A stretch of DNA of 64,000 nucleotides, taken from Pirellulales bacterium. Lineage in GTDB: Bacteria > Planctomycetota > Planctomycetia > Pirellulales > PALSA-1355. The stretch lies in NCBI GenBank assembly GCA_963733035.1, contig CAVTBU010000005.1, positions 1,120,001 to 1,184,000 of the forward strand, read 5' to 3'. This document shows, one piece after another, positions 1-64,000 of the stretch. Numbering within the stretch: the first letter of the stretch is position 1; each line of letters begins with the position of its first letter. The notes under the pieces were generated by a model. The model saw only the letters and a program-made list of their open reading frames with translations. It ran no database searches and had not been told where the DNA came from. The position numbers and the translations under genes are program-made.

Positions 1-198
1 CAGCCTTTGGACGTATCCGGGTTCGTGAACGCGGGCCAACTGCTCGTCCGAAGCGGGTTGCCAGGCGGGTTGCTGGCAGCGGCTTTCGAGGCCCGTTCGC
101 TGGAGTTGCCGCATGACTTGAATCAGCCGTTCGGGACGTTCCGGATGCCGGCCCGTGTGGTGCTCCAGAAAGAGCGGATCGTAGTAGAGTAAAGTCAT
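1..198 (-). CDS. Histone deacetylase family (AcuC/AphA-like) protein, N-terminal part; runs off window edge
   Basis: Manual translation MTLLYYDPLFLEHHTGRHPERPERL...LARVHEPGYV; HPE.P.R and VH...Y motifs are typical of the HDAC family. Not in ORF track. Confidence 0.85.
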   Translation of the reverse strand, partial: MTLLYYDPLFLEHHTGRHPERPERLIQVMRQLQRTGLESRCQQPAWQPASDEQLARVHEPGYVQRL

Positions 199-288
199 GG
201 TGCGTTGGAACTTGGGACCAGGGCGGACGGACACCGGTCGAAAACTCGCGCGAGCTGTGCAGCACGCTAGCATTGAACTGCAAACAAC

Positions 289-318
289 TTGACAAATTCT
301 AGCGAACGGTGGTACTCT
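289..318 (+). promoter_or_regulatory. Sigma70-type promoter
   Basis: TTGACA (289-294), 18-nt spacer, TG-extended TACTCT (313-318); suggests the downstream ORF starts at ATG 412/427 rather than TTG 289. Confidence 0.6.
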
Positions 319-411
319 AGAAGTTGGAAATTTTTGAAACCCCAAGCTGCATTTCAGTTTGCGCCAACCTGGCGCGGTGTCGGGGTCTCCAACGGAGAGG
401 CTTACGGATCG

Positions 412-1629
412 ATGTCCCTTCCAACCATGCGCACCGCCGCGTCGTTGCCGCTGTTGGGCCTGATTTCGGCTCTGGGCGTCGTCGTTTTTGCGGATGAGGT
501 CGCGGCGCAGCAGCCTATCGCCCCATTTACGATTCAAAAGATCCTTCGCACCCCCGGCCCATTGAGTGCCGCGGATGCGAAGACGCTAGACACCTACCTG
601 AAGAGGCAAGTGTTTGGGGCCTTGCTCAAGGGTGGAAACGGCCTACCCGGCATTCGCAAGGACTTCGGCAACATTGTGCGAGGTGTTGACAAGACGCCGG
701 CACACGATTTCTTGACCGATAAAGCATGCAAATATGCCAGTTTCCTGGCGGGGCCAGGAGGCAAGAAATTCAAACCGGTGGCAAGATACAACGCCATGCT
801 CTTGCTGGGCGATCTGAATGAAAACGACGCCGCCAATCAGATTAAACCGCTCCCAGACGCGCTCCCCCATTTGTATAAGGCGATCTTGCTGCCGCCGGAC
901 AGCGACGACGTTTTTCTGAAACCTGCTGCTTTGATCGGCATCACGCGGTTTGCACGAGAGAACGGACTACCGCCGAGAGCGATTCCGGCAATCACCGAGG
1001 CGTTGCTTAAGATTGTCAACCAGGCCGACCCACCGGCCGGTCGCAGCGCGTCGGCCAACAATTTTATCCGCCGCGGTGCTGCTCGGGCATTGGCCGCCAT
1101 CGGCAGCCCGGGTCCGAAAAACGAAGTACTCAACGCATTTGCGGACATCGCCGCCGATGCTCATGCGCGAATTACGCTCCGCTGCGAAATGTCGCAATTC
1201 ATCGGCGAGTTGAAGATTCCGCCGAATTCGGGCGCGGATCTTAAGGGGCTGGCTAATACGATCGGCCACCAGACCGTCGAGATTTGCCAGCAGGAACTCG
1301 ACCGAGCGACCGCGGCCAAGGAACCGCCGTCGCGAAGGATTTTGATGTATGCCTTGGATAGCGGATACCTTGGGTTGTCTGGGCTCGCTCGTTCCGCGGA
1401 AACCAACGCCGAGGCCGCGAAATTCATCGGCGACGTGAAGAACAAGACTTACTCATTGTACAAGATGCTCGACAACACCGAGCAGACGCCGGACGAGCAG
1501 ATCGCTGAAAAAGTCGGTCCGGAAATCGACAGCATTGAAGGCTTGCTGCTCGCCAAACCGGCGGCAGCGGCGCCTATGGTGGCGGTCGGACCGACCGATG
1601 CGGCAACGCAACCGGTAAAAACGAACTAG
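412..1629 (+). CDS. Secreted hypothetical protein, alpha-helical/HEAT-like
   Basis: GGAGAGG RBS before ATG 412, signal-peptide-like N-terminus, helical repeats such as RRGAARALAAIG. Confidence 0.7.
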   Translation: MSLPTMRTAASLPLLGLISALGVVVFADEVAAQQPIAPFTIQKILRTPGPLSAADAKTLDTYLKRQVFGALLKGGNGLPGIRKDFGNIVRGVDKTPAHDFLTDKACKYASFLAGPGGKKFKPVARYNAMLLLGDLNENDAANQIKPLPDALPHLYKAILLPPDSDDVFLKPAALIGITRFARENGLPPRAIPAITEALLKIVNQADPPAGRSASANNFIRRGAARALAAIGSPGPKNEVLNAFADIAADAHARITLRCEMSQFIGELKIPPNSGADLKGLANTIGHQTVEICQQELDRATAAKEPPSRRILMYALDSGYLGLSGLARSAETNAEAAKFIGDVKNKTYSLYKMLDNTEQTPDEQIAEKVGPEIDSIEGLLLAKPAAAAPMVAVGPTDAATQPVKTN

Positions 1630-1719
1630 GTTCGCGACGTCCCAAGGATGGGTGCGTCGGACACGAAGTCACATCTCCCCAACAATACACTTCTCCACTT
1701 TGGCAAAAGGATTTGCCCT

Positions 1720-2829
1720 ATGGACACGTCCCAAGGCTGGGTCAGTCGTGCGTCCACGTTTTCCGCAGGCCTCCACGTTGCGCTCCTCATTGCGCTGGTA
1801 AGCGGATGCCGCAATCACCCGATCAATCCGTTCTTGGCGCACGAAAACCCGACGTTCAAGGAAGACTTTGAAAATCCCAACTCCGAGCTTGAGGACCCGC
1901 TGGCCGACTCGTTGACTCGCCTCAAACAGCGCGGCGAAGAATTCCGAGACGCCGCAGCCACGGCGACCGACGCGGCGCAGGGACTGCATGACGATGCCCA
2001 GGCGGTTGCCCACGATGCGCTCTCCGAAACCCGACAGGCCCTAGCCACTTCGCTACAGACGGCCGAGCACGAGGGTCGACAACTCGCCAACGATACGGTG
2101 GCGGCAGCCAATGCCACCGTGCGCGAGGCGAGTACCAACGCCCAACGACGCGCCGTCGAATCGCTCGAGGAGCTGCCATTGGAACAGGCCGGGCCGATCC
2201 TGCTGATCACGATGGCGCAGGGCCCCCCCGCCGCGCAACAAGCCGCCGCCGAACAGCTCGCCCGCCGCTGGCCGCCGGCCGCCGGCTATTCGGGTGAAGG
2301 TGCGGCCGAGCGTCGTGCCGAGGCCGCCGCCGCACTACGTGCCCGATGGATCGAACAATACGGCCAGATCGACGAAGCCGTGGCCGTTGCCCGGGCCGAG
2401 GCGGCGCGCACGATTGACGATGCGGGACAACTGCTCGGCGACGCGACGGGAGTCGTGCAAGCGGCCAATCAACAGATGAGCGACGTGCAAGGAACTGTCA
2501 ACGCCTATCACGAAGCGAACCCGCCGGACGCCACGAGTCAGTAACTGGCGCAATCGCTGGATCAGCTAGCGATGGATGCCGACACGCCAGTTCGCGTACA
2601 GGCGGCGCAGGCCATGGGTCAGCTGGCGGATCCTGTGTTTCTACCCGCGCGGATGACGGTGCCGAATGATAAACCGGATGCTCAGGCGGCAACGCTGGCG
2701 AGCCTGACTCGCGTCGCCGGACGTGACATCACGATCCGGGCCGACGGCAAGCCGACTAGCAACCAGGAAAAGGCTCGCGTCTGGGAACTCTGGTATCGCG
2801 ACCAACAAGACGCAACCGCTCGTCGGTAA
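1720..2829 (+). pseudogene. HEAT-repeat lipoprotein interrupted by in-frame TAA at 2542-2544
   Basis: Lipobox LVSGC; ORFs 1648-2544 and 2572-2829 share a frame; HEAT-like VRVQAAQAMGQLAD lies after the stop. Confidence 0.5.
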
Positions 2830-2849
2830 CGCAACACTTTCCCGCGAGT

Positions 2850-3374
2850 TCAACCGGCATCCACGGCCAGCTCGCTGGACGGTGCAGCGCGGAACTGCGT
2901 CGCGACGGCGTACAGTCCAAAGAAGCCGGCGGCGAACAACAGATCGCTGGTCATCGAGTTGGCGAGGAAGGGCACTGCCACGGCATAGCACTGCGTGAAG
3001 CCCGCGGCCGTATGAGGATACCAGGCATACCATACGGCAAAGTTGCTCAGTGCGAACGCGGCCAACGATGAGGAAATGGCGCCGCCGCCCACCGTCAACG
3101 GCGTCAAGCCGCGGCGAAGCACGCTGCGCCAGGCGATTGGCAGGCAGTAGGAGGCGTACACGGCAATCATGATCGCCGTGCTGTAGCCCCCCAGAAACAG
3201 ATCGCTGATCGACATCGACAACAGCGGAACCGCCAGCGCGGTCGCTCGGCTGCGGAAGAAGAATCCGGCGAACAAGGCCGACGCGGTCACGGCATTGAAG
3301 TTCGGCGTTTCGCTCATTAGCCGCACCGCTACGGAAACACCCACCAACGCCACGAACACCAGGCCGCGTGTCAT
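2850..3374 (-). CDS. DUF6580-like membrane protein (ECF S-component-like, putative vitamin B12 uptake)
   Basis: PNF..V.A.ALF.G, PL..M.ISD, F.LSNF.VW and CY..A.PF motifs; about 5-6 TM helices. Confidence 0.7.
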   Translation of the reverse strand: MTRGLVFVALVGVSVAVRLMSETPNFNAVTASALFAGFFFRSRATALAVPLLSMSISDLFLGGYSTAIMIAVYASYCLPIAWRSVLRRGLTPLTVGGGAISSSLAAFALSNFAVWYAWYPHTAAGFTQCYAVAVPFLANSMTSDLLFAAGFFGLYAVATQFRAAPSSELAVDAG

Positions 3375-3476
3375 ATCGTCCCGCTTCACGTCACCGCTCC
3401 TCAATCCAGAGTTAATCGTCGATCGCTGATGCGTCCCGGAGAAATCCGCGCGGAGTTGCCACGCTGCCCGGCAGCG

Positions 3477-3890
3477 CTATTGATTGTAGTCGTATTCTTT
3501 GAACTCCCACAAGATGGTGTCGCCCGCCTTCAGTTCGTAGCTCCCCGCACCGACGTCCGCCGGCTTGCCGTTGACCGAGTAGAGCCAATTCCTGCCGCTT
3601 CCCTCATTTTTAAGGCCGCCAATCTCGGTGATCAGCGCCGAGCGTCCCCGACCGCGTTGCCTCACCTTTGGCCCGCGGGGATGTTTTTCGGCCGCTGCCA
3701 GCGCGTCGACCACGTTCATTCCGTCGTTCCAGGGAAGTGCCGTGTAGTGAACCTGCACGCCGTCGCCGTAGTCGACGACCAGCCGGACCGTTGGGCGAGC
3801 GTCGGCTGCGGTCAGAACCGCTGGCATGAAGGCCAGCCAGACGACGGCCACCGCCAGCCACGGAAATCGATGCCTGAGTTCTGCGCTCAT
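3477..3890 (-). CDS. DUF4430 / transcobalamin-like C-terminal domain secreted protein
   Basis: Signal peptide; ITEIGG..N...W.YSVNG..ADVGA..Y.LK.GD.I.W motif. Confidence 0.8.
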   Translation of the reverse strand: MSAELRHRFPWLAVAVVWLAFMPAVLTAADARPTVRLVVDYGDGVQVHYTALPWNDGMNVVDALAAAEKHPRGPKVRQRGRGRSALITEIGGLKNEGSGRNWLYSVNGKPADVGAGSYELKAGDTILWEFKEYDYNQ

Positions 3891-4147
3891 TCGCCCTATC
3901 TCCCGCACTTCATTGAAGAAAGCGTCGCCAGAGGTTGACCTGTAGGATAGCGCCGGAGGGTGAATTGTCAAACCGCCTGCGGCCCGCGGCCCGTCGCGGC
4001 CGTCCCCGCGGTCGGGCCCTTGATGCTGATCGGCCCGAGCGGTATGACTATCGGTTTGCGGATTTGCACGTCCTGCACGCCCGCCCACGTCGCGGGTCCC
4101 CTCGTGAGGCGTTTCCCGGTTGATGCCAGGCGAAAGGTAATCGAATT

Positions 4148-6292
4148 ATGGCCGACGCAGGTTACATGAAGCTCAGCACCGAAGACAAAGACATTGCGGT
4201 GCTTACCCTCGACGATCCGCGCGGCAGCGCCAACGTGTTGTCGCGAGCCGTGCTCGAGGAACTGGAAAAAAACCTGAACGAGCTCGAAAAGCGGAAGGAC
4301 GTGGCGGGACTTGTCATCCGCTCAGGCAAGCCGGGCGTGTTCATCGTGGGTGCGGATATCCGCGAATTCGTAGCCAATATTGACGCGCCGAAAGATCAAA
4401 TCGTCGAGATGTGCAACCACGGCCGCCGGCTCTTCCAACGGCTGTCGAAGCTCCCCTTCCCGACGGTTACCGCGATTGTCGGCCAATGCGTCGGTGGCGG
4501 AGCCGAGATGGCACTCTGGTGCGATCGCCGCGTGATGTCCAGCGACTCGAAAGCGATGTACGGCTTTCCGGAAGTGAAGCTCGGTTTGCTGCCCGGCTGG
4601 GGTGGCACGGTCCGGGCACCGAGAGTACTGGGCCTGTCAAACGCCGTGGAACTGGTCACCGGTGGCGAATCGATTGGCGCCGACGCCGCCCAAGTGATGG
4701 GGCTGATCTGCGATTTGGTTCCCAGTGAACACCTGCTGCAAGCGGCGATCAACGTGATTCGCGCTGAACAAAAGTCCGGCCAGTGGAAGAAAGATCGCGA
4801 GCTGTGGAATGGCCCGATCGACATGAGCGATACCGAACTTGGTTTCCTGGGCGCCACGGCCTCGGCCATGATTCAGGGAGCAACCGGCGGCCGGTATCCG
4901 GCCCCACAAGTCGCACTCGAACTGATGCTCGAATCGGCCGGCCTGGACGCCGACGCCGCGGGCCTGGCCGAAGCGAAGGGCATGGCCAGCCTGTTCGGCA
5001 GCCCAATCAACCGCGCGCTGCTCAACGTGTTCTTTCTGACCGATCGGAATAAGAAAGACACCGGAATTGATCGCAAGGACGTCAAGCCCGAACCCATCAG
5101 TTCGGTGGCCGTGATCGGGGCGGGCATCATGGGGCAGGGTATCGCCGCGGCTACCCTTAAGCGGCATCTGCCGGTGATGCTGGCCGACGCCGTGCCGGCA
5201 GCATTGAGCAAGGGCGTGGCGCAGATCTTGGAAGAAGTCTCCTACGACAAAACCAAGAAGGCCCCCGACGCCAAGAAGGCGGTCAAGTTTGCCGGCTTGC
5301 TGAATGCCGCCACGGTCGACGCCGAATTGGCGCCGGCCGACCTGGTGATCGAAGCCATCGTCGAAAACCCCGAAGTCAAGAAGCAGTTCTATGCCCGCGT
5401 GGAACCGCTATTGAAGGACGACGCGATCCTGGCATCGAACACGTCGACAATTCCGATCACCAAGCTCGCCGATGGACTGAAGCGGCCCGAACGGTTCTGT
5501 GGGATTCACTTCTTCAATCCAGTGCGAAAGATGCCGCTGGTGGAAGTGATCCGCGGCGAAAAGACCAGCGACGAAACCGTGGCGACGGCCGTGGCGTATG
5601 CCAAGAACATTGGCAAGTCGCCGATCGTGGTGAACGACGGTCCCGGCTTTTTGGTCAATCGACTGTTGTTGCCGTACATGAACGAAGCGCTCGAATTGAT
5701 TTCCGACGGCGCCGAGGTGAAAGCCATCGAGCGGGCGGCCAAGGAGTTCGGCATGCCGATGGGCCCGATTACGCTCTACGACGTCGTCGGTCTGGACACC
5801 GCGTTCTACGCGGGGCGCGTGATGTACGAAGCGTTCCCCGACCGAACGGTCGCCTCGCCGATTCTTGCCGCGATGGTCAAGTTGGGACGATTCGGCCAGA
5901 AGTCTGGCTCTGGTTTCTTTGCCTATAAGGACGCGCGGGGCCGAGGAACACCCGACCCCGAAGCGGAAAAGATCGTCAAGCAGTACGTCCGCAAGGAACA
6001 GAAGTTTACCGGCGAGCAGATCACGCATCGGCTGTTCCTGCCGATGGTGCTGGAAGCCACGCGAATTCTCGAAGCCAAGGTCGTGCGAAACGTCCGCGAC
6101 GTCGATCTGGGGCTGATCTTCGGCGTTGGCTTCCCGCCGTTCAAGGGTGGTCTGCTGTTCTGGGCCGATACCCTCGGCGCGGCCAAGATTGTTGAACTGC
6201 TTAAGCCGCTCGAGAGCCTCGGACCGCGGGCACAGCCCACGCCGATGCTGCTGGAAATGGCCAAGAACGGAAAGAAATTCTACGACATGTAG
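4148..6292 (+). CDS. fadB: Fatty acid oxidation complex subunit alpha (enoyl-CoA hydratase/3-hydroxyacyl-CoA dehydrogenase)
   Basis: GGGAE, PEVKLG, GAGIMGQG, SNTS, HFFNP, PGFLVNR motifs. Confidence 0.95.
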   Translation: MADAGYMKLSTEDKDIAVLTLDDPRGSANVLSRAVLEELEKNLNELEKRKDVAGLVIRSGKPGVFIVGADIREFVANIDAPKDQIVEMCNHGRRLFQRLSKLPFPTVTAIVGQCVGGGAEMALWCDRRVMSSDSKAMYGFPEVKLGLLPGWGGTVRAPRVLGLSNAVELVTGGESIGADAAQVMGLICDLVPSEHLLQAAINVIRAEQKSGQWKKDRELWNGPIDMSDTELGFLGATASAMIQGATGGRYPAPQVALELMLESAGLDADAAGLAEAKGMASLFGSPINRALLNVFFLTDRNKKDTGIDRKDVKPEPISSVAVIGAGIMGQGIAAATLKRHLPVMLADAVPAALSKGVAQILEEVSYDKTKKAPDAKKAVKFAGLLNAATVDAELAPADLVIEAIVENPEVKKQFYARVEPLLKDDAILASNTSTIPITKLADGLKRPERFCGIHFFNPVRKMPLVEVIRGEKTSDETVATAVAYAKNIGKSPIVVNDGPGFLVNRLLLPYMNEALELISDGAEVKAIERAAKEFGMPMGPITLYDVVGLDTAFYAGRVMYEAFPDRTVASPILAAMVKLGRFGQKSGSGFFAYKDARGRGTPDPEAEKIVKQYVRKEQKFTGEQITHRLFLPMVLEATRILEAKVVRNVRDVDLGLIFGVGFPPFKGGLLFWADTLGAAKIVELLKPLESLGPRAQPTPMLLEMAKNGKKFYDM

Positions 6293-6400
6293 CGAAAACG
6301 CGGGGCGGTTCGCCCCGGACTTGTAGACCCGGATAGAATGCATCATGCCAGGACCTGCCGGTCCTGCCCCTTCTCAAGAATATCGCGAGGTAGCCTGCCG

Positions 6401-7558
6401 ATGAAACGCGCCGTGATTGTCGATTGCGTACGAACGCCGATTGGCCGGGCCCACAAGGAAAAGGGCATTTACCGCGACGTCCGATCCGACGATCTGGCGG
6501 TGCAGGTGGTGCAGGCGATCGTCGAACGAACCGGCATCAACATCGACGAGATCGAAGATGTCGTGATGGGCAACACGCAGCAGCAAGGCGAACAGGGCAT
6601 GAACGCGGCCCGCGTCGTCAGCCTGATGGCCGGACTTGCCACGCACACCGGCGGCACCACGGTCAACCGGCTTTGCGGTTCGGCCCTGCAGGCGATCAAC
6701 CAGGCGTCTCATGCCATCATGGCCGGCTTCGAAGACGTGCAAATCGTCGGCGGGCTCGAACATATGGGGCACATTGCCATGGACGCCGGCGTCAATTTGA
6801 ACCCCAAAATGTTCCATCACACGTCGAAGGGTGCGTTGGCGATGGGCGTTACGGCCGAGTTCCTGGCCCAGACGCAGGGCATCTCGCGCGAGGAGCAGGA
6901 CCAGTTCGCCCTGCGGAGCCATCAATTGGCCGCGGCGGCCCATGCCAACGGAGAGTTCAAACGAGAAATCGTGCCGGTCTACGGCCGCGATGAGGCCGGC
7001 AACCGGATTCTCGCGGAGGTCGATCAGTGCGTGCGTCCGGATGCGAGCCTGGAAAGTCTCGCTGCTCTTAAGCCGGCGTTCATGCCCGGAATGGGCACCG
7101 TCACGGCCGGTAACAGCTCGCCGCTCAACGATGGTGCCGCGGCCCTGCTGGTGATGTCGGAGGACAAGGCGAAGTCGCTGGGGCTCAAACCGCTGGTACG
7201 CGTCGTCGCCACGGCCGTGGTGGGCGTCGATCCGGCCGTGATGGGCACCGGCCCGGTGCCGGCCACCAAGAAGGCCCTCAAGCGGGCCGGCATGCAGCTT
7301 TCGGACCTGGACGTCATTGAACTCAACGAGGCCTTTGCATCGCAGGCCATTGCCTGCATGCGGATGCTGAAGCTGGACGAGTCGAAGGTCAACGTGCGGG
7401 GCGGTTCCGTAGCCATTGGCCATCCGCTGGGTGCCAGCGGTGCCCGCATTACGACGACGCTCGTCAACAATATGGTCGATCGAGGCGCCAACGTCGGCCT
7501 GGCAACCATGTGCATCGGCGTCGGACAAGGCATCGCCACGATTTTCGAACGCGTTTAG
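6401..7558 (+). CDS. fadA: Acetyl-CoA C-acyltransferase (3-ketoacyl-CoA thiolase)
   Basis: NRLCGS, NEAF, GHPLGASG, CIGVGQG motifs. Confidence 0.95.
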   Translation: MKRAVIVDCVRTPIGRAHKEKGIYRDVRSDDLAVQVVQAIVERTGINIDEIEDVVMGNTQQQGEQGMNAARVVSLMAGLATHTGGTTVNRLCGSALQAINQASHAIMAGFEDVQIVGGLEHMGHIAMDAGVNLNPKMFHHTSKGALAMGVTAEFLAQTQGISREEQDQFALRSHQLAAAAHANGEFKREIVPVYGRDEAGNRILAEVDQCVRPDASLESLAALKPAFMPGMGTVTAGNSSPLNDGAAALLVMSEDKAKSLGLKPLVRVVATAVVGVDPAVMGTGPVPATKKALKRAGMQLSDLDVIELNEAFASQAIACMRMLKLDESKVNVRGGSVAIGHPLGASGARITTTLVNNMVDRGANVGLATMCIGVGQGIATIFERV

Positions 7559-7800
7559 TTCGCGGCCAAACCGCGCGAAACGCAGTGCGGTGGGGAATTC
7601 GACGAGTCGTGTTGCTTTTCCGCAAGGTCGGGCCAGTGTGGCGGCAAGCAGCCCGGCGAGGTGAGCGGGAAAAATCGAACCGCACACCTGGCCGCGCGCT
7701 ACCAATCGTATTTTTCCCGTGATATCTTGAGGGGCGGCGGGTCTCCCCATCCAACCGCCTCGGTCCGGGCAAGCTTTTTTTCTTCAGGCTAGGAATCGCC

Positions 7801-9471
7801 ATGCACGACGAGACGCACGATACCATTCCCGCCATGTTCAGCCGCCGCGTGGCAGCCGACGGAGACCGGCCCGCGCTCTGCTTCCGCAAGGACGGAGAAT
7901 TCACCGCGCTCACTTGGAACGAAGTCGCCACCGAATCGCGTAAGCTGGCCGCGGCGCTGGCGAAGCTGGGGGTGAAGCCCGGCGACCGCGTCGTGCAGGC
8001 GTCGGAGAACCGCTACGAGTGGATTCTGCTCGACCTGGCCATCCACATGGCGCACGGCATCCACGTGGCCGTGCACGCCACACTCACCGGCCCGCAAATT
8101 GCCTGGCAAATCGAAAACTGCGGCGCGAAGCTGGTCGTCGTCTCGGGTCCCGAGCAGGCGCAAAAGCTCGCTGCCGCGGCAAGTCAGATTCCCAAGGACG
8201 TGAAGTTCGTGTCGTTCGATAAGTGCGACGGCGAAATTCACGGCCAACCCATTCAGCAGCTCGCTGAAATCACCGCGCAGTGCACCGAAGAGGAGGGCAA
8301 GCAGCTCGAGCGGCAGGCGGTTGAGCAAACGACGCCCGACGATTTGGTTACGATCCTGTACACGTCGGGCACCACCGGCGAGCCCAAGGGAGTGATGCTT
8401 TCGCATCGTAATTTGACCTCGAATTGCCACGCGGTGATGTTGGCCTTCACGGCGGAGCCCGATGACGTACGCTTGAGCTGGCTGCCTTTGTCGCACATTT
8501 TTGCCCGGACTAGTGATTACTATTTGTGGATATGTTCGGGCGGCGAACTGGCGCTGTGTGCAAGCCGTGAGGAGATCATTCCCGACTGCCAGGCGATCAA
8601 GCCGCATTATCTCAATGGCGTGCCTTATTTCTTTGACAAGGTGATGCGCACGCTGCAAGAAAAAGGGGCCGCCGATGTGCCGGGGGCGCTGCAGGGCGTT
8701 TTCGGCGGGCGCATCAAAATGTGCTGCGCCGGTGGCGCGGCCCTGCCCGACCACGTGAATGCGTTCTATCTCGAGCGCGGATTCACGCTCGTCCAAGGCT
8801 ACGGGCTGACCGAGAGTTCGCCTGTGATCAGCACCGGCACGATGCAGGAGCATCGCATCGGCACCGTGGGCAAGCCGATCCACGGTGTCGAAGTCAAGAT
8901 TGCCGACGACGGAGAGATTCTCACGCGTGGTCCGCACGTCATGGTCGGATACTGGAACATGCCGGAGGATACCGCCGCCACGATTCAGGACGGTTGGTTG
9001 CACACGGGCGACCTTGGTGAAATCGAGGATGGCTTCCTGAAGATCACCGGCCGTAAGAAGGAACTGATCGTGACGGCCGGCGGCAAGAACATTGCGCCCA
9101 ACTACATAGAGGCATTGCTGACCGAGGATCCACTGATCATTCAAGCGGCCGTGTTCGGTGACGGTGAAAAGTACCTGGCGGCCCTGATCGTCCCCGATCC
9201 GGATGCCCTGCGAGCCGAAATCATGAAGCGGCAGATCCCAGTTTTCAGCCCGGCCGAGGCGCTGGCGCACCCCGACGTGAATGCCATCTACGCCGAGCGG
9301 ATCAAAGCGCGGTTGGCGGACGTCTCGCACTCCGAGCAGGTGCAGAAGTTCACGTTGCTGTCGCGGGGTTTTACGCCGGAAACGGGGGAATTGACATTCA
9401 AGCTCAGTCTGAAACGGGAGGTCGTGAAGGAAAACTTTGCCAAGGAAATTGCCGCAATGTACTCCAAGTAA
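7801..9471 (+). CDS. fadD: Long-chain fatty acid-CoA ligase (AMP-dependent synthetase)
   Basis: YTSGTTGEPKG, GYGLTE, TGDLG, GRKKE motifs. Confidence 0.9.
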   Translation: MHDETHDTIPAMFSRRVAADGDRPALCFRKDGEFTALTWNEVATESRKLAAALAKLGVKPGDRVVQASENRYEWILLDLAIHMAHGIHVAVHATLTGPQIAWQIENCGAKLVVVSGPEQAQKLAAAASQIPKDVKFVSFDKCDGEIHGQPIQQLAEITAQCTEEEGKQLERQAVEQTTPDDLVTILYTSGTTGEPKGVMLSHRNLTSNCHAVMLAFTAEPDDVRLSWLPLSHIFARTSDYYLWICSGGELALCASREEIIPDCQAIKPHYLNGVPYFFDKVMRTLQEKGAADVPGALQGVFGGRIKMCCAGGAALPDHVNAFYLERGFTLVQGYGLTESSPVISTGTMQEHRIGTVGKPIHGVEVKIADDGEILTRGPHVMVGYWNMPEDTAATIQDGWLHTGDLGEIEDGFLKITGRKKELIVTAGGKNIAPNYIEALLTEDPLIIQAAVFGDGEKYLAALIVPDPDALRAEIMKRQIPVFSPAEALAHPDVNAIYAERIKARLADVSHSEQVQKFTLLSRGFTPETGELTFKLSLKREVVKENFAKEIAAMYSK

Positions 9472-9591
9472 AGGAGTTGCGCGGCCACTTCCGTGTTTCA
9501 CATTTTATGTTAGAATAATATCTACCGACCGGTTGGAAGGTAGTTCAAAACCGAGGGTCGATCCCGTCACTTTTCCTTTTGCGAGAGAGTC

Positions 9592-11535
9592 ATGAATCCG
9601 CAAACCCAAGCCGAGCGGCACGGTGCGGCCGCCGACGATCAGGACCAGGACAACAAGGCATCCTTCGCCGAAACAGCGCTGAAGTTAGGCGGCAAGAGTG
9701 ACGACGAAGCCCGCCGGATGGGAGCCGTCGACAAGGCCGATGACCAGGTCGAGGAATTGTTCGCCAAGCGATTCCAGACGACCAACAGCCCGGTCCATCG
9801 AGCCATTTGGGACGGCGAAGTGCCGGTCGAACTGTTCCAAAGCAAGCAAGTCGCGCCGCCGGCCGAAGTGCAGCGCGTGATGGACGACTCGCTGAGCGTG
9901 ATGCGCAAGCACGTGGAAGCCGGCACGAACCTTGATGAGAATCGCAAGGTGCCGCAGCACGTTCTCGACGAACTAGGCGAGGCTGGCTACTGGGGTCTGT
10001 TGGTTGGCAAGGAATACGGCGGTGCGGGTTCGCCGTTCGCCGCGTTTGCAGGCTTTCTGACCAAGATGGCAATGGTCGACGCGACGGTTGCCGGCCTGGC
10101 CTCGGTTCACGGTTGTATTGGTGCCGTTGATCCGGTCCGCACCTTTGGCAGTGCTGAGCAAAAGCAAAAGTTTCTGCCCGACCTGGCCAGCGGCAAGCGC
10201 TTGAGCGCGTTCGCATTGACCGAACCGGGCGCCGGCTCGGACCTGACGGCACTGAAGACCGAAGCCGTGTTGGACGGCAACGAATACGTCGTCAACGGCG
10301 AAAAACTGTTCATCACGAACGTCGTTCCCGGACGGACGATTGGCCTGGTCTGTTTGATCAAAAACCGACCGGCGGTGCTGGTGGTCGACCTGCCGAAGGA
10401 AGAGAACGAGCAGTTCCAACTGCGAAAGTACGGCCTGTATGCCCTCAAGCACACGTACAATCAAGGGATCATTTTCAAAGACCTCCGCGTGCCGGCCGAG
10501 AATTTGTTGACGCCGACCCGCGGCGACGGGTTGACCATCGCCTACCACGGGCTGAACCTGGGCCGGATTTCGCTGTGTGCCAATGCCGCCGGCACGATGC
10601 GGATGATGATGGCCAGCATGATCCCGTGGGCGCAATACCGAAAGACCTACGGCGCCCCGATTGCTACCCGCGAACTGGTGCAACGGCGGTTGGGCAAGAT
10701 CGCCGGCCTGATCGTGGCCTGCGACGCGCTCGTGCAATGGGGCGGCAATCTGATCGACGAAGGCTACCGCGGCGAAATGGAGTGCGTGATCGCCAAGGTC
10801 TTTGGTAGCGAGGCTCAGAAAGAAGCGTCGATCGAGCTGTTGATGAAGACCCACGGCGGCCGCTCGTTCTTGCATGGCCACATTTTTGGCGACAACGTGC
10901 ACGAGTATCTGGCCCCCTGCATCTACGAGGGCGAAGGCGAAATGCTTTCGATGGCCTTCTTCAAATCGCTGGTCAAACAGCACGGTACGCAGTTCTTCGA
11001 ACCGGTTGGCAAGGCCCTGCAAGCCAACAAGATCAAGAAACCGAACCTGGCCAATCCGGCTCACTTGTGGGCGCTCAAGGGGGTGTTCGCCCCGTACGCC
11101 AAATGGCTGGCCGGGCAATACTTGAAGCCGAAGCCGCGAACAACGCTGCCGAGCATGCCAGAGAGCCTGCGCCGCCACGCGGAGTTCGCCTCCAGCTTCC
11201 TGCAGCGGTCGCCTCGGGAAATCTCGGGCACGATGAGCAAGCATCAGTTGGGCCTGGCCGACCGCCAGTGCCGGATGTCGGAACTCTCGCAGCGTTTGCA
11301 AGACGCCGTGACCATCCTCTGCACGTCGCTGTACGCGGCCAGGCAAAACGACGAGGTCATTCGCCAGGCGGCCGACGTGTTCTGCCAGGATCTGACTCGC
11401 AAGCTCACCGGCGAGCGCCCGTCGGATCGCTACTTCCGTACGATCACCAAGCTTGGCGAAACGATCGCCGACGGCGGATTCAAGAGCATCCAAGGCGTCC
11501 ACGCCGGCGAAATCATGATGCAGTACGACAGTTAG
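9592..11535 (+). CDS. Acyl-CoA dehydrogenase family protein
   Basis: FALTEPGAGSD, NGEKLFIT, IYEGEGE motifs; located in fad operon. Confidence 0.9.
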   Translation: MNPQTQAERHGAAADDQDQDNKASFAETALKLGGKSDDEARRMGAVDKADDQVEELFAKRFQTTNSPVHRAIWDGEVPVELFQSKQVAPPAEVQRVMDDSLSVMRKHVEAGTNLDENRKVPQHVLDELGEAGYWGLLVGKEYGGAGSPFAAFAGFLTKMAMVDATVAGLASVHGCIGAVDPVRTFGSAEQKQKFLPDLASGKRLSAFALTEPGAGSDLTALKTEAVLDGNEYVVNGEKLFITNVVPGRTIGLVCLIKNRPAVLVVDLPKEENEQFQLRKYGLYALKHTYNQGIIFKDLRVPAENLLTPTRGDGLTIAYHGLNLGRISLCANAAGTMRMMMASMIPWAQYRKTYGAPIATRELVQRRLGKIAGLIVACDALVQWGGNLIDEGYRGEMECVIAKVFGSEAQKEASIELLMKTHGGRSFLHGHIFGDNVHEYLAPCIYEGEGEMLSMAFFKSLVKQHGTQFFEPVGKALQANKIKKPNLANPAHLWALKGVFAPYAKWLAGQYLKPKPRTTLPSMPESLRRHAEFASSFLQRSPREISGTMSKHQLGLADRQCRMSELSQRLQDAVTILCTSLYAARQNDEVIRQAADVFCQDLTRKLTGERPSDRYFRTITKLGETIADGGFKSIQGVHAGEIMMQYDS

Positions 11536-11615
11536 CAAGTTGCGACGCGTTTGCGCTTAGGCCTGGGGAATACCTGCCCAAGGTTCGTCCTGTCGTAAGT
11601 GCTAGGAAACTCGAG

Positions 11616-11648
11616 CCGGGGGTGAAGCCCCAGAAGCTTCACCCCCGG
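11616..11648. repeat. Perfect 13-bp inverted repeat (hairpin; terminator or REP-like)
   Basis: CCGGGGGTGAAGC-cccagaa-GCTTCACCCCCGG. Confidence 0.7.
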
Positions 11649-11790
11649 TTTCCATTTTCCAACACTTTGGGCCGGGCATCGGCCAAACCGAGGCCAACTT
11701 GACGCCCTGCGACGAAATTCGACAATGAACCGTCGCACGTAATTTGGAGCGAGCGCAACGGCCTTAAATCGTCTGCAAAGGACTCTAGCG

Positions 11791-12532
11791 GTGGCAAAGT
11801 TCGCGGTCATCCTGCCGGCGGCTGGCCGAAGCAGCCGCTTTCACGACAAGAACTACAAGAAACCATTCGCGCCGCTGGCCAATAAGCCGGTGTGGTTGCA
11901 TTCGGCCGAGAAGTTCGTCAATCGCGCGGACGTAAAGCAAATCATGGTCGTCGTCTCGCCGGAGGATATGGAATATTTCCAGTTCAAATTCGCGGCCAAC
12001 ACAACCATCCTGGGCATCGACGTCGTCGAGGGAGGCGCGGAGCGGGCCGATTCGGTTTCGAAGGCACTGGCCCGCGTCAAGCCCGACATGGATTACGTGT
12101 GCATTCACGACGCCGCCCGTCCCTGTCTGGCCGACGAATGGATTACGGCCGTGTTCGAAGCGGCAGAGAAATCGGGCGCGGCGATTCTGCGCGATTCCGG
12201 TCGCTGGCACGCTCAAACGGGTGGGCCCGGATCACAAGATTCAGGAGACCGTTTCTCGAGTCGGTCTCTGGGAAGCTCAGACTCCGCAGGTATTCGCCCG
12301 TCAGCTGCTGCTGGAAGCCCATGCCAAGCGGGGCGACTTTCCGGCCACGGACGACGCTCAACTCGTCGAACGCATTGGCCAGGCGGTGACGGTCGTGCCC
12401 GGCTCGACGATCAACTTGAAGATCGCCACGCGCGAGGACTTGCGGCTGGCCGAACATGCGCTCAAAGCGCTGCCCAAGCCGAAGCTGAAGGGTAGCGGTC
12501 ACCCGTTTGCCGACGACGACATGTGGCGATAG
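11791..12532 (+). CDS. ispD: 2-C-methyl-D-erythritol 4-phosphate cytidylyltransferase, frameshifted near 12190
   Basis: PAAG.SSR, GGAERADSV, HDAARP in first frame; AQTPQVF, TDDAQLVE, NLKI in second frame. Confidence 0.9.
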
Positions 12533-12576
12533 GTCCGCGGGTCCGACAGATCTGCGTCCCCAGGAAAGGACACCCC

Positions 12577-13857
12577 TTGAACGACATCCTTGCCGAGCTG
12601 ACTTGGCGCGGTCTGATTCATCAGACGACCGACGAAAAACTGCAGGACTGGCTAAACGCCTCACCCCGCACGATTTATGCAGGCTTCGATCCGACGGCCG
12701 ACAGCCTGCACGTGGGGCACTTGATGGGACTGATGGTGCTCAGACGCTTTCAACGCGCGGGGCATCGACCCATCGCCCTGATCGGCGGAGCCACCGGCAT
12801 GATCGGCGATCCCAGCGGCAAAAGCGAGGAACGCAACCTGCTTTCGGTCGATGAGTTGCACGCCAACGTGGCCGCAATCGAGCTGCAGATGCGCAACCTG
12901 CTCGACTTTGACGCGTCACAGATTGGCGGCATCCTGGCCAACAATTTCGACTGGATGAGCCGCTTCGGCTACCTCGAATTCTTGCGCGACATCGGCAAGA
13001 ACTTTCCGGTCAACGTGATGCTGGCCAAGGACTCGGTCAAGAGCCGGCTTGGGCGCGACGATACCGGTTTGAGCTACACCGAGTTTAGCTACATGCTGCT
13101 GCAGGCGTATGACTTCGTTCGCCTGCACGACACGTTCGGATGCGATTTGCAGGTGGGCGGCAGCGACCAGTGGGGAAATATCACGGCCGGTATCGACCTG
13201 GCCCGGCGGATGAAGGGTGTGCAATTGTATGGCCTCACCTGGCCGTTGTTGACCAAGAGCGATGGCAACAAGATGGGCAAGACCGAGAGCGGCGCCGTCT
13301 GGCTTTCGGCCGAGCGTACGAGCCCTTACGCCTTCTATCAGTATTGGATCAACGTTGACGACGCCGACGCCGGAAAATGTCTGCGATTTCTCACCGAATT
13401 GAGCCGCGAGGAAGTCGAGTCGCTGGACGCCGCGCGGGCCGAAAACCCCGGGCAGCGAGAGAGTCAGCGGCGGCTGGCCGAGGCGCTGACTCGCATGATT
13501 CACGGCGACGACGGATTGGCAACGGCCCGGCGAGCCACGGAGATCTTTTTCGGTGCCGAGATCGCCGAGTTGTCGGACGTTCAGCTCGGCGAGATCTTCG
13601 CCGACGTGCCTAGCTGTGAACTGCCGAGAACTCGTCTCGACGGCGACGGCCTGCTGATGGTCGATGCGCTGGTGGAAGCCGGCCTGGCCAAAAGTAAGAG
13701 CGAAGCCCGCCGAACGGTCGACCAGGGAGGCGCGTACGTCAACAACCGCCGCGTCGATGGCCCCGACACCAGGCTCACCGTAACGGACCTGGCCAGCGAA
13801 ACCGTGTTGGTTCTCCGTAGCGGCAAGAAGAAATACGCGTTGCTGCGATTCGCGTAG
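12577..13857 (+). CDS. tyrS: Tyrosine--tRNA ligase
   Basis: GFDPTADSLHVGH, GGSDQWGNI, KMGKT, C-terminal S4 domain; TTG start after AGGAAAGGA. Confidence 0.97.
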   Translation: MNDILAELTWRGLIHQTTDEKLQDWLNASPRTIYAGFDPTADSLHVGHLMGLMVLRRFQRAGHRPIALIGGATGMIGDPSGKSEERNLLSVDELHANVAAIELQMRNLLDFDASQIGGILANNFDWMSRFGYLEFLRDIGKNFPVNVMLAKDSVKSRLGRDDTGLSYTEFSYMLLQAYDFVRLHDTFGCDLQVGGSDQWGNITAGIDLARRMKGVQLYGLTWPLLTKSDGNKMGKTESGAVWLSAERTSPYAFYQYWINVDDADAGKCLRFLTELSREEVESLDAARAENPGQRESQRRLAEALTRMIHGDDGLATARRATEIFFGAEIAELSDVQLGEIFADVPSCELPRTRLDGDGLLMVDALVEAGLAKSKSEARRTVDQGGAYVNNRRVDGPDTRLTVTDLASETVLVLRSGKKKYALLRFA

Positions 13858-13876
13858 GAATCAGAAGCCGCGCGCG

Positions 13877-14281
13877 CTACGGTCGCTTCTCCGCACCTTG
13901 AGGCGGATACGATTGCTGCTTCGCAAACGCGCCTCGGGCCGCGATCATAAGTGCCCCAAACAACAGCGAGCTGAACAGGATCGCCGCCCCCAAGAGCATT
14001 TGGAAGTGGTCGCGCATGAGCACCAGCGCCGGCGGCTCGGTCGACTTTGGCGGACGCCGGCGCACCGGCAAATCGTTGCTCTGATTTGGCTCCGACTTGC
14101 GCCAAGCCTCCCAATCGGCCTGTGCCTGGTCCGTGCCCATGGTGGTCAGTGCCGCTTGACGGGCTTGAAACATCGCGACAACAACCGTGACCAGTATCAG
14201 GACATAGGCGACCAACCAGGCCCAACTGCCACGGCTGCGAAGTGTTCTTGTGGTCGGACCTGCGTGGTTTTCGGTCGTCAT
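13877..14281 (-). CDS. Hypothetical two-TM membrane protein
   Basis: Two hydrophobic segments; 4-bp overlap with upstream amidohydrolase stop. Confidence 0.7.
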   Translation of the reverse strand: MTTENHAGPTTRTLRSRGSWAWLVAYVLILVTVVVAMFQARQAALTTMGTDQAQADWEAWRKSEPNQSNDLPVRRRPPKSTEPPALVLMRDHFQMLLGAAILFSSLLFGALMIAARGAFAKQQSYPPQGAEKRP

Positions 14282-15585
14282 TTCTGCGGCGGCAATAAGT
14301 CGAGCACGGCGGTGGTCATGGCCGTAATGCCCGTTTGCAGTGTGGGTTCTGGATCGGGATAGTAGACCGCCGAATGGAGCGAGGGAACGGCCCCGGTGCG
14401 CTGATAGCCGGCTAGTCGCTGCGGCTCGACCGATCCGAGTCGGAACATGAAGATCGGCACACCGGCCCGACCGTAACGGCTGAAGTCCTCGCCCCCCATG
14501 GCCGGCTCGGCCAGTACCACATTTTCCGCCCCGATGGCTTTCTTAAGCGACGGCAGCACACGTTCGACCAGTTTCTCGTCGTTGAACAGCGCTGGTGTAA
14601 ATTCCTCCTCGCGCACCTTGACGGTGGGCTTGGGGGCGTTGGCTCCTTGAGCAACGGCTTCCGCCTTGCGACGGATTCCATCCAAGAGTGATCTGCGGAC
14701 TTCGTCGCTGTAGCTCCGCACGGTGAGCTGCAAGTGACAGTCGTCGGGAATGACGTTGTGCTTTGTGCCACCATGGATTGAACCGACCGTCACCACGCCC
14801 GGCGTCACCGGATCCAGTTCGCGACTCACCAGGGTTTGCAGTGAGACGATCAATTGAGCGGCTTGGACAATGGGGTCGATGGTGCTGTGCGGCGACGCGC
14901 CGTGTCCGCCACGACCGTGCATGGTAATGTCCACGCTGTCGACGTTGGCCAACGTGTAACCCGGGCGATAGGCAATCTTGCCGGCGGCCAGCGTGGCATC
15001 GACGTGCAGAGCCAGCGCCATGTCGGGCTTGGGAAATTTTTCGAACAGCCCTTCGGCCAGCATGCGCCGCGCCCCCTCGCCCCGCTCTTCGGCCGGTTGA
15101 CCGACGAACAGGATCGTGCCCGACCAATCGCTTTTGTGGCTCGCCAGATACTGGGCCACGCCGATCAAATTCGTGATGTGGATGTCGTGACCGCAAGCAT
15201 GCATCACTCCGGTCTGCGTGCCGTCGGCGTTCACGACCTTGACTTGCGAGCCGTAGACCAATCCGGTGTTCTCCGTGACGGGCAGCGCATCGAGGTCGGT
15301 ACGCAGCATCAACGTTGGACCGGGGCCGTTCTTCAGGATGCCGACCACGCCATGGCCACCGACACCGGAGTGCACTTCGCAGCCGGCTTGTTTGAGGAAG
15401 TTGGCAAGTTTCGCCGCCGTCTCCTCTTCGCGATTCGAAAGTTCCGGAGAGCGATGATAGTCGCAATACACGTCGACCAACTCGGGGAGATGCGACTTCG
15501 CCCATTCTGCGGGTGAGCCGGCCCACGCCGCTTGGCATGCAGCGACCACCAACCATCCCCAGGCGACTAGCGAGCAACGGAGCAT
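14278..15585 (-). CDS. M20D family amidohydrolase (secreted)
   Basis: PELS, RTDLDALP, MHACGHD, QPAEE, GGEDF motifs. Confidence 0.92.
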   Translation of the reverse strand: MLRCSLVAWGWLVVAACQAAWAGSPAEWAKSHLPELVDVYCDYHRSPELSNREEETAAKLANFLKQAGCEVHSGVGGHGVVGILKNGPGPTLMLRTDLDALPVTENTGLVYGSQVKVVNADGTQTGVMHACGHDIHITNLIGVAQYLASHKSDWSGTILFVGQPAEERGEGARRMLAEGLFEKFPKPDMALALHVDATLAAGKIAYRPGYTLANVDSVDITMHGRGGHGASPHSTIDPIVQAAQLIVSLQTLVSRELDPVTPGVVTVGSIHGGTKHNVIPDDCHLQLTVRSYSDEVRRSLLDGIRRKAEAVAQGANAPKPTVKVREEEFTPALFNDEKLVERVLPSLKKAIGAENVVLAEPAMGGEDFSRYGRAGVPIFMFRLGSVEPQRLAGYQRTGAVPSLHSAVYYPDPEPTLQTGITAMTTAVLDLLPPQK

Positions 15586-15658
15586 GAGTTACCCTCCCGC
15601 AATGCGATCGATGGTGCAAAGCCCTGGCTGCGCCGCGAGGCGGCGCCCGCCGGTAATT

Positions 15659-16330
15659 CTACATTACGGTGGCAGGAGAATCAGGCGGCGCCGGGCGTCC
15701 CAGCCCGTATTCAGGCCATTTGCCGTCGATGAGGATTCGCTCGACCAACGGCAATAGTTCCGCAACCGCCCGCGTGCGGTGGCTGAGCACGGCTTTGACC
15801 GCCTCTCCGAGTTCGCCGAACGTGCGGTGATATTCCACCACTTCGAAGAGCGGATCATAACCAAAGCCGGCACTGCCGGACGGCTCGAGGCGAATTCGTC
15901 CCCGGCAAACACCGCCGCCTTCGGCACGGATGGTTCCCTGCGGGTCCGAGAGAGCCAAACGGCAGGTGTAGTATGCCGTGCGTCGCGAGAGTGGCGTGTC
16001 GCCCAACTCCTCGAGCAACCGGTTGTTGTTACGCTCGTCGGTTGCGCCGACACCAGCGTAGCGAGCCGAGAAGACCCCTGGCCTTCCGTCGAGCATGTCG
16101 ATCGAAATGCCGCTGTCCTCGCCCAATGTCCAAGCTCGCAGTTGTCGAGCCTGCTGTCGGGCTTTTAGACATGCATTGGCCGCGAAGGTGTCGCCCGTCT
16201 CTTCAACTTCCAGTGCGTTTCGATAGTCGGCCAGGGCCGTGATTCGCAGAGGCAGCGGGGAGAGCAAGTCGACGAGCTCGCGCACCTTGCCGCGGTTGTG
16301 GGTGCCCAAAACCAGCACATCGTCCGCCAT
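15659..16330 (-). CDS. rdgB: Non-canonical purine NTP pyrophosphatase (RdgB/HAM1)
   Basis: GTHNRGK, EDSG, PGVFSAR, GFGYDPLF, SHR motifs. Confidence 0.93.
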   Translation of the reverse strand: MADDVLVLGTHNRGKVRELVDLLSPLPLRITALADYRNALEVEETGDTFAANACLKARQQARQLRAWTLGEDSGISIDMLDGRPGVFSARYAGVGATDERNNNRLLEELGDTPLSRRTAYYTCRLALSDPQGTIRAEGGGVCRGRIRLEPSGSAGFGYDPLFEVVEYHRTFGELGEAVKAVLSHRTRAVAELLPLVERILIDGKWPEYGLGRPAPPDSPATVM

Positions 16331-16405
16331 ACCGTTCGTACCCAGCCAATAGGCGATGCTTACGGGAAAGCGAGCATCGTAGCCGGCATGGACGGTTGGC
16401 CGCAA

Positions 16406-17536
16406 CTACCGCGCGGCCGTGTGATCGTAGGCGTTGCTAATGCCCATCCGCGGCACTTCGACCGGCACGGGTGAAATGTCGAAGGGAATGCCGGCCAGCT
16501 TCTTCGGTTGGCCTACCTGGGGTGGTTTGCCAGGCTCGATTGTCGTTTCGGCGCCGAAGGTCTTCATGACGGAGTGGACCGCGGGGTTGATCTCAATCTT
16601 GCCATCCGGGCGTTTGGTTCCCACGGAATTAAACGAGCCGACCGTCACGATGCTCGAATGCCGATCGTGAAACTCGTAGGCGGGGTAGCCCTTCTTGCAG
16701 AGCGCCTCGGTTAGAATGTGGGCGTTCTTGGCGGCTTCTTCCAGGAAGCTTTTGGGCATCTCGCCGCGGTCGATGGCATCCTGTCGCTTCTTGTCCAAGA
16801 TGATCGAATGCCCGGTAAACGTGGCGACCTTGACGGTGTAGGCGCCGGGGCAGTCGAGCAAGCTGTGCGGTACGCCGCTGTTCATTTCCACGACAAGTCT
16901 GTCGACGCCGTTCGGCACAAAGTATTCCGGAGGCAAAATCGGATTCGTGATCACGAACGCATTCGCCATCGGACCATTTGGTCCGTCATCCTTAAACAGG
17001 GCCTGCTTGGCTTTCTTTTGCAGATTGCGGTACGTTGCCAACGCCTGATTGGACTGCTCGGGATCAACTTGCAGTGTTTTTGGTGAAGCGCGTTTGAGCT
17101 TCTTGAGCACCTTCTGAACTTCCGGATCGTCCACGGTCTGAAAGTCGCCTACCAAGACGGCGATTTCGACGACGTCGTCGTCGCGGCGATAACGCATTAG
17201 CGGAGCTTCGCCCTTGGGGTTGAGACCTTTGCCCCGCACCGGCTTCGAGTACTCGAAGGTTTTGCGGTAGGAGTAGGCCGGCAACTTGAAGTCCGAGCGA
17301 AGCTCGTGAATCAACTTCTGCGCCTGGTCCTCGGCTCCGTCGCCAGAAAAGCTTGCCGCCATGATCATCCAGGGCCCGTTCGTGTCGGTAATTGGATAAA
17401 GTTGGTCGGGATCGGCCGACAAATGCCGAAACAAAACCAACTTGCTCCACGGCGGTGCCGCCTTGGCGCGGCCGGGACCGGCCACCGCCAGCAGGGTGCT
17501 GAGAACGACGAGCCACGAAAAGGATCTGGCTTGCAT
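16406..17536 (-). CDS. Secreted hypothetical protein (planctomycete-type)
   Basis: Signal peptide, long ORF co-oriented with neighbours. Confidence 0.7.
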   Translation of the reverse strand: MQARSFSWLVVLSTLLAVAGPGRAKAAPPWSKLVLFRHLSADPDQLYPITDTNGPWMIMAASFSGDGAEDQAQKLIHELRSDFKLPAYSYRKTFEYSKPVRGKGLNPKGEAPLMRYRRDDDVVEIAVLVGDFQTVDDPEVQKVLKKLKRASPKTLQVDPEQSNQALATYRNLQKKAKQALFKDDGPNGPMANAFVITNPILPPEYFVPNGVDRLVVEMNSGVPHSLLDCPGAYTVKVATFTGHSIILDKKRQDAIDRGEMPKSFLEEAAKNAHILTEALCKKGYPAYEFHDRHSSIVTVGSFNSVGTKRPDGKIEINPAVHSVMKTFGAETTIEPGKPPQVGQPKKLAGIPFDISPVPVEVPRMGISNAYDHTAAR

Positions 17537-17736
17537 AACCACTCCCTGGCAACTTGCACGCGCAGGCATCCCGCCCGAGCGTTGTGCGAAAACTGCAATG
17601 CGATGTGAAACGAACCGACCGGCCTCGAAAGACACGAGACGCCGTGGATGTGAGGGCGGGAGTCTAGCAAACGCGCCGGGGCGTCGCCAGACGGGATTCA
17701 CAGTTCCGGACCGAACCGTTGCCAGCAGTCGCTAAG

Positions 17737-19010
17737 TCAAGACGACGACTGCGCTTGGATCATTCCGTCGACCACCGACCCGGCCGTCAGCCCAACCAAT
17801 TGGCCAACCAGGTCGGTGCCGCCCATCAACGATACGGGCGCGTAGCGACAGGCGGTGCCGACCAGTCCCGGGGGACTGCTTGCCGCGGATTCGACCAATA
17901 CTTCGAGTTGTCTGCCAAGCAGGCTGGAAAAATAGCGCTGGCGGAGCCGCGACTCGACCTCGGCCAGTGCGCGAACCCGTCCGGATTTCACGTCAGGAGC
18001 AACCTGATCGGTCATTTCCGCGGCTGGCGTGCCGCGCCGGGCGTGAAGGGGAAGATATGAATCTTCGAGAAGCCGACCTCTTCACAGACCGCGCAGGTGT
18101 CATCAAAGTCGCGCTGCGTTTCACCAGGAAAGCCCACGATCACGTCGGTCGTCAACGCCGGGGCGTCCAGCGCCTCTTTGACGAGCTGGCAGCGGTCCAG
18201 AAACCGCTGGCGACCCCAGCGGCGTCGCATCCGGCGTAGCACATCGTCCGAACCGCTTTGCATTGAAACATGCAGGTGAGGACAGATACGCGCTGGATTG
18301 GCCGCCATCACGGCGATGAGTTTGCGCGTGACTTCCGTGGCTTCGATGCTGCTTAGCCGGAGGCGAAATTGTCCGGGCAAGCCGACAAGACGCTCGAGCA
18401 GATGCGAAAGTCGACACCAATCGCCTTTTGATCGGCCACGACTCCATTCGACGCCGTAGTGGCCCAGATGGATTCCGGTGAGCACGACTTCGCGATAACC
18501 GCCGGCGACCAGGCGGCGGACTTCGTCTTCGATGTGCTCGACCGGTCGACTTGCTAAATGCGGCCTGACGCTGGGAATAATGCAAAAGCTGCAGTTGAGC
18601 AGGCAGCCATCCTGAACCTTGACGTATGCCCGCTGGCGGCCGCCGAAGCCGGAAATGCCCGTCGGAACATCGGCCACGCCCCAGCGACCAAGCCAATCGG
18701 GCAGCTCGCGTTTATCGGTAATGACCTCGGTGACGGCCGGCAAGGCGGCTACTTCGTCGGGCGCTCGCGTGGCATAGCAGCCCATCACGACAATTCGCGT
18801 GCCGGGATTGCGTCGTGCCAGTTGACGGATGACCTGGCGACTTTTGGAATCCCCTTCCGCGGTCACGGTGCAGGTGTTGACGATGCAGAGTTCGGCCGTT
18901 TCGCCGTCGTCGACATCGCGATATCCGGCCGTGGCGAGCGACTGGCGCACCAGTTCGGTTTCGTACTGGTTTACCTTGCAGCCGAGAGTGACGGTGCGGA
19001 GCGTGGTCAT
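17737..19010 (-). CDS. mtaB: tRNA t6A37 methylthiotransferase, frameshifted near 18040
   Basis: TLGCKVNQYE, NTCTVT, KVQDGC...CSFC, D.IVGFPGET; C-terminal TRAM-like part in ORF 17737-18015. Confidence 0.9.
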
Positions 19011-19129
19011 GTTTCGCAAAATGCAGGGAACGAATGGCAGGGATTCAGCGTAGGAACTACCGCCCGAACACGCAACCGGGTGATAAAGCGCCAGAGGCTA
19101 AAACCGTCGTGGTGGTCGCAACGGCGCCA

Positions 19130-19489
19130 CTACTCAGGCAGCGGCTCGATGCTGGCCGACATCGAACCCTGGCAAGTGGCAATCAACGGGTCCTTGCCAA
19201 AGGCATGGATTTGATCGCGCTTCAATTCCGCGTGCTCCTTGGTCGTCGTGAGCACGATCGCCCGGCCGCGACCGTCGACTTCCTGGGCGATTTGCATCCC
19301 CTTCTCGACCGGATGGCCGAATAGCTTTTGCATCATGGCCACGACGTATTCCGGTGTATGGTCCTGATCGTCCCACAGGATCACGTTGTAACGCGGCTGA
19401 CGCTTTGGTTTCTTCTTGCGATCATCGCGTGGTTTGACGGCGGTCTGCTCGACGGGTTCGGCAACGCCGCTGGTCGATTGCTCTGCCAC
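19130..19489 (-). CDS. clpS: ATP-dependent Clp protease adaptor
   Basis: YNVILWDDQDHT.EYV, G.AIV motifs. Confidence 0.9.
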   Translation of the reverse strand: MAEQSTSGVAEPVEQTAVKPRDDRKKKPKRQPRYNVILWDDQDHTPEYVVAMMQKLFGHPVEKGMQIAQEVDGRGRAIVLTTTKEHAELKRDQIHAFGKDPLIATCQGSMSASIEPLPE

Positions 19490-19657
19490 GGTTCCGTACC
19501 TCGCTCAACTAGCCGCCGGCCGATTTCTCGAGCCACGATAGCCGAATCGGCCCGGAGCCATTATATTGCAGGGCCGCCAAGAGGGCGAGTGAAACGGAAA
19601 GCGGGGTGGCGGCAGGAGTTGAGCGCTGCCGGCAGGATCGCACGCGGGAGTGCAAGC

Positions 19658-21034
19658 ATGAGCCGAATCGACGACTATCTCGAGCGAAATCGCGACCGCC
19701 AGGTGGAGGAGCTGAAGGAACTGCTGCGGATCCCCAGCGTCAGCGCCGACAGCGCTCACCGAGACGACATGCGTCGCGCGGCCGAATGGGTCGCCGACCA
19801 GTTCCGCCGCCTGAAGCTTCCGGTGGACGTGGTACCAACGGCCGGGCACCCGATCGTCTGTGCCCAGACGCCGCCCGTGCCGGGCGCGCCCGTCGTGCTG
19901 GTATACGGCCACTATGACGTTCAACCCCCCGATCCGCTGAGCGAATGGCATACGCCGCCGTTTGAGCCGACGATTCGCGACGGCAACATCTACGCCCGGG
20001 GCGCTACCGACGACAAGGGGCAGATGTTCACACATCTGAAAAGCACGGAGGCCTGGATCGAAACGGAAGGGCGGTTGCCGTTGCAGCTGAAGTTTCTGAT
20101 CGAGGGGGAAGAGGAGGTCGGCAGCGCCAATCTCGATTTGTTCATTGAACAGAACAAAGATCGACTGGCCTGCGATGTCGTGGTGATCAGCGACACCTGC
20201 CAGTTCGGCCCCGGCCAGCCGGCCATCACGTATGGTCTGCGGGGAATCTCTTACTATGAACTCCGGCTCACCGGCCCAAAGCAGGATTTGCATTCGGGCA
20301 CATTCGGCGGGGCCGTGGCGAATCCGGCCAACGTGCTGGTTTCGATGCTGGCCGGACTGGTTAACGAGCAAGGGCAAATCCAGGTGCCGGGTTTCTACGA
20401 CGACGTCGAGCCGTTGACGCCGCGCGAGCGGGCCGAATTCGCCAAGTTGCCGTTCGACGAGGCGGAGTTCATGCGGAAGATCGGCGTCGACGGCCTCCGC
20501 GGCGAAGAAGGATACTCGACGCTCGAACGGCGCCGGGCGCGGCCAACGTGCGACATTAACGGCCTCTGGAGTGGCTATCAAGGCGAAGGCGCCAAGACGG
20601 TGCTACCCGCTCGGGCCGGCGCCAAATTCAGTTTTCGTTTGGTGCCTAACCAAGATCCAAAAAAGCTCTCCGCTTCGCTGGAAAGCTGGCTCCGCAAGCG
20701 GTGCCCTGCGGGAATCAAGCTGGAACTGATCGACTTTCACGGCGCGCCGGGAGTTGTCGTGCCGCTGGAAAGTCCGTACGTCGCGGCGGCCACCCAGGCG
20801 ATTACGGAAGGTTTCGGCAAACGGCCGGTGTTCATGCGGGAAGGCGGATCGATTCCGGTGGTGGCAACCTTTCACGACTTGTTGGGAGTCGATACGCTGC
20901 TCTTGGGTTGGGGACTCGACGACGACAACACGCATAGCCCCAACGAAAAGTTTTCGGTCGCCGACTTCCACCGGGGCATCAAGGCCAGCGCGCACCTCTG
21001 GCAACACCTCGGCGCGCTTAAGAACAAGGCCTGA
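19658..21034 (+). CDS. M20 family dipeptidase
   Basis: YGHYDVQP, RGATDDKGQ, EGEEE, DLHSG, HSPNE motifs. Confidence 0.93.
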   Translation: MSRIDDYLERNRDRQVEELKELLRIPSVSADSAHRDDMRRAAEWVADQFRRLKLPVDVVPTAGHPIVCAQTPPVPGAPVVLVYGHYDVQPPDPLSEWHTPPFEPTIRDGNIYARGATDDKGQMFTHLKSTEAWIETEGRLPLQLKFLIEGEEEVGSANLDLFIEQNKDRLACDVVVISDTCQFGPGQPAITYGLRGISYYELRLTGPKQDLHSGTFGGAVANPANVLVSMLAGLVNEQGQIQVPGFYDDVEPLTPRERAEFAKLPFDEAEFMRKIGVDGLRGEEGYSTLERRRARPTCDINGLWSGYQGEGAKTVLPARAGAKFSFRLVPNQDPKKLSASLESWLRKRCPAGIKLELIDFHGAPGVVVPLESPYVAAATQAITEGFGKRPVFMREGGSIPVVATFHDLLGVDTLLLGWGLDDDNTHSPNEKFSVADFHRGIKASAHLWQHLGALKNKA

Positions 21035-21099
21035 CGTCGCCACTCGCTACGCTGCGTTTTAGAGGCCATCCATCCGTACCACTCTATTTTGTTTACATC

Positions 21100-22379
21100 A
21101 TGCTCGATCGTAGATTCATCGCTGACAACGTCGACCTCGTTGAAGAGAATTGCCGCCGCCGGGGTTCGCAGGCAAACGTGCGGGCTTTTGCCGAATTGGA
21201 AGCGCGGCGCCGAGCCAAGCAAACCGAGATCGAAGAGCTCAATCGAAAAGCGAATGAAGTGAGCAAATCCATCGGCAAGGCCAAGGATGCCGCCGAGCGG
21301 GAAGCGCGCAAGAACGAAGGACGTACCCTGCGAGAAAAAACGGCCGCTGCCCAGGTCGACCTCGACCAATTGACGAGCGAGGCCGACGCAATTCTCAAGT
21401 CGATCCCGAACCTGTCGCATCCCGACGCGCCGCTGGGCGCGGACGATCAAGCCAATTTGGAGGTGCGCCGCGGCAAGCACGAACCCCCTAAGTTCGACTT
21501 CCAGCCCCGCGACCACGTGACGATCGCCGAAAGCCTGGGCCTGCTCGATTTGGAGGGGGGTGCCAAAGTGGCGGGCCACGGCTTTTACTTCCTCAAAAAC
21601 GATGCGGTGCTGCTGGAGTTGGCCCTGCAGCGTTATGCCCTCGACCTGCTCATTCAGGAAGGCTTTTCGCCCACCATCACACCAGACCTGGCTCGCAACG
21701 AAATCCTGCAAGGGACCGGATATATACCGCGCGGCCCGGAAACTCAAATCTATAGCATTGCCGACAGCGACCTCAGCCTGGTGGCCACCGCCGAGATCAC
21801 CCTGGGAGGTTTGCTCTCGGGCGAGATCCTCGAAGCCGACAAACTGCCCATCAAGCTCTGCGGGATTAGCCATTGTTATCGCACCGAAGCCGCGCGCACG
21901 GACGCACTTCCCGCGGGCTCTATCGCGTCCATCAGTTCACCAAAGTTGAGATGTTCGCCTTTACGCTTCCCGAACAAAGCGAGGCGATGCTCGGCTATTT
22001 CTGTGATTTGGAATGCCGGCTGTTCGATGGGCTCGAAATTGCCTACCGCGTGGTCGATACGGCCACGGGCGACCTGGGCGGGCCAGCCTATCGCAAATTC
22101 GATCTGGAGGCTTGGATGCCCGGACGCGGCGACGGGGGAGAATTTGGCGAGGTGACGAGCACGTCGAATTGCACGGACTATCAGGCTCGCAGACTCGGCA
22201 TCCGCTATCGTACCGGCGAGAAAGGCACGGCTCTGGTGCACACGCTAAACGGTACGGCCATCGCGATCAGCCGCGCGCTGATCGCGATCCTGGAGAACTA
22301 CCAACAAGCCGATGGCTCGGTTGTCGTGCCGGACGCGCTGGTGCCATGGGTGGGCAAGAACCGCATCACCGCCAGCTGA
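21100..22379 (+). CDS. serS: Serine--tRNA ligase, frameshifted near 21892
   Basis: MLD start, coiled arm, ATAE, YRTEA then GLYRVHQF, EVTSTSNCTDYQARR, HTLNGT in second frame. Confidence 0.95.
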
Positions 22380-22509
22380 CCCGCACTCACCCGCGACAAA
22401 TGGTCGCGGGCACTTGTGCCGAGACGGTCAACAGCGGTGAGCGATTGGTAAGGGACCATGACACGTTGGCTGCACGTAGACCGACAAGCCGAGCCATGCG
22501 GCCGCCGCG

Positions 22510-22686
22510 TTAGCTCCCGGAACCCAGCGAGTTGGCGATATTGCTGAACGACACGCTGGTCTTGGAACCGAGAGCCTGGATACTCACCAGACAGACCGTG
22601 ATCACCAGCGCAAGCATGACCGCGTATTCGACGGCGGTAGGGCCGTCTTCAGCGGTGAGAAATCTTTTGATCTTCGGAAATAACAT
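22510..22686 (-). CDS. flp: Flp family type IVb pilin
   Basis: FL.AEDGPTAVEYAVML prepilin/Flp motif, 58 aa. Confidence 0.92.
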   Translation of the reverse strand: MLFPKIKRFLTAEDGPTAVEYAVMLALVITVCLVSIQALGSKTSVSFSNIANSLGSGS

Positions 22687-22792
22687 GTGACGCTCCTTTA
22701 GCGTATAAAGGCGAACCGCCCCCGCAGGACAGTTCGTCCCACGGTGATACGCGTGCGCCGACGAAAACTCGGCACAACGTGACCACCTTACC

Positions 22793-22879
22793 TTTCGACA
22801 ACCGGCTACCCCGTGCAGCCTAAGCGGCGCGGGGTCCTTGGCTTTGCGTCCCGGCCTTGCGACCGGTTTGCCTTTTCGA
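22793..22879 (-). ncRNA. c-di-GMP-I (GEMM) riboswitch aptamer
   Basis: Minus strand GGCAAA-CCGGTC-GCAA-GGCCGG-GACGCAAAGCC...GGTAGCCGG-TTGTC matches GEMM-I consensus; about 110 nt upstream of pilin. Confidence 0.88.
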
Positions 22880-23084
22880 GGATGGTGGCCCAGGAGCACA
22901 CAGATCGGCTACAAGGCCGCCAAGCTCACGATAGGAAACTGCGAACTTCAGGATGTGACCCGTTCCAATCCCGTTTCGCGCCTTCGAAAGCGCGACTTTG
23001 GTGGGCTATTAGGAAACGTATGTCAACTTCGGGCCGTGTCAAATCGCGGCAAAGCGGTTTGTGCGCAATTTTGTGGCCAGGAGT

Positions 23085-24428
23085 CTAGGCGCCGCTCATC
23101 GCGGCCTGGGCTTCGGCACACAACCGGGCTGCTTCGGCCTCGGTAGGAGCTTCGGCCACGGCCCGCACAATTGGCTCGGTGTTGCTAGCCCGCACGAGCA
23201 GCCATTTGCCCGGCCAATCCAGGCGTAATCCATCCAAACGGTCACTCTGGGCATCGGCGAAATGCCGAGCAACCGCGTCGAATGCCCCGGCGATTTTCTC
23301 CCTCGGCAGGGAGAGCTTGGTTTTAACGATCGCATAGCGGGGCAGTTCATCGACCAGGGCCGCCAGCGGCTGGTCTCGGGCTGCCATCGCGTCGAGCGTC
23401 ATTGCCATGCCGACAAAGCTATCGCGCACCAGACCCACGCGGGGATCGATCGCACCGCCGTTGCCTTCCCCGCCAAATATCGCTCCCTCGGCCAACATTC
23501 GGTCGACCACGTTCGCTTCGCCGACGGCCGAGCGAAAAAAGGGAACCTTGTACTTCTCGGCAATGTCCTGCGCCATGCGACTTGTGGAACAATTGGTTAC
23601 AACCGGCCCCGGCTGACCTCGCAACCGGTGGTCGACGCAAATGGCCAGCGTGTATTCCTCGCCAACATAGCGTCCCGCGGCATCGATCAGGGCCAGGCGA
23701 TCGGCGTCCGGGTCCTGGCAGAACCCGACGTCGCAGCCGTTGGCCACGACCGCCGATAACACGCCCGCGAGATTTTCGGCCGTGGGTTCGGGCGTATGGG
23801 CGAAGTGCCCATCGGGCGTGCCTCCCAGCATCGTCATCGTGCAGCCCAACTCCGCGAGTAATTTCCGGCCAAGCACGCTACCGGATCCGTGATTGGCATC
23901 GAGTAGCACTTTGAATTTGCGACCGCGGATGCGTTCGACATCGACCGTCGCCAAAACCAGCTGCAAATGCCGCGCAATCGAATCCTGGCACGAGTGGATC
24001 GTTCCGACCTCGTCGTACGTGGCCCAAGCGGGTGCCTGCTCGCGATAGCGCTCGATTACCCGAGCGCCGGCCTCCTCGGGAATCACGCGGCCGTCAGGAG
24101 AAAAGAGCTTCAGACCGTTATATTGCAGTGGATTGTGGCTGGCGGAAATCTGGATGCCGCCGGCCGCAGCGTGCTCGCGGACCAGCACACCGGTGGTTGG
24201 AGTGGCGGCGACTCCGGCGTCAAGAACATTGCAGCCCAGGGCCGTCAGGCCGCCCTTGAGCACGGCTGCCAGCATCGGACCGGTCGTGCGACCATCGCGG
24301 GTGATTACGACGGTGCCACCTCGCAGCGGCACCGCAAAGGCGCACGCATAGCGTAAGGCGATTTCCGGAGTCAGGCTGTCTCCGACAATTCCCCGCAATC
24401 CGGAGACACTGATAATCGGCTCGCTCAC
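23085..24428 (-). CDS. glmM: Phosphoglucosamine mutase / phosphohexomutase
   Basis: SVSGLRG, SASHNP, DPDADR, GGEGNGG, RASNTEP motifs. Confidence 0.85.
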   Translation of the reverse strand: MSEPIISVSGLRGIVGDSLTPEIALRYACAFAVPLRGGTVVITRDGRTTGPMLAAVLKGGLTALGCNVLDAGVAATPTTGVLVREHAAAGGIQISASHNPLQYNGLKLFSPDGRVIPEEAGARVIERYREQAPAWATYDEVGTIHSCQDSIARHLQLVLATVDVERIRGRKFKVLLDANHGSGSVLGRKLLAELGCTMTMLGGTPDGHFAHTPEPTAENLAGVLSAVVANGCDVGFCQDPDADRLALIDAAGRYVGEEYTLAICVDHRLRGQPGPVVTNCSTSRMAQDIAEKYKVPFFRSAVGEANVVDRMLAEGAIFGGEGNGGAIDPRVGLVRDSFVGMAMTLDAMAARDQPLAALVDELPRYAIVKTKLSLPREKIAGAFDAVARHFADAQSDRLDGLRLDWPGKWLLVRASNTEPIVRAVAEAPTEAEAARLCAEAQAAMSGA

Positions 24429-24636
24429 GCTCGATGTCCTCACGTGGAAGAAGATGGGAAATTGGCCCGGCAGTTGAATCATTCTGGAAAGTCTCAAATT
24501 CTAGCACGTTTGCCCTAGCTTCGCGGCGGATTGAGAAAGCGTCGCACCAGCACTAGGCTCTGACGGACAAATCGGGCAGAATTCCGGCTGTGGCACATCG
24601 CGGCGCGCAACCTCAGAAATGGAGATCTTCGTACGG

Positions 24637-26463
24637 ATGGCTTCGACCGAAACTTTCGATCGCCAGCAGGCACTGGCAGCGCTCGACAAAGCTGCCAGCG
24701 AGAACAAGCTTTCACCCGGTGCCGTGACGAACATTCGCGTATGGCTCACCGAGCCTCGCTACGCCGAATATGCACCGCAAGTCGCCGAGCATTTGGCCTC
24801 AGGCAGGTTCCAGGAGCTCGACGACGCTTTCTGGACGATCATCCCGTTCGGCACCGGAGGCCGGCGCGGCAAGATGTATCCGATCGGATCGAACGCAATC
24901 AACGATCGCACGATCGGCGAGAGTGCGCAGGGGCTGGCCGATTATGTGAAAAGCGTCGAGGGGAATGAAAACCTCGGCTGCGCGATTGCTTACGACACGC
25001 GCCACCGCTCGCGGCATTTCGCCGAACTTTGCGCCGAAGTGATGGTGGCCGCGGGATTCAAAGTTTACTTTCTCAACGGATTCCGCAGCACGCCGGAGCT
25101 TTCGTTCGCGGTTCGCCACAACAACTGCTCGTGCGGCATTATGGTGACGGCCAGCCACAACCCGCCCAGCGACAATGCCGTGAAAGCCTATTGGTCGACC
25201 GGCGGGCAGCTCTTGCCGCCGCACGATCAGGGCGTGATCGACCGAGTGATGTCGACCACCACGATTCACCGGGTACCCTTTGCCGACGCGCTGACCAAGG
25301 GTCAGGTCGTGTACTGCGAGAAGGAAGTCGACAAAGCCTACATTGCGGCCGTTCATGGGCAAAGCTTCACTGGCCCTCGCGATCTGAAGATCATCTATTC
25401 GCCGCTGCATGGCGTGGGCGCCTCGGCCGTGCTGCCAGCGCTGGCCGCGGCCGGTTTCAAAGACGTCGAGGAGTTCGGCCCCCATGCCACGCCGGACGGC
25501 GATTTTCCGAACGTGCCGAAGCACATCTCCAACCCGGAGAACAAGGAGGTTTTCACGTCGATCATCGCTCGCGCCGAGGAAGCTGGCGCCGACTTGATCT
25601 TGGCCAGCGACCCGGATTGCGACCGCATTGGCCTGGCAACTCCCCTTTCGACCAAGAGCGGCGCCAAGTGGGCCACGATGACCGGCAACCAAATTGGCGT
25701 GCTGCTGACTGAATATCTGCTCGAAAAGTGGCAGGCCAGCGGGCGGCTGACACCACAGCACTACATCGTCAAGACTCTGGTCACGACGGAAATGGCCAGA
25801 CGCATCGCCGATGCGTTTAGCGTAGTGACTTATGGCAACCTGCAAGTGGGCTTCAAGTACATCGGCGGCACCATGGACGAAAAGGGCCCCGAGCGATTCG
25901 TGTTTGGCGCCGAGGAGTCGCACGGCTTTTTGGCCGGCACCTACGCCCGCGACAAAGACGCCGCAGTGGCGGCGATGTTGCTGGCCGAGCTGGCTGCCCA
26001 GGAAAAAGCCGCTGGCAAAACCTTGCACGAGAAGCTCGACGCCCTTTACTGGCAATACGGCTATCACGCCGAATCTCAGGTCTCGGTCACCTTGCCGGGC
26101 TCCGAAGGCATGGCACAAATCGCCGCGCTGATGAAGAAGTTTCGCCAGGACCCGCCGCGTGAGCTGGCAGGGTTCAAAGTCGTCCGCGTGCGCGACTACA
26201 AGGCACTGCTCGAACATGCTCCCGGCGGAACGCCCACGCAGTTCGACGGTCCGAAGGGAGACATGGTGATGCTGAACCTGGACGCCGACGGAACCTACGT
26301 GGCGGTGCGCCCCTCGGGCACCGAGCCGAAGGTGAAGTTCTACATGTTCACCTACGAGCCGGCCGAGCAATTGCACAACCTGGAAACGACGAAGGCGGAA
26401 CTTGCCCAGCGGCTGACGGCGCTGGCTGGCGATTTGACCAAGTTCGCGCACGTCGGCACTTGA
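24637..26463 (+). CDS. pgm: Phospho-sugar mutase (phosphoglucomutase family)
   Basis: FGTGGRRG, TASHNP, DPDCDR, GAEESHG, RPSGTEPK motifs. Confidence 0.9.
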   Translation: MASTETFDRQQALAALDKAASENKLSPGAVTNIRVWLTEPRYAEYAPQVAEHLASGRFQELDDAFWTIIPFGTGGRRGKMYPIGSNAINDRTIGESAQGLADYVKSVEGNENLGCAIAYDTRHRSRHFAELCAEVMVAAGFKVYFLNGFRSTPELSFAVRHNNCSCGIMVTASHNPPSDNAVKAYWSTGGQLLPPHDQGVIDRVMSTTTIHRVPFADALTKGQVVYCEKEVDKAYIAAVHGQSFTGPRDLKIIYSPLHGVGASAVLPALAAAGFKDVEEFGPHATPDGDFPNVPKHISNPENKEVFTSIIARAEEAGADLILASDPDCDRIGLATPLSTKSGAKWATMTGNQIGVLLTEYLLEKWQASGRLTPQHYIVKTLVTTEMARRIADAFSVVTYGNLQVGFKYIGGTMDEKGPERFVFGAEESHGFLAGTYARDKDAAVAAMLLAELAAQEKAAGKTLHEKLDALYWQYGYHAESQVSVTLPGSEGMAQIAALMKKFRQDPPRELAGFKVVRVRDYKALLEHAPGGTPTQFDGPKGDMVMLNLDADGTYVAVRPSGTEPKVKFYMFTYEPAEQLHNLETTKAELAQRLTALAGDLTKFAHVGT

Positions 26464-26596
26464 TGGATCAAGATTGGTGTCGGTCTCGCCGAGGCATTTG
26501 AGCCTGCTTCGGGCGGGAACCAGGGGGGTAGCTTGCCGGGCTACAATTAGCAGGAGTAGCGCGTCCGAACTGATGCCGCGGTGAGCATTCGCTTTC

Positions 26597-27985
26597 ATGG
26601 CCGACAACCCCACTCACGAACCGTTGCCCGAACTGCCTGACGGCGACACATTGAAGGATGTCGCCGGCGAAGGTTCGTTTGGCTTTCGCCGCGCGCTGGC
26701 CAAGGTGCGCGAGTTTCCGCAGACGCCGGGTCTCTATTTGATGAAGGACGCGGCCGGCCGCGTGATCTATGTCGGCAAGGCGAAGAACTTGCGATCGCGG
26801 GCGAGCAGCTACTTCCTGAAGGGCGCCGCCGAAGATCGCCGCACGGCCGACATGGTGCGCGAAATCGCGGACATCGATTTCTTGGAATGCGAAAGCGAGG
26901 TCGACGCCCTGCTGGCCGAGGCCCGGCTGATCAAGGATGTGCAGCCGAAGTACAACCAGGACCTCAAGGACGACAAGACATTTCCCTACCTGGAAATCAC
27001 CACCCGCGAGGATTTTCCGCGGGTGGAATTTACGCGCACTCCGCACGAGCGGGGCACGAAGCTCTATGGACCGTTCGCCAGCGCCGGCAGCCTGCGGGGG
27101 GCGATGCAGGTGTTGCAGAAGATTTTCAAATTTCGCACCTGCTCGCTTGATATCGACGAGGACGACGAGAAGTGGCGCTGGTTCCGTCCCTGCTTGCTGG
27201 CATCGATCGACCAGTGCACTGCGCCGTGCAACCTGCGAATCTCCAAGGAAGAATACCGCAAGGACATCCAGCGGCTGCGGATGTTCCTGGAGGGGAACAA
27301 GCGGAAGTTGCTCTCGGAAATGAAGGCGGAAATGCAGGCGGCCGCGGCAGCCCTCCGGTTCGAGCAGGCCGCCCGACTGCGCGACGAAATCCAAATGCTC
27401 GAGACGCTCGACGAGCGCGGTGAGCTCGACACGCATGTGCAGCCGGAGGTGTTTTACGTCGATCCGAAGAAGGGCCTGTCAGGGCTGCAAAAGGTGCTCA
27501 AGCTGCCGGAGACGCCGCGCACGATCGAAGGCGTCGACATCGCCCATTTGGGCGGCGGTGAAACGGTGGCCAGCCTGGTGCAGTTCATTGATGGTCTGCC
27601 GTTCAAGCCGCACTACCGGCGATTCAAGATTCGCGACGTGCAGGGGGTCGATGATTTTGCCAGCATTCGCGAAGTGATTGCCCGGCGGTTCCAGCGGCTG
27701 CACGACGATGCGCAGATTTTTCCCGATCTGCTGCTGATCGACGGCGGCAAGGGACAACTATCCTCGGCGCTAACCGCATTTCGCGAGCTCGACATCGAAC
27801 CGCCAAAAGTGATCTCGCTGGCCAAGCGCGAGGAAGAGGTATTCGTAATGGGCCAGAGCGAGCCGCTGCGTCTGAGCCGCCATTCCTTCGCGTTGCGCCT
27901 GCTGCAATACGTGCGCGACGAGGCCCACCGCTTCGCCCAGCACTATCACCACATCCTGCGGCGGAAGTCGATGTTGGGGGAGTGA
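26597..27985 (+). CDS. uvrC: Excinuclease ABC subunit C (short form)
   Basis: GIY-YIG YVGKAKNLR, UVR domain FEQAARLRD, DGGKGQ, RDEAHRFA. Confidence 0.93.
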   Translation: MADNPTHEPLPELPDGDTLKDVAGEGSFGFRRALAKVREFPQTPGLYLMKDAAGRVIYVGKAKNLRSRASSYFLKGAAEDRRTADMVREIADIDFLECESEVDALLAEARLIKDVQPKYNQDLKDDKTFPYLEITTREDFPRVEFTRTPHERGTKLYGPFASAGSLRGAMQVLQKIFKFRTCSLDIDEDDEKWRWFRPCLLASIDQCTAPCNLRISKEEYRKDIQRLRMFLEGNKRKLLSEMKAEMQAAAAALRFEQAARLRDEIQMLETLDERGELDTHVQPEVFYVDPKKGLSGLQKVLKLPETPRTIEGVDIAHLGGGETVASLVQFIDGLPFKPHYRRFKIRDVQGVDDFASIREVIARRFQRLHDDAQIFPDLLLIDGGKGQLSSALTAFRELDIEPPKVISLAKREEEVFVMGQSEPLRLSRHSFALRLLQYVRDEAHRFAQHYHHILRRKSMLGE

Positions 27986-28164
27986 AGCGGCGGTTTGCGG
28001 CCCGGTCGCCTCGACTTGATGAACCGCCGAGCCGACCATCTTTTCGCCGGTGGAATTTGTCTCGTTTGGCTGCCAACGTTTTATGTCCGATTGGCATTTC
28101 CGCTGAACTGGTCTACAAAGCCCATGGGTCCGGCGATGATTGCGATTCGCTCATGAACGGCCAA

Positions 28165-29789
28165 CTATTTCGGCTGCTCGCTTCGTCGGGCACCGAACTG
28201 TTCGAGCAGCTTTGACAGCCGGTGGACGATCCACGTGATCAGCTCGAAGTCGGCCAGCAGTTTGAGCACTGCTGTTTGCTGCGCGACGGCCCGCTCCCCC
28301 GTTTGCTCGCTTCCCTCGCCACGCACGCAAGACTCGCGCGCTTGCGCTACAAGCTGGCTGTGGCTGCGCGACTGCTCGCGAAGCATTTCGATGGTCTCAG
28401 GCCGGCGCGTGTCGCACGCTAAGGCCGCCACTCCCAACAAGGCTTCGAGCGCACCAAGCACCTGCTCGCGGACGAAGCCCGTCTCCGCCGCGTGCCGCAA
28501 CTCACGGTGAGATTGCCGCAACTGCACGTAGCTTTCCGCGATATAGCCAACGACAGCCGTCATTTCGCGCGCAATGTTCAGCCGCTGGGCCACGGATTTG
28601 TGCAGTGGCGCAGCGCGAGCTGCCCCGCCAACTCTTCGAGCCGTCGCGTCAGCATCGCATAATCGGTCGCCCGCCGGTCTTCAATCACCCCGGAATCGGT
28701 TCCTGCGCGATGGGCTCGCACCGAAGCTTGTAAGCTGGCCAGCAAGCGGGCCAGCTCGCGCGGGATCAAATCGACGGCCGTTACCGGGTCTTCCAGGCTG
28801 CGGGCCGAAAGGTACTTCGGCTGCGCCGCGTCGCCATCCTCGTCCGTCGGCCAAATGCGGGCTACCGCCGCCACCAAGCGCGGCAAAAACGGCGACAAAG
28901 CAATCGCCGGCAATAAATTCGACAGCAAAAACACCAGGGCCAATTGCAGCGCGATATCCGAGCTCGCTGCTTTCACGGCCGCCAGCACCAGCGGCGCGCC
29001 GGTTAACGTCTCCAGGTAATAGAGCGCCACCATCAACACGCCGCTCACCACGCAGAACAGATCTTCGAAGCGGACCAGCTGCATCGTTGTACCTCGCATC
29101 CCCAACGATAAGAGCAATCGCAGGACGATTGCGCCCAGGTTGGTGCCATAGATCAGCATCGCGGCCGATTCCAGGCGGAACACGCCCCCCGCGGCCAACG
29201 TGATCACGAGCAGCGTGGCGCCTGTGTTGCTTTGCAGAATGGCGGCCAGCAAAAAGCCAAACAGAAAGGCGACGGGCGGAGAGGCGACCGTGTGCGAGAC
29301 AAAGTTGCGGAGCCACTCAGAATGTGCCAGGGGCCCGGCCGACGTCCCCATCGTCTGCAGGCCAAACAACAACAGCGCGATGCCCACCAGAATGCTCGCG
29401 ATCTGCTTCGACAATCGATGCCGGACGAGCGTGGCCGCCAGGCCCGAAATCCCCACGGCCCAGGCCACGAAGGGATGAATATCGAGCGTCGCCACGAAGG
29501 CCAGCGCCGTCAGGCCCACGTTAGTCCACGTAATGACCGGCAGCGCCGCTTCGGGCAAAACCAGGCCGCTGGCAACCATGTTGACCAGGATGAAGGTCAC
29601 GCCCGTGGCGCTTTGCATCATGGCGCCGGCCGCCAGCCCCAGTCCAGCACCTGCCCACGCCGACGAAGTGAAGCGGGTGACGAGTGAACGAAAGCTGGGG
29701 CCGCTGAGTTGCCGTAGGTATTCGCCGACCATCTGCATGCCGACGAAGAAGATCCCCAGCCCCAGCGAGAATTCGGCGAGTTCGTTCAT
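28165..29789 (-). CDS. Na/Pi cotransporter family protein, frameshifted near 28600
   Basis: Two QS(S)-type repeats (MQSATG, LQSNTG), GTNLG, multi-TM, PhoU-like helical C-terminus in ORF 28165-28593. Confidence 0.8.
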
Positions 29790-30023
29790 CCGCAGTGGAA
29801 ACCTCTTGCCTTGTCACCGTGCCGTCTCGCATGTCTTCCGGCCGACGCCATCGTAGGATAAGGCCGGGCCCGCCCAGGAACCAGTCATCCCTCGGAAGAA
29901 GCCAACTGGCGGGTCAAAGAATCCAGGACTAGCCCGTCGAATTGACCGAAAGAGCGCGGGAAGGTTGAGCGTTCGCGGCTCGGGACGGATCGACCTTGGA
30001 GTGAGCCCTTGCGTCTCGTCTAT

Positions 30024-30605
30024 TTACCGGCTTTTCCGTTTTCGGAGCCAATGCATGGCCGCGGCACAGCCGGCCAGCGCCAACAGCAGCCCACTGGCAG
30101 GTTCGGGGACCGGCGAGACGGTGAAATTCACGCTCAAGTCGGGTGTGGAGGGAGAGGAGAGCAAAACCGCCGTCGTCGGATAGGCCGCGGTGCTGACAGC
30201 GATGACCTCGTTGCTGTGCACGAAATCGTTCACGTAGAAATCGTCAGTGTTCTGAGCGACGCTCGTAACCGTATTTGCAGTCGAACCAACGATGATCTGA
30301 TAGAGCGAGCCATCGTTGTAGACGACGTAGAAACCGGTGTTGGACAAGTCCTGCGTCGTCGCACCCAGCGGGTTGGGCGAAAGGCTGAACGCGGTGAGCG
30401 ATCCTTCCACGTGCTCAAGGCCGACGCCGCTTATCGTGTCGTCGCTGTATGTGAACGCGGCAGTTCCAGTGAACGGCTCGTTGGTATAACCCTGGCCGTT
30501 GAGCGTCACCGACCAGGAACCAGTGACGTTGAACATGCTGGCTTGCGCGTTGCCGACGAGGCCGGCGGTGGCAATGAGGGACACTAAGCAGCTGCGATAC
30601 AACAT
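30024..30605 (-). CDS. PEP-CTERM sorting domain protein
   Basis: Signal peptide; C-terminal VPEPAS + hydrophobic helix + RKRKSR. Confidence 0.9.
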   Translation of the reverse strand: MLYRSCLVSLIATAGLVGNAQASMFNVTGSWSVTLNGQGYTNEPFTGTAAFTYSDDTISGVGLEHVEGSLTAFSLSPNPLGATTQDLSNTGFYVVYNDGSLYQIIVGSTANTVTSVAQNTDDFYVNDFVHSNEVIAVSTAAYPTTAVLLSSPSTPDLSVNFTVSPVPEPASGLLLALAGCAAAMHWLRKRKSR

Positions 30606-30873
30606 AATCGGCCTTAGGTTAGAAACACCGTGAAATCGTCCGCCGGCGACGAAACAAGCGGGGGCACGCAACCGGCACTGTACCCAGACGAGCCTACCGA
30701 TACAAGGAAACCTGTGCGAACAAGTCCGATTGCAGTCGCTGGAAGATGCGATAGAAAAAAAGCGGAAACGCAGGTGAATTCAAGGGGCGTGGTACGCACA
30801 GACTCGCAAGACGCGGCGGCAATTTTTGCGATTTTTGAGAAAACCACAGAATCCGCGGACGCGGCGCATGTTG

Positions 30874-30920
30874 GAATAGGCCCGGAGGGACTCGAACCCC
30901 CGACCAAGGGATTATGAGTC
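30874..30920 (-). repeat. att-like 47-bp direct repeat of tRNA-Ile2 3' half
   Basis: GAATAGGCCCGGAGGGACTCGAACCCCCGACCAAGGGATTATGAGTC identical to 33410-33456. Confidence 0.95.
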
Positions 30921-31410
30921 GCCCGGAAGACACAAGAGAAGCCCGCGAAAACGCCAGATTCCGAGCGAGTGGACACAAAAGTGGACACAACGCCGCACGA
31001 TTCCGACTTGGCACGATTGTCGCGGCGTGGCCGAGGTTGCCCGCCCCGATCGGCGTGCCATGCTTGCTCTGATCGCCTAGTTGGGCCTGCGATGTCGCCA
31101 CCGTCCGCAAACCGCCAACGATCAATGATAGAGCCGATGGGGATCACTGCCCATCGGCTCATTGCCTGTTCGCATCCACGCTGCCCAGAGCCGTGGCCGC
31201 TTGGGTGACGAAGGTTGGTGCCGCAATCGCCAAAACGGGCCTTTGCTTAACCAACGGTTATCAGAAAGAGCTCAAGTCCCGTCACTCAGAGGCTTGAGAG
31301 TCGTTCTGAGAAATCGGAAATCCCTGCTCGTCCGAAGAACGTTGCGGCCTCTTAGCGACCTGATAGAATTGACCAATGATGCGCGGCGTCGATCTCGAAC
31401 TGCCAACACT

Positions 31411-32828
31411 ATGGTTCGCTCCCACATGGCATGTCACGTGCGACTTTTGCTGGCCTGGGCCGCCGTGCTCATACTCTCGGCCGAGCAGGCTACCGCGATC
31501 ATCCGCCGTGCCGATCGAGCCGATAGTCGTTACAGGGTGCTGGCCGAGCGATTTCCTGCCGTATGTATGGTCTGCAAAGACGGCGCTCACGGCGGTTCCG
31601 GGACACTCATTGCATCACGGTGGGTCCTTACGGCTGGGCACGTGGTTGATCCATGGGAGATGCAACGCGGAGCGCGCGTGGGTTAGATCAACGGCTACGC
31701 CACAATGGTCGGTGCATTTTGGTACACACGAGTATCGTGTCACGCGCGTGATCGAGTATCCGGGATATTCCAATAAGCGCGGAGGAGTTGATCTTGCGTT
31801 GTTCGAGTTGGACCGACCGGTCGATTCCACGACGCCAGTTCCCATCTATGTTGGCAAGCATGAACTGGGACAGATGGTCACGCTGGTGGGTTTTGGCGGC
31901 TTCGATACGTTTGAGGCAGAACAGTCCGAGCGATTCGCTAACGGTGTCGCCTTCTTGGCATCGCCAACCCGTGAGCGTATCAAGCGAGCGGGAACTAATG
32001 TCATCATTTCAGTTGGAGATACAGACCAATTGATTCTACGTGTTGATCCGCCGGAATCTGCAACCGAGCTCGAAGCTTCCGTCGCCGGCGGTGATAGCGG
32101 CGGTCCGGCGCTGCTGCCAGTTAACGGCAAAATGTACCTAGCGGGGGTAATATCCTCGATGGCGGACCACCGCCCGGCGTCCGAAGATCGAGCCGGAGTT
32201 TATGGCGCTCGCTTCGAGGTAAAGCGCGTGTCGAGTTTTGCGCGCTGGATCGAGGACACAACTGGCGAGCGCTTCGGCGCGGTAAGGTACGATCGAAACG
32301 CCGCGGCAGTTGGGCTCGTTTTGCTCGTGGCCGTCTCAGGGTATTTCTGGTTAGCGCGGCGGTTGGGTCCTTTATTGCGCGTGCATAAAGGGGGGAAAGT
32401 GTTGTTAAAAGCGGCCTTACCGCTGACCATGGCCGGAGGCGTCGTCGCTACGGGCTACGTGGCGTGGTTCGACGTGACTTCGCCGGCTGTACTGGCCTTT
32501 GTGCCGATGGTCATGCTGTTCGCGGCCATTGGCATCCGATACGCAGCCGGCACGTTTCGTGATAAGTCGAGTAGACAAAGCTTCTTATTTGTCGGTGCGC
32601 GTACTCTTCACCATTCCGGTAACGGCGGCGGTAGGTCTCGTTGCCTTGCTTGCCACTCAGCCTGTTCAAGTGGCCGATTTGCTCGGCCTTTGGCCAGCCG
32701 CGTTCGCCCTTGGGATTGTCATCACAGCTACTGTGGAGGCGACACCATTCATCGCAAGGTGGGCTGGTTTAGTCCTCGTCACCCTGCGGAAGAGGTTCCT
32801 CCGGGCCTACCAATCTTCGGCCATGTAA
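31411..32828 (+). pseudogene. Trypsin-like serine protease with C-terminal TM helices; frameshifts near 31680 and 32590
   Basis: Signal peptide, LTAGH (ORF 31162), DLAL and GDSGGP (ORF 31376), TM tail (ORF 32499). Confidence 0.75.
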
Positions 32829-33115
32829 CTCGTAACGCAGCGATTCTCGGAACTGGCGGTGCGCTTTGTCCGCCGAGCCATGCTGCCGCACAGCATCGAA
32901 GCCGCGAGAGCATCAAACCAGCAGACCCGCATCGAATCATAGCACCAACGATCACAGCACACCGGATCGTTGCGGGTGAGAAGCACGACGGCATGATGGC
33001 GAACCGCCGCGTCACCCGGTTTGTAAAACATCCCATCGCGTGTCGATAGGGGTAAGCAGGGTGCGCCGGCACAAGGCTTGGTTCGGATCGAAGATTTGAC
33101 CCCACCCCCATCCGG

Positions 33116-33319
33116 TCAACGACGCGGAGCCAGGTCCAGGTCGAGATACTGGCACAGCTTCGCGGCGGTGTCCAAGCTGATGCCACGTTCGCCGTTGATG
33201 AAGCGGTTCAAGACCGACTGGCTGATGCCGGTTGCCTGGGCGATGGCGTACTGAGTCTCGCCAGTGCGCTTTATGGTTTGTTGCAATTGCTCGACGACAG
33301 ATCGTGCTTTGGGCGTGAT
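33116..33319 (-). CDS. XRE/HTH_3 DNA-binding protein (no canonical start codon)
   Basis: Manual translation ITPKARSVVEQLQQTIKRTGETQYAIAQATGISQSVLNRFINGERGISLDTAAKLCQYLDLDLAPRR*. Confidence 0.75.
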   Translation of the reverse strand: MTPKARSVVEQLQQTIKRTGETQYAIAQATGISQSVLNRFINGERGISLDTAAKLCQYLDLDLAPRR

Positions 33320-33412
33320 GCTGCGATCTTCCGTTGGAGAATGCGAGCAACAACCTCTTGAAATTCAAAAAGTTGGCATTGGTTGTCATGATGCATCGGA
33401 CGATGACGCGAA

Positions 33413-33486
<74 letters not shown>

Positions 33487-33612
33487 GAAGGCGTTTTCAA
33501 ATATAGCGGTTGGCGATGTGCGCGGACAGATGGTGTCGAGTTCTACTGGCGAAACGTAATCGCTGCACAGCGTTCTGAAACGAACCGCGACGAAGCAATC
33601 TCGCGCTGGCCG

Positions 33613-35514
33613 CTACTCGACCGTTACGCTCTTGGCCAGATTGCGGGGTTTGTCGACGTCGCAGCCTCGGAGGACGGCGATGTGGTAGGCGAGCAATTGC
33701 AGCGGGATGATCGACACGATCGGCTGCAGGAAGTCGTCGACGGGGGGCACTTCGATCACGTCGTCGGCCAGATCGGCCACGCGCGTGTCTCCCTCGCCTA
33801 CGATGGCGATCACCGGGCCGCCGCGGGCCTTGATCTCCTCGAGGTTCGACATCACTTTGTCGTAGACGAACCCTTGCGGAATGATGATTACGCTGGGTGT
33901 GTGCTGGTCGACCAATGCGATCGGGCCATGCTTCATTTCGGCCGCCGGATAGCCTTCGGCGTGGATGTAACTGATTTCCTTGAGCTTCAGGGCCCCTTCC
34001 AGCGCGGTGGGAAAGTTGAATTGACGTCCCAGGTAGAGAAAGTTCGTGCAGTGGCAATACTTGCCGGCGATCTGCCGCACGGCGTCGCTGGTTTGCAAGG
34101 CGCGGGCCACCATTTCCGGCAGTTGCTGCAAGCGCTCGATGATTCGCATGCCGGCGTCAAAGCCAACGTTCCGCATGCGGCCAAAATAGAGCGCAAGCAT
34201 CGCCAGCACGACGCATTGCGAAGTGAACGCCTTGGTGGAAGCCACGCCAATTTCCGGCCCCGCGTGCAGGTAGATGCCGCCGTCTGCCGCCTGGGCAATT
34301 GAACTACCTACGACGTTACAAATGGCCAGGGTCGGATGTCCCTTGCGTTTCATTTCGCGCAGGGCTGCCAAGGTGTCGGCGGTTTCGCCGCTCTGCGTAA
34401 TGGCGAACAACAGCGTGTTGCTGTCGAGCGGCGGGTTGCGATAGCGCAGCTCGCTGGCGTATTCCACCTCGACCGGAATCTGGGCGATCTCTTCGATCAT
34501 ATATTCGCCCACCAGCGCCGCGTGCCAGCTCGTGCCGCAGGCCGTGAGCAGAATGCGATTGACGGACCGCAGTTGTTGCGGCGACAGGTTCAGGCCGCCG
34601 AATACGGCCGTGGCCTCGTCGAGGCTCAAACGACCTCGCATCGAATTGCGGATGGTCTCGGGCTGCTCGAAGATTTCCTTGAGCATGTAATGCGGATAGC
34701 CGTCGAGCGACACGGCGTCGGCCGTCATTTCGAGCACGCTCACCTGATGTTGGATGTGTCCCTGGTCGCGATCGATGACCCGCAGCGCGTCGGCCGTGAT
34801 TACGGCGATCTGATGATCTGCGAGGTAGACGATTTGCTCGGTATGACCGGCCAGCGGCGATGCGTCGCTGGCGATGATGTGCTCGTCATCTCCCACACCG
34901 ACCACCAACGGACTGCCAAGCCGCGCGGCGATTACCACGTCGGGATAGTCGCGAAAGACGACCGCCAGTCCGTAGGTGCCCTGCAATTGGGCCACGGCCT
35001 GTCGAACGGCTTCGGCCAGGGGCCGATGGCGCGGTTCGATCCAACCATCGTCGTCGGATTCGAGCGTTTCTTGTTGTTCGGCGGCCAGCGCAAGTTGCTC
35101 TTCCAGGCAAGTGGCGATCAGATGAGCAATCACCTCGGTGTCGGTGGCCGATTGGAATACGCAACCCTCGTCTTCCAACCGCTGCTTGATCTGCCGGAAA
35201 TTCTCAATCACGCCGTTGTGAACCACGGCCACGGTCGCGGCGCGACCCAAATGCGGGTGAGCGTTGGCATCGGTAGCCGGGCCATGCGTCGCCCAGCGTG
35301 TGTGCCCAATGCCGATGTGCCCTGGCGAGGGGTGTTTGACAAGCTGCTGGACCAGATTGTCGAGTCGACCGGCCCGCTTGGTGACTAGCAGTTCGCCGTC
35401 GTTGATCGTGGCGATGCCGGCACTGTCGTAGCCGCGATATTCGAGCCGCCGGAGTCCTTCGATGAGATAGGGGACCGCGTCGCGCGGACCGATGTAACCG
35501 ACGATTCCACACAT
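33613..35514 (-). CDS. glmS: Glutamine--fructose-6-phosphate transaminase
   Basis: MCGIVG start, LEYRGYDSAG, GHTRWATHG, SQ/TQSGET, PRNLAKSVTVE. Confidence 0.98.
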   Translation of the reverse strand: MCGIVGYIGPRDAVPYLIEGLRRLEYRGYDSAGIATINDGELLVTKRAGRLDNLVQQLVKHPSPGHIGIGHTRWATHGPATDANAHPHLGRAATVAVVHNGVIENFRQIKQRLEDEGCVFQSATDTEVIAHLIATCLEEQLALAAEQQETLESDDDGWIEPRHRPLAEAVRQAVAQLQGTYGLAVVFRDYPDVVIAARLGSPLVVGVGDDEHIIASDASPLAGHTEQIVYLADHQIAVITADALRVIDRDQGHIQHQVSVLEMTADAVSLDGYPHYMLKEIFEQPETIRNSMRGRLSLDEATAVFGGLNLSPQQLRSVNRILLTACGTSWHAALVGEYMIEEIAQIPVEVEYASELRYRNPPLDSNTLLFAITQSGETADTLAALREMKRKGHPTLAICNVVGSSIAQAADGGIYLHAGPEIGVASTKAFTSQCVVLAMLALYFGRMRNVGFDAGMRIIERLQQLPEMVARALQTSDAVRQIAGKYCHCTNFLYLGRQFNFPTALEGALKLKEISYIHAEGYPAAEMKHGPIALVDQHTPSVIIIPQGFVYDKVMSNLEEIKARGGPVIAIVGEGDTRVADLADDVIEVPPVDDFLQPIVSIIPLQLLAYHIAVLRGCDVDKPRNLAKSVTVE

Positions 35515-35816
35515 GACGAGCGGACTCCTTAACTGGGCGAAGTGCCGACCGGCTATCTGAGCTTGCAGGGAAGCCGTTGTGCCGACGCGACCAGGTACAC
35601 CTAAGTCGAACGCCAGTTGGGCATTATTGGGGCATTGAGTAACGCCCAATCCTAGCATACGCAGACGATCGTTCCGCAGCCAGAGCGATGGCGCGGCCCG
35701 AGCCGTGGTCGAGGCACCTGCTCACCCCCCGCCAAACCGGTCTTTCAAGAAGCCTTGTTGATCGGCTACAAGCAAGCCCCAAATAATCCGCACGACCAGC
35801 ACTGGGCCCTGCCAGC

Positions 35817-36599
35817 ATGTCGCAAGCGTCACCGCAACTACGCGTTCATTCGACCAGTTACGTGGTTATTCCGGCCCGACTGGCCTCCACGCGGCTCCCT
35901 CGCAAGTTGCTGCTGGCCGAAACGGGCAAGCCGCTGGTGCAACACACCTATGAAGCGGCCGCGCGGGCCACGAAACCGACGGGGCTGATCGTGGCGGCCG
36001 ATCACGAAGAGATTGCCGCGGCCGTGCGCCGATTCGGGGGCGAGGTGCAAATGACCAGCCCCGACTGCGCCAGCGGCACGGACCGAGTTGCCGAAGTCGC
36101 TCGCCAGTTAGACGACGTCGATATTCTGGTCAACGTGCAAGGCGACGAGCCGGAACTTCCAGGCACGTCGATCGATCTGGCCGTTGAACTGCTGGAAGCC
36201 AATCCGGACATGGTCATGTCGACGCTCGCCACGCCGATTCGCGACCGCCGCGTTCTCGAGGACCCGTCGTGCGTCAAGGTGGTGTTCGACAGTCGCGGCA
36301 AGGCCCTTTACTTCAGCCGCAGCCCGATTCCGCACGCCCGCGACTGGCACGACGAACTGCTCGACGCCGAACCTCCGCATTTCCATCTTCACATTGGACT
36401 TTACGCCTACCGCCGCGATTTTCTGCTCCAACTGGCCGGCCTGGCCCGCACGCCACTGGAAAAGCTCGAAAACCTCGAACAGCTTCGAGTGCTGGAAAAC
36501 GGTTACTCGATTGGCGTGGGCGTCGTTGAAGAACGGACCGTGGGCATCGATACGCCCGAGGATTATCGGGCGTTTGTCAATCGAGCCCGGCTGCGTTAA
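35817..36599 (+). CDS. kdsB: 3-deoxy-manno-octulosonate cytidylyltransferase
   Basis: IPARLASTRLP.K, SGTDR, NVQGDEP, HIGLYAY, LEQLR motifs. Confidence 0.95.
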   Translation: MSQASPQLRVHSTSYVVIPARLASTRLPRKLLLAETGKPLVQHTYEAAARATKPTGLIVAADHEEIAAAVRRFGGEVQMTSPDCASGTDRVAEVARQLDDVDILVNVQGDEPELPGTSIDLAVELLEANPDMVMSTLATPIRDRRVLEDPSCVKVVFDSRGKALYFSRSPIPHARDWHDELLDAEPPHFHLHIGLYAYRRDFLLQLAGLARTPLEKLENLEQLRVLENGYSIGVGVVEERTVGIDTPEDYRAFVNRARLR

Positions 36600-36749
36600 G
36601 ATACGGTCCCAGGGACAAGTGCGGCCCTGGCCCCGCCTCAAGCGTCTGGCGAGTCCTTTGCCGGCGTTTTCCTTGAGTTTTTGCCGTCGCAGCTTTTCGT
36701 GTCGTAGCGCGCCCGAGGGACAATATTTTCTCAGCAGGATGGAATTTGC

Positions 36750-38378
36750 ATGACCAAACACATCTTCGTTACCGGGGGCGTCGTCAGTTCGCTGGGCAAG
36801 GGACTGACGAGCGCTTCGATCGGCATGTTGCTCGAGCAACGTGGCCTGCGGGTACGGATGCAAAAGCTCGACCCCTACATCAACGTCGACCCCGGGACGA
36901 TGAGCCCCTATCAACACGGCGAAGTGTATGTGCTCGACGACGGCAGCGAGACCGACCTCGACCTGGGACACTACGAGCGTTTCACGCACAGCCCGCTCAC
37001 GCGCGATTCGAATTTTACGACGGGCCAGATCTACCTGTCGGTGATCAACAAGGAGCGGCGTGGCGAGTTCCTGGGAAAGACCGTGCAGGTGATTCCGCAC
37101 ATCACCAACGAGATCAAGAATTGCATCCGCAAGCTGGCCGACGACGACGTGGACGTGGTGATTACCGAGATTGGCGGTACGGTGGGCGACATCGAAAGCC
37201 AGCCGTTCTTGGAAGCGATTCGGCAATTCTCACTGGACGTGGGCAAGCGTAATTGCCTTTACATTCATCTCACGCTGGTGCCGTATCTGAAGGCGGCGGG
37301 CGAATTGAAGACCAAGCCCACGCAGCACTCGGTCGGCCAGCTGCGCGAAATTGGTATCCAGCCCGATGTGTTGGTTTGCCGCACGGAACGTTCGTTGCGC
37401 GCGAAGACCGCGAAAAGATTGCCTTGTTCTGCAATGTGCCGATTGCTGCCGTGATCGAAGAAAAGGACAAGGACTTCTCGATCTACGAAGTGCCTCTGAG
37501 CTTGACGGAAAACAAGCTCGATGAATTGATCGTCGAGCAGTTGAACCTCCCGGCCGAAAACCTCGACCTGGACCGCTGGCGCGACTTGATTCATACGATG
37601 CGCAATCCCGAGCATGAGATCTCGATCGCCGTGGTAGGCAAGTATGCCGAGCACCGCGACGCCTACAAGTCGATCTACGAAGCCCTGGACCACGCCGGCA
37701 TCGACCACCGCTGCCAAGTCCGCGTGCAACGCATCCAGAGCGAAGCGATCGAGCAGGAAGGGCCCGAGCGACTGCTATCCGGATACGATGGTTTGCTGGT
37801 GCCGGGCGGCTTCGGCGAGCGTGGGATCGAGGGCAAGGTTGAAGCAATTCGGTTTGCCCGCGAGCGGGATATCCCATTTTTTGGGATCTGCCTAGGGATG
37901 CAGTGCGCGGCGATCGAGTTTGCCCGGCACGTTGTCGGCCTGGACGGAGCGCATTCGACCGAATTCAGCAAAGACACACCGCACCCGATAATCTGCTTGT
38001 TGGACGAACAAAAGACGATCACCGATAAAGGGGGCACGATGCGGTTGGGAGCACAACCGGCGACACCTCGAGGCAGGCAGCAAAGCGGCCTCGGCCTACG
38101 GAAGGCAAGTCATCAGCGAGCGACATCGGCATCGTTACGAGTTCAACAATCTTTACCGCCAGCAGTTTTCGGCCAATGGCCTGCGATTCTCCGGCACGAG
38201 CCCCGATGGTTCGTTGGTCGAGATCATCGAATTGGAACAGCACCCCTGGTTCGTTGCCGTGCAGTTCCATCCCGAGTTCAAGTCGAAGCCCACCAGTGCC
38301 CATCCCTTGTTCGCCGGCTTCATTGGGGCCGCCCTCGAGAGGCATCTTTCAAGGGGCTCGGTGACACAGCGGGCGTGA
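36750..38378 (+). CDS. pyrG: CTP synthase, frameshifts near 37397 and 38066
   Basis: [43 protein letters not shown] and QFHPEF spread over three frames. Confidence 0.95.
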
Positions 38379-38584
38379 CTCGTTCGGCCGGCGAGGGAGC
38401 CTTCGCCGGCCACTTCACGATCATTCGATTGAAAAACGCCATGCCCGGCAGTTGGTGTGTTTGGGCTTCCGTGCCAAACATTGGCCCGTTCCCTGGGACT
38501 TGCATTTCCCACATCGGGTCACACGGGCAGGAAAATCTACACTGTGAATCCCTAACTGCCGGGCATGGTCGTTCTGTGCGGTGA

Positions 38585-39070
38585 TTAGCTCGACAGCTTG
38601 TCAAAGAGCTGCCGAAAATCGGGCATGCGTGCTTCCAGGTAGGCTAGCCAGGCCGGCGGATGCCAAATCTCCACGCATACGCCAGCGCCGACCACGATCA
38701 CATCAGCTCCTTGTTCAGCTCCCAAGAACTCGCGAAATCCTTCTGGTATCGACAGCCGGCCGCGGCCCGCCAGCTGGACGATTCGATGCCTCGTGGAAAG
38801 CAATCGCCCCAGAAGCTGCACTTCCTCGAGCCGCCCTTCGAGTCGCCCGGCCTGCATCTTGCTCTGCACCAGCGTCACACCAGCATCGAGTCGCTGCTGC
38901 CAATGCGATGCATTCCACAGACTCAAACAGCCCGGACGTTCCTTGGCCAGAATGCAATCGGCGCCGCCCGTCAGCAGCGGGTCGACCAACTCGGCTGGAA
39001 TCGAGAGGCGATGCCGTTCGTCGAGCGTTCGCGGAAACTCGCCGAGGATGAAGTCCTGCGATGCGGGCAT
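38585..39070 (-). CDS. mraZ: MraZ family transcriptional regulator (orphan)
   Basis: Two SpoVT/AbrB repeats: LDERHRLSIP and GRGRLSIP...VGAG..VEIW. Confidence 0.85.
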   Translation of the reverse strand: MPASQDFILGEFPRTLDERHRLSIPAELVDPLLTGGADCILAKERPGCLSLWNASHWQQRLDAGVTLVQSKMQAGRLEGRLEEVQLLGRLLSTRHRIVQLAGRGRLSIPEGFREFLGAEQGADVIVVGAGVCVEIWHPPAWLAYLEARMPDFRQLFDKLSS

Positions 39071-39460
39071 GCTGGGGCGGGTTCCGAAATAATGTCGTGG
39101 GCAAATTTCCCATGTTTTAGTTCAGCTAGAGCCATCCTTGGGCATGATTCCCACGGAATCGGAGTTTATCAATCTTCATTGCCTTTGCAAGCGCCTGCCG
39201 GAGATTTTTTCGCTCGATCGAGGCAGTCCGTCGCGGGGCACAGGAAACGGAAAATCCGCAATGGCGCTGGAGATTGCTAGCAAACGGCGCGTGGGTTGGC
39301 AAATTTCCTCGCCAACTTGGCGTTGGCGAGGTTCACGGGCTTGCGTTAAAGTTCGCCGCCCCGGGCCGGCGTCCTATTGGGAGTAAACTCGCACGCGCTT
39401 CGACGGGACCATTAAGCAAAAACTCAACGCAACAACCAATCACGTCTTCCGAGGCCGCGT

Positions 39461-40720
39461 GTGCCGCAAGACCAACGAATCTCCGACCGCGTTGTCATCA
39501 CCGGAATCGGCCTTACGGCCTCGGTTGGCGATGATCGCGAAAGCGTTTGGCGGGCCGTGCGCAACGGCCAAAGTGCGATGCGCCGCCTGAGCGGGCTGAC
39601 CGGAATTCCAGACGGCTTGTTGATCGGTGCGCCGGTGGACATCGCGTTGTCGAGCCCCGACAAGTTGAAGGTCTTGGCGTTGTGCGAACGGGTGTCCGAT
39701 GAAGCGATGGCCGATGCGCGAATCGAAACCGGGGCGGTTGATCCGGCATGCTTTGGCTGTGCCGTGAGCGCGCACATGGGTGACATGCGGGGCCTGGTCG
39801 AGCAATTTGGTTGCGCGCACCTGAACCCGCCAACCACGATTCCGTGGCGGAACCAGTGGTTGCCCAACACGGCCTGCTCGGAAACGGGCAATCGACACAA
39901 CCTCATGGGGCCACGTCTGAGCCACTCGACGGCGTGTGCCAGCGGATTGATCGCCGTGTTGACGGCCGTGCGCGCGATTCAAGACGGGCAATGCGACCTG
40001 GCGCTGGCCGGCAGCGCCGAGGCGATTACACCGTTGTTCGCCGCTGGCTTTCACCAGATGAAGGTCCTCGCCGATCATGACGATCCCGGCCAGGCTTGCC
40101 GGCCGTTCGATCTCGATCGGCATGGCTTCGTGATGGGTGAAGGGGCGGCGATGTTTGTGCTCGAGCGGCTCAGTCATGCCGTTGCCCGCGGAGCGAAAAT
40201 CTATGCCGAGGTCGCCGGCGGTCGCCTGCTGGCGATGGCCCACCACGTCACCGGACTTGACTCGGAAAGCGACGCGCTTGCGCATCTCATCCGCGAAACC
40301 TTGCGGGTCTCGCGGCTGAGCCCACACGACATCGGCTACATCAACGTGCATGGCACGGCGACCCAGCAAAACGACGTCGCCGAAGCGAAAGCGATTCGCC
40401 GGGCCATGGGCCGGGCCGCCGACTCGCTCTGCGCGAGCGCGACGAAGTCGATCCTGGGGCATCTGATCAACGCGGCCGGAAGCGTGGAACTGGCTATCAC
40501 GGCGTTGGCGATGCGAGACGGCTTCGTCCCGCCGACGCTCAACCTGACCCGGCCCGATCCGCAGTGCGACCTGGACTGCATCCCCCTGGTGGGTCGCAAG
40601 AACCAATTCGTCTCCGCACTGAAGCTCTCGGTCGCGTTCGGTGGGACGCTGGCCGCGGTGGCACTGACTCGGCCGGACGATGCGAGTGCGGTTCGCCGAC
40701 CGATGTCCCTGGCGGCCTAA
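39461..40720 (+). CDS. Beta-ketoacyl-ACP synthase family protein (FabF-like)
   Basis: RVVITGIG, TACASG, GFVMGEGA, HGTAT, KSILGHL, AFGG motifs. Confidence 0.9.
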   Translation: MPQDQRISDRVVITGIGLTASVGDDRESVWRAVRNGQSAMRRLSGLTGIPDGLLIGAPVDIALSSPDKLKVLALCERVSDEAMADARIETGAVDPACFGCAVSAHMGDMRGLVEQFGCAHLNPPTTIPWRNQWLPNTACSETGNRHNLMGPRLSHSTACASGLIAVLTAVRAIQDGQCDLALAGSAEAITPLFAAGFHQMKVLADHDDPGQACRPFDLDRHGFVMGEGAAMFVLERLSHAVARGAKIYAEVAGGRLLAMAHHVTGLDSESDALAHLIRETLRVSRLSPHDIGYINVHGTATQQNDVAEAKAIRRAMGRAADSLCASATKSILGHLINAAGSVELAITALAMRDGFVPPTLNLTRPDPQCDLDCIPLVGRKNQFVSALKLSVAFGGTLAAVALTRPDDASAVRRPMSLAA

Positions 40721-40819
40721 ACGGGGCGTTTAGTCGCTTGGCCCGCATTGCCGCGAGACCGTACAATGTGTGTCGAGCTAGTATCCGGCACTTTGTCCAC
40801 ACTCGGCGAGTTTAGAACG

Positions 40820-41230
40820 ATGAAACACTTGATTTACCTCGCGGTTGGCGCCGTCCTGCTGCTGTCGACCGCCGCCAACGCGGCAAATCACACGGACGAT
40901 ACGCTCGACGACGTACGGAAAAATCTGGCGGAAAAAAAGGCCGTGCTGATTGACGTGCGAGAGCCGTCGGAATGGAAACGCGGCCATTTGCAGGACGCAA
41001 CACTCGTTCCGTTAAGCGAGATACGTAAAGCCTCGAAGGACGCTAGCGTACAGAAGAAACTCGAGACAAGCCTTCCCAAGGATCGGATCATCTACTGCCA
41101 CTGTGGGAGCGGCGTTCGGGTGCTGACGGCCGCGGCCATTTTGGGCAAGCAAGGCTACGACATTCGCCCGCTGGCGTCCGGGTTCGACGATCTGGTGAAT
41201 GAGGGATTTCCAGCGGCAAAAAAACCGTGA
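40820..41230 (+). CDS. Rhodanese-like domain protein (secreted)
   Basis: Signal peptide, DVRE..EW..GH, YCHCGSGVR. Confidence 0.88.
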   Translation: MKHLIYLAVGAVLLLSTAANAANHTDDTLDDVRKNLAEKKAVLIDVREPSEWKRGHLQDATLVPLSEIRKASKDASVQKKLETSLPKDRIIYCHCGSGVRVLTAAAILGKQGYDIRPLASGFDDLVNEGFPAAKKP

Positions 41231-41383
41231 AAGACAAGCCGCCGCCTTTTGCCAAACTGCCCGAATTACCCGAGCGACATTGACCCGTTCGTGACCGGCC
41301 GATAGTATCTCGGCCCGTGTCGGACTCCGCGGTCCATTCGACGCGCAAGTGAGTCACATCGCGCCAGGGAAGGTGCTCTTGTC

Positions 41384-42656
41384 ATGGAATGGTTAACCAC
41401 GGCCTACTGGGCGGTTGTCGTGGGCGCTTCGGTTTTTTCGCTGCTGCTCACGTGGCAAGCGTTCGAACATCGGCGCGACGCTGCGCAGCCGCTCGAAGCA
41501 GCTCCCCGGAAACCATCGCAAGCACATTCGCATGTTTGTGCCTTGCAAGGATCTCGACGGCGACTTGGATGCGAACCTGAAGCCGCTCTTCGAGCAGGAT
41601 CAGGGGGATTACGATATCGTCTTTGTCGTGGAAAGCGAAAGCGATTCCGCCGCCCCGGTCGTTCGCCGCCTGATGCGGCAATATCCGGGGATTCCATCAC
41701 GACTCGTGGTGGCAGGAATCTCCACCGATAGCGGTCAAAAGGTTCACAACCTGATGGTCGCCACGGAGGACCTGCCCGCGAACGTCGAGATTCTGGTGTT
41801 TGTGGACGCCGACGTGCGGCCACCACGCAACTGGTTGCAACGGCTCACAGGGCGGCTGAACAACGTCGCGGTTTGTACCGGCTACCGCTGCTTCGTGCCG
41901 AAACGCAACACGTTCGCCAATCTCGCGCTCTCGAGTATCAACAGCGCCGTCGTGCCCATCATGTTCCCGGGCAAGCACCATCTGATCTGGGGAGGTTCCT
42001 GGGCGATCACGCGTGAGCTGTTTCAAGTCAGCGGCCTGCGGGAAGAATGGCGTGGAACGCTGAGCGACGACCTGATTGCCACCCGCGTGATGGCGCGCGT
42101 CGGGCAACGGGTAGCGGCCGAACCGATGTGTATTCTGCCGTCGCCGCTGGACGTCAATCTGTTTGGCATGTTGAGCTTCATTCGCAGACAGCTGATCATC
42201 GGAAGGTGCTATACGGCGGTCCATTGGTACGCGTTGCTGTTTGGCTGCGGGATGATGCAGTTCATTTTTTGGGGGAGCCTGGCGGCCGCGATGTGGGGCG
42301 GCATTTCGGCGGCTGCCTGGACCTGGCAACCGGCCACTGCGGTTGGAATTCTGTATGCGCTGCATATCGGCCGCGCTCAACTCCGTCATGCCGCGGCGCG
42401 GTGCTACCTGCGTGATCGCCGGGACGATTTGCGCAGCGTCCATCAGTTCGATACCTGGTTCGGCCCGCTGGCGGGCGCCCTCGGATGGCTGGGCCTGCTG
42501 GCCTCGGCCTTCAGTCGGCGAATCGTCTGGAAGGGGATTACTTATCAGATGCGTCCCGGGGGAGAGATCGTGAGCATTGTGCGGCCGGATGGCAATCGGA
42601 CGGTCGCCGCGATCTGTCGGCCGGCGGCGTCGCTTGGGACTCGCAAAGCTGCTTGA
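41384..42656 (+). CDS. GT2/GT21 glycosyltransferase (ceramide glucosyltransferase/HpnI-like), frameshifted near 41475
   Basis: N-terminal TM, PCK, QKVHNL, DAD, WGGS, SDD, RRQ, IVWKGITY. Confidence 0.8.
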
Positions 42657-42694
42657 ACAATTTTTCAGACCTGCACGGCGGAAAGGACTCCCCG

Positions 42695-44141
42695 ATGCGC
42701 ATCGTTTTGTGGGATACGCGAAAGCTGGATGTGGCCAAAGATTTCGCCGGGGGCTACGGCGTCGGCCAATTTCCCGGTGGGGGCGGAGTGGGCGGTCGCC
42801 TCGTTCGTCACTTTTTCAAGCGCGACTACCGACCCACGGCGTTGATCTTCGCCTATCTCGCGGCGATCTTCCGCAAGCTTGGACACAAGGTCGAGTACTG
42901 CGCTCGACGACGTGCCGGCCGGCGCCGACGTGTACGTTTTCAACCCGTCGCTCATCACGGTACCGCTCGAACGTCAGGCAATGGCCCAGGCGCTAGCGCA
43001 AAACCCCGGATGCAAGGTGCTGGTCACCGGGGCGGTCGCGCATTCGATGAGCGAAGCCTTTGAAGGGCTGGACGTGACCATCGTTCGCGGCGAAGGCGAA
43101 CAGCTGATGTGGAAACTGGACGACGTGCTCAATGCCCCCACTCGTACGGTCGACGTCGGGAAAGTGGACGACCTCGATCGCCTGCCGTTCCCCGACTGGT
43201 CTCTGTTTGCACATAAGAAGTTCCGCATCGGGTTTGACTTCACGCAGTTCCCCACCGCGTTGATTCAACAGAGTCGAGGTTGCACCCTGAAGTGCAATTA
43301 TTGCCCGTACATAATCATTGAGAATTCAACCCGCGTTCGCTCGCCCGAAATGGTAGCCGCGGAAATGCGGGCCGGCGTGCAGATCTACGGGTTCCGCTCG
43401 TTCAAGTTTCGCGACCCGTTGTTTGGCGTGGACCGCAAGAAGATCTTCCGGTTGGCCGAATTGATCGGGGCGCTCCCCAAGAAGATCGAGTTTTCGATTG
43501 AAAGCCGCATCGACTTGTTGCGCCCCGACGTGCTCAAGGTATTGCGCGAAGTAGGCCTGACGAGCATCACGGTCGGCATCGAAACGCCTTCGGAAGAGAC
43601 TCTCAAACGTTATCACCGGGCACCGATTCGCGACGACAAACAGCGCGATTTCGTGCTCCTGTGCCGCTCCTTGGGCATTCGCACCGTGGCCGGCTTCATG
43701 ATCGGTTTTCCGGAGGACACGGAGAAGACCATCCTCAACGTTCTCCGCTATGCGAAGGCGGTGAATCCGACATTCGCCAACTTCAACGTCGTGACCCCCT
43801 ACCCCGGCACGGAGTTCTACGAGGAAATCAAGTCGCAAATCGCGACCTTTGATCCATCGCAATACACCGTCTATACGCCGGTGCTGAAGTACCGCAACTT
43901 GACCTCAGAACAAGTGGCCGAACTGCACGCCAAGTGTTTTCTCAGTTACTTCTTCCGTGGACGCTGGTTCTGGGCCAATGGTCCCGTCGTGTGGCCCTGG
44001 TTGCAGAAGTTCGGCCTGAAACTGCCACCGATTCCGGAAACCGCCACGCACGCGCACGTGGGTCCGCCAAAACCGCACACGGGACTGAACGTCCTCGACG
44101 GCGGAGATGTTCCGTCGTCCGACCAGCGTAACGTGGCCTAA
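42695..44141 (+). CDS. B12-binding-type radical SAM protein, frameshifted near 42900
   Basis: RGEGE, SRGCTLKCNYC (CxxxCxxC), GIET, MIGFP, TPYPGT. Confidence 0.85.
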
Positions 44142-44153
44142 CCCCGCAGGCTT

Positions 44154-44504
44154 TCAATAGAAGAATGTCGTGCCGATCACGACCAATGCCGCAACCACGG
44201 CAAACCAGGTGATCGACACAGGTGGCGGCTGCTGGCGGAACTTCAGCACGCAGCCCAGCAGCACGAGCGAGAGTACCGCCGCCACGAAACCGCTGAAGTG
44301 CAGCAGCCGCGCGAACAGGCGTGGTGCGTCGGCACCCGGGCGACCGCCGAGGGCCAGGAAAATCAGGCCAGCCATCGCGCCGCAGAGTACGGTCGTGATC
44401 ACCGACATCGTCCAGGCCACCGTTAGCGCATCGGCTGCCCTGGTTTCAGCGCCAATGGCTCGCGATCTTTCCAGCGGCTTTTGCCGCGACTTCTTTCTGG
44501 CCAC
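44154..44504 (-). CDS. Hypothetical three-TM membrane protein
   Basis: Three hydrophobic segments, AAGGA RBS before GTG. Confidence 0.65.
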   Translation of the reverse strand: MARKKSRQKPLERSRAIGAETRAADALTVAWTMSVITTVLCGAMAGLIFLALGGRPGADAPRLFARLLHFSGFVAAVLSLVLLGCVLKFRQQPPPVSITWFAVVAALVVIGTTFFY

Positions 44505-44584
44505 AACCGCAGTTTCCTTTGAGAGCGCTCGGTCCCGCCGACTGTCATCATAGGCGCGACGGCGCAAGCTCGCCAAGCGGCACG

Positions 44585-44621
44585 AAAATGGCCCGCGAAA
44601 CTCAAGTAGCTTCGCGGGCCA
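44585..44621 (-). terminator. Intrinsic terminator after Cys-rich gene
   Basis: TGGCCCGCGAA...TTCGCGGGCCA hairpin followed by TTTT on minus strand. Confidence 0.65.
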
Positions 44622-44655
44622 GATTGGTACGGGCGACGTGTCGAGGGACGATTGA

Positions 44656-45123
44656 TTAACGTCCCCAGGTGGTGACGATCAGGTCGCCGCAGTGTTTGAA
44701 TGCCACGCGAACGCTGAAACCGCAGCACCATTCGTATTCCACGACGTCGCGGCCCAGAAATCCCGACCCGCAGCAGATTTTCGGCTCGCCCTCGCAGCAG
44801 GCGGGCAAGCAAACCGGCACGTCCGTTTCGCATCCGGTGCAGGGGTCCTTGACCTTGAGCGTGATTTCCGTTGGCGGTTTGCAACAGCCGCAGCAGAGCT
44901 TCGGTCCGCGGTGGCGATAGGTAATGCAAGGTTTCGGGCAGCACGCCGGTTCGGGCGTGCAGCAGCTCGGTTCCGGCTGGCCGCAATCGCTGGTTGCCTT
45001 TGACAGGCTGGTCAACTGGGCATCCGCGCGGCGCAGGGTGCGGGCATGGGCATCGTCAGCAGCGGCCCAGGCGAGCGTGGCACCTACGGCGACGGCGATC
45101 AACAAACTTCGTTTCAGCAACAT
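44656..45123 (-). CDS. Secreted cysteine-rich protein
   Basis: Signal peptide; 20 Cys, mostly CC pairs. Confidence 0.8.
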   Translation of the reverse strand: MLLKRSLLIAVAVGATLAWAAADDAHARTLRRADAQLTSLSKATSDCGQPEPSCCTPEPACCPKPCITYRHRGPKLCCGCCKPPTEITLKVKDPCTGCETDVPVCLPACCEGEPKICCGSGFLGRDVVEYEWCCGFSVRVAFKHCGDLIVTTWGR

Positions 45124-45513
45124 CGATGTCTCCTAAGTCTTTCTCTCTCTTGGCAAGATCCGTTTACCGCCTCAATCGGTTACCCACAAAGTTCCCACAT
45201 TTTCTGTTTTCCGCAAGGTCCTCCCAAGTCCCGCAATCGACTCATCAAGCACAACGTCTTTCTAGAAAATAGCTTACTGCCGTCGTTGGGCGTTAATTTT
45301 GTCCTTGCTGGAACTTGCAAGTCCGGCTTGTTAGGGGGCAGTGAGGACGACTTTTGCCGAGTTCTGGGATGTGACCTAGATTTCCCAAGGCGGCGCCACG
45401 CTCCGCGCACGTCTGGACGGGGGCCGCCGTGCGCCAGGTCTCATTTCCCCGTGGGCGGATGCTATGGCGGCAAAACTCGCGTTGTCGCCCTTGATGAAGC
45501 ATTGGGTTTGAAT

Positions 45514-48039
45514 GTGTCGGTCGACCTCTCAATACCGCTGAAAGCCTTTGGACGCCCGTTGGAGGAGTCGATCCGCGAGTTGCGCCGCGGCTACCAGTCG
45601 GTGACGGATTGCCTGGAGCAGGCCCTGACCGACTGCGAGCTCCGAGGCAGCGAATTGGCCGATTGCCGACGGCAGCTGGCCGAGGCACGTCGCAGTCTGT
45701 CGGAATGCGAACGGCAAATTGCCGAGCGAACGCGCGCGGAAAACGAATTGACCAACCGTTGCAACGCGATCAAGAAGCAACTTGACGAGAAGTGCGCGCA
45801 ACTGGCCCAGGCGAACGAGCGAATCATCCACATTCAGGGCGAGTGCACGCAAGGGAAACAGCGGCTGGAAATGGCCGCCGAACAAAGCGAACACCTGCGG
45901 GCACAGATTGCTCGCCTGGAAGCCGACCACCGCGAGAGTCGCGAAGAGCTTTCACAACTTCGAGGTCAGTTTGCCCCGTTGGCCGAAGCCGCCGCAGAAG
46001 CAGCCCAGTTGCGCGGCCAGCTAGCCGCCGCGCAGGCCGACTTGGAGCGACTCCGCGAACAATCGGCCAATGCCAGCGACAACGGCGAACTCCAGACGCA
46101 ACTCGCGGCGGCTCAATCCGAACGCCAGGATCTTCACCAGGAGCTCGAATCACTGCGGCGCCGCGCCGCCGAATTGAACGAAACGCTTGCCGAACAGAAA
46201 CGCCAGTCCGACGCCGAACGGGACCGTTGGAGCGAGGAACTGCGGCACATGCGGCAAGTTCTGGAACGGCAAACCGACGCCTGGACACAGCGCGCCACAC
46301 AGGCCGCCGACGACGCGGCAGCGTTGGCCGCAACCCGCGAGCGACTCGCACAAGCCGAAGCGGAAATTGCTCAAGGCAAAGAACGCCTGCAAGTCCAGTC
46401 GGAACAGGGCGACGAGTTCCGCCAGGAAATCACACGGCTCGAGTCGCAACGTGAGTCCGCCAGAGAAGAACTCGCGCAATTGCGGGCGCAATTCGGTCCC
46501 CTTTCGGAAAACGCGGCTGAAGCGGCGCGGTTGCGTGGCGAACTGGCGGCGGCACAGACCGAAATCGCGCGGCTCCGCGACGAATTGACCAGTCCGGCCG
46601 AGGCGGCGGAGCTGCAAGAAAAGCTGTTCTCGATGCAGAACGAGCGGCAGCAATTGCAAGGCGAGTTGGAATCGCTGCGCCGCCGGGCCGGCGACCTCTC
46701 GGACGCCCTGGACGAACAAAAGCGGCTGACCACGACGGAACGTGAGCAATGGAGCGACGAGCTGCGACACGTCCGTGAATCGCTCGACCGGCAGTCGGCG
46801 GCGTGGGCCGAAAGGGGCGATCAGACGGCTCACGACGCGCAGGCCCTGGCCGCGGCCCGCGAACGTGCGATCCAACTCGAGGCCGATATCGCCCAGGCGC
46901 ACGACCGGCTGCAACTCCAGACGGAACAAAACTCGCAACTTCGCGAAGAGATTGCCCGACTCGAATCGCATCGTGAAGCGGCTCGTGAAGAGCTGTCGCA
47001 GCTCCGCGGTCAGTTTGCGCCGCTCGCGGAAAACGCCGCCGAGGCCGCCCGGTTGCGCGGCGAACTGTCGGCAGCGCAGGGAGAAATCGAGCGGTTGCGG
47101 GCGCAGGTCAGCAGCCCGGCGGAAGCGGCGGAAATCGAACAGCAACTCGCGGCCAGCCAAACCGAACGTCAGCACTTGCAGGGCGAACTGGAAGCCTTGC
47201 GCCAGCGTGCCGGCGACCTGGCGGAGCAATTGGCCGAACAGCAACGGCAGGCGGCCGCCGAACGAGACGCCTGGGGGGAAGAGCTGCGGCATCTTCGCGA
47301 AACGCTGGAGCGGCAGTCGGAAACCTGGGCGGCTCGATCGGGCCAGGCCGACGACACGGCCGCCGTCGTCGAATTGGCAGCGACCGCCGCCCGGCTCAAC
47401 GAGGCTCAATCCGAGTTGGCCCGAAGCCGCCAACAGTTGCAGGAGCAAATTGCCGCCAACGACCAACTACGCAGCGAAATCGAGGCGTTACGGGCCAACG
47501 GACAGGCCGCGCAACAGGAGCTTGACCAACTGCGCGGGCAAGCAGCGCCGCTGGCCGAAGACGGCGCGGACAGCGAAACAGTGCGCGGCCAGTTGGCTGC
47601 CGCGCAGGCGGAAATTGCGAGACTCAACGAGCAGCTTGTCGACCTGCCGGACAGGGACTCGCTAGAAGAACGCATCGAGGCAGCCGAAAACGAACGCCAA
47701 CAACTCGAGAACGAGCTCGATCTGCTGCGACATCGCGGCGCGGAATTGGTTGAGCAGTTGGCCGAGCAAAAACGGACGGCGGCATCCGAGCGGGAGAGTT
47801 GGAGCGAGGAATTGCGCCAATTGCGGAAGGCCGTGGAAATGCAGTCCGAGGCGCTTGCCCATCGCGGCAGCGCGTCGCCGGCCGCGCCCGCTGCCCCAGT
47901 CGGAAACGTAACGGAACGACCAAGTCCGCCGACCCCGGTCGGATCGCGTGCGGACGACAGCGTGCTTGGCTCGGTGATGGAGCAGTTTGAGTCGCTACAG
48001 AAAAACAAGGTTCGCAAGTTCGCGAATCCAAAACGATAA
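45514..48039 (+). CDS. Long coiled-coil protein with four ~174-aa tandem repeats
   Basis: Repeat anchor QF(A/G)PL(A/S)E at 45967, 46489, 47011, degenerate QAAPLAE at 47539; E/Q/A/L/R-rich; start codon uncertain (GTG 45514). Confidence 0.85.
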   Translation: MSVDLSIPLKAFGRPLEESIRELRRGYQSVTDCLEQALTDCELRGSELADCRRQLAEARRSLSECERQIAERTRAENELTNRCNAIKKQLDEKCAQLAQANERIIHIQGECTQGKQRLEMAAEQSEHLRAQIARLEADHRESREELSQLRGQFAPLAEAAAEAAQLRGQLAAAQADLERLREQSANASDNGELQTQLAAAQSERQDLHQELESLRRRAAELNETLAEQKRQSDAERDRWSEELRHMRQVLERQTDAWTQRATQAADDAAALAATRERLAQAEAEIAQGKERLQVQSEQGDEFRQEITRLESQRESAREELAQLRAQFGPLSENAAEAARLRGELAAAQTEIARLRDELTSPAEAAELQEKLFSMQNERQQLQGELESLRRRAGDLSDALDEQKRLTTTEREQWSDELRHVRESLDRQSAAWAERGDQTAHDAQALAAARERAIQLEADIAQAHDRLQLQTEQNSQLREEIARLESHREAAREELSQLRGQFAPLAENAAEAARLRGELSAAQGEIERLRAQVSSPAEAAEIEQQLAASQTERQHLQGELEALRQRAGDLAEQLAEQQRQAAAERDAWGEELRHLRETLERQSETWAARSGQADDTAAVVELAATAARLNEAQSELARSRQQLQEQIAANDQLRSEIEALRANGQAAQQELDQLRGQAAPLAEDGADSETVRGQLAAAQAEIARLNEQLVDLPDRDSLEERIEAAENERQQLENELDLLRHRGAELVEQLAEQKRTAASERESWSEELRQLRKAVEMQSEALAHRGSASPAAPAAPVGNVTERPSPPTPVGSRADDSVLGSVMEQFESLQKNKVRKFANPKR

Positions 48040-48075
48040 GGCGCCGTCCCCAAATCAGGCGAGAGTGAGGCAACC

Positions 48076-49233
48076 ATGCGATCAAGCGACTCCACCAGTC
48101 ACACCAATCTTCTGTCGCGACTGCCGGAATGGTTCGGCGGTCTGCTGGCGACCGCCTCGGGAGCCACCCGGGCCAGGAAGCACGACGAGGCGGCGCTCGA
48201 AGCCGCGGTCGTGGCGGCGGTTGAACAGGATGACGAATCACCGATGACGATTGAAACCAGTCACGAAGTACAAAGCGTGGTCGACGAAATGCTCTCGCAA
48301 AGTCGCTACGCGCTGCTTCTGCGACCACAGTTGATCGGCAACCTTTCTCCGGAACAGTTGGCCCGCACGCGTGCCGCATTGGCCGACGGGATGTGCCTGG
48401 TTCCCGAGGGGGAGGTCGTGCTTCGTAAAACCTATCGGACCGAAGGCGACCAAGAGGCGCCTGACGGTCCCCTCTTGCGACTCAACGCCTACTATCTCGA
48501 CCGCTATCCCATCACCAACGCTCAGTACCACTGCTTTGTCGCCAGCGGCGGATATGAGCAGATGTCGATCTGGGATCCGGAGATTTGGGCCGCCCTGCTC
48601 GACTTCGTCGACAGCACGGGTCACCCGGGCCCGCGTTTTTGGCGCAACGGCCGCTTCTCCCGCGGCGAAGAACATCACCCCGTGGTGGGCGTGAGCTGGT
48701 ACGAGGCGGTCGCCTACGCTCGCTGGGTCGGCAAGCGACTGCCGAGCGACGCCGAATGGGTCAAAGCGAGCAGTTGGCCGGTCTTGATTCCCGGACATCC
48801 CCTGATGCTCAGGCGGTATCCGTGGGGCGAGGCCATGGACCGCTCGCGGGCGAATTTGTGGGGTTCGGGCCCGGGACGCACCGTAAGCGTTCACGAGTTT
48901 CCCAGTGGCGTTAGCGTCGGTGGCGTGCAGCAACTCATTGGCAACGTCTGGGAATGGACGGTCGACGCGTTTTCGTTCCCCGATAGCGACGCGGGCGCCA
49001 GCGTACAAACCAAAATGAAGAGTCTGCGGGGCGGGGCGTTCGATACGTATCTCGATTGCCAGGCAACGTGTCACTTTCAGAGTGCGGACGTCGCACTTTC
49101 GCGGAAACACAACATTGGTTTCCGCTGCGCGATTAATCTTAGCGACCTGGCTTCGCGGCGCGACGATGTCAATGAGGAGTCGAGCGCGGCGGAAGAACCG
49201 TCGCAAACCCCGATTGCGGAGAACCAGTCATGA
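48076..49233 (+). CDS. Formylglycine-generating enzyme (FGE/SUMF1) domain protein
   Basis: YP.TNAQY, HPVVGVSWYEA.AYA.W.GKRLP, YPWG, GNVWEW, RGG, GFRC motifs. Confidence 0.92.
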   Translation: MRSSDSTSHTNLLSRLPEWFGGLLATASGATRARKHDEAALEAAVVAAVEQDDESPMTIETSHEVQSVVDEMLSQSRYALLLRPQLIGNLSPEQLARTRAALADGMCLVPEGEVVLRKTYRTEGDQEAPDGPLLRLNAYYLDRYPITNAQYHCFVASGGYEQMSIWDPEIWAALLDFVDSTGHPGPRFWRNGRFSRGEEHHPVVGVSWYEAVAYARWVGKRLPSDAEWVKASSWPVLIPGHPLMLRRYPWGEAMDRSRANLWGSGPGRTVSVHEFPSGVSVGGVQQLIGNVWEWTVDAFSFPDSDAGASVQTKMKSLRGGAFDTYLDCQATCHFQSADVALSRKHNIGFRCAINLSDLASRRDDVNEESSAAEEPSQTPIAENQS

Positions 49234-50141
49234 ACCGCGGCGTTGCATTGGAATTGGATTCACTGCGTCTGGCGCATTATGGCAACCAGATTTCGTGCCT
49301 GATTTGTGGCGAGGGCAACACGCCCGACGCGGAGTCCTGCCGGAACTGCTATGCCCCGATGATTCTGGCTCACCAGGCGCAATCGAAGGCCACCAAGCCC
49401 ATCATGTTTGGTGCGCTGGGACCGAGCGGTGTCGGCAAGACCGTCTATTTAGGAATGTTGCTCGACATGCTCTCACGGCAGCCCAAGCACTTGCAATTGG
49501 CGGCCCGGGGCGGGTTTTCGGTAACGCTTCAGCACAGCACGCTGGCGGCGCTTTCCAAGTGCGAGTTTCCGACGAAGACGCCGAATGAACCGGACCGCTG
49601 GAATTGGGTGCATTGTCAACTGCGCAGCCCCAAACAGCGCCAGCCCATTGAAATGGTGCTTCCCGACATGGCCGGCGAGGCGTTGTTCGAGGAAGTCGAA
49701 CATCCGCATTCCTATCGGGTGATTCACGCGCTGCTCAGCCGCTGCGACGGCGTGATGATTTTGATCGACGGCACAAAACTGCAGTCGGGCTCGATCGATG
49801 AGGATTACTTCACCATGAAGCTCCTCAGCCATCTGACGGAGCTACAGACCGACATCCGAAATCCGTGGTCTTCGCGGCCGGTGGCACTGATCTTCAGCAA
49901 AGCAGATCAATGCGAATCGTGCTTCGAGGACCCGGCCGCCTACGCGAAGCGCCATGCACCCGGATTGTCGCGCATTTGCCAGCAGAAGTTTCAGCGTCAC
50001 CGCTTTTTTGCGGCGGGAGTTGCCGGAGCGTGCGCCACTCGCCCCGTGCGCGGAGGCGGACAGCAAAAGGTTCCGCTTCGCGTCGAGCCTCGAGGAATCA
50101 TCGAGCCGTTTGAATGGCTCGTCGACAGCTTGCGTTCGTAA
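49230..50141 (+). CDS. Zn-ribbon + TRAFAC-class GTPase (double-GTPase-2-like)
   Basis: CLIC/CRNC; G1 GPSGVGKT, G2 PTKT, G3 DMAGE, G4 SKAD; ATGA overlap with upstream gene. Confidence 0.85.
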   Translation: MNRGVALELDSLRLAHYGNQISCLICGEGNTPDAESCRNCYAPMILAHQAQSKATKPIMFGALGPSGVGKTVYLGMLLDMLSRQPKHLQLAARGGFSVTLQHSTLAALSKCEFPTKTPNEPDRWNWVHCQLRSPKQRQPIEMVLPDMAGEALFEEVEHPHSYRVIHALLSRCDGVMILIDGTKLQSGSIDEDYFTMKLLSHLTELQTDIRNPWSSRPVALIFSKADQCESCFEDPAAYAKRHAPGLSRICQQKFQRHRFFAAGVAGACATRPVRGGGQQKVPLRVEPRGIIEPFEWLVDSLRS

Positions 50142-50234
50142 CTTGCGTGGTCAGACCGATGCATACGTTTTTGACTCGCCGGGACTGGCCCGACGGTGAG
50201 CCGACGCCGAGACAGACCTTCAGCGAGACAGCCC

Positions 50235-51566
50235 GTGCTTATAGAACAAGCCGTTTTCACATCCGCCAAAACCGACCGGGCCGAAGGCTACCAACTGCTG
50301 AGTCGGAGCCCGAACCTCACCGAGGCCGACGCGCGCGAGATATCCTTGTGGGCCCCGTCGCACGGTTCGCTGCTCGAACTGCCGGGCGAACGCTCGAGCG
50401 CGAATTTCTTTCAATTGTCGAGCGGTTCGTTTTGCATCTCGCGGACGACCCGCGCCGGCGCGGAGTATAGCGGTCGCGGCGAATCGATCTACACGCAGTT
50501 CCTGGTCGTACCGCCGGACTTGATGACGAAGTTTGCGAACAATCCATTTGCAATTCTGCGAGCCGCGGCGGCCAGCGGCAGTCTCTGCGTCCACGAGAAC
50601 GTTCCTGAGACGCTCGATCCGCTGCACTTGGGCGGCCGAGCGCCGGTCGTCGACTTGGGGCTGATTGCGCAGCTGGCCCGCGATCCTGGTCCGGCCGCCA
50701 TGGCCACGCTCGTGCAAGCGGCGTTGGCCAGCGATCGCCTGGCGATCTATTCGAAAACGCCGTGTGAACAGCTGATCGCGGGACTGTTTGACGTGCTGCC
50801 GGTCGAATGTCGCCCCGGCTTTTCGTTCAGCACGGGTCTGAAATATTCGCCCAGCCGTCCGGTTCGATTGCTGGCCCTGCCGCCTGATGAATCAACGTGG
50901 CGCTTCGTGGGTCGCCAGGGCGTCACGCTGGTGCGTCTCGACGACGTGTTGTCGACAAATGTTGGTTGGGAAGGCTGGGCCGCCTGGATCGCGGGGGTTC
51001 TTCATTCGGGAAAACTCTCCGTGCTGGCCTCGGAGCTCGAGCAATCGCGCCCTGGGCTCAGTTGCGACGATTTGGATCAGCTAGGCGATGCATTGCAAAG
51101 GGCACTGGGGGCAGGCCACGCCCAGCCGAACCCTGGGTCCAAGCCAAAGCCTGCCAAACCGGCACGCAAAAAGCGTCGCACGGACACCCACTCGCAACAG
51201 CGCGCCGACCAGGCTCATCCGGCGCATCAGTCGAGCGTGATGGTCGAAGACGCGGGGCGAGCCAAGCAGCTGGATACGCTGGCGGACAAGTTGGCCGAAC
51301 AGCCGGCCGAAATCCTGGAGATGCTCGAACGAATCGACGACCTGGTATTCGCCGCCATCTCCGGAGACACCAGCGCATTGGCGGAACTGGAAGTGCTGTG
51401 GCCCCTGACCGCTTCGGAACTCGAGCCCGAGCTGGTTGAGCAAACCCGCGAACAGTACCTGCGTTGTACGCTGGCCATCTGCGGCGACTTCTCGGAAGGA
51501 GAATCGCGCAGCCCGGAACGAGCATTGGCGGCGGTCGACGTGCTGTGCGTACTGTTTGAGGAATGA
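50235..51566 (+). CDS. GAP1-N2-like (GTPase-associated protein 1) domain protein
   Basis: EQAVFTS...GYQLLSRS..., G.EYSGRG..IYT motif pattern, later FSFST; adjacent to GTPase. Confidence 0.7.
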   Translation: MLIEQAVFTSAKTDRAEGYQLLSRSPNLTEADAREISLWAPSHGSLLELPGERSSANFFQLSSGSFCISRTTRAGAEYSGRGESIYTQFLVVPPDLMTKFANNPFAILRAAAASGSLCVHENVPETLDPLHLGGRAPVVDLGLIAQLARDPGPAAMATLVQAALASDRLAIYSKTPCEQLIAGLFDVLPVECRPGFSFSTGLKYSPSRPVRLLALPPDESTWRFVGRQGVTLVRLDDVLSTNVGWEGWAAWIAGVLHSGKLSVLASELEQSRPGLSCDDLDQLGDALQRALGAGHAQPNPGSKPKPAKPARKKRRTDTHSQQRADQAHPAHQSSVMVEDAGRAKQLDTLADKLAEQPAEILEMLERIDDLVFAAISGDTSALAELEVLWPLTASELEPELVEQTREQYLRCTLAICGDFSEGESRSPERALAAVDVLCVLFEE

Positions 51567-51570
51567 GCCG

Positions 51571-52710
51571 CTAGCCGCAGGCGTCGATCAATTCCCAAAA
51601 GCTGTCGAACAGATAGTCGCTGTCGTGCGGGCCGGCCGACGCTTCGGGATGGTACTGCACGCTGAAGGCCGGCAACTCGCGGTGCCGCACCCCTTCGATC
51701 GTCTGATCGTTGAGATTGCGATGCGTTACTTCCAGGCAGGCCGGCAGGTTGTCCTCGCGAATGGCAAACCCGTGGTTTTGCGAGGTAATCTCCACGCGGC
51801 CGGTTTGCAGATTCTGCACCGGTTGGTTCGCTCCACGGTGACCAAACTTGAGCTTAAACGATTCGGCTCCGCACGCCAGGCTCAACAGCTGATGCCCCAG
51901 GCAGATGCCGAACACCGGGGTCTTACCCAACAAACTCTGAATCGTGGCAATCGCATACTCCAGCGGTTCAGGATCGCCGGGGCCGTTGGAAAGAAACACG
52001 CCGTCGGGCCGGAGCGCCAGCACCTCGCTGGCGGTGCTTGTGCCGGGTAGCACGGTTACCTGGCAGCCCTGATTACAAAGGTGGCGGGCAATGTTCCATT
52101 TCATCCCGTAGTCGAGTGCCACAATGTGCCGCTGTTGGCCAGATTCGGCACGTCCGGTCGGCTCGCCCGGCACGGGCAACTTCGACCACGCGCTGAGCTG
52201 CTCCGTCCAATGGATGGCCTGTGTTGGCACGACTTCACTCACCAGGTCGCGGCCCACCAAACCGGGGCTGCTCTTGGCCTTGGCCACCAGACTCGCATCG
52301 TCGAGATCCGTGGTCGACAGCACCCCCTTGAGGGCGCCGTGCTGGCGGATGCGGCGAACCAGGGCCCGGGTGTCAATGCCCGTCATACCGACGACCCCAA
52401 ACTTCGCCAAATACTCTTCGAGTCGGCCCGCCGAGCGAAAGTTGCTGGCAACGTTACTGCGGTTGCGGACCACGAAGCCGGCGAGGTGGGGGCGTGCGCT
52501 TTCGACATCCTCTTCGTTGACCCCGTAGTTACCGATTTCGGGATAGGTCATCGTGACGATTTGGCCGCGATAACTGGGGTCCGTGAGGATTTCCTGATAC
52601 CCGGTCATCGACGTATTGAAGCAAACTTCGCCGTCGACTTCTCCTTGGGCACCAAAAGATTGACCGGTGAAAACGGTTCCGTCTTCAAGGGCGAGTTTAG
52701 CGACTTTCAT
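51571..52710 (-). CDS. carA: Carbamoyl-phosphate synthase small subunit
   Basis: FNTSMTGYQE, SNGPGDP, GICLGHQ, SQNHGF, QYHPEA. Confidence 0.97.
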   Translation of the reverse strand: MKVAKLALEDGTVFTGQSFGAQGEVDGEVCFNTSMTGYQEILTDPSYRGQIVTMTYPEIGNYGVNEEDVESARPHLAGFVVRNRSNVASNFRSAGRLEEYLAKFGVVGMTGIDTRALVRRIRQHGALKGVLSTTDLDDASLVAKAKSSPGLVGRDLVSEVVPTQAIHWTEQLSAWSKLPVPGEPTGRAESGQQRHIVALDYGMKWNIARHLCNQGCQVTVLPGTSTASEVLALRPDGVFLSNGPGDPEPLEYAIATIQSLLGKTPVFGICLGHQLLSLACGAESFKLKFGHRGANQPVQNLQTGRVEITSQNHGFAIREDNLPACLEVTHRNLNDQTIEGVRHRELPAFSVQYHPEASAGPHDSDYLFDSFWELIDACG

Positions 52711-52900
52711 AGACGTCTCAGCTGGTTCGATCCAGCGTGATGCTTCCTGCGAGGTAAAAAAAACGGTTTGAATCGATGGAGTGCGCGGGCGACAGTCGGC
52801 CTGCTAAAGTTTCTGTTGGTGCTAGCCCGATACGGTTCTTACGGCTGTGGGTCTCCGGTGCCGGCAAAACCTAAGTTGCCAACCCCGGACAGCCAATGCG

Positions 52901-52940
52901 GAGGGTTCTTGCCCCGGCGAGCAAGAGCCCTCTTTTTTTT
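52901..52940 (+). terminator. Intrinsic terminator with no upstream + strand CDS
   Basis: GAGGGTTCTTGC-N8-GCAAGAGCCCTC followed by T8. Confidence 0.8.
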
Positions 52941-53212
52941 GCGCCGAGCCACCCCAGTCCGGCCCGATCGGCGCAAATTTGCGCCATTATATCGGCCGTC
53001 CGCCTCGACGGATAGGATTGGACCCGTGCCGAATTTATGTCGTTTCCGACATCTCTCGGCCGCTTTTCGCCGGTGGCGGCTTTTCAGGGCATTTGCGGCG
53101 GTCTATCCTAAGGTCCCACGCGCCGCGGACGGCCCGGCAGCGCCCGTCCTCGGGTCGCCGACCCCGCTGCCTCGCGTTCACCCTCCTGAATCCACGCCCT
53201 GGAGTAGCCACC

Positions 53213-53941
53213 ATGCGATTCGCGTTACGTCTTCCATTGATGTTTGCCTGCGGACTCGTCCTTGCCACCCTGGTTGGCACCGCCGAAGCCGATGACCTGC
53301 CCACGACGCTTCAACCAGTTCCCCGCGAAGGTGGCTGGCTGGACCGCCACAACAGCTTCAACGAGCGAGTGAGCCAAGGGGACGTCGACCTGATTTTCAT
53401 CGGCGACTCGATTACCCAAGGCTGGGAAGGCAACGGCAAGGATGTATGGGCCAAGTACTACGGTCCCCGCAAAGCAGTCAACCTGGGCATTGGCGGCGAC
53501 CGCACGCAGCACGTGCTGTGGCGTCTCGACAACGGCAACATCGACGGCATCAAGCCGAAGCTGGCCGTCATCATGATCGGCACCAACAACTCCGGCGGCA
53601 ACGACAACACGGCTGAGGAAATTGGCGCCGGCATCGAGGCCATCGTCAAGAAACTGCGCAACAAGCTTCCCGATACCAAGATCCTGATTTTGGCCATCTT
53701 TCCCCGCAACGAGAAGCCGGGGCCGCAACGCGAAAAGAACGCCAAGGCGAGCGAGATCGCCTCGAAACTGGCCGACGACAAGATGGTGTACTACCTCGAC
53801 ATCGGCCCCAAGTTCCTCACGGAAGACGGCACGCTGACCCGCGAAATCATGCCCGACTTGCTGCACCTCAGCCCAAAGGGCTACGAGATTTGGGCAGAGT
53901 CGATTGAGCCCTCGGTTGCCAAGCTGATGGGCGAGAAGTAG
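53213..53941 (+). CDS. SGNH/GDSL hydrolase (PAF-acetylhydrolase-like), secreted
   Basis: GDSIT, GIGGDRT, IGTNN, D.LHL motifs; signal peptide. Confidence 0.92.
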   Translation: MRFALRLPLMFACGLVLATLVGTAEADDLPTTLQPVPREGGWLDRHNSFNERVSQGDVDLIFIGDSITQGWEGNGKDVWAKYYGPRKAVNLGIGGDRTQHVLWRLDNGNIDGIKPKLAVIMIGTNNSGGNDNTAEEIGAGIEAIVKKLRNKLPDTKILILAIFPRNEKPGPQREKNAKASEIASKLADDKMVYYLDIGPKFLTEDGTLTREIMPDLLHLSPKGYEIWAESIEPSVAKLMGEK

Positions 53942-54020
53942 ACCCTGCCGGCATGAAAAACGGCAACGATCTTCAGGGGGCGTCACGGCCCACGTGGCGC
54001 CCCCTCACTTTGCGCTGGGG

Positions 54021-54974
54021 CTAGCGATTGCGAAACCAACGGACGAAGTCGCGAACCCCGTCGGCGATCGAAACGCCTGGCTGATATCCGAGCAAGCGTT
54101 GGGCCTTCGTCAAATCGGCACATGTCACCGGCATGTCTCCGGCGAAGGCCGGGTGAAAGTCAATTTTGGCCTTTTGACCAAGTTCCTCTTCGAGCAACCG
54201 CACCAGGTCGATGACGGCAATCGGTTCGTGATGCCCCAGATTGATGGCTTCGCCAGCGATGCCCGCGGATGTGAGCGCGGCCAGGAGTCCGGAGCAAACG
54301 TCGCTCACGTGCGTAAAATCGCGGCGATAGCTGCCGTCGCCAAATAGTGGAATCGGTTCCCCGCGATCGATGGCCGTGGCAAACACATGGATCGCCAGAT
54401 CGGGACGCATGCGCGGTCCGTAAACACTAAAGGGCCGCAGGCTGACCGTCGGCACTCCGTGCATCAGGTGAAAGTGCGAGGCCAACGTCTCGGCGGCTTG
54501 TTTCGTCACGCCATACGGGCTCAATGGAATTCCTAGTGGAACGTCTTCCTGGAAGGGAACTTCCGCCCCCGCGCCATAGACCGTCGACGAAGAGACCAAG
54601 ACGAAACGGTCGAGCGAACGATCTTTCGCGGCCTCGAGCAGCACTAACGTGCCGCGGATGTTCGCTTCCTCGAATTGGAGGGGCCGCGTTAGACTGGCGC
54701 GCACGCCGGCATATCCGCCCAGATGAACGATCTGGCGAAACCCGTGCCGCGGAAACAAGTCGTTGACGAGCTTCGGATCACAAAACGAACCCTCGACAAC
54801 CGTCACCCGACGGTCACCTGCGAACGCAGCCGCGTTGAGTCGTTTCAGCGCTGGATCGTAGTCGTCGTTGAAACTATCGAGACACACGATCCGCGCTTCT
54901 GGCTCGGATGCGAGCAGCCGCTGAATGAAATGGCTGCCGATAAAGCCGGCACCGCCGGTAACGAGAACGGACAT
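54021..54974 (-). CDS. NAD-dependent epimerase/dehydratase (UDP-glucuronate epimerase-like)
   Basis: TGGAGFIG, AGVR.S, YGVTK, VYGP.MRPD.A. Confidence 0.9.
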   Translation of the reverse strand: MSVLVTGGAGFIGSHFIQRLLASEPEARIVCLDSFNDDYDPALKRLNAAAFAGDRRVTVVEGSFCDPKLVNDLFPRHGFRQIVHLGGYAGVRASLTRPLQFEEANIRGTLVLLEAAKDRSLDRFVLVSSSTVYGAGAEVPFQEDVPLGIPLSPYGVTKQAAETLASHFHLMHGVPTVSLRPFSVYGPRMRPDLAIHVFATAIDRGEPIPLFGDGSYRRDFTHVSDVCSGLLAALTSAGIAGEAINLGHHEPIAVIDLVRLLEEELGQKAKIDFHPAFAGDMPVTCADLTKAQRLLGYQPGVSIADGVRDFVRWFRNR

Positions 54975-55077
54975 GCTGGCTCGCGTGAGACGTGTTGGTC
55001 GGTGCGACACCCAACCGGTTCGATGAAACTTCGCAATCCAAATTGTACCAGCCCGCGGGATCGGGTGTTTGGAAACC

Positions 55078-55842
55078 CTAGCCGGCGGAAGCTCGCGGCC
55101 GCGGCGCCAACCAGTTTTGGGCACCCAGCGCAAGGATAATCCCCATTGCGGAAAATGCCTCGCGCGAACTGATTTTTGACGTGCCGCGTTCGCGGTCGGC
55201 GAAGGTGATCGGTGTTTCGCCGATCGAGGCACCCAACCGCTTGAGTCGCCAGAGGATCTCTTCCTGGAACGAGTAGCCTCGCGAGCGAATGGCCGAGAAA
55301 TCGACGTGCCGCAGCAGCGAGGTGCGATAACAGCGAAATGCTCCACTGCAGTCCTTGGCCGGCAAGCCCAGCAAACAGCGCGCGTAGGCGTTGACGGTGC
55401 GGCTCATCAGGTGGCGCGTGAAGGGCCATCCCTGGATCGCCCCGCCGGCGACGTAGCGCGAACCGATCATCACATCCGCCGCCGGTGAACCGTCGGGATG
55501 CTGCATGCCGGCCAGCAGAGCTGGCAGATGACGCGGATGATGGCTGAAATCCGCGTCCATGTTCAGCACATAACGGTAGCCGTGTTCAATGGCATATTGC
55601 ATTCCCGCGATCGTCGCAGTGCCCAGCCCCAACTTGCCGGGCCGATGCAGACAATGCAGCCGCGAAACATTTGCCGCACGCTCGTCGCACCACTGGCCGG
55701 TGCCGTCCGGTGAGTTGTCGTCCACGACCAGAACGTCGACCTGGGGAGCCACCGCTAGGATCTCGTCGACCAGCCGCGGCAGATTCTCGATCTCGTTGTA
55801 GGTCGCCAGGGTGACCAGTGTGGCGGGGGGGTCGATAGCCAT
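55078..55842 (-). CDS. Polyprenol monophosphomannose synthase (GT2)
   Basis: TYNE..N, VDDNSPDGT, KLGLGTA, MDADFSH, GYSFQ.E. Confidence 0.9.
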   Translation of the reverse strand: MAIDPPATLVTLATYNEIENLPRLVDEILAVAPQVDVLVVDDNSPDGTGQWCDERAANVSRLHCLHRPGKLGLGTATIAGMQYAIEHGYRYVLNMDADFSHHPRHLPALLAGMQHPDGSPAADVMIGSRYVAGGAIQGWPFTRHLMSRTVNAYARCLLGLPAKDCSGAFRCYRTSLLRHVDFSAIRSRGYSFQEEILWRLKRLGASIGETPITFADRERGTSKISSREAFSAMGIILALGAQNWLAPRPRASAG

Positions 55843-56020
55843 TGCACCATTTCCAAATACTTCCAGCGTCGCGGCAAATCGGGCGTCGATTCCTCGAGTA
55901 CAAGCGCCTGTTTTGGCCCCGCCGAAGCTGCCAAATCGGGGGCATCCCTGTTCGCGGCATGGGCGGCCATCTACAATCTTAGGTTGCCCGCAGCACCGAT
56001 CCACGATTTTGCCCGCCTCC

Positions 56021-57268
56021 ATGAGCGTTTCCGCGGAAACCGTCGTGCCTTCTGTCACGACCGATCAGCGTCTCAAACCGTCGCGCTTGCGCGATGATTC
56101 GCCGATTTACGGGCGCACCTTCTGGCTCACTTACATCGGCAACTCGGCCTTCACTGTAGCGATGGCCTTGATGTATCGGTATGCCGATTTCGTGTTGTAT
56201 CTGGGCGGGACGGAATGGAACGTCGGCCTGATTGCCGGCGTGGGCATGGTCGGCAGTCTGCTGATGCGCTTTTTTCAAGGCTTCGGCATCGATCATTTTG
56301 GTCCGCGACGGATTTGGTTGTGGTCGAGCGCCGCATTTGTCGTGTCGCTGCTGGCGCACCTGTCGATCAACAACGTCCACGGTCCGGCGATCTTCCTATT
56401 GAGGGTCTGCTATGCCACAAGCATCGCGGGCGTGCTAGGGTCGTCCATCACTAGCATTTCTCGCAAACTGCCGCTGGCTCGTACGGCCGAGGTCATCGGC
56501 ATGCTGGGCACCTCAGGCTTCATCGGCATGGCAGTAGGTCCCCTGCTGGGCGACGTTTTCTGCGGTCATGAGCCGATCACGCGAAGCGACCTCAATACCC
56601 TGTTCCTGGTCGCGGCAGTGCTTGGTGTCATCTCGTTCGTCTGCGCTGAACTGGCGACGCGCAACGAACCGCGACCTCGCCGGCGCCGGCGCCCACCGCT
56701 CGTCTGGTTACTCGGGCGTTACCATCCGGGAAGCGTCATGGTGTTGGCAATCGTGATGGGCATCGGATTGGTGATTCCCACCACGTTTCTTCCCACGTTC
56801 ATCGAACAGTGCGGCATCGAGCATACGGGCACGTTCTTTTTGGCCTATGCCGGAACGGCATTTGTCGCCCGCATGCTCACCCGCAATTTGCCGCACACGG
56901 TGGGTGTGCGCCCCATGATCTACATCGGCCTCGCTTCGCTGGCGGTGAGCTTCCTGTTGTATCTGCCCGTCACGACCCAATGGGGCCTGGCAATTCCGGG
57001 CGTGTTTGCGGGAATATCGCACGCCGTGCTGTTCCCCAGTGTCACGGCTAAAGGAAGCACGTCGTTTCCCAGCCGTTACCGCGGTTTGGGCACGACCTTG
57101 ATGCTGGCGATGCTCGATACGGGGATGTTCGTGGGCAATCCGCTCATCGGCCGGATGGTGGAGTTCAGCAAGGCGATTGGCTGGCCCCCCTACACCACGA
57201 CTTTTGTCACCTTGGCAATCGGCGTCAGCCTGGTTGGCGTCTGGTATGCTATCTTCACCAGGAGATAG
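56021..57268 (+). CDS. MFS transporter
   Basis: About 12 TM helices, G..IDHFGPRR motif A. Confidence 0.88.
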   Translation: MSVSAETVVPSVTTDQRLKPSRLRDDSPIYGRTFWLTYIGNSAFTVAMALMYRYADFVLYLGGTEWNVGLIAGVGMVGSLLMRFFQGFGIDHFGPRRIWLWSSAAFVVSLLAHLSINNVHGPAIFLLRVCYATSIAGVLGSSITSISRKLPLARTAEVIGMLGTSGFIGMAVGPLLGDVFCGHEPITRSDLNTLFLVAAVLGVISFVCAELATRNEPRPRRRRRPPLVWLLGRYHPGSVMVLAIVMGIGLVIPTTFLPTFIEQCGIEHTGTFFLAYAGTAFVARMLTRNLPHTVGVRPMIYIGLASLAVSFLLYLPVTTQWGLAIPGVFAGISHAVLFPSVTAKGSTSFPSRYRGLGTTLMLAMLDTGMFVGNPLIGRMVEFSKAIGWPPYTTTFVTLAIGVSLVGVWYAIFTRR

Positions 57269-57273
57269 CGCAC

Positions 57274-58035
57274 ATGCCCACACGCCGCGGGGCCGAGAAG
57301 GCCTATGACGCTGACTTGGCGTACGTTCACGACGCGGGGTTCGGCAGCTTTGCCGAAGCCGCGGCGCGGTTTCTCTGCCAGCAATTGGCGCGTCGTGGCA
57401 TTCGCAGCGGAAAGATTGTCGAACTGGGCTGTGGCAGCGGCATTCAGGCGGCGGCCATGAGCAACGCCGGCTACGAAATCGTCGGTTATGATATTTCGCC
57501 GGCAATGGTGCGGCTGGCAAAGACACGCGCGCCGGCCGGCGAATTTCACTGCCGGTCGTTTCTCGATGCCGCGATCCCAAATTGCCAGGTAGTCACGGCG
57601 GTCGGCGAAATCTTCAACTACCTGTTCGACGAACGCAACTCGCTGGCAGGACTGAAAAAAGTGTTTCGCCGCGTCTACTCGGCGCTCGACGGCGGTGGAG
57701 TCTTCCTGTTCGACGTGGCGCTCGTCGGCCGCATTCCCGGCGGTCATCACCGCGCCTACACGGACCAAAACAATTGGGCCTGTCTCTACGATGGCCGGGA
57801 GGACTCGCGGGGAAAGTCGCTCACCCGGCGAATCACAACTTTTCGCCGCGACGGACGGCACTATCGCCGCGATCAGGAAATCCACCGTTTGCGGCTGTAC
57901 GAGCGAAACGAACTACTCGAACCGCTACGAAGCATTGGGTTTCGCGTGCGAAGCTTGCGCAGCTACGACACGCTGAAGTTTCCTCCCGGCTATCTGGCCT
58001 TCCTGTGCCACAAGCCGCCGCTGGGGCGCCGCTAG
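57274..58035 (+). CDS. Class I SAM-dependent methyltransferase
   Basis: VELGCGSG, GYDISPAMV motifs. Confidence 0.88.
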   Translation: MPTRRGAEKAYDADLAYVHDAGFGSFAEAAARFLCQQLARRGIRSGKIVELGCGSGIQAAAMSNAGYEIVGYDISPAMVRLAKTRAPAGEFHCRSFLDAAIPNCQVVTAVGEIFNYLFDERNSLAGLKKVFRRVYSALDGGGVFLFDVALVGRIPGGHHRAYTDQNNWACLYDGREDSRGKSLTRRITTFRRDGRHYRRDQEIHRLRLYERNELLEPLRSIGFRVRSLRSYDTLKFPPGYLAFLCHKPPLGRR

Positions 58036-58051
58036 GTGGCGGGAAAACTGC

Positions 58052-58999
58052 TTACCTGCCGGCGATGGTGCGGTAGTACTCGATCGATCGGCGAAGCCCC
58101 TCGGCGAAACTCACCTGCGGATCGTAGGCCAGGCACGCACGAGCCCGCGTGATATCGGCCAGGCTTTCGCGCACGTCGCCAACTCGCGGCGGCTGGTGAA
58201 CCGGTTTGATGCTGGTGCCCAGCAGCGAATTCAGATTATCGAGCAATTGCAGCAAGCTGGTTGTACGACCATTGGCCACGTTGAATACGCGTCCGGCGAC
58301 GAGTTTGGGGTCGGCGTCGGCGGCGAGCAAATTGCCGTGCACGACGTTGTCGACATACGTGAAGTCGCGCGATTGATGGCCGTCGCCATAGACGGTTGGC
58401 TGGCGTCCGGCGAGCATGGCGGTAATGAATAGCGGAATCACCGCCGAATACTGGCTATGGGGATCCTGTCGCGGCCCGAACACGTTGAAATACCGAATCG
58501 CGACCGTCTCGAAACCGTAGGTGGCGGTAAACGCGCCGCAATACGATTCCCCGGCGAACTTTGCCGCGCCATAGGGAGAAATCGGCGCCGGCAAATCCGA
58601 TTCGCGCTTGCTGGAAGTCGGCTGATCGCCATAGGCACTGCTTGAGGCGGCATAGACGAGGCGTCGTACGCCCGCCTTGCGTGCTTCATCCAGCACGATC
58701 AAGGTGCCCGTCACGCAAGCGGCGTGCGTTGCCAGCGGATGTTCAACGCTGCGCGGCACCGAAGCCAGCGCCGCCTCGTGAAAGACGCAATCGACTCCCT
58801 TGACGGCCTTGGCCACGGTCTGCGGGTCGGTAATGTCGCCTTCGATGAACTCGACGTCGCTGCCAAGGATTTCGACGTTGGCCCGGCTACCCGTCGACAG
58901 ATTATCGAGCACGCGCACACGGTCGCCACGGGCGAGAAGTCCCTGGGCAATATGAGACCCAACAAAGCCGGCACCGCCGGTAACCAAGAACGTGCGCAT
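58052..58999 (-). CDS. NAD-dependent epimerase (WbpP/GalE-like extended SDR)
   Basis: TGGAGFVG, SVPRS, YGAAK, RYFNVFGPRQDP. Confidence 0.92.
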   Translation of the reverse strand: MRTFLVTGGAGFVGSHIAQGLLARGDRVRVLDNLSTGSRANVEILGSDVEFIEGDITDPQTVAKAVKGVDCVFHEAALASVPRSVEHPLATHAACVTGTLIVLDEARKAGVRRLVYAASSSAYGDQPTSSKRESDLPAPISPYGAAKFAGESYCGAFTATYGFETVAIRYFNVFGPRQDPHSQYSAVIPLFITAMLAGRQPTVYGDGHQSRDFTYVDNVVHGNLLAADADPKLVAGRVFNVANGRTTSLLQLLDNLNSLLGTSIKPVHQPPRVGDVRESLADITRARACLAYDPQVSFAEGLRRSIEYYRTIAGR

Positions 59000-59164
59000 C
59001 AAGATCCTCGTCAAACAGTCGTTGCGAAAGGTACTTCGAATGGGCTCTGAATTCTAGTTCACGGGGGCGGGTCGCACCACCGACGAGAATCTCGGGTGGT
59101 GTCCTAACAGTGAGGTGGTCGGATGGGAGGTCCGGTGAGGGCCGTGATTGGGGCTGTTTTTGCA

Positions 59165-59986
59165 TCAGTCCATGTAATTGTATTGGGGATGCATTCGGCA
59201 TTTTCCGGAATCGTACCCGTAGACAAAGCAGGTCCTGGTTTTATGGGGGCTCTTGGACGTGTCGAGATATTCGGCGTAGGCGATCACTATGATCACCCCG
59301 TTTTCAGACAGCACCCCGATATCTTCGTCGTTCAGCGGCATCGTATCGATGACGTTGTATGTCGTCGATGCGCCCGGTGCGAGAACGGCTTGATGCTGTG
59401 TTGCGTTGGCTGCTGTATGCAGCGCGGTAGAGATATTATCGATATCGATTCCGAGATCCGGGTAATGCGCCAGCACATCATCGTTCTGAAAGACTATCTG
59501 GCCGCCATCGCTGACTTTGATTTGTACGGCCACGGCATAACCAGTGACGATGGCCGGCGTCTTGCCTACATTTTTGAGCTGAATTGTCCCATGAATTGTA
59601 TCTGGAATTCCTGGTGGAGCGATTTCCGGCACATCAAAGCTCAGCCATGGCCGCTGGTCCAGCCGCATGACCTCCCATTGCTTGTCGGTGGCGTCCCATT
59701 GCCAATAGCCGACTATCACTTGGCCCAGCGTGAAAATCACCAAACTGGCGGAAAATATGAGCTGCCAGAACGCATAGCGACCAAATCGCCGTTTTGGCTG
59801 TTTCTTGGTTCTATCGGGCTTGGTTGTGTCATCATCGTCGCCGGGTTTCTCTGCATTGACAGACTTCTCTGGGGCCAGAGGCTCAGCGGGTGGCGCTGGT
59901 GGGGCCTCCTGATTGTTGGGTGCCTGCTTATTGCTCTGTCGCTTGCGCTCACGTCTGCGGGCCTTACGCTGGGCTTTCGTGGACAT
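59165..59986 (-). CDS. Hypothetical single-pass membrane protein (accessory)
   Basis: Basic/disordered N-terminus, one TM, DQRPWL followed by beta-rich domain. Confidence 0.65.
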   Translation of the reverse strand: MSTKAQRKARRRERKRQSNKQAPNNQEAPPAPPAEPLAPEKSVNAEKPGDDDDTTKPDRTKKQPKRRFGRYAFWQLIFSASLVIFTLGQVIVGYWQWDATDKQWEVMRLDQRPWLSFDVPEIAPPGIPDTIHGTIQLKNVGKTPAIVTGYAVAVQIKVSDGGQIVFQNDDVLAHYPDLGIDIDNISTALHTAANATQHQAVLAPGASTTYNVIDTMPLNDEDIGVLSENGVIIVIAYAEYLDTSKSPHKTRTCFVYGYDSGKCRMHPQYNYMD

Positions 59987-60077
59987 TTCTCGTCGTCCTT
60001 CCGAACCTGACGCCTGAGTGTGATGTCAGTAGGGGCATGTAACCAATCTTTTCCGCCGTTTAATCGGTCGCTCAATG

Positions 60078-60172
60078 GGAGAGCGGCCCGCGTCTTGGCG
60101 GCGCAGGTGTTTTATAAACGCCCGTAGGGAGCGGCCTAATCCGCTGCCTGAGTTCGATTCTCACGCTCTCCG
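60078..60172 (+). tRNA. Non-canonical 8/4 tRNA (allo-tRNA-like), anticodon TAT, long variable arm
   Basis: 8-bp acceptor GGAGAGCG/CGCTCTCC, D-stem GCGTC/GGCGC, anticodon stem GGTGT/ACGCC with loop TTTATAA, variable stem AGCGG/CCGCT, 4-bp T-stem TGAG/CTCA with TTCGATT loop, discriminator G. Confidence 0.85.
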
Positions 60173-60346
60173 CTAGCGCTTTCTTCGCGCAGCCTTAAGC
60201 AGTATCTCCCGAGCCCACGTAGACGTGTTCGCACCGGCTGCGGCGTCTAGCTCAGCTCGCTCTTGCTCAGTAAGGCGGATGCGCAGTTCCGCGCTCTTTC
60301 GCTCGTCTGGCTCTTTGGGGGGCCTTCCCCTAGATGTAGTTTCCAT
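60173..60346 (-). CDS. Small ribbon-helix-helix/MobC-like DNA-binding protein
   Basis: GRPP...LRIRLTEQERAELDAAA...STWAREILL; divergent from transposase. Confidence 0.75.
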   Translation of the reverse strand: METTSRGRPPKEPDERKSAELRIRLTEQERAELDAAAGANTSTWAREILLKAARRKR

Positions 60347-60357
60347 GCGATTTATCA

Positions 60358-60414
60358 TAGCAACAAAAAATATCCCCGCAAGGCTATTGCATCCTAATTA
60401 TTTGTTGCTACAAT
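60358..60414. promoter_or_regulatory. Divergent promoter with inverted-repeat operator
   Basis: TAGCAACAAA (60358-67) / TTTGTTGCTA (60401-10); TTGCAT-N16-TACAAT (60387-60414). Confidence 0.55.
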
Positions 60415-60559
60415 AAATCGTAGTGATTGGGAGTAATGATCCCAATAAAAAACCCCGACTCGGCCCTGGCAGGCTGAATCGGGGGACAAACAACCAGGCT
60501 CTCGCTAGGCTGCTGTGACAAGCCAATTCTAGCGGAAGCCGCAACAAAGGCTACCCGCG

Positions 60560-61585
60560 ATGATGATTGCTTGTGCTCATGCGACGTTCCAGAAATACGG
60601 CAAAGACCGCAAGGGAATCCAGCGGTTTAAGTGTTCATTGTGCGGCAAGCGTTGGACGGAAGAACATGCCAAGCCGCTTGGCGAGATGCGCGTGCCCGTG
60701 GAAACCGCCAAGCTGACCTTACGTCTGCTGACGGAAGGCATGAGCATTCGAGCCACGGAGCGGACTACAGGCGTCCATCGTGATACGCTCTGCAAGCTGA
60801 TCGTATTCTTCGGCGATGCCTGCAAGCGGTTCCTAGACGATCGCATGCAGGGCCTACAACTGAGTCACCTGCAATTCGACGAACAGTGGACGTTCGTTGG
60901 CAAGAAACAGTCTCGCCTCACGATGACCGAACGTACTAGGTCGAGCGATATTGGCGACATTTATTTGTGGACCTGCATTGACCAGAAAACGAAGCTTCTG
61001 CCCGCGTTCCTGATTGGCAAACGTTCGGCGGACAATGCCCGTCGCTTCATGATGGACGTTGCGAGCCGCTTAACGTTTCCCAAGCCGCACCAGAGCGACG
61101 ACCAGAGCTATACGAAGCCCGGATATCGGCCAATCGTGCAAATCTCGACCGATGGATTCTCGGCCTACCCGGAAGCGGTGGACCTGGCGTTTGGACCTTA
61201 CGTGAAGTACGGCACGATAATCAAAGAGTACCGCAACGCCAGCATGATCTACACGCCGTCCGAAATGGTCGGCACGAAGCGGACTGGCGTTCGCGGGATA
61301 AGCGGCCGGAACCGGCGGACGATATGCACGAGCCACGTAGAGCGACTGAACGGTACCCAGCGGGTCTTCATGAAGCGGCTTAACCGATTGACACTGTGCT
61401 TCTCCAAGAAGCTTCGGAACCTGGAATGTGCTTTTGCAATGTTCGCGGCCTATTACAATTATTGCTGGCAGACTCGTAAGCCGGGCAAGAGCGGCCAGAA
61501 GCGGGGCACCGCTGCTATGATGGCTGGAATTGCTGGGCACGTGTGGAGCTTTGATGAGCTGTTTGAGGCAGTGCTATGCGGGTAA
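60560..61585 (+). CDS. IS1 family transposase (single ORF)
   Basis: Zn ribbon (QRFKCSLCG), HTH (GMSIRATERTTGVHRDT), DDE: DEQWTFVGKK, STDG, TSHVERLN. Confidence 0.9.
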   Translation: MMIACAHATFQKYGKDRKGIQRFKCSLCGKRWTEEHAKPLGEMRVPVETAKLTLRLLTEGMSIRATERTTGVHRDTLCKLIVFFGDACKRFLDDRMQGLQLSHLQFDEQWTFVGKKQSRLTMTERTRSSDIGDIYLWTCIDQKTKLLPAFLIGKRSADNARRFMMDVASRLTFPKPHQSDDQSYTKPGYRPIVQISTDGFSAYPEAVDLAFGPYVKYGTIIKEYRNASMIYTPSEMVGTKRTGVRGISGRNRRTICTSHVERLNGTQRVFMKRLNRLTLCFSKKLRNLECAFAMFAAYYNYCWQTRKPGKSGQKRGTAAMMAGIAGHVWSFDELFEAVLCG

Positions 61586-62038
61586 AAGCGGCATATGGGC
61601 AGCACTGGACATGGTTTGTATATTGTTGTATATTTCAGTTAAGCAGGAGCAACATGCCTTCCGATATTGAAGGGGGTACCAAGATGGTCGCGCCGAGGGA
61701 AGGGGACAGTCAGCGGATTCGGTTTGATGCCGCCGTTCCCATGCCCAAAAAGACCGTGCGCGTAATTGGCTACGCGCAAAAAGAAGGCCGAACGATTCTC
61801 AAAAACGATGGCAAATATCAGCATATCGTGGACATCGAGAAGCGTTTGGTTGATTTTGGAAATCTTGAAGAAACCTGCGATCTGGACATCCGCAGTTTTC
61901 ACGAATTTTTTGAATTGCGCGAGCGCGGAGGACTGTTGGGAAATATAAACCTCAGGGTGTTTTTTGCGCATCTCCCTGAGCGGAATGAAATCGTGATCTT
62001 AAAGACGTACAAAAAGGAGAGGAACGACCAAACGCCAC

Positions 62039-63423
62039 TGAACCTACCCACGTTTGGTGGGCGCGCTGTGGGGTTATTTGTTGGACATTGGGTTTGAGTT
62101 TGGGGTATTGGGTTGGCGACCCGCGAGACCCTTCGCGGGTCTTGCGCGGTCGCGGTGCTCGTGGGCGGATGATGCTTGGAGAGCGGTATCTGCCAGAGTC
62201 CGCCGGAAGGCTGGGGCGCCGCTGGCGAGGCTTTCTTCGTACTCCACCGGGCTCAAGTGCCCCAGCGACGAATGACTCCGACGACGATTGTAGAACACTT
62301 CGATGTATTCAAACAGGCTTTGTCGAGCGACCTCTTGAGTCGTGTACTGTTCGTGATACACCAGCTCCGTCTTCAGCGTGCCGAAGAAGCTTTCCGCGAC
62401 GGCATTGTCGTAGCAGTTGCCACGGCGACTCATGCTGGCTTGCAGGCCATACCGCGTGAGCAAGCCCTGGTAGTCGTCGCAGGCGTACTGCACGCCCCGA
62501 TCGCTGTGATGCAACACCTCGTTCTGCGGCCGCCGCTGCTCGATCGCCAACCGCAGCGCCCGCAAGCACAAGTCCGCAGCCAGCGAATCGCTGGTGGCCC
62601 AGCCCACGATCTTCCGCGAACACAAGTCGATCACCACCGCCAAGTACAACCAGCCCTCGGCCGTGCGGACGTACGTGATGTCGGCCGCCCAGGCCCGATC
62701 GGGCTGCGGCTGGTAAAACGCCCGATTCAGCCGGTTCGGAGCGATCGGATGGGCGTGACGGCTTTCGGTCGTCCGGACGCGGAACCGGCGATGCATTTTC
62801 GAACGCAGACCGGCGGCACGCATCAGCTTGGCCACCGTGTTCTTCGAGCAGCGAACGTCTTCTGCGATCAGGTCGCGATGCACGCGCGGCGAGCCGTACA
62901 CCGCGCGGCTCCGCTCGTGCACGCGGCGGATCTGGTCGGTCAGCTTCGCCCGCCGCTCGGCGGTTACGCTCGGCGCACGCTTCCACCAGGCGTAGTAACC
63001 GCTCCTGGTTACCTGCAAAACTCGGCACATCACGTTCACCGGAAACTCCCGCATGTGATCCTTGATGAACGCGAATCTCAGGGCTGGTGCTTGGCGAAGA
63101 AGGCCGTCGCTTTTTTTAAAATCTCACGCTCCATGAGGAGCCGCTTGTTCTCCTCCCGCAGCCGCCGCAGTTCCGCCCGCAAAGCCGAGTCACCGCTCGC
63201 GCTGACGCCCACTTCCGGCCCGAACTTCTTCAGCCAATTGCGGATCGAGGCGGCGTCCACGCCCAGGCTCTTGGCCGCCTCCACGACCGTATAGCCCTGC
63301 TGGTTCACCAACTTGACCGCCGACACCTTGAACTCACGCGAATACACTCGACGACCCATGACACGCTCCTTTCACCGGCATTATGCCAGTTCTGTCGCGC
63401 GCCACGAATCGTGGGGAAGGTCA
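62039..63423 (-). mobile_element. IS3 family insertion sequence, 1385 bp
   Basis: TG...CA ends, imperfect IRs TGAACCTACCCACGTTTGGTGG / TGACCTTCCCCACGATTCGTGG, 4-bp target duplication CCAC (62035-38, 63424-27). Confidence 0.95.
62074..63359 (-). CDS. IS3 transposase OrfA (63078-63359) / OrfB joined by -1 programmed frameshift
   Basis: OrfA YSREFK HTH; A7G slippery site at 63110-63117; OrfB WAADITY, HSDRGVQY, DNAVAESFF. Confidence 0.93.
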
Positions 63424-63565
63424 CCACCATACATCGTGATCATCCTTCGCGATCGGCTCGCGAGGTATCTCGATGGCCAATTGCAGGAAGGAATTGCGAC
63501 TCACCCGAAGTCGAAACATCGCACTCGGTAAAGTTGCGACTCCACCAACGGAGATGGAATTAATC

Positions 63566-64000
63566 ATGTCAGTCACTACAGAGCGAAAGAGATTTGTGCA
63601 GAAAGGCGCCGAGCGTCTGATTAGTTTGCCTAGTGATAAGCTGGAACAACTTCAGCAGCTCCGCGACTATTTCGGTCGCGCCAGAACACAACGGGAGCGC
63701 CGCGAGATAATTGATGCTGTAGCCGAGCTGATTTGGCCACCCAATGACGGAACAAAGGCGGTAAATCTTGAATTAGGCATCGACAAGAGAGCCCGTGCCA
63801 AGGTAGACAATTACCGAGAGCAGGTTGGGAACGCAATTCGGCGGAGACGCGAGAAGCTGAATATGACCCAGGAAGAACTTGCGAAACTAGCCGGCATCCC
63901 ACAAAGCCATGTTTCGCGACTTGAGCAAGGGCGACATGCGCCGACTCACATTACTGTCAAGCGGCTGGCGAAGGCACTGAAAACTCGCCCCGCTAAGCTC
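63566..64000 (+). CDS. XRE-family HTH protein (HigA-like antitoxin), runs off window edge
   Basis: Manual translation ...VGNAIRRRREKLNMTQEELAKLAGIPQSHVSRLEQGRHAP...; directly downstream of RelE-like gene. Confidence 0.85.
   Translation, partial: MSVTTERKRFVQKGAERLISLPSDKLEQLQQLRDYFGRARTQRERREIIDAVAELIWPPNDGTKAVNLELGIDKRARAKVDNYREQVGNAIRRRREKLNMTQEELAKLAGIPQSHVSRLEQGRHAPTHITVKRLAKALKTRPAKL

Follow-up and report, generated by a model that had tools for sequence, protein, structure and literature searches.

The transposon and its genes

An allo-tRNA(UAU) gene is located at positions 60078 to 60172 of the window, i.e. the whole stretch of 64,000 nucleotides from a Pirellulales bacterium that was analysed here; it is not a free-standing gene, but a fixed internal part of an IS1-family transposon. 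The features of the element and of the DNA nested in it are the following:

59087-59094: 8-bp target-site duplication GAATCTCG, identical at both transposon ends
59095..59120, plus strand: IRL, left terminal inverted repeat of the transposon, 22 of 26 bases equal to the reverse complement of the right end
59165..59986, minus strand: cargo gene of 273 aa, with a basic N-terminus and one hydrophobic segment, divergent from the tRNA
60003..60027, plus strand: ECF-sigma-like motif GAACC-N17-GTC, a putative promoter, about 50 nt upstream of the tRNA
60078..60172, plus strand: allo-tRNA(UAU) gene, 95 nt, 8/4 acceptor branch, G73, CCA not encoded
60173..60358, minus strand: small ribbon-helix-helix (RHH) gene, convergent with the tRNA, its stop codon directly abutting the tRNA 3' end
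60348..60420, no strand: 24-nt inverted repeat between the RHH start and the transposase, arms 60348-60371 and 60397-60420, 88% complementary
60446..60485, minus strand: terminator-like hairpin CCCCGA...TCGGGG followed by T6, inside the transposase 5' leader
60560..61585, plus strand: IS1-family DDE transposase, 341 aa, N-terminal zinc finger, ATA at residues 220, 247 and 255
61654..62038, plus strand: ORF interrupted by an IS3 insertion, faint Gp49/HigB-type toxin likeness
62039..63423, minus strand: nested IS3-family element, 1385 bp, orfA 63078-63359, orfB 62074-63054, CCAC on both flanks
63473..64000, plus strand: HTH_3 (Xre-type) regulator gene, 181 aa (PF01381, E 2.1e-16), ending at window-equivalent 64018
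64392-64417, window-equivalent: right inverted repeat, ending 417 nt beyond the window end, in locus L038

From position 59001 the GC content drops from about 0.61 to 0.54. Inverted repeats with 8-bp duplications also occur in L045 (CTGGGGGC; repeats identical at 26/26 bases), L039 (CACCGCGC) and L043 (AGGTCTTT). The homology between copies runs from nucleotide 1 of the tRNA through the RHH gene to the transposase, and because it starts at that nucleotide, the tRNA 5' end was first taken for the left end of the element; this was ruled out by the true inverted repeats and target duplications, located about 1-2.4 kb upstream. Inverted repeats close to the tRNA were also discarded: the local alignment of the tRNA region with the transposase 3' flank gave chance matches only. 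The left cargo varies between elements, being either the 273-aa protein or DUF3800; the former matched no Pfam or NCBIfam family, and its homologues are located upstream of the tRNA in L011/L044, L012/L025 and L022.

The IS1 family includes single-ORF members with passenger genes. The element resembles this family in its probable IS1-type DDE transposase with an N-terminal zinc finger, its repeats of about 26 bp beginning with GGT, and the 8-bp duplications, seen in four elements; it differs in the match of the transposase to the NCBIfam equivalog NF033558 (E 5.4e-22, 78.7 bits, below the cut-off of 100) and in carrying a tRNA-RHH module together with variable cargo. The zinc domain NF050000 (32.3 bits, cut-off 28) and PF03400 (27.5 bits, cut-off 24.1) are also matched. 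No relevant publication on a tRNA carried by IS1 was found in literature searches. By tblastn, most CM-positive loci contain an IS1-type transposase, 31-79% identical, located about +450 to +1500, and the recurring module consists of the ECF-like promoter motif, the tRNA, the convergent RHH gene, the operator-like repeat and the transposase. The tRNA-RHH pair is also found within IS4-family transposons, e.g. in L047 (DDE_Tnp_1, E 1.2e-17) and in L042, which has a perfect 20-bp inverted repeat at -1834/+1882; the pair thus travels with two unrelated transposase families.

The nested IS3 element is a later insertion, located outside the tRNA-RHH-transposase module: it is 99.5-99.8% identical to copies on C4 and C6, matches NF033516 with 352.9 bits in a genome with six rve matches of equal score, and contains no ATA codon. 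The match of the interrupted ORF to Pfam Gp49 is not significant (E 0.16, 12.5 bits, cut-off 23.9); this ORF and the HTH_3 gene, the last gene ahead of the right inverted repeat, form a downstream pair that occurs in the window only. With PADLOC at E <= 0.01, neither the module nor the genes around it matched a defence family, save for generic HTH matches on one ORF; together with the fixed position of the tRNA inside an IS1-family transposon, this result speaks against the codon-selective toxin, the anti-phage device and the anticodon-nuclease decoy that had been put forward in the original prediction.

Upstream of the tRNA, the motif GAAC[CT]-N16-19-GTC occurs in 18 of 27 family loci, at -61 to -88, vs 16 of 943 random 160-nt windows, and again in 25 of 45 further loci; we take the window version of the motif to resemble ECF promoters. 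A simple scan upstream of the tRNA gave no sigma-70-like site.

The RHH gene probably starts at Met5, which gives a protein of about 57 aa. The ORF pattern RGRP...RhT..ER...AA...S.W.R..L..AA is present in 23 of 26 loci, with the stop at +87 to +96; its conservation at about 35-50% identity rules out that the small minus-strand ORF is an artefact of a plus-strand orfA. Since this stop lies directly against the 3' end of the tRNA in every locus examined, the convergent transcripts must overlap. Among 19 members compared with Pfam, 17 have NikA-like matches (best E 1.8e-07), 14 match DUF6290 and six match TacA1, the TacA1/DUF1778-type matches being weak; against the PDB, the matches are NikA 2ba3 (E 0.004) and 6ajm (E 0.012). 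The arrangement is not that of a type II toxin-antitoxin pair: the neighbours of the RHH gene are the convergent tRNA and the divergent transposase, and no conserved toxin ORF was found beside it in the examined loci.

The 24-nt inverted repeat is a probable operator; it overlaps a TTGCAT-N17-TACAAT element that faces the transposase and is not called by the simple sigma-70 scan, and inverted repeats of different sequences occur at the equivalent place in L039, L045 and L048. The hairpin at 60446..60485 is kept in the window, L039, L044, L048 and L049, and is read as a putative minus-strand terminator that escapes the simple scan. Its plus-strand sequence is AAAAAAC followed by a hairpin; a -1 frameshift signal was rejected, as the leader and the transposase already share one frame.

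Structure and family of the tRNA

In the window copy, all eight pairs of the acceptor stem are perfect (GGAGAGCG/CGCTCTCC), the T stem has four pairs (TGAG/CTCA) and a TTCGATT loop, the anticodon UAU is located in the loop UUUAUAA, the variable arm contains a 5-bp stem, and the discriminator is G60172; the acceptor, anticodon and T stems are free of mismatches. The 8/4 shape with a UAU anticodon, the loop, the long variable arm and the discriminator G were thus all correctly predicted. The missing CCA is normal here, since it is encoded by only 7 of the 96 called tRNA genes of the host genome. The fold has an RNAfold energy of -48.3 kcal/mol (z = -4.81), with none of 200 shuffles equally good, and ARAGORN calls a tRNA-Ile(tat) at 60078-60173, so that both of the proposed folding checks favour the gene. 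As had been anticipated, standard finders tend to miss it: at gathering thresholds Rfam, including its tRNA model, gives no match at 60078-60172, and ARAGORN calls only six of 30 homologue loci (L001 and L009-L037). In the suggested comparison with tRNA-Sec, RF01852 is the best Rfam match in E-value mode (E 0.0095), with a score of 25.2 bits that remains below the gathering threshold of 47.

Like bacterial tRNA-Sec, the window tRNA has an 8-bp acceptor stem and a long variable arm; unlike it, the anticodon is UAU instead of UCA, the T stem has four pairs instead of five, and the D arm is different. It also departs from canonical bacterial tRNA-Ile (7/5, short variable loop, A73) in its 8/4 branch, long variable arm and G73. 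Pairs G1-C72, G2-C71 and A3-U70, as well as G73, are the same in the host tRNA-Ser(GCU), which, with the long variable arm, agrees with the Ser-like body described originally; eight nucleotides, unpaired or alternatively paired, precede the variable stem and differ from the host tRNA-Ser. G73, G4-C69 and the long variable arm deviate from the identity rules of E. coli IleRS, a point against the decoder reading given below. A variable arm that presents GAU to IleRS was rejected for this tRNA: GAT is found in the variable region of just 4 of 26 relatives and is absent from the window copy.

A 4-nt linker, GCCC, precedes the D arm, whose stem of 5 bp (13-17/23-27) closes a 5-nt loop; this stem is backed by the double compensations of L021 and L035, which contradict both the D-arm register of RNAfold and the Sec-like D arm that had been predicted. 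A28/N46 is a mismatch within the 5-bp anticodon stem. RNAalifold adds a helix CCC(10-12)/GGG(50-52), paired in 24-26 of 26 sequences with zero covariation.

The proposed search for covarying homologues supports the fold: in 26 family homologues, 91.9% of cells are paired (48-61% in slid controls) and 13 of 27 pairs show compensatory changes, a result matched by none of 500 shuffles, while 52 matches from 51 further genome records give 91.1%, 13 of 27 and 0/500. Covariation is present in the acceptor and T stems of both sets, and compensatory changes affect up to all five pairs of the variable stem. The 8/4 split itself occurs only in the window copy among the 26; the other 25 have G9-C86, i.e. 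9/3. G73 is shared with nearly all relatives, and the anticodon loop N-UUAUA-N is retained in 44 of 46 full-length loci, while the stems covary. The 5' half of the tRNA (positions 1-28) is nearly invariant in the sequence itself, beyond what structure alone would keep, which suggests a sequence-specific recognition. Deviations are also frequent: acceptor pair 7 is mismatched in 15/26 and 39/51 relatives, the closing pair of the anticodon stem is unpaired in 34/51, the T loop AUCGYAA replaces UUCRA in 21 of 46 loci, and many copies carry mismatches or truncations; C8 of the host genome carries a second element, whose tRNA is decayed and whose transposase contains an in-frame TGA. The gene at 60078-60172 is confirmed as a genuine tRNA gene of the allo-tRNA(UAU) class, of non-canonical shape.

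Within the order, 70 of 401 genomes are carriers, and they represent 18 of 30 families; all 51 CM-positive genome records are labelled Planctomycetota. A CM search of 150 other genomes of the phylum matched none, with only 28 candidates per genome scored under strict filters, a result that is not evidence of absence. Sequencing runs match the region with a small share of the sampled words (0.04-0.05); read contigs cover 59950-60030 (DNA), 60075-60129 (RNA library, a relative), 60230-60380 and 60442-60505, and none spans the tRNA gene. A soil metatranscriptome contig contains the 5' half of a relative's tRNA, with 6 mismatches in 55 nt, where DNA carry-over is possible.

Allo-tRNA(UAU) is the most abundant of the published allo-tRNA groups (Mukai et al. 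2017, PMC5389517), a link to transposons or toxin-antitoxin systems being the authors' guess: allo-tRNA genes are reported near genes of both kinds, and a "five-stem junction" is mentioned as an alternative fold. The window tRNA shares with that group the 12-bp acceptor branch of 8/4 or 9/3, the long variable arm, G73, a loop given there as CUUAUAA and, in several rows, the acceptor GGAGAGCG...CGCUCUCCG; both were found by their likeness to tRNA-Sec. In the 60 of 186 table rows that were compared, the UAU entries almost all belong to an 82-85-nt "major (delta 9-10)" type, which lacks a linker and has a tetraloop on a D stem of 6 bp; the present subtype has about 90-95 nt, the GCCC linker, a 5-bp D stem and a 5-nt loop, and three 14-15-nt strings from its 5' half have no occurrence in the supplementary table. 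The Sec-like D arm (long stem, tetraloop) and lengthened anticodon stem of allo-tRNAs are also absent here, which marks a subtype and not an exclusion from the class, since the UAU cloverleaves are called "slightly different" in PMC5389517. The hosts named in the consulted portion are Clostridia, Proteobacteria and Acidobacteria, and the class is hereby extended to Planctomycetota.

Six allo-tRNA(UAU) were changed to CUA in that study: in E. coli, a CAT reporter with Ser146TAG was suppressed by none of them and two proved lethal, the authors' verdict being that most are probably unused in translation (PMC5389517). These six are other sequences than the present subtype, and the assays are silent on Ile charging, because the anticodon change removes a possible IleRS determinant. 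Two other allo-tRNAs (GAG, UAA) translate Leu codons as Ser, with toxic effects in E. coli (PMC5389517).

AUA codons in the linked genes

As was originally proposed, AUA is rare in the genes of the host (1.84 per 1000 codons) and more common in the accessory genes near the tRNA. The host baseline is 2106 ATA among 50555 Ile codons, i.e. 4.2%, in a crude set of 2223 long ORFs from one genome, and 12 other transposase frames of the same genome give 5/142 (3.5%); the 27 linked transposase genes have 80/424 (18.9%, 9.2 per 1000), with one to five ATA codons in each gene. Fisher p-values for this excess overstate it, because the 27 transposases are interrelated and come from different hosts. ATA is the strongest codon outlier of the linked transposases, at 4.5-fold, followed by CTA at 1.8-fold, with a GC3 of 0.746 that is higher than the 0.719 of the host; the excess is specific to the reading frame, with 9.21 vs 1.80 per 1000 in frame, and 7.27 vs 5.73 and 2.66 vs 2.47 out of frame. 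The other genes of the module and its carriers follow: ATA accounts for 20/81 Ile codons in the RHH genes, 14/99 in the linked IS4-type transposases and 4/18 in the 273-aa cargo gene.

The ATA codons are kept at particular positions, as 67 of the 80 are located in alignment columns 275-317; one column holds 16 ATA, 3 ATT, 1 ATC and 7 Val, another 14 ATA and 12 Met. In the 16 ATA-bearing columns, the residues given by other codons are I/L/V/M/F/C in 58% and S/T in about 4%, so that these columns resemble ATT/ATC columns and not Ser-codon columns; two ATA-rich columns contain polar residues (E/N/D and N) in the other sequences. AUA is enriched in the genes of the element itself at Ile/Val/Met-type positions, the opposite of the trace expected from the harmful AUA-to-Ser mistranslation that had been hypothesised. 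The tRNA body is Ser-type in look, and the AUA sites need Ile or a similar hydrophobic residue.

Among metagenome relatives of the transposase, five genes with an upstream UAU tRNA have 17/81 ATA; 50 genes without a detected tRNA, of lower GC3 (0.65), are still at 76/706 (10.8%), an observation that counts against a decoder. More divergent UAU stem-loops were also sought upstream of 13 metagenome transposases that are ATA-rich or closely related; the single match is AT-rich and due to chance. A further point against the decoder is that the host can read AUA without the window tRNA, because its genome encodes TilS (177.7 bits, cut-off 93.6), two non-initiator CAU tRNAs, one of which, a candidate tRNA-Ile2, is located at 33413, and a canonical 74-nt tRNA-Ile(UAU), a separate gene on C6.

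The role of the tRNA in the element

The reading that we prefer, with a probability of roughly one half, is that of a working AUA decoder that is co-adapted with its own element as a fixed component of the IS1-family transposon; it is based on the linked transposase, RHH and cargo genes, which keep AUA at several-fold the host frequency and at fixed positions. The tRNA probably serves the element, because the transposase is unusually rich in AUA, and its function would probably be to serve or to control the element's own protein synthesis. The GAACC-N17-GTC motif would act as an ECF-dependent promoter of the tRNA, which would be processed, charged and used on the ribosome to read the rare AUA codons of the element's transposase, RHH and cargo genes; the RHH protein may repress the transposase promoter, and the element might use its tRNA to gate the synthesis of its transposase, or keep the two coupled, in analogy to bldA. 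We advance more tentatively, as a possibility somewhat short of an even chance, that AUA is a private codon: AUA at fixed transposase sites and an own AUA tRNA under a stress-type (ECF-like) promoter would together switch transposase synthesis. In a bolder variant, a Ser-carrying tRNA would yield a second, altered form of the transposase at the AUA sites and so regulate transposition.

It is also conceivable, albeit unlikely, that the gene specifies a non-decoding tRNA-like molecule, i.e. a structural or regulatory transposon RNA that never enters the ribosome; it could be an RNase P/Z processing site, a stabiliser, or the head of a read-through antisense to the RHH mRNA that relieves transposase repression. 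The negative suppression tests and the conclusion of Mukai et al. (PMC5389517) would agree with such an RNA, as would the near-invariant sequence of positions 1-28 and the overlap of convergent transcripts where the RHH stop abuts the tRNA 3' end; the same holds for the non-canonical core (4-nt linker, possible CCC/GGG helix), the frequently mismatched acceptor pair 7 and the T-loop variant, which also count directly against a decoder. What it leaves unexplained is the in-frame ATA enrichment at Ile-type sites, which the other transposases of the genome lack, and the near-invariant UAU anticodon with U33 and A37; moreover, the window copy has perfect acceptor, anticodon and T stems. The same codon evidence weighs on a Ser-charged missense tRNA, which we consider improbable: here SerRS would recognise the variable arm and G73, and Ser at AUA would make the tRNA a toxin, a stress-induced mistranslation device or a brake that yields inactive transposase. 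The acceptor stem shared with the host tRNA-Ser(GCU), the Ser insertion by the GAG and UAA allo-tRNAs and the two lethal UAU-derived variants (PMC5389517), as well as the polar residues of two ATA-rich columns, are in line with this; the residue composition of the ATA columns as a whole, with its near absence of S/T, is not. With Ser at these sites the element would impair its own transposase, and yet ATA codons are enriched and not purged; moreover, the nucleotides that precede the variable stem differ from the host tRNA-Ser, and no defence family is located nearby.

Very little weight can be given to a role in resisting anticodon nucleases or other toxins that attack tRNAs, as a decoy or a back-up tied to toxin-antitoxin-like neighbours. 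The published proximity of allo-tRNA genes to toxin-antitoxin systems (PMC5389517), the weak TacA1/DUF1778-type matches in 6/19 RHH members, and the HTH_3 gene with the faint Gp49-like ORF downstream all point in its direction, but that downstream pair is particular to the window, with a Gp49 match short of significance, and what is conserved beside the tRNA is an RHH gene with a transposase, neither of them a nuclease or a GNAT toxin; a decoy also predicts no AUA enrichment in the linked genes. Equally slight is the chance of a decaying relic, a functionless tRNA pseudogene that hitch-hikes on the transposon: the mismatched or truncated copies and the C8 element, with its decayed tRNA and interrupted transposase, would fit, but the compensatory changes in 13 of 27 pairs, the presence in 70 of 401 genomes and 18 of 30 families, and the conservation of the tRNA while the linked transposases fell to 31-40% identity argue otherwise.

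With respect to the largest group of a class of odd tRNAs, the mobile unit around allo-tRNA(UAU) is now defined base by base, and its AUA codons are the first codon-level evidence that matches an allo-tRNA(UAU) to the genes of its own element; the transposon ends, the RHH partner, the promoter motif and the AUA bias are not described in the available part of PMC5389517. "Function unknown" thereby gives way to a claim open to testing: a private tRNA through which a transposon would control its own transposase. If true, this would be a new mode of self-regulation in mobile DNA, and a natural tRNA-codon pair kept partly apart from host decoding, relevant to genetic-code engineering, where allo-tRNAs already serve as chassis.

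The decoder reading has a parallel in the Streptomyces bldA tRNA-Leu(UAA), on which, as a single dedicated and regulated tRNA, the TTA-containing regulatory genes of a GC-rich genome depend. The proposed likeness consists of a rare A/T-rich codon that is kept in few genes, with translation tied to one tRNA; the difference is that bldA is canonical, chromosomal and cognate-charged, whereas the window tRNA is non-canonical, mobile, located on the element of its putative target genes and known from sequence alone. Phage-encoded tRNAs, which decode codons that are rare in the host, offer another parallel, in that a mobile element supplies the tRNA to read a codon more frequent in its genes than in those of the host; here, unlike in phages, the carrier is an insertion-sequence-type transposon with a single tRNA of the allo type, and the retention of ATA at particular columns suggests control and not bulk supply.

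Fold and conservation of the tRNA gene

The unusual tRNA gene of the original prediction, located at 60078-60172(+), has been confirmed by reading its cloverleaf stem by stem and by covariation among its relatives, and ARAGORN likewise reports a tRNA-Ile(tat) at 60078-60173. The gene consists of the following parts:

Parts of the tRNA gene, 60078-60172(+)
Acceptor stem: 5' strand GGAGAGCG, 3' strand CGCTCTCC
Linker, 3' of the first acceptor strand: GCCC
D stem-loop: GCGTC-TTGGC-GGCGC, next base A
Anticodon stem-loop: GGTGT-TTTATAA-ACGCC
Between the anticodon arm and the variable stem-loop: CGTAGGGA
Variable stem-loop: GCGGC-CTAATCC-GCTGC, next base C
T arm: TGAG-TTCGATT-CTCA
Discriminator: G

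Its fold energy is -48.3 kcal/mol, which none of 200 shuffles reaches (-33.3 +/- 3.1). Rfam at curated thresholds has no match at 60078-60172; in permissive mode the top match is tRNA-Sec, with 25.2 bits (gathering score 47). The tRNA occurs once in the genome (6.65 Mb, 10 contigs), both by BLAST and by a covariance model built in this analysis. The absence of an encoded CCA is normal for this genome, since only 7 of its 96 called tRNA genes encode one.

When the 33 genomes of the window's GTDB family were searched at the DNA level, homologues of the tRNA were found in 17, often with several copies per genome, and none in the genus's three other genomes. In an alignment of 26 copies, 91.9% of the cells are standard pairs and both sides have changed in 13 of 27 pairs; none of 500 column shuffles matches the alignment in any of the five measures, and structures slid by 1-3 columns are 48-61% paired. 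A second set of 52 matches from 51 other genome records, whose alignment leans towards the covariance model to which it was fitted, gives 91.1% pairing, 13/27 pairs and again 0/500 shuffles.

The 8/4 cloverleaf that had been sketched from the sequence holds for the window's copy, but not in the details of the D arm: double compensations at two homologue loci (L021 and L035) place the D stem at 13-17/23-27 and contradict the register given by RNAfold. In 25 of the 26 copies a G9-C86 pair makes the branch 9/3, while in the window's copy A86 pairs with U72 instead, i.e. 8/4. The window's copy is the best formed of the 26; a mismatch at acceptor pair 7 affects 15 of them and 39 of 51 relatives of the second set. 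RNAalifold adds a helix, CCC(10-12)/GGG(50-52), which pairs in 24-26 of the 26 sequences and is invariant, so that this predicted helix has no covariation support; 'five-stem-junction' alternative folds are mentioned for the UAU group by Mukai et al. 2017 (PMC5389517).

Two forms of the T loop occur among 46 full-length loci (L050-L129): the usual GGGTTCGATTCCC in 19 and GGGATCGTAACCC in 21, the latter with T/A at positions 54 and 58 exchanged for A/T, a swap that would preserve the 54-58 pair. Several copies comprise only the conserved 5' half and are broken within the anticodon loop (L056, L072 and L113; also L074, L093 and L106); three of these end directly after the CTTA of CTTATAA, and the palindromic DNA of the anticodon loop may be a favoured site of insertion or recombination.

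What defines an allo-tRNA is an acceptor branch of 8/4 or 9/3 together with a long variable arm and a G or U at position 73 (PMC5389517; review PMC7609411); in PMC5389517, UAU is the most abundant anticodon group and the hosts named are Clostridia, Proteobacteria and Acidobacteria. Among the 60 of 186 UAU rows of its supplementary table that our comparison of types covers, nearly all belong to the 82-85 nt 'major (delta 9-10)' type, which has a 6-bp D stem with a tetraloop and lacks a linker, unlike the window's gene with its GCCC; three 14-15-nt strings from the 5' half of the gene have no occurrence in the table file. The class is thus known and already published; by these row types and strings, the window's copy represents a subtype new to it, and the phylum is likewise new to the class.

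An exact-pattern scan, with one genome per species, has returned at least 118 stretches, of which 80 loci were examined. The covariance model matches 51, all from Planctomycetota among the matches listed (Planctomycetaceae, Pirellulales, Thermoguttaceae and one Phycisphaeraceae), and the remaining 29 either are fragments or match by chance within genes from other phyla. Within the order, 70 of 401 sampled genomes and 18 of 30 families have a match, a patchy distribution, as expected of mobile DNA. In the mostly open-access literature covered, we have found no paper joining 'allo-tRNA' and 'Planctomycet', nor any on insertion sequences of this kind that carry tRNA genes.

The transposon and the module around the tRNA

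The tRNA locus lies at the border between a polysaccharide-synthesis cluster (epimerases, GT2, MFS, methyltransferase) and DNA of lower GC content (0.54 at the locus vs ~0.61 on the side of the cluster). Homology among the copies begins at nucleotide 1 of the tRNA and takes in a small ORF on the minus strand and the 341-aa transposase; the element's actual ends are farther out:

Ends of the window's element, of three elements at homologue loci, and the nested insertion
59095 (start), partner ending at 64417, 417 nt past the window's end: 26-bp terminal inverted repeat, 22/26 bases matching
Both flanks of the window's element: 8-bp direct repeat GAATCTCG
L045 element: inverted repeats 26/26, direct repeat CTGGGGGC
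L039 element: same end design, direct repeat CACCGCGC
L043 element, a deletion derivative: same end design, direct repeat AGGTCTTT
62039-63423: nested IS3-family element, 99.5-99.8% identical to other copies, CCAC on each flank

The element spans 5.3 kb, including the later IS3 insertion. Its transposase is IS1-like: it matches NF033558 with E 5.4e-22 and 78.7 bits (below the cut-off of 100), its zinc-finger domain matches NF050000 above the cut-off, and PF03400 scores 27.5 bits. The ORF split by the IS3 insertion has a faint likeness to Gp49 (E 0.16) and is located upstream of an HTH_3 gene; the IS3-family element has six equal-scoring copies in the genome, the one in the window sitting inside the older transposon. 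A second, decayed element is found on another contig, C8 (74032-77630), with a left end that matches at 25/26 bases and an intact 55-aa ribbon-helix-helix (RHH) gene; its tRNA has eroded beyond recognition by the covariance model, and its transposase, 89% identical, contains an in-frame TGA and retains ATA at two of the three ATA positions of the window's copy.

The minus-strand ORF at 60173-60358 is, judged by its sequence, a real gene: a small ORF ends a few bases from the 3' end of the tRNA at 23 of 26 loci, and these ORFs share a conserved RHH-like pattern with 32-53% identity to the window's copy. Among 19 members, Pfam reports NikA-like in 17, DUF6290 in 14 and TacA1 in 6, while a PDB profile search points to NikA (E 0.004) and DUF1778 antitoxins (E 0.012). 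A 24-nt inverted repeat between the RHH gene and the transposase is a candidate operator; relatives have inverted repeats of different sequence at the same position. The motif GAAC[CT]-N16-19-GTC, which we take to resemble ECF-sigma promoters, occurs at -61 to -88 of the tRNA in 18 of 27 family loci vs 16 of 943 random windows, and in 25 of 45 further loci; no sigma-70-like site has been found upstream of the tRNA.

The cargo upstream of the tRNA is variable: a 273-aa protein without assigned function in the window, and DUF3800 genes, divergent and upstream of the tRNA-RHH pair, in L041 and L046. The pair also precedes an IS4-family transposase (DDE_Tnp_1, E 1.2e-17 in L047) at L041, L042, L046, L047 and L050, in L042 inside perfect 20-bp inverted repeats. 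The leader of the window's transposase (60437-60485) contains, in order, a Shine-Dalgarno-like GGGAG, ATG, AAAAAAC and a GC hairpin. Read on the minus strand, the hairpin has T6 after it, as intrinsic terminators do, and it is kept in five elements; a predicted terminator of this kind would be in keeping with an antisense RNA that covers the start of the transposase. Just upstream, other members of the transposase clade (L200, L205, L221, L237, L242, L248, L267; metagenome) carry tRNA or tRNA-like genes of other types: 74-nt and 67-nt UAU forms, Gly-UCC (twice), Arg-UCU, Leu-CAG and an ochre-reading UUA form; some of these could be the host's own tRNA genes next to the insertion.

AUA codons in the linked genes

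AUA had been proposed to be rare in host genes and present in neighbouring accessory genes, and both points stand. In 2223 long ORFs of one genome, a crude gene set, ATA occurs at 1.84 per 1000 codons, i.e. 4.2% of Ile codons; in the element, ATA accounts for 4/18 Ile codons of the cargo, 2/3 of the RHH gene and 3/16 of the transposase, and for 0/10 in the nested IS3. From 36 plus-strand ORFs downstream of tRNA copies, 27 align to the window's transposase over >200 residues; these have 80 ATA among 424 Ile codons (18.9%), with 1-5 in every gene. ATA is their strongest outlier codon relative to the host set (4.5-fold; next CTA, 1.8-fold), although Fisher tests of this excess overstate it, as the transposases are interrelated and from different hosts and the baseline is a single genome.

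AT-richness is not the cause, since the transposases exceed the host in GC3 (0.746 vs 0.719). Only the reading frame itself shows the excess: 9.21 vs 1.80 ATA per 1000 in frame, against 7.27 vs 5.73 and 2.66 vs 2.47 in the other two frames. Alignment columns 275-317, which correspond to residues 220-255 of the window's transposase, contain 67 of the 80 ATA codons; one column has 16 ATA, 3 ATT, 1 ATC and 7 Val, another 14 ATA and 12 Met, and a third 11 ATA, with Ile encoded in no other way. When residues encoded by the tested codon are set aside, the 16 ATA-bearing columns hold 58% I/L/V/M/F/C and ~4% S/T, compared with 64% and 7% for ATT columns and 57% and 10% for ATC columns; Ser-codon columns have ~26% S/T and no hydrophobic residue in the top eight.

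ATA takes 14 of 99 Ile codons in linked IS4-type transposases and 20 of 81 in 46 distinct RHH genes; in the control, 12 distinct other transposase frames of the genome, it takes 5 of 142 (3.5%). Relatives of the transposase from metagenomes, which were identified by their protein and are hence independent of the tRNA, have 17/81 where a UAU tRNA or tRNA-like gene lies upstream (n=5) and 76/706, with a lower GC3 of 0.65, where no UAU tRNA does (n=50).

Readings of the tRNA, and other RNA genes

We consider that the tRNA is a working AUA decoder co-adapted with its own element, with a probability of about 0.5; the in-frame ATA excess, confined to genes that travel with the UAU tRNA, favours this reading and is hard to explain otherwise. 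The tRNA would meet the AUA codons of the element's genes on the ribosome, so that transposase synthesis would probably be coupled to the tRNA's own expression, possibly under stress. Against a decoder stand the non-canonical core with its frequent mismatches, the T loop AUCGYAA in 21/46 full-length loci, and the fact that the host can already read AUA by itself, with TilS, CAU tRNAs and, in a tRNA array, a canonical tRNA-Ile(UAU); a regulatory RNA that does not decode is the less probable but serious competitor.

The amino acid is indicated in two directions: G73, the variable arm and the acceptor stem, whose first six pairs are identical to those of the host tRNA-Ser(GCU), point to SerRS, while Ile is suggested by the codon sites and by the conservation of the anticodon loop. 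A GAU displayed on the variable arm is not a feature of the window's copy, which lacks GAT there, and only 4 of 26 relatives have it. A device that inserts Ser seems unlikely to us, because harmful AUA-to-Ser mistranslation at Ile/Val/Met-type sites should purge ATA, which is instead kept. The toxin and anti-phage roles proposed in the original prediction find no support, nor does a decoy for nucleases, which we regard, like a mere relic, as very improbable. In PMC5389517, six UAU allo-tRNAs were given a CUA anticodon; in E. coli, suppression of a Ser146TAG CAT reporter failed with all six, and two of them killed the cells, from which its authors conclude that most of the group probably take no part in translation. 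As the anticodon was replaced and Ser or Ala required, Ile charging lies outside the reach of these tests. For allo-tRNA(UAU), the present analysis defines the surrounding transposon and offers a new functional lead that can be tested.

The tRNA array lies on contig C6 (240284-243299, onwards to ~264000), with nine tRNAs within 1.5 kb, including the canonical 74-nt tRNA-Ile(UAU), and over-long calls further along (Arg-tct 90 nt, Cys-gca 92 nt, Ala-ggc 89 nt); it looks like a second tRNA set, since most anticodons occur twice among the 96 calls. In the window, an 87-nt tRNA-Gly(gcc) called by ARAGORN at 23668-23754 (-) is probably a false positive, with neither Rfam support nor a cloverleaf fold, and one riboswitch is found:

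22794-22882, minus strand: c-di-GMP-I riboswitch aptamer (Rfam RF01051, 60.3 bits, gathering score 35)
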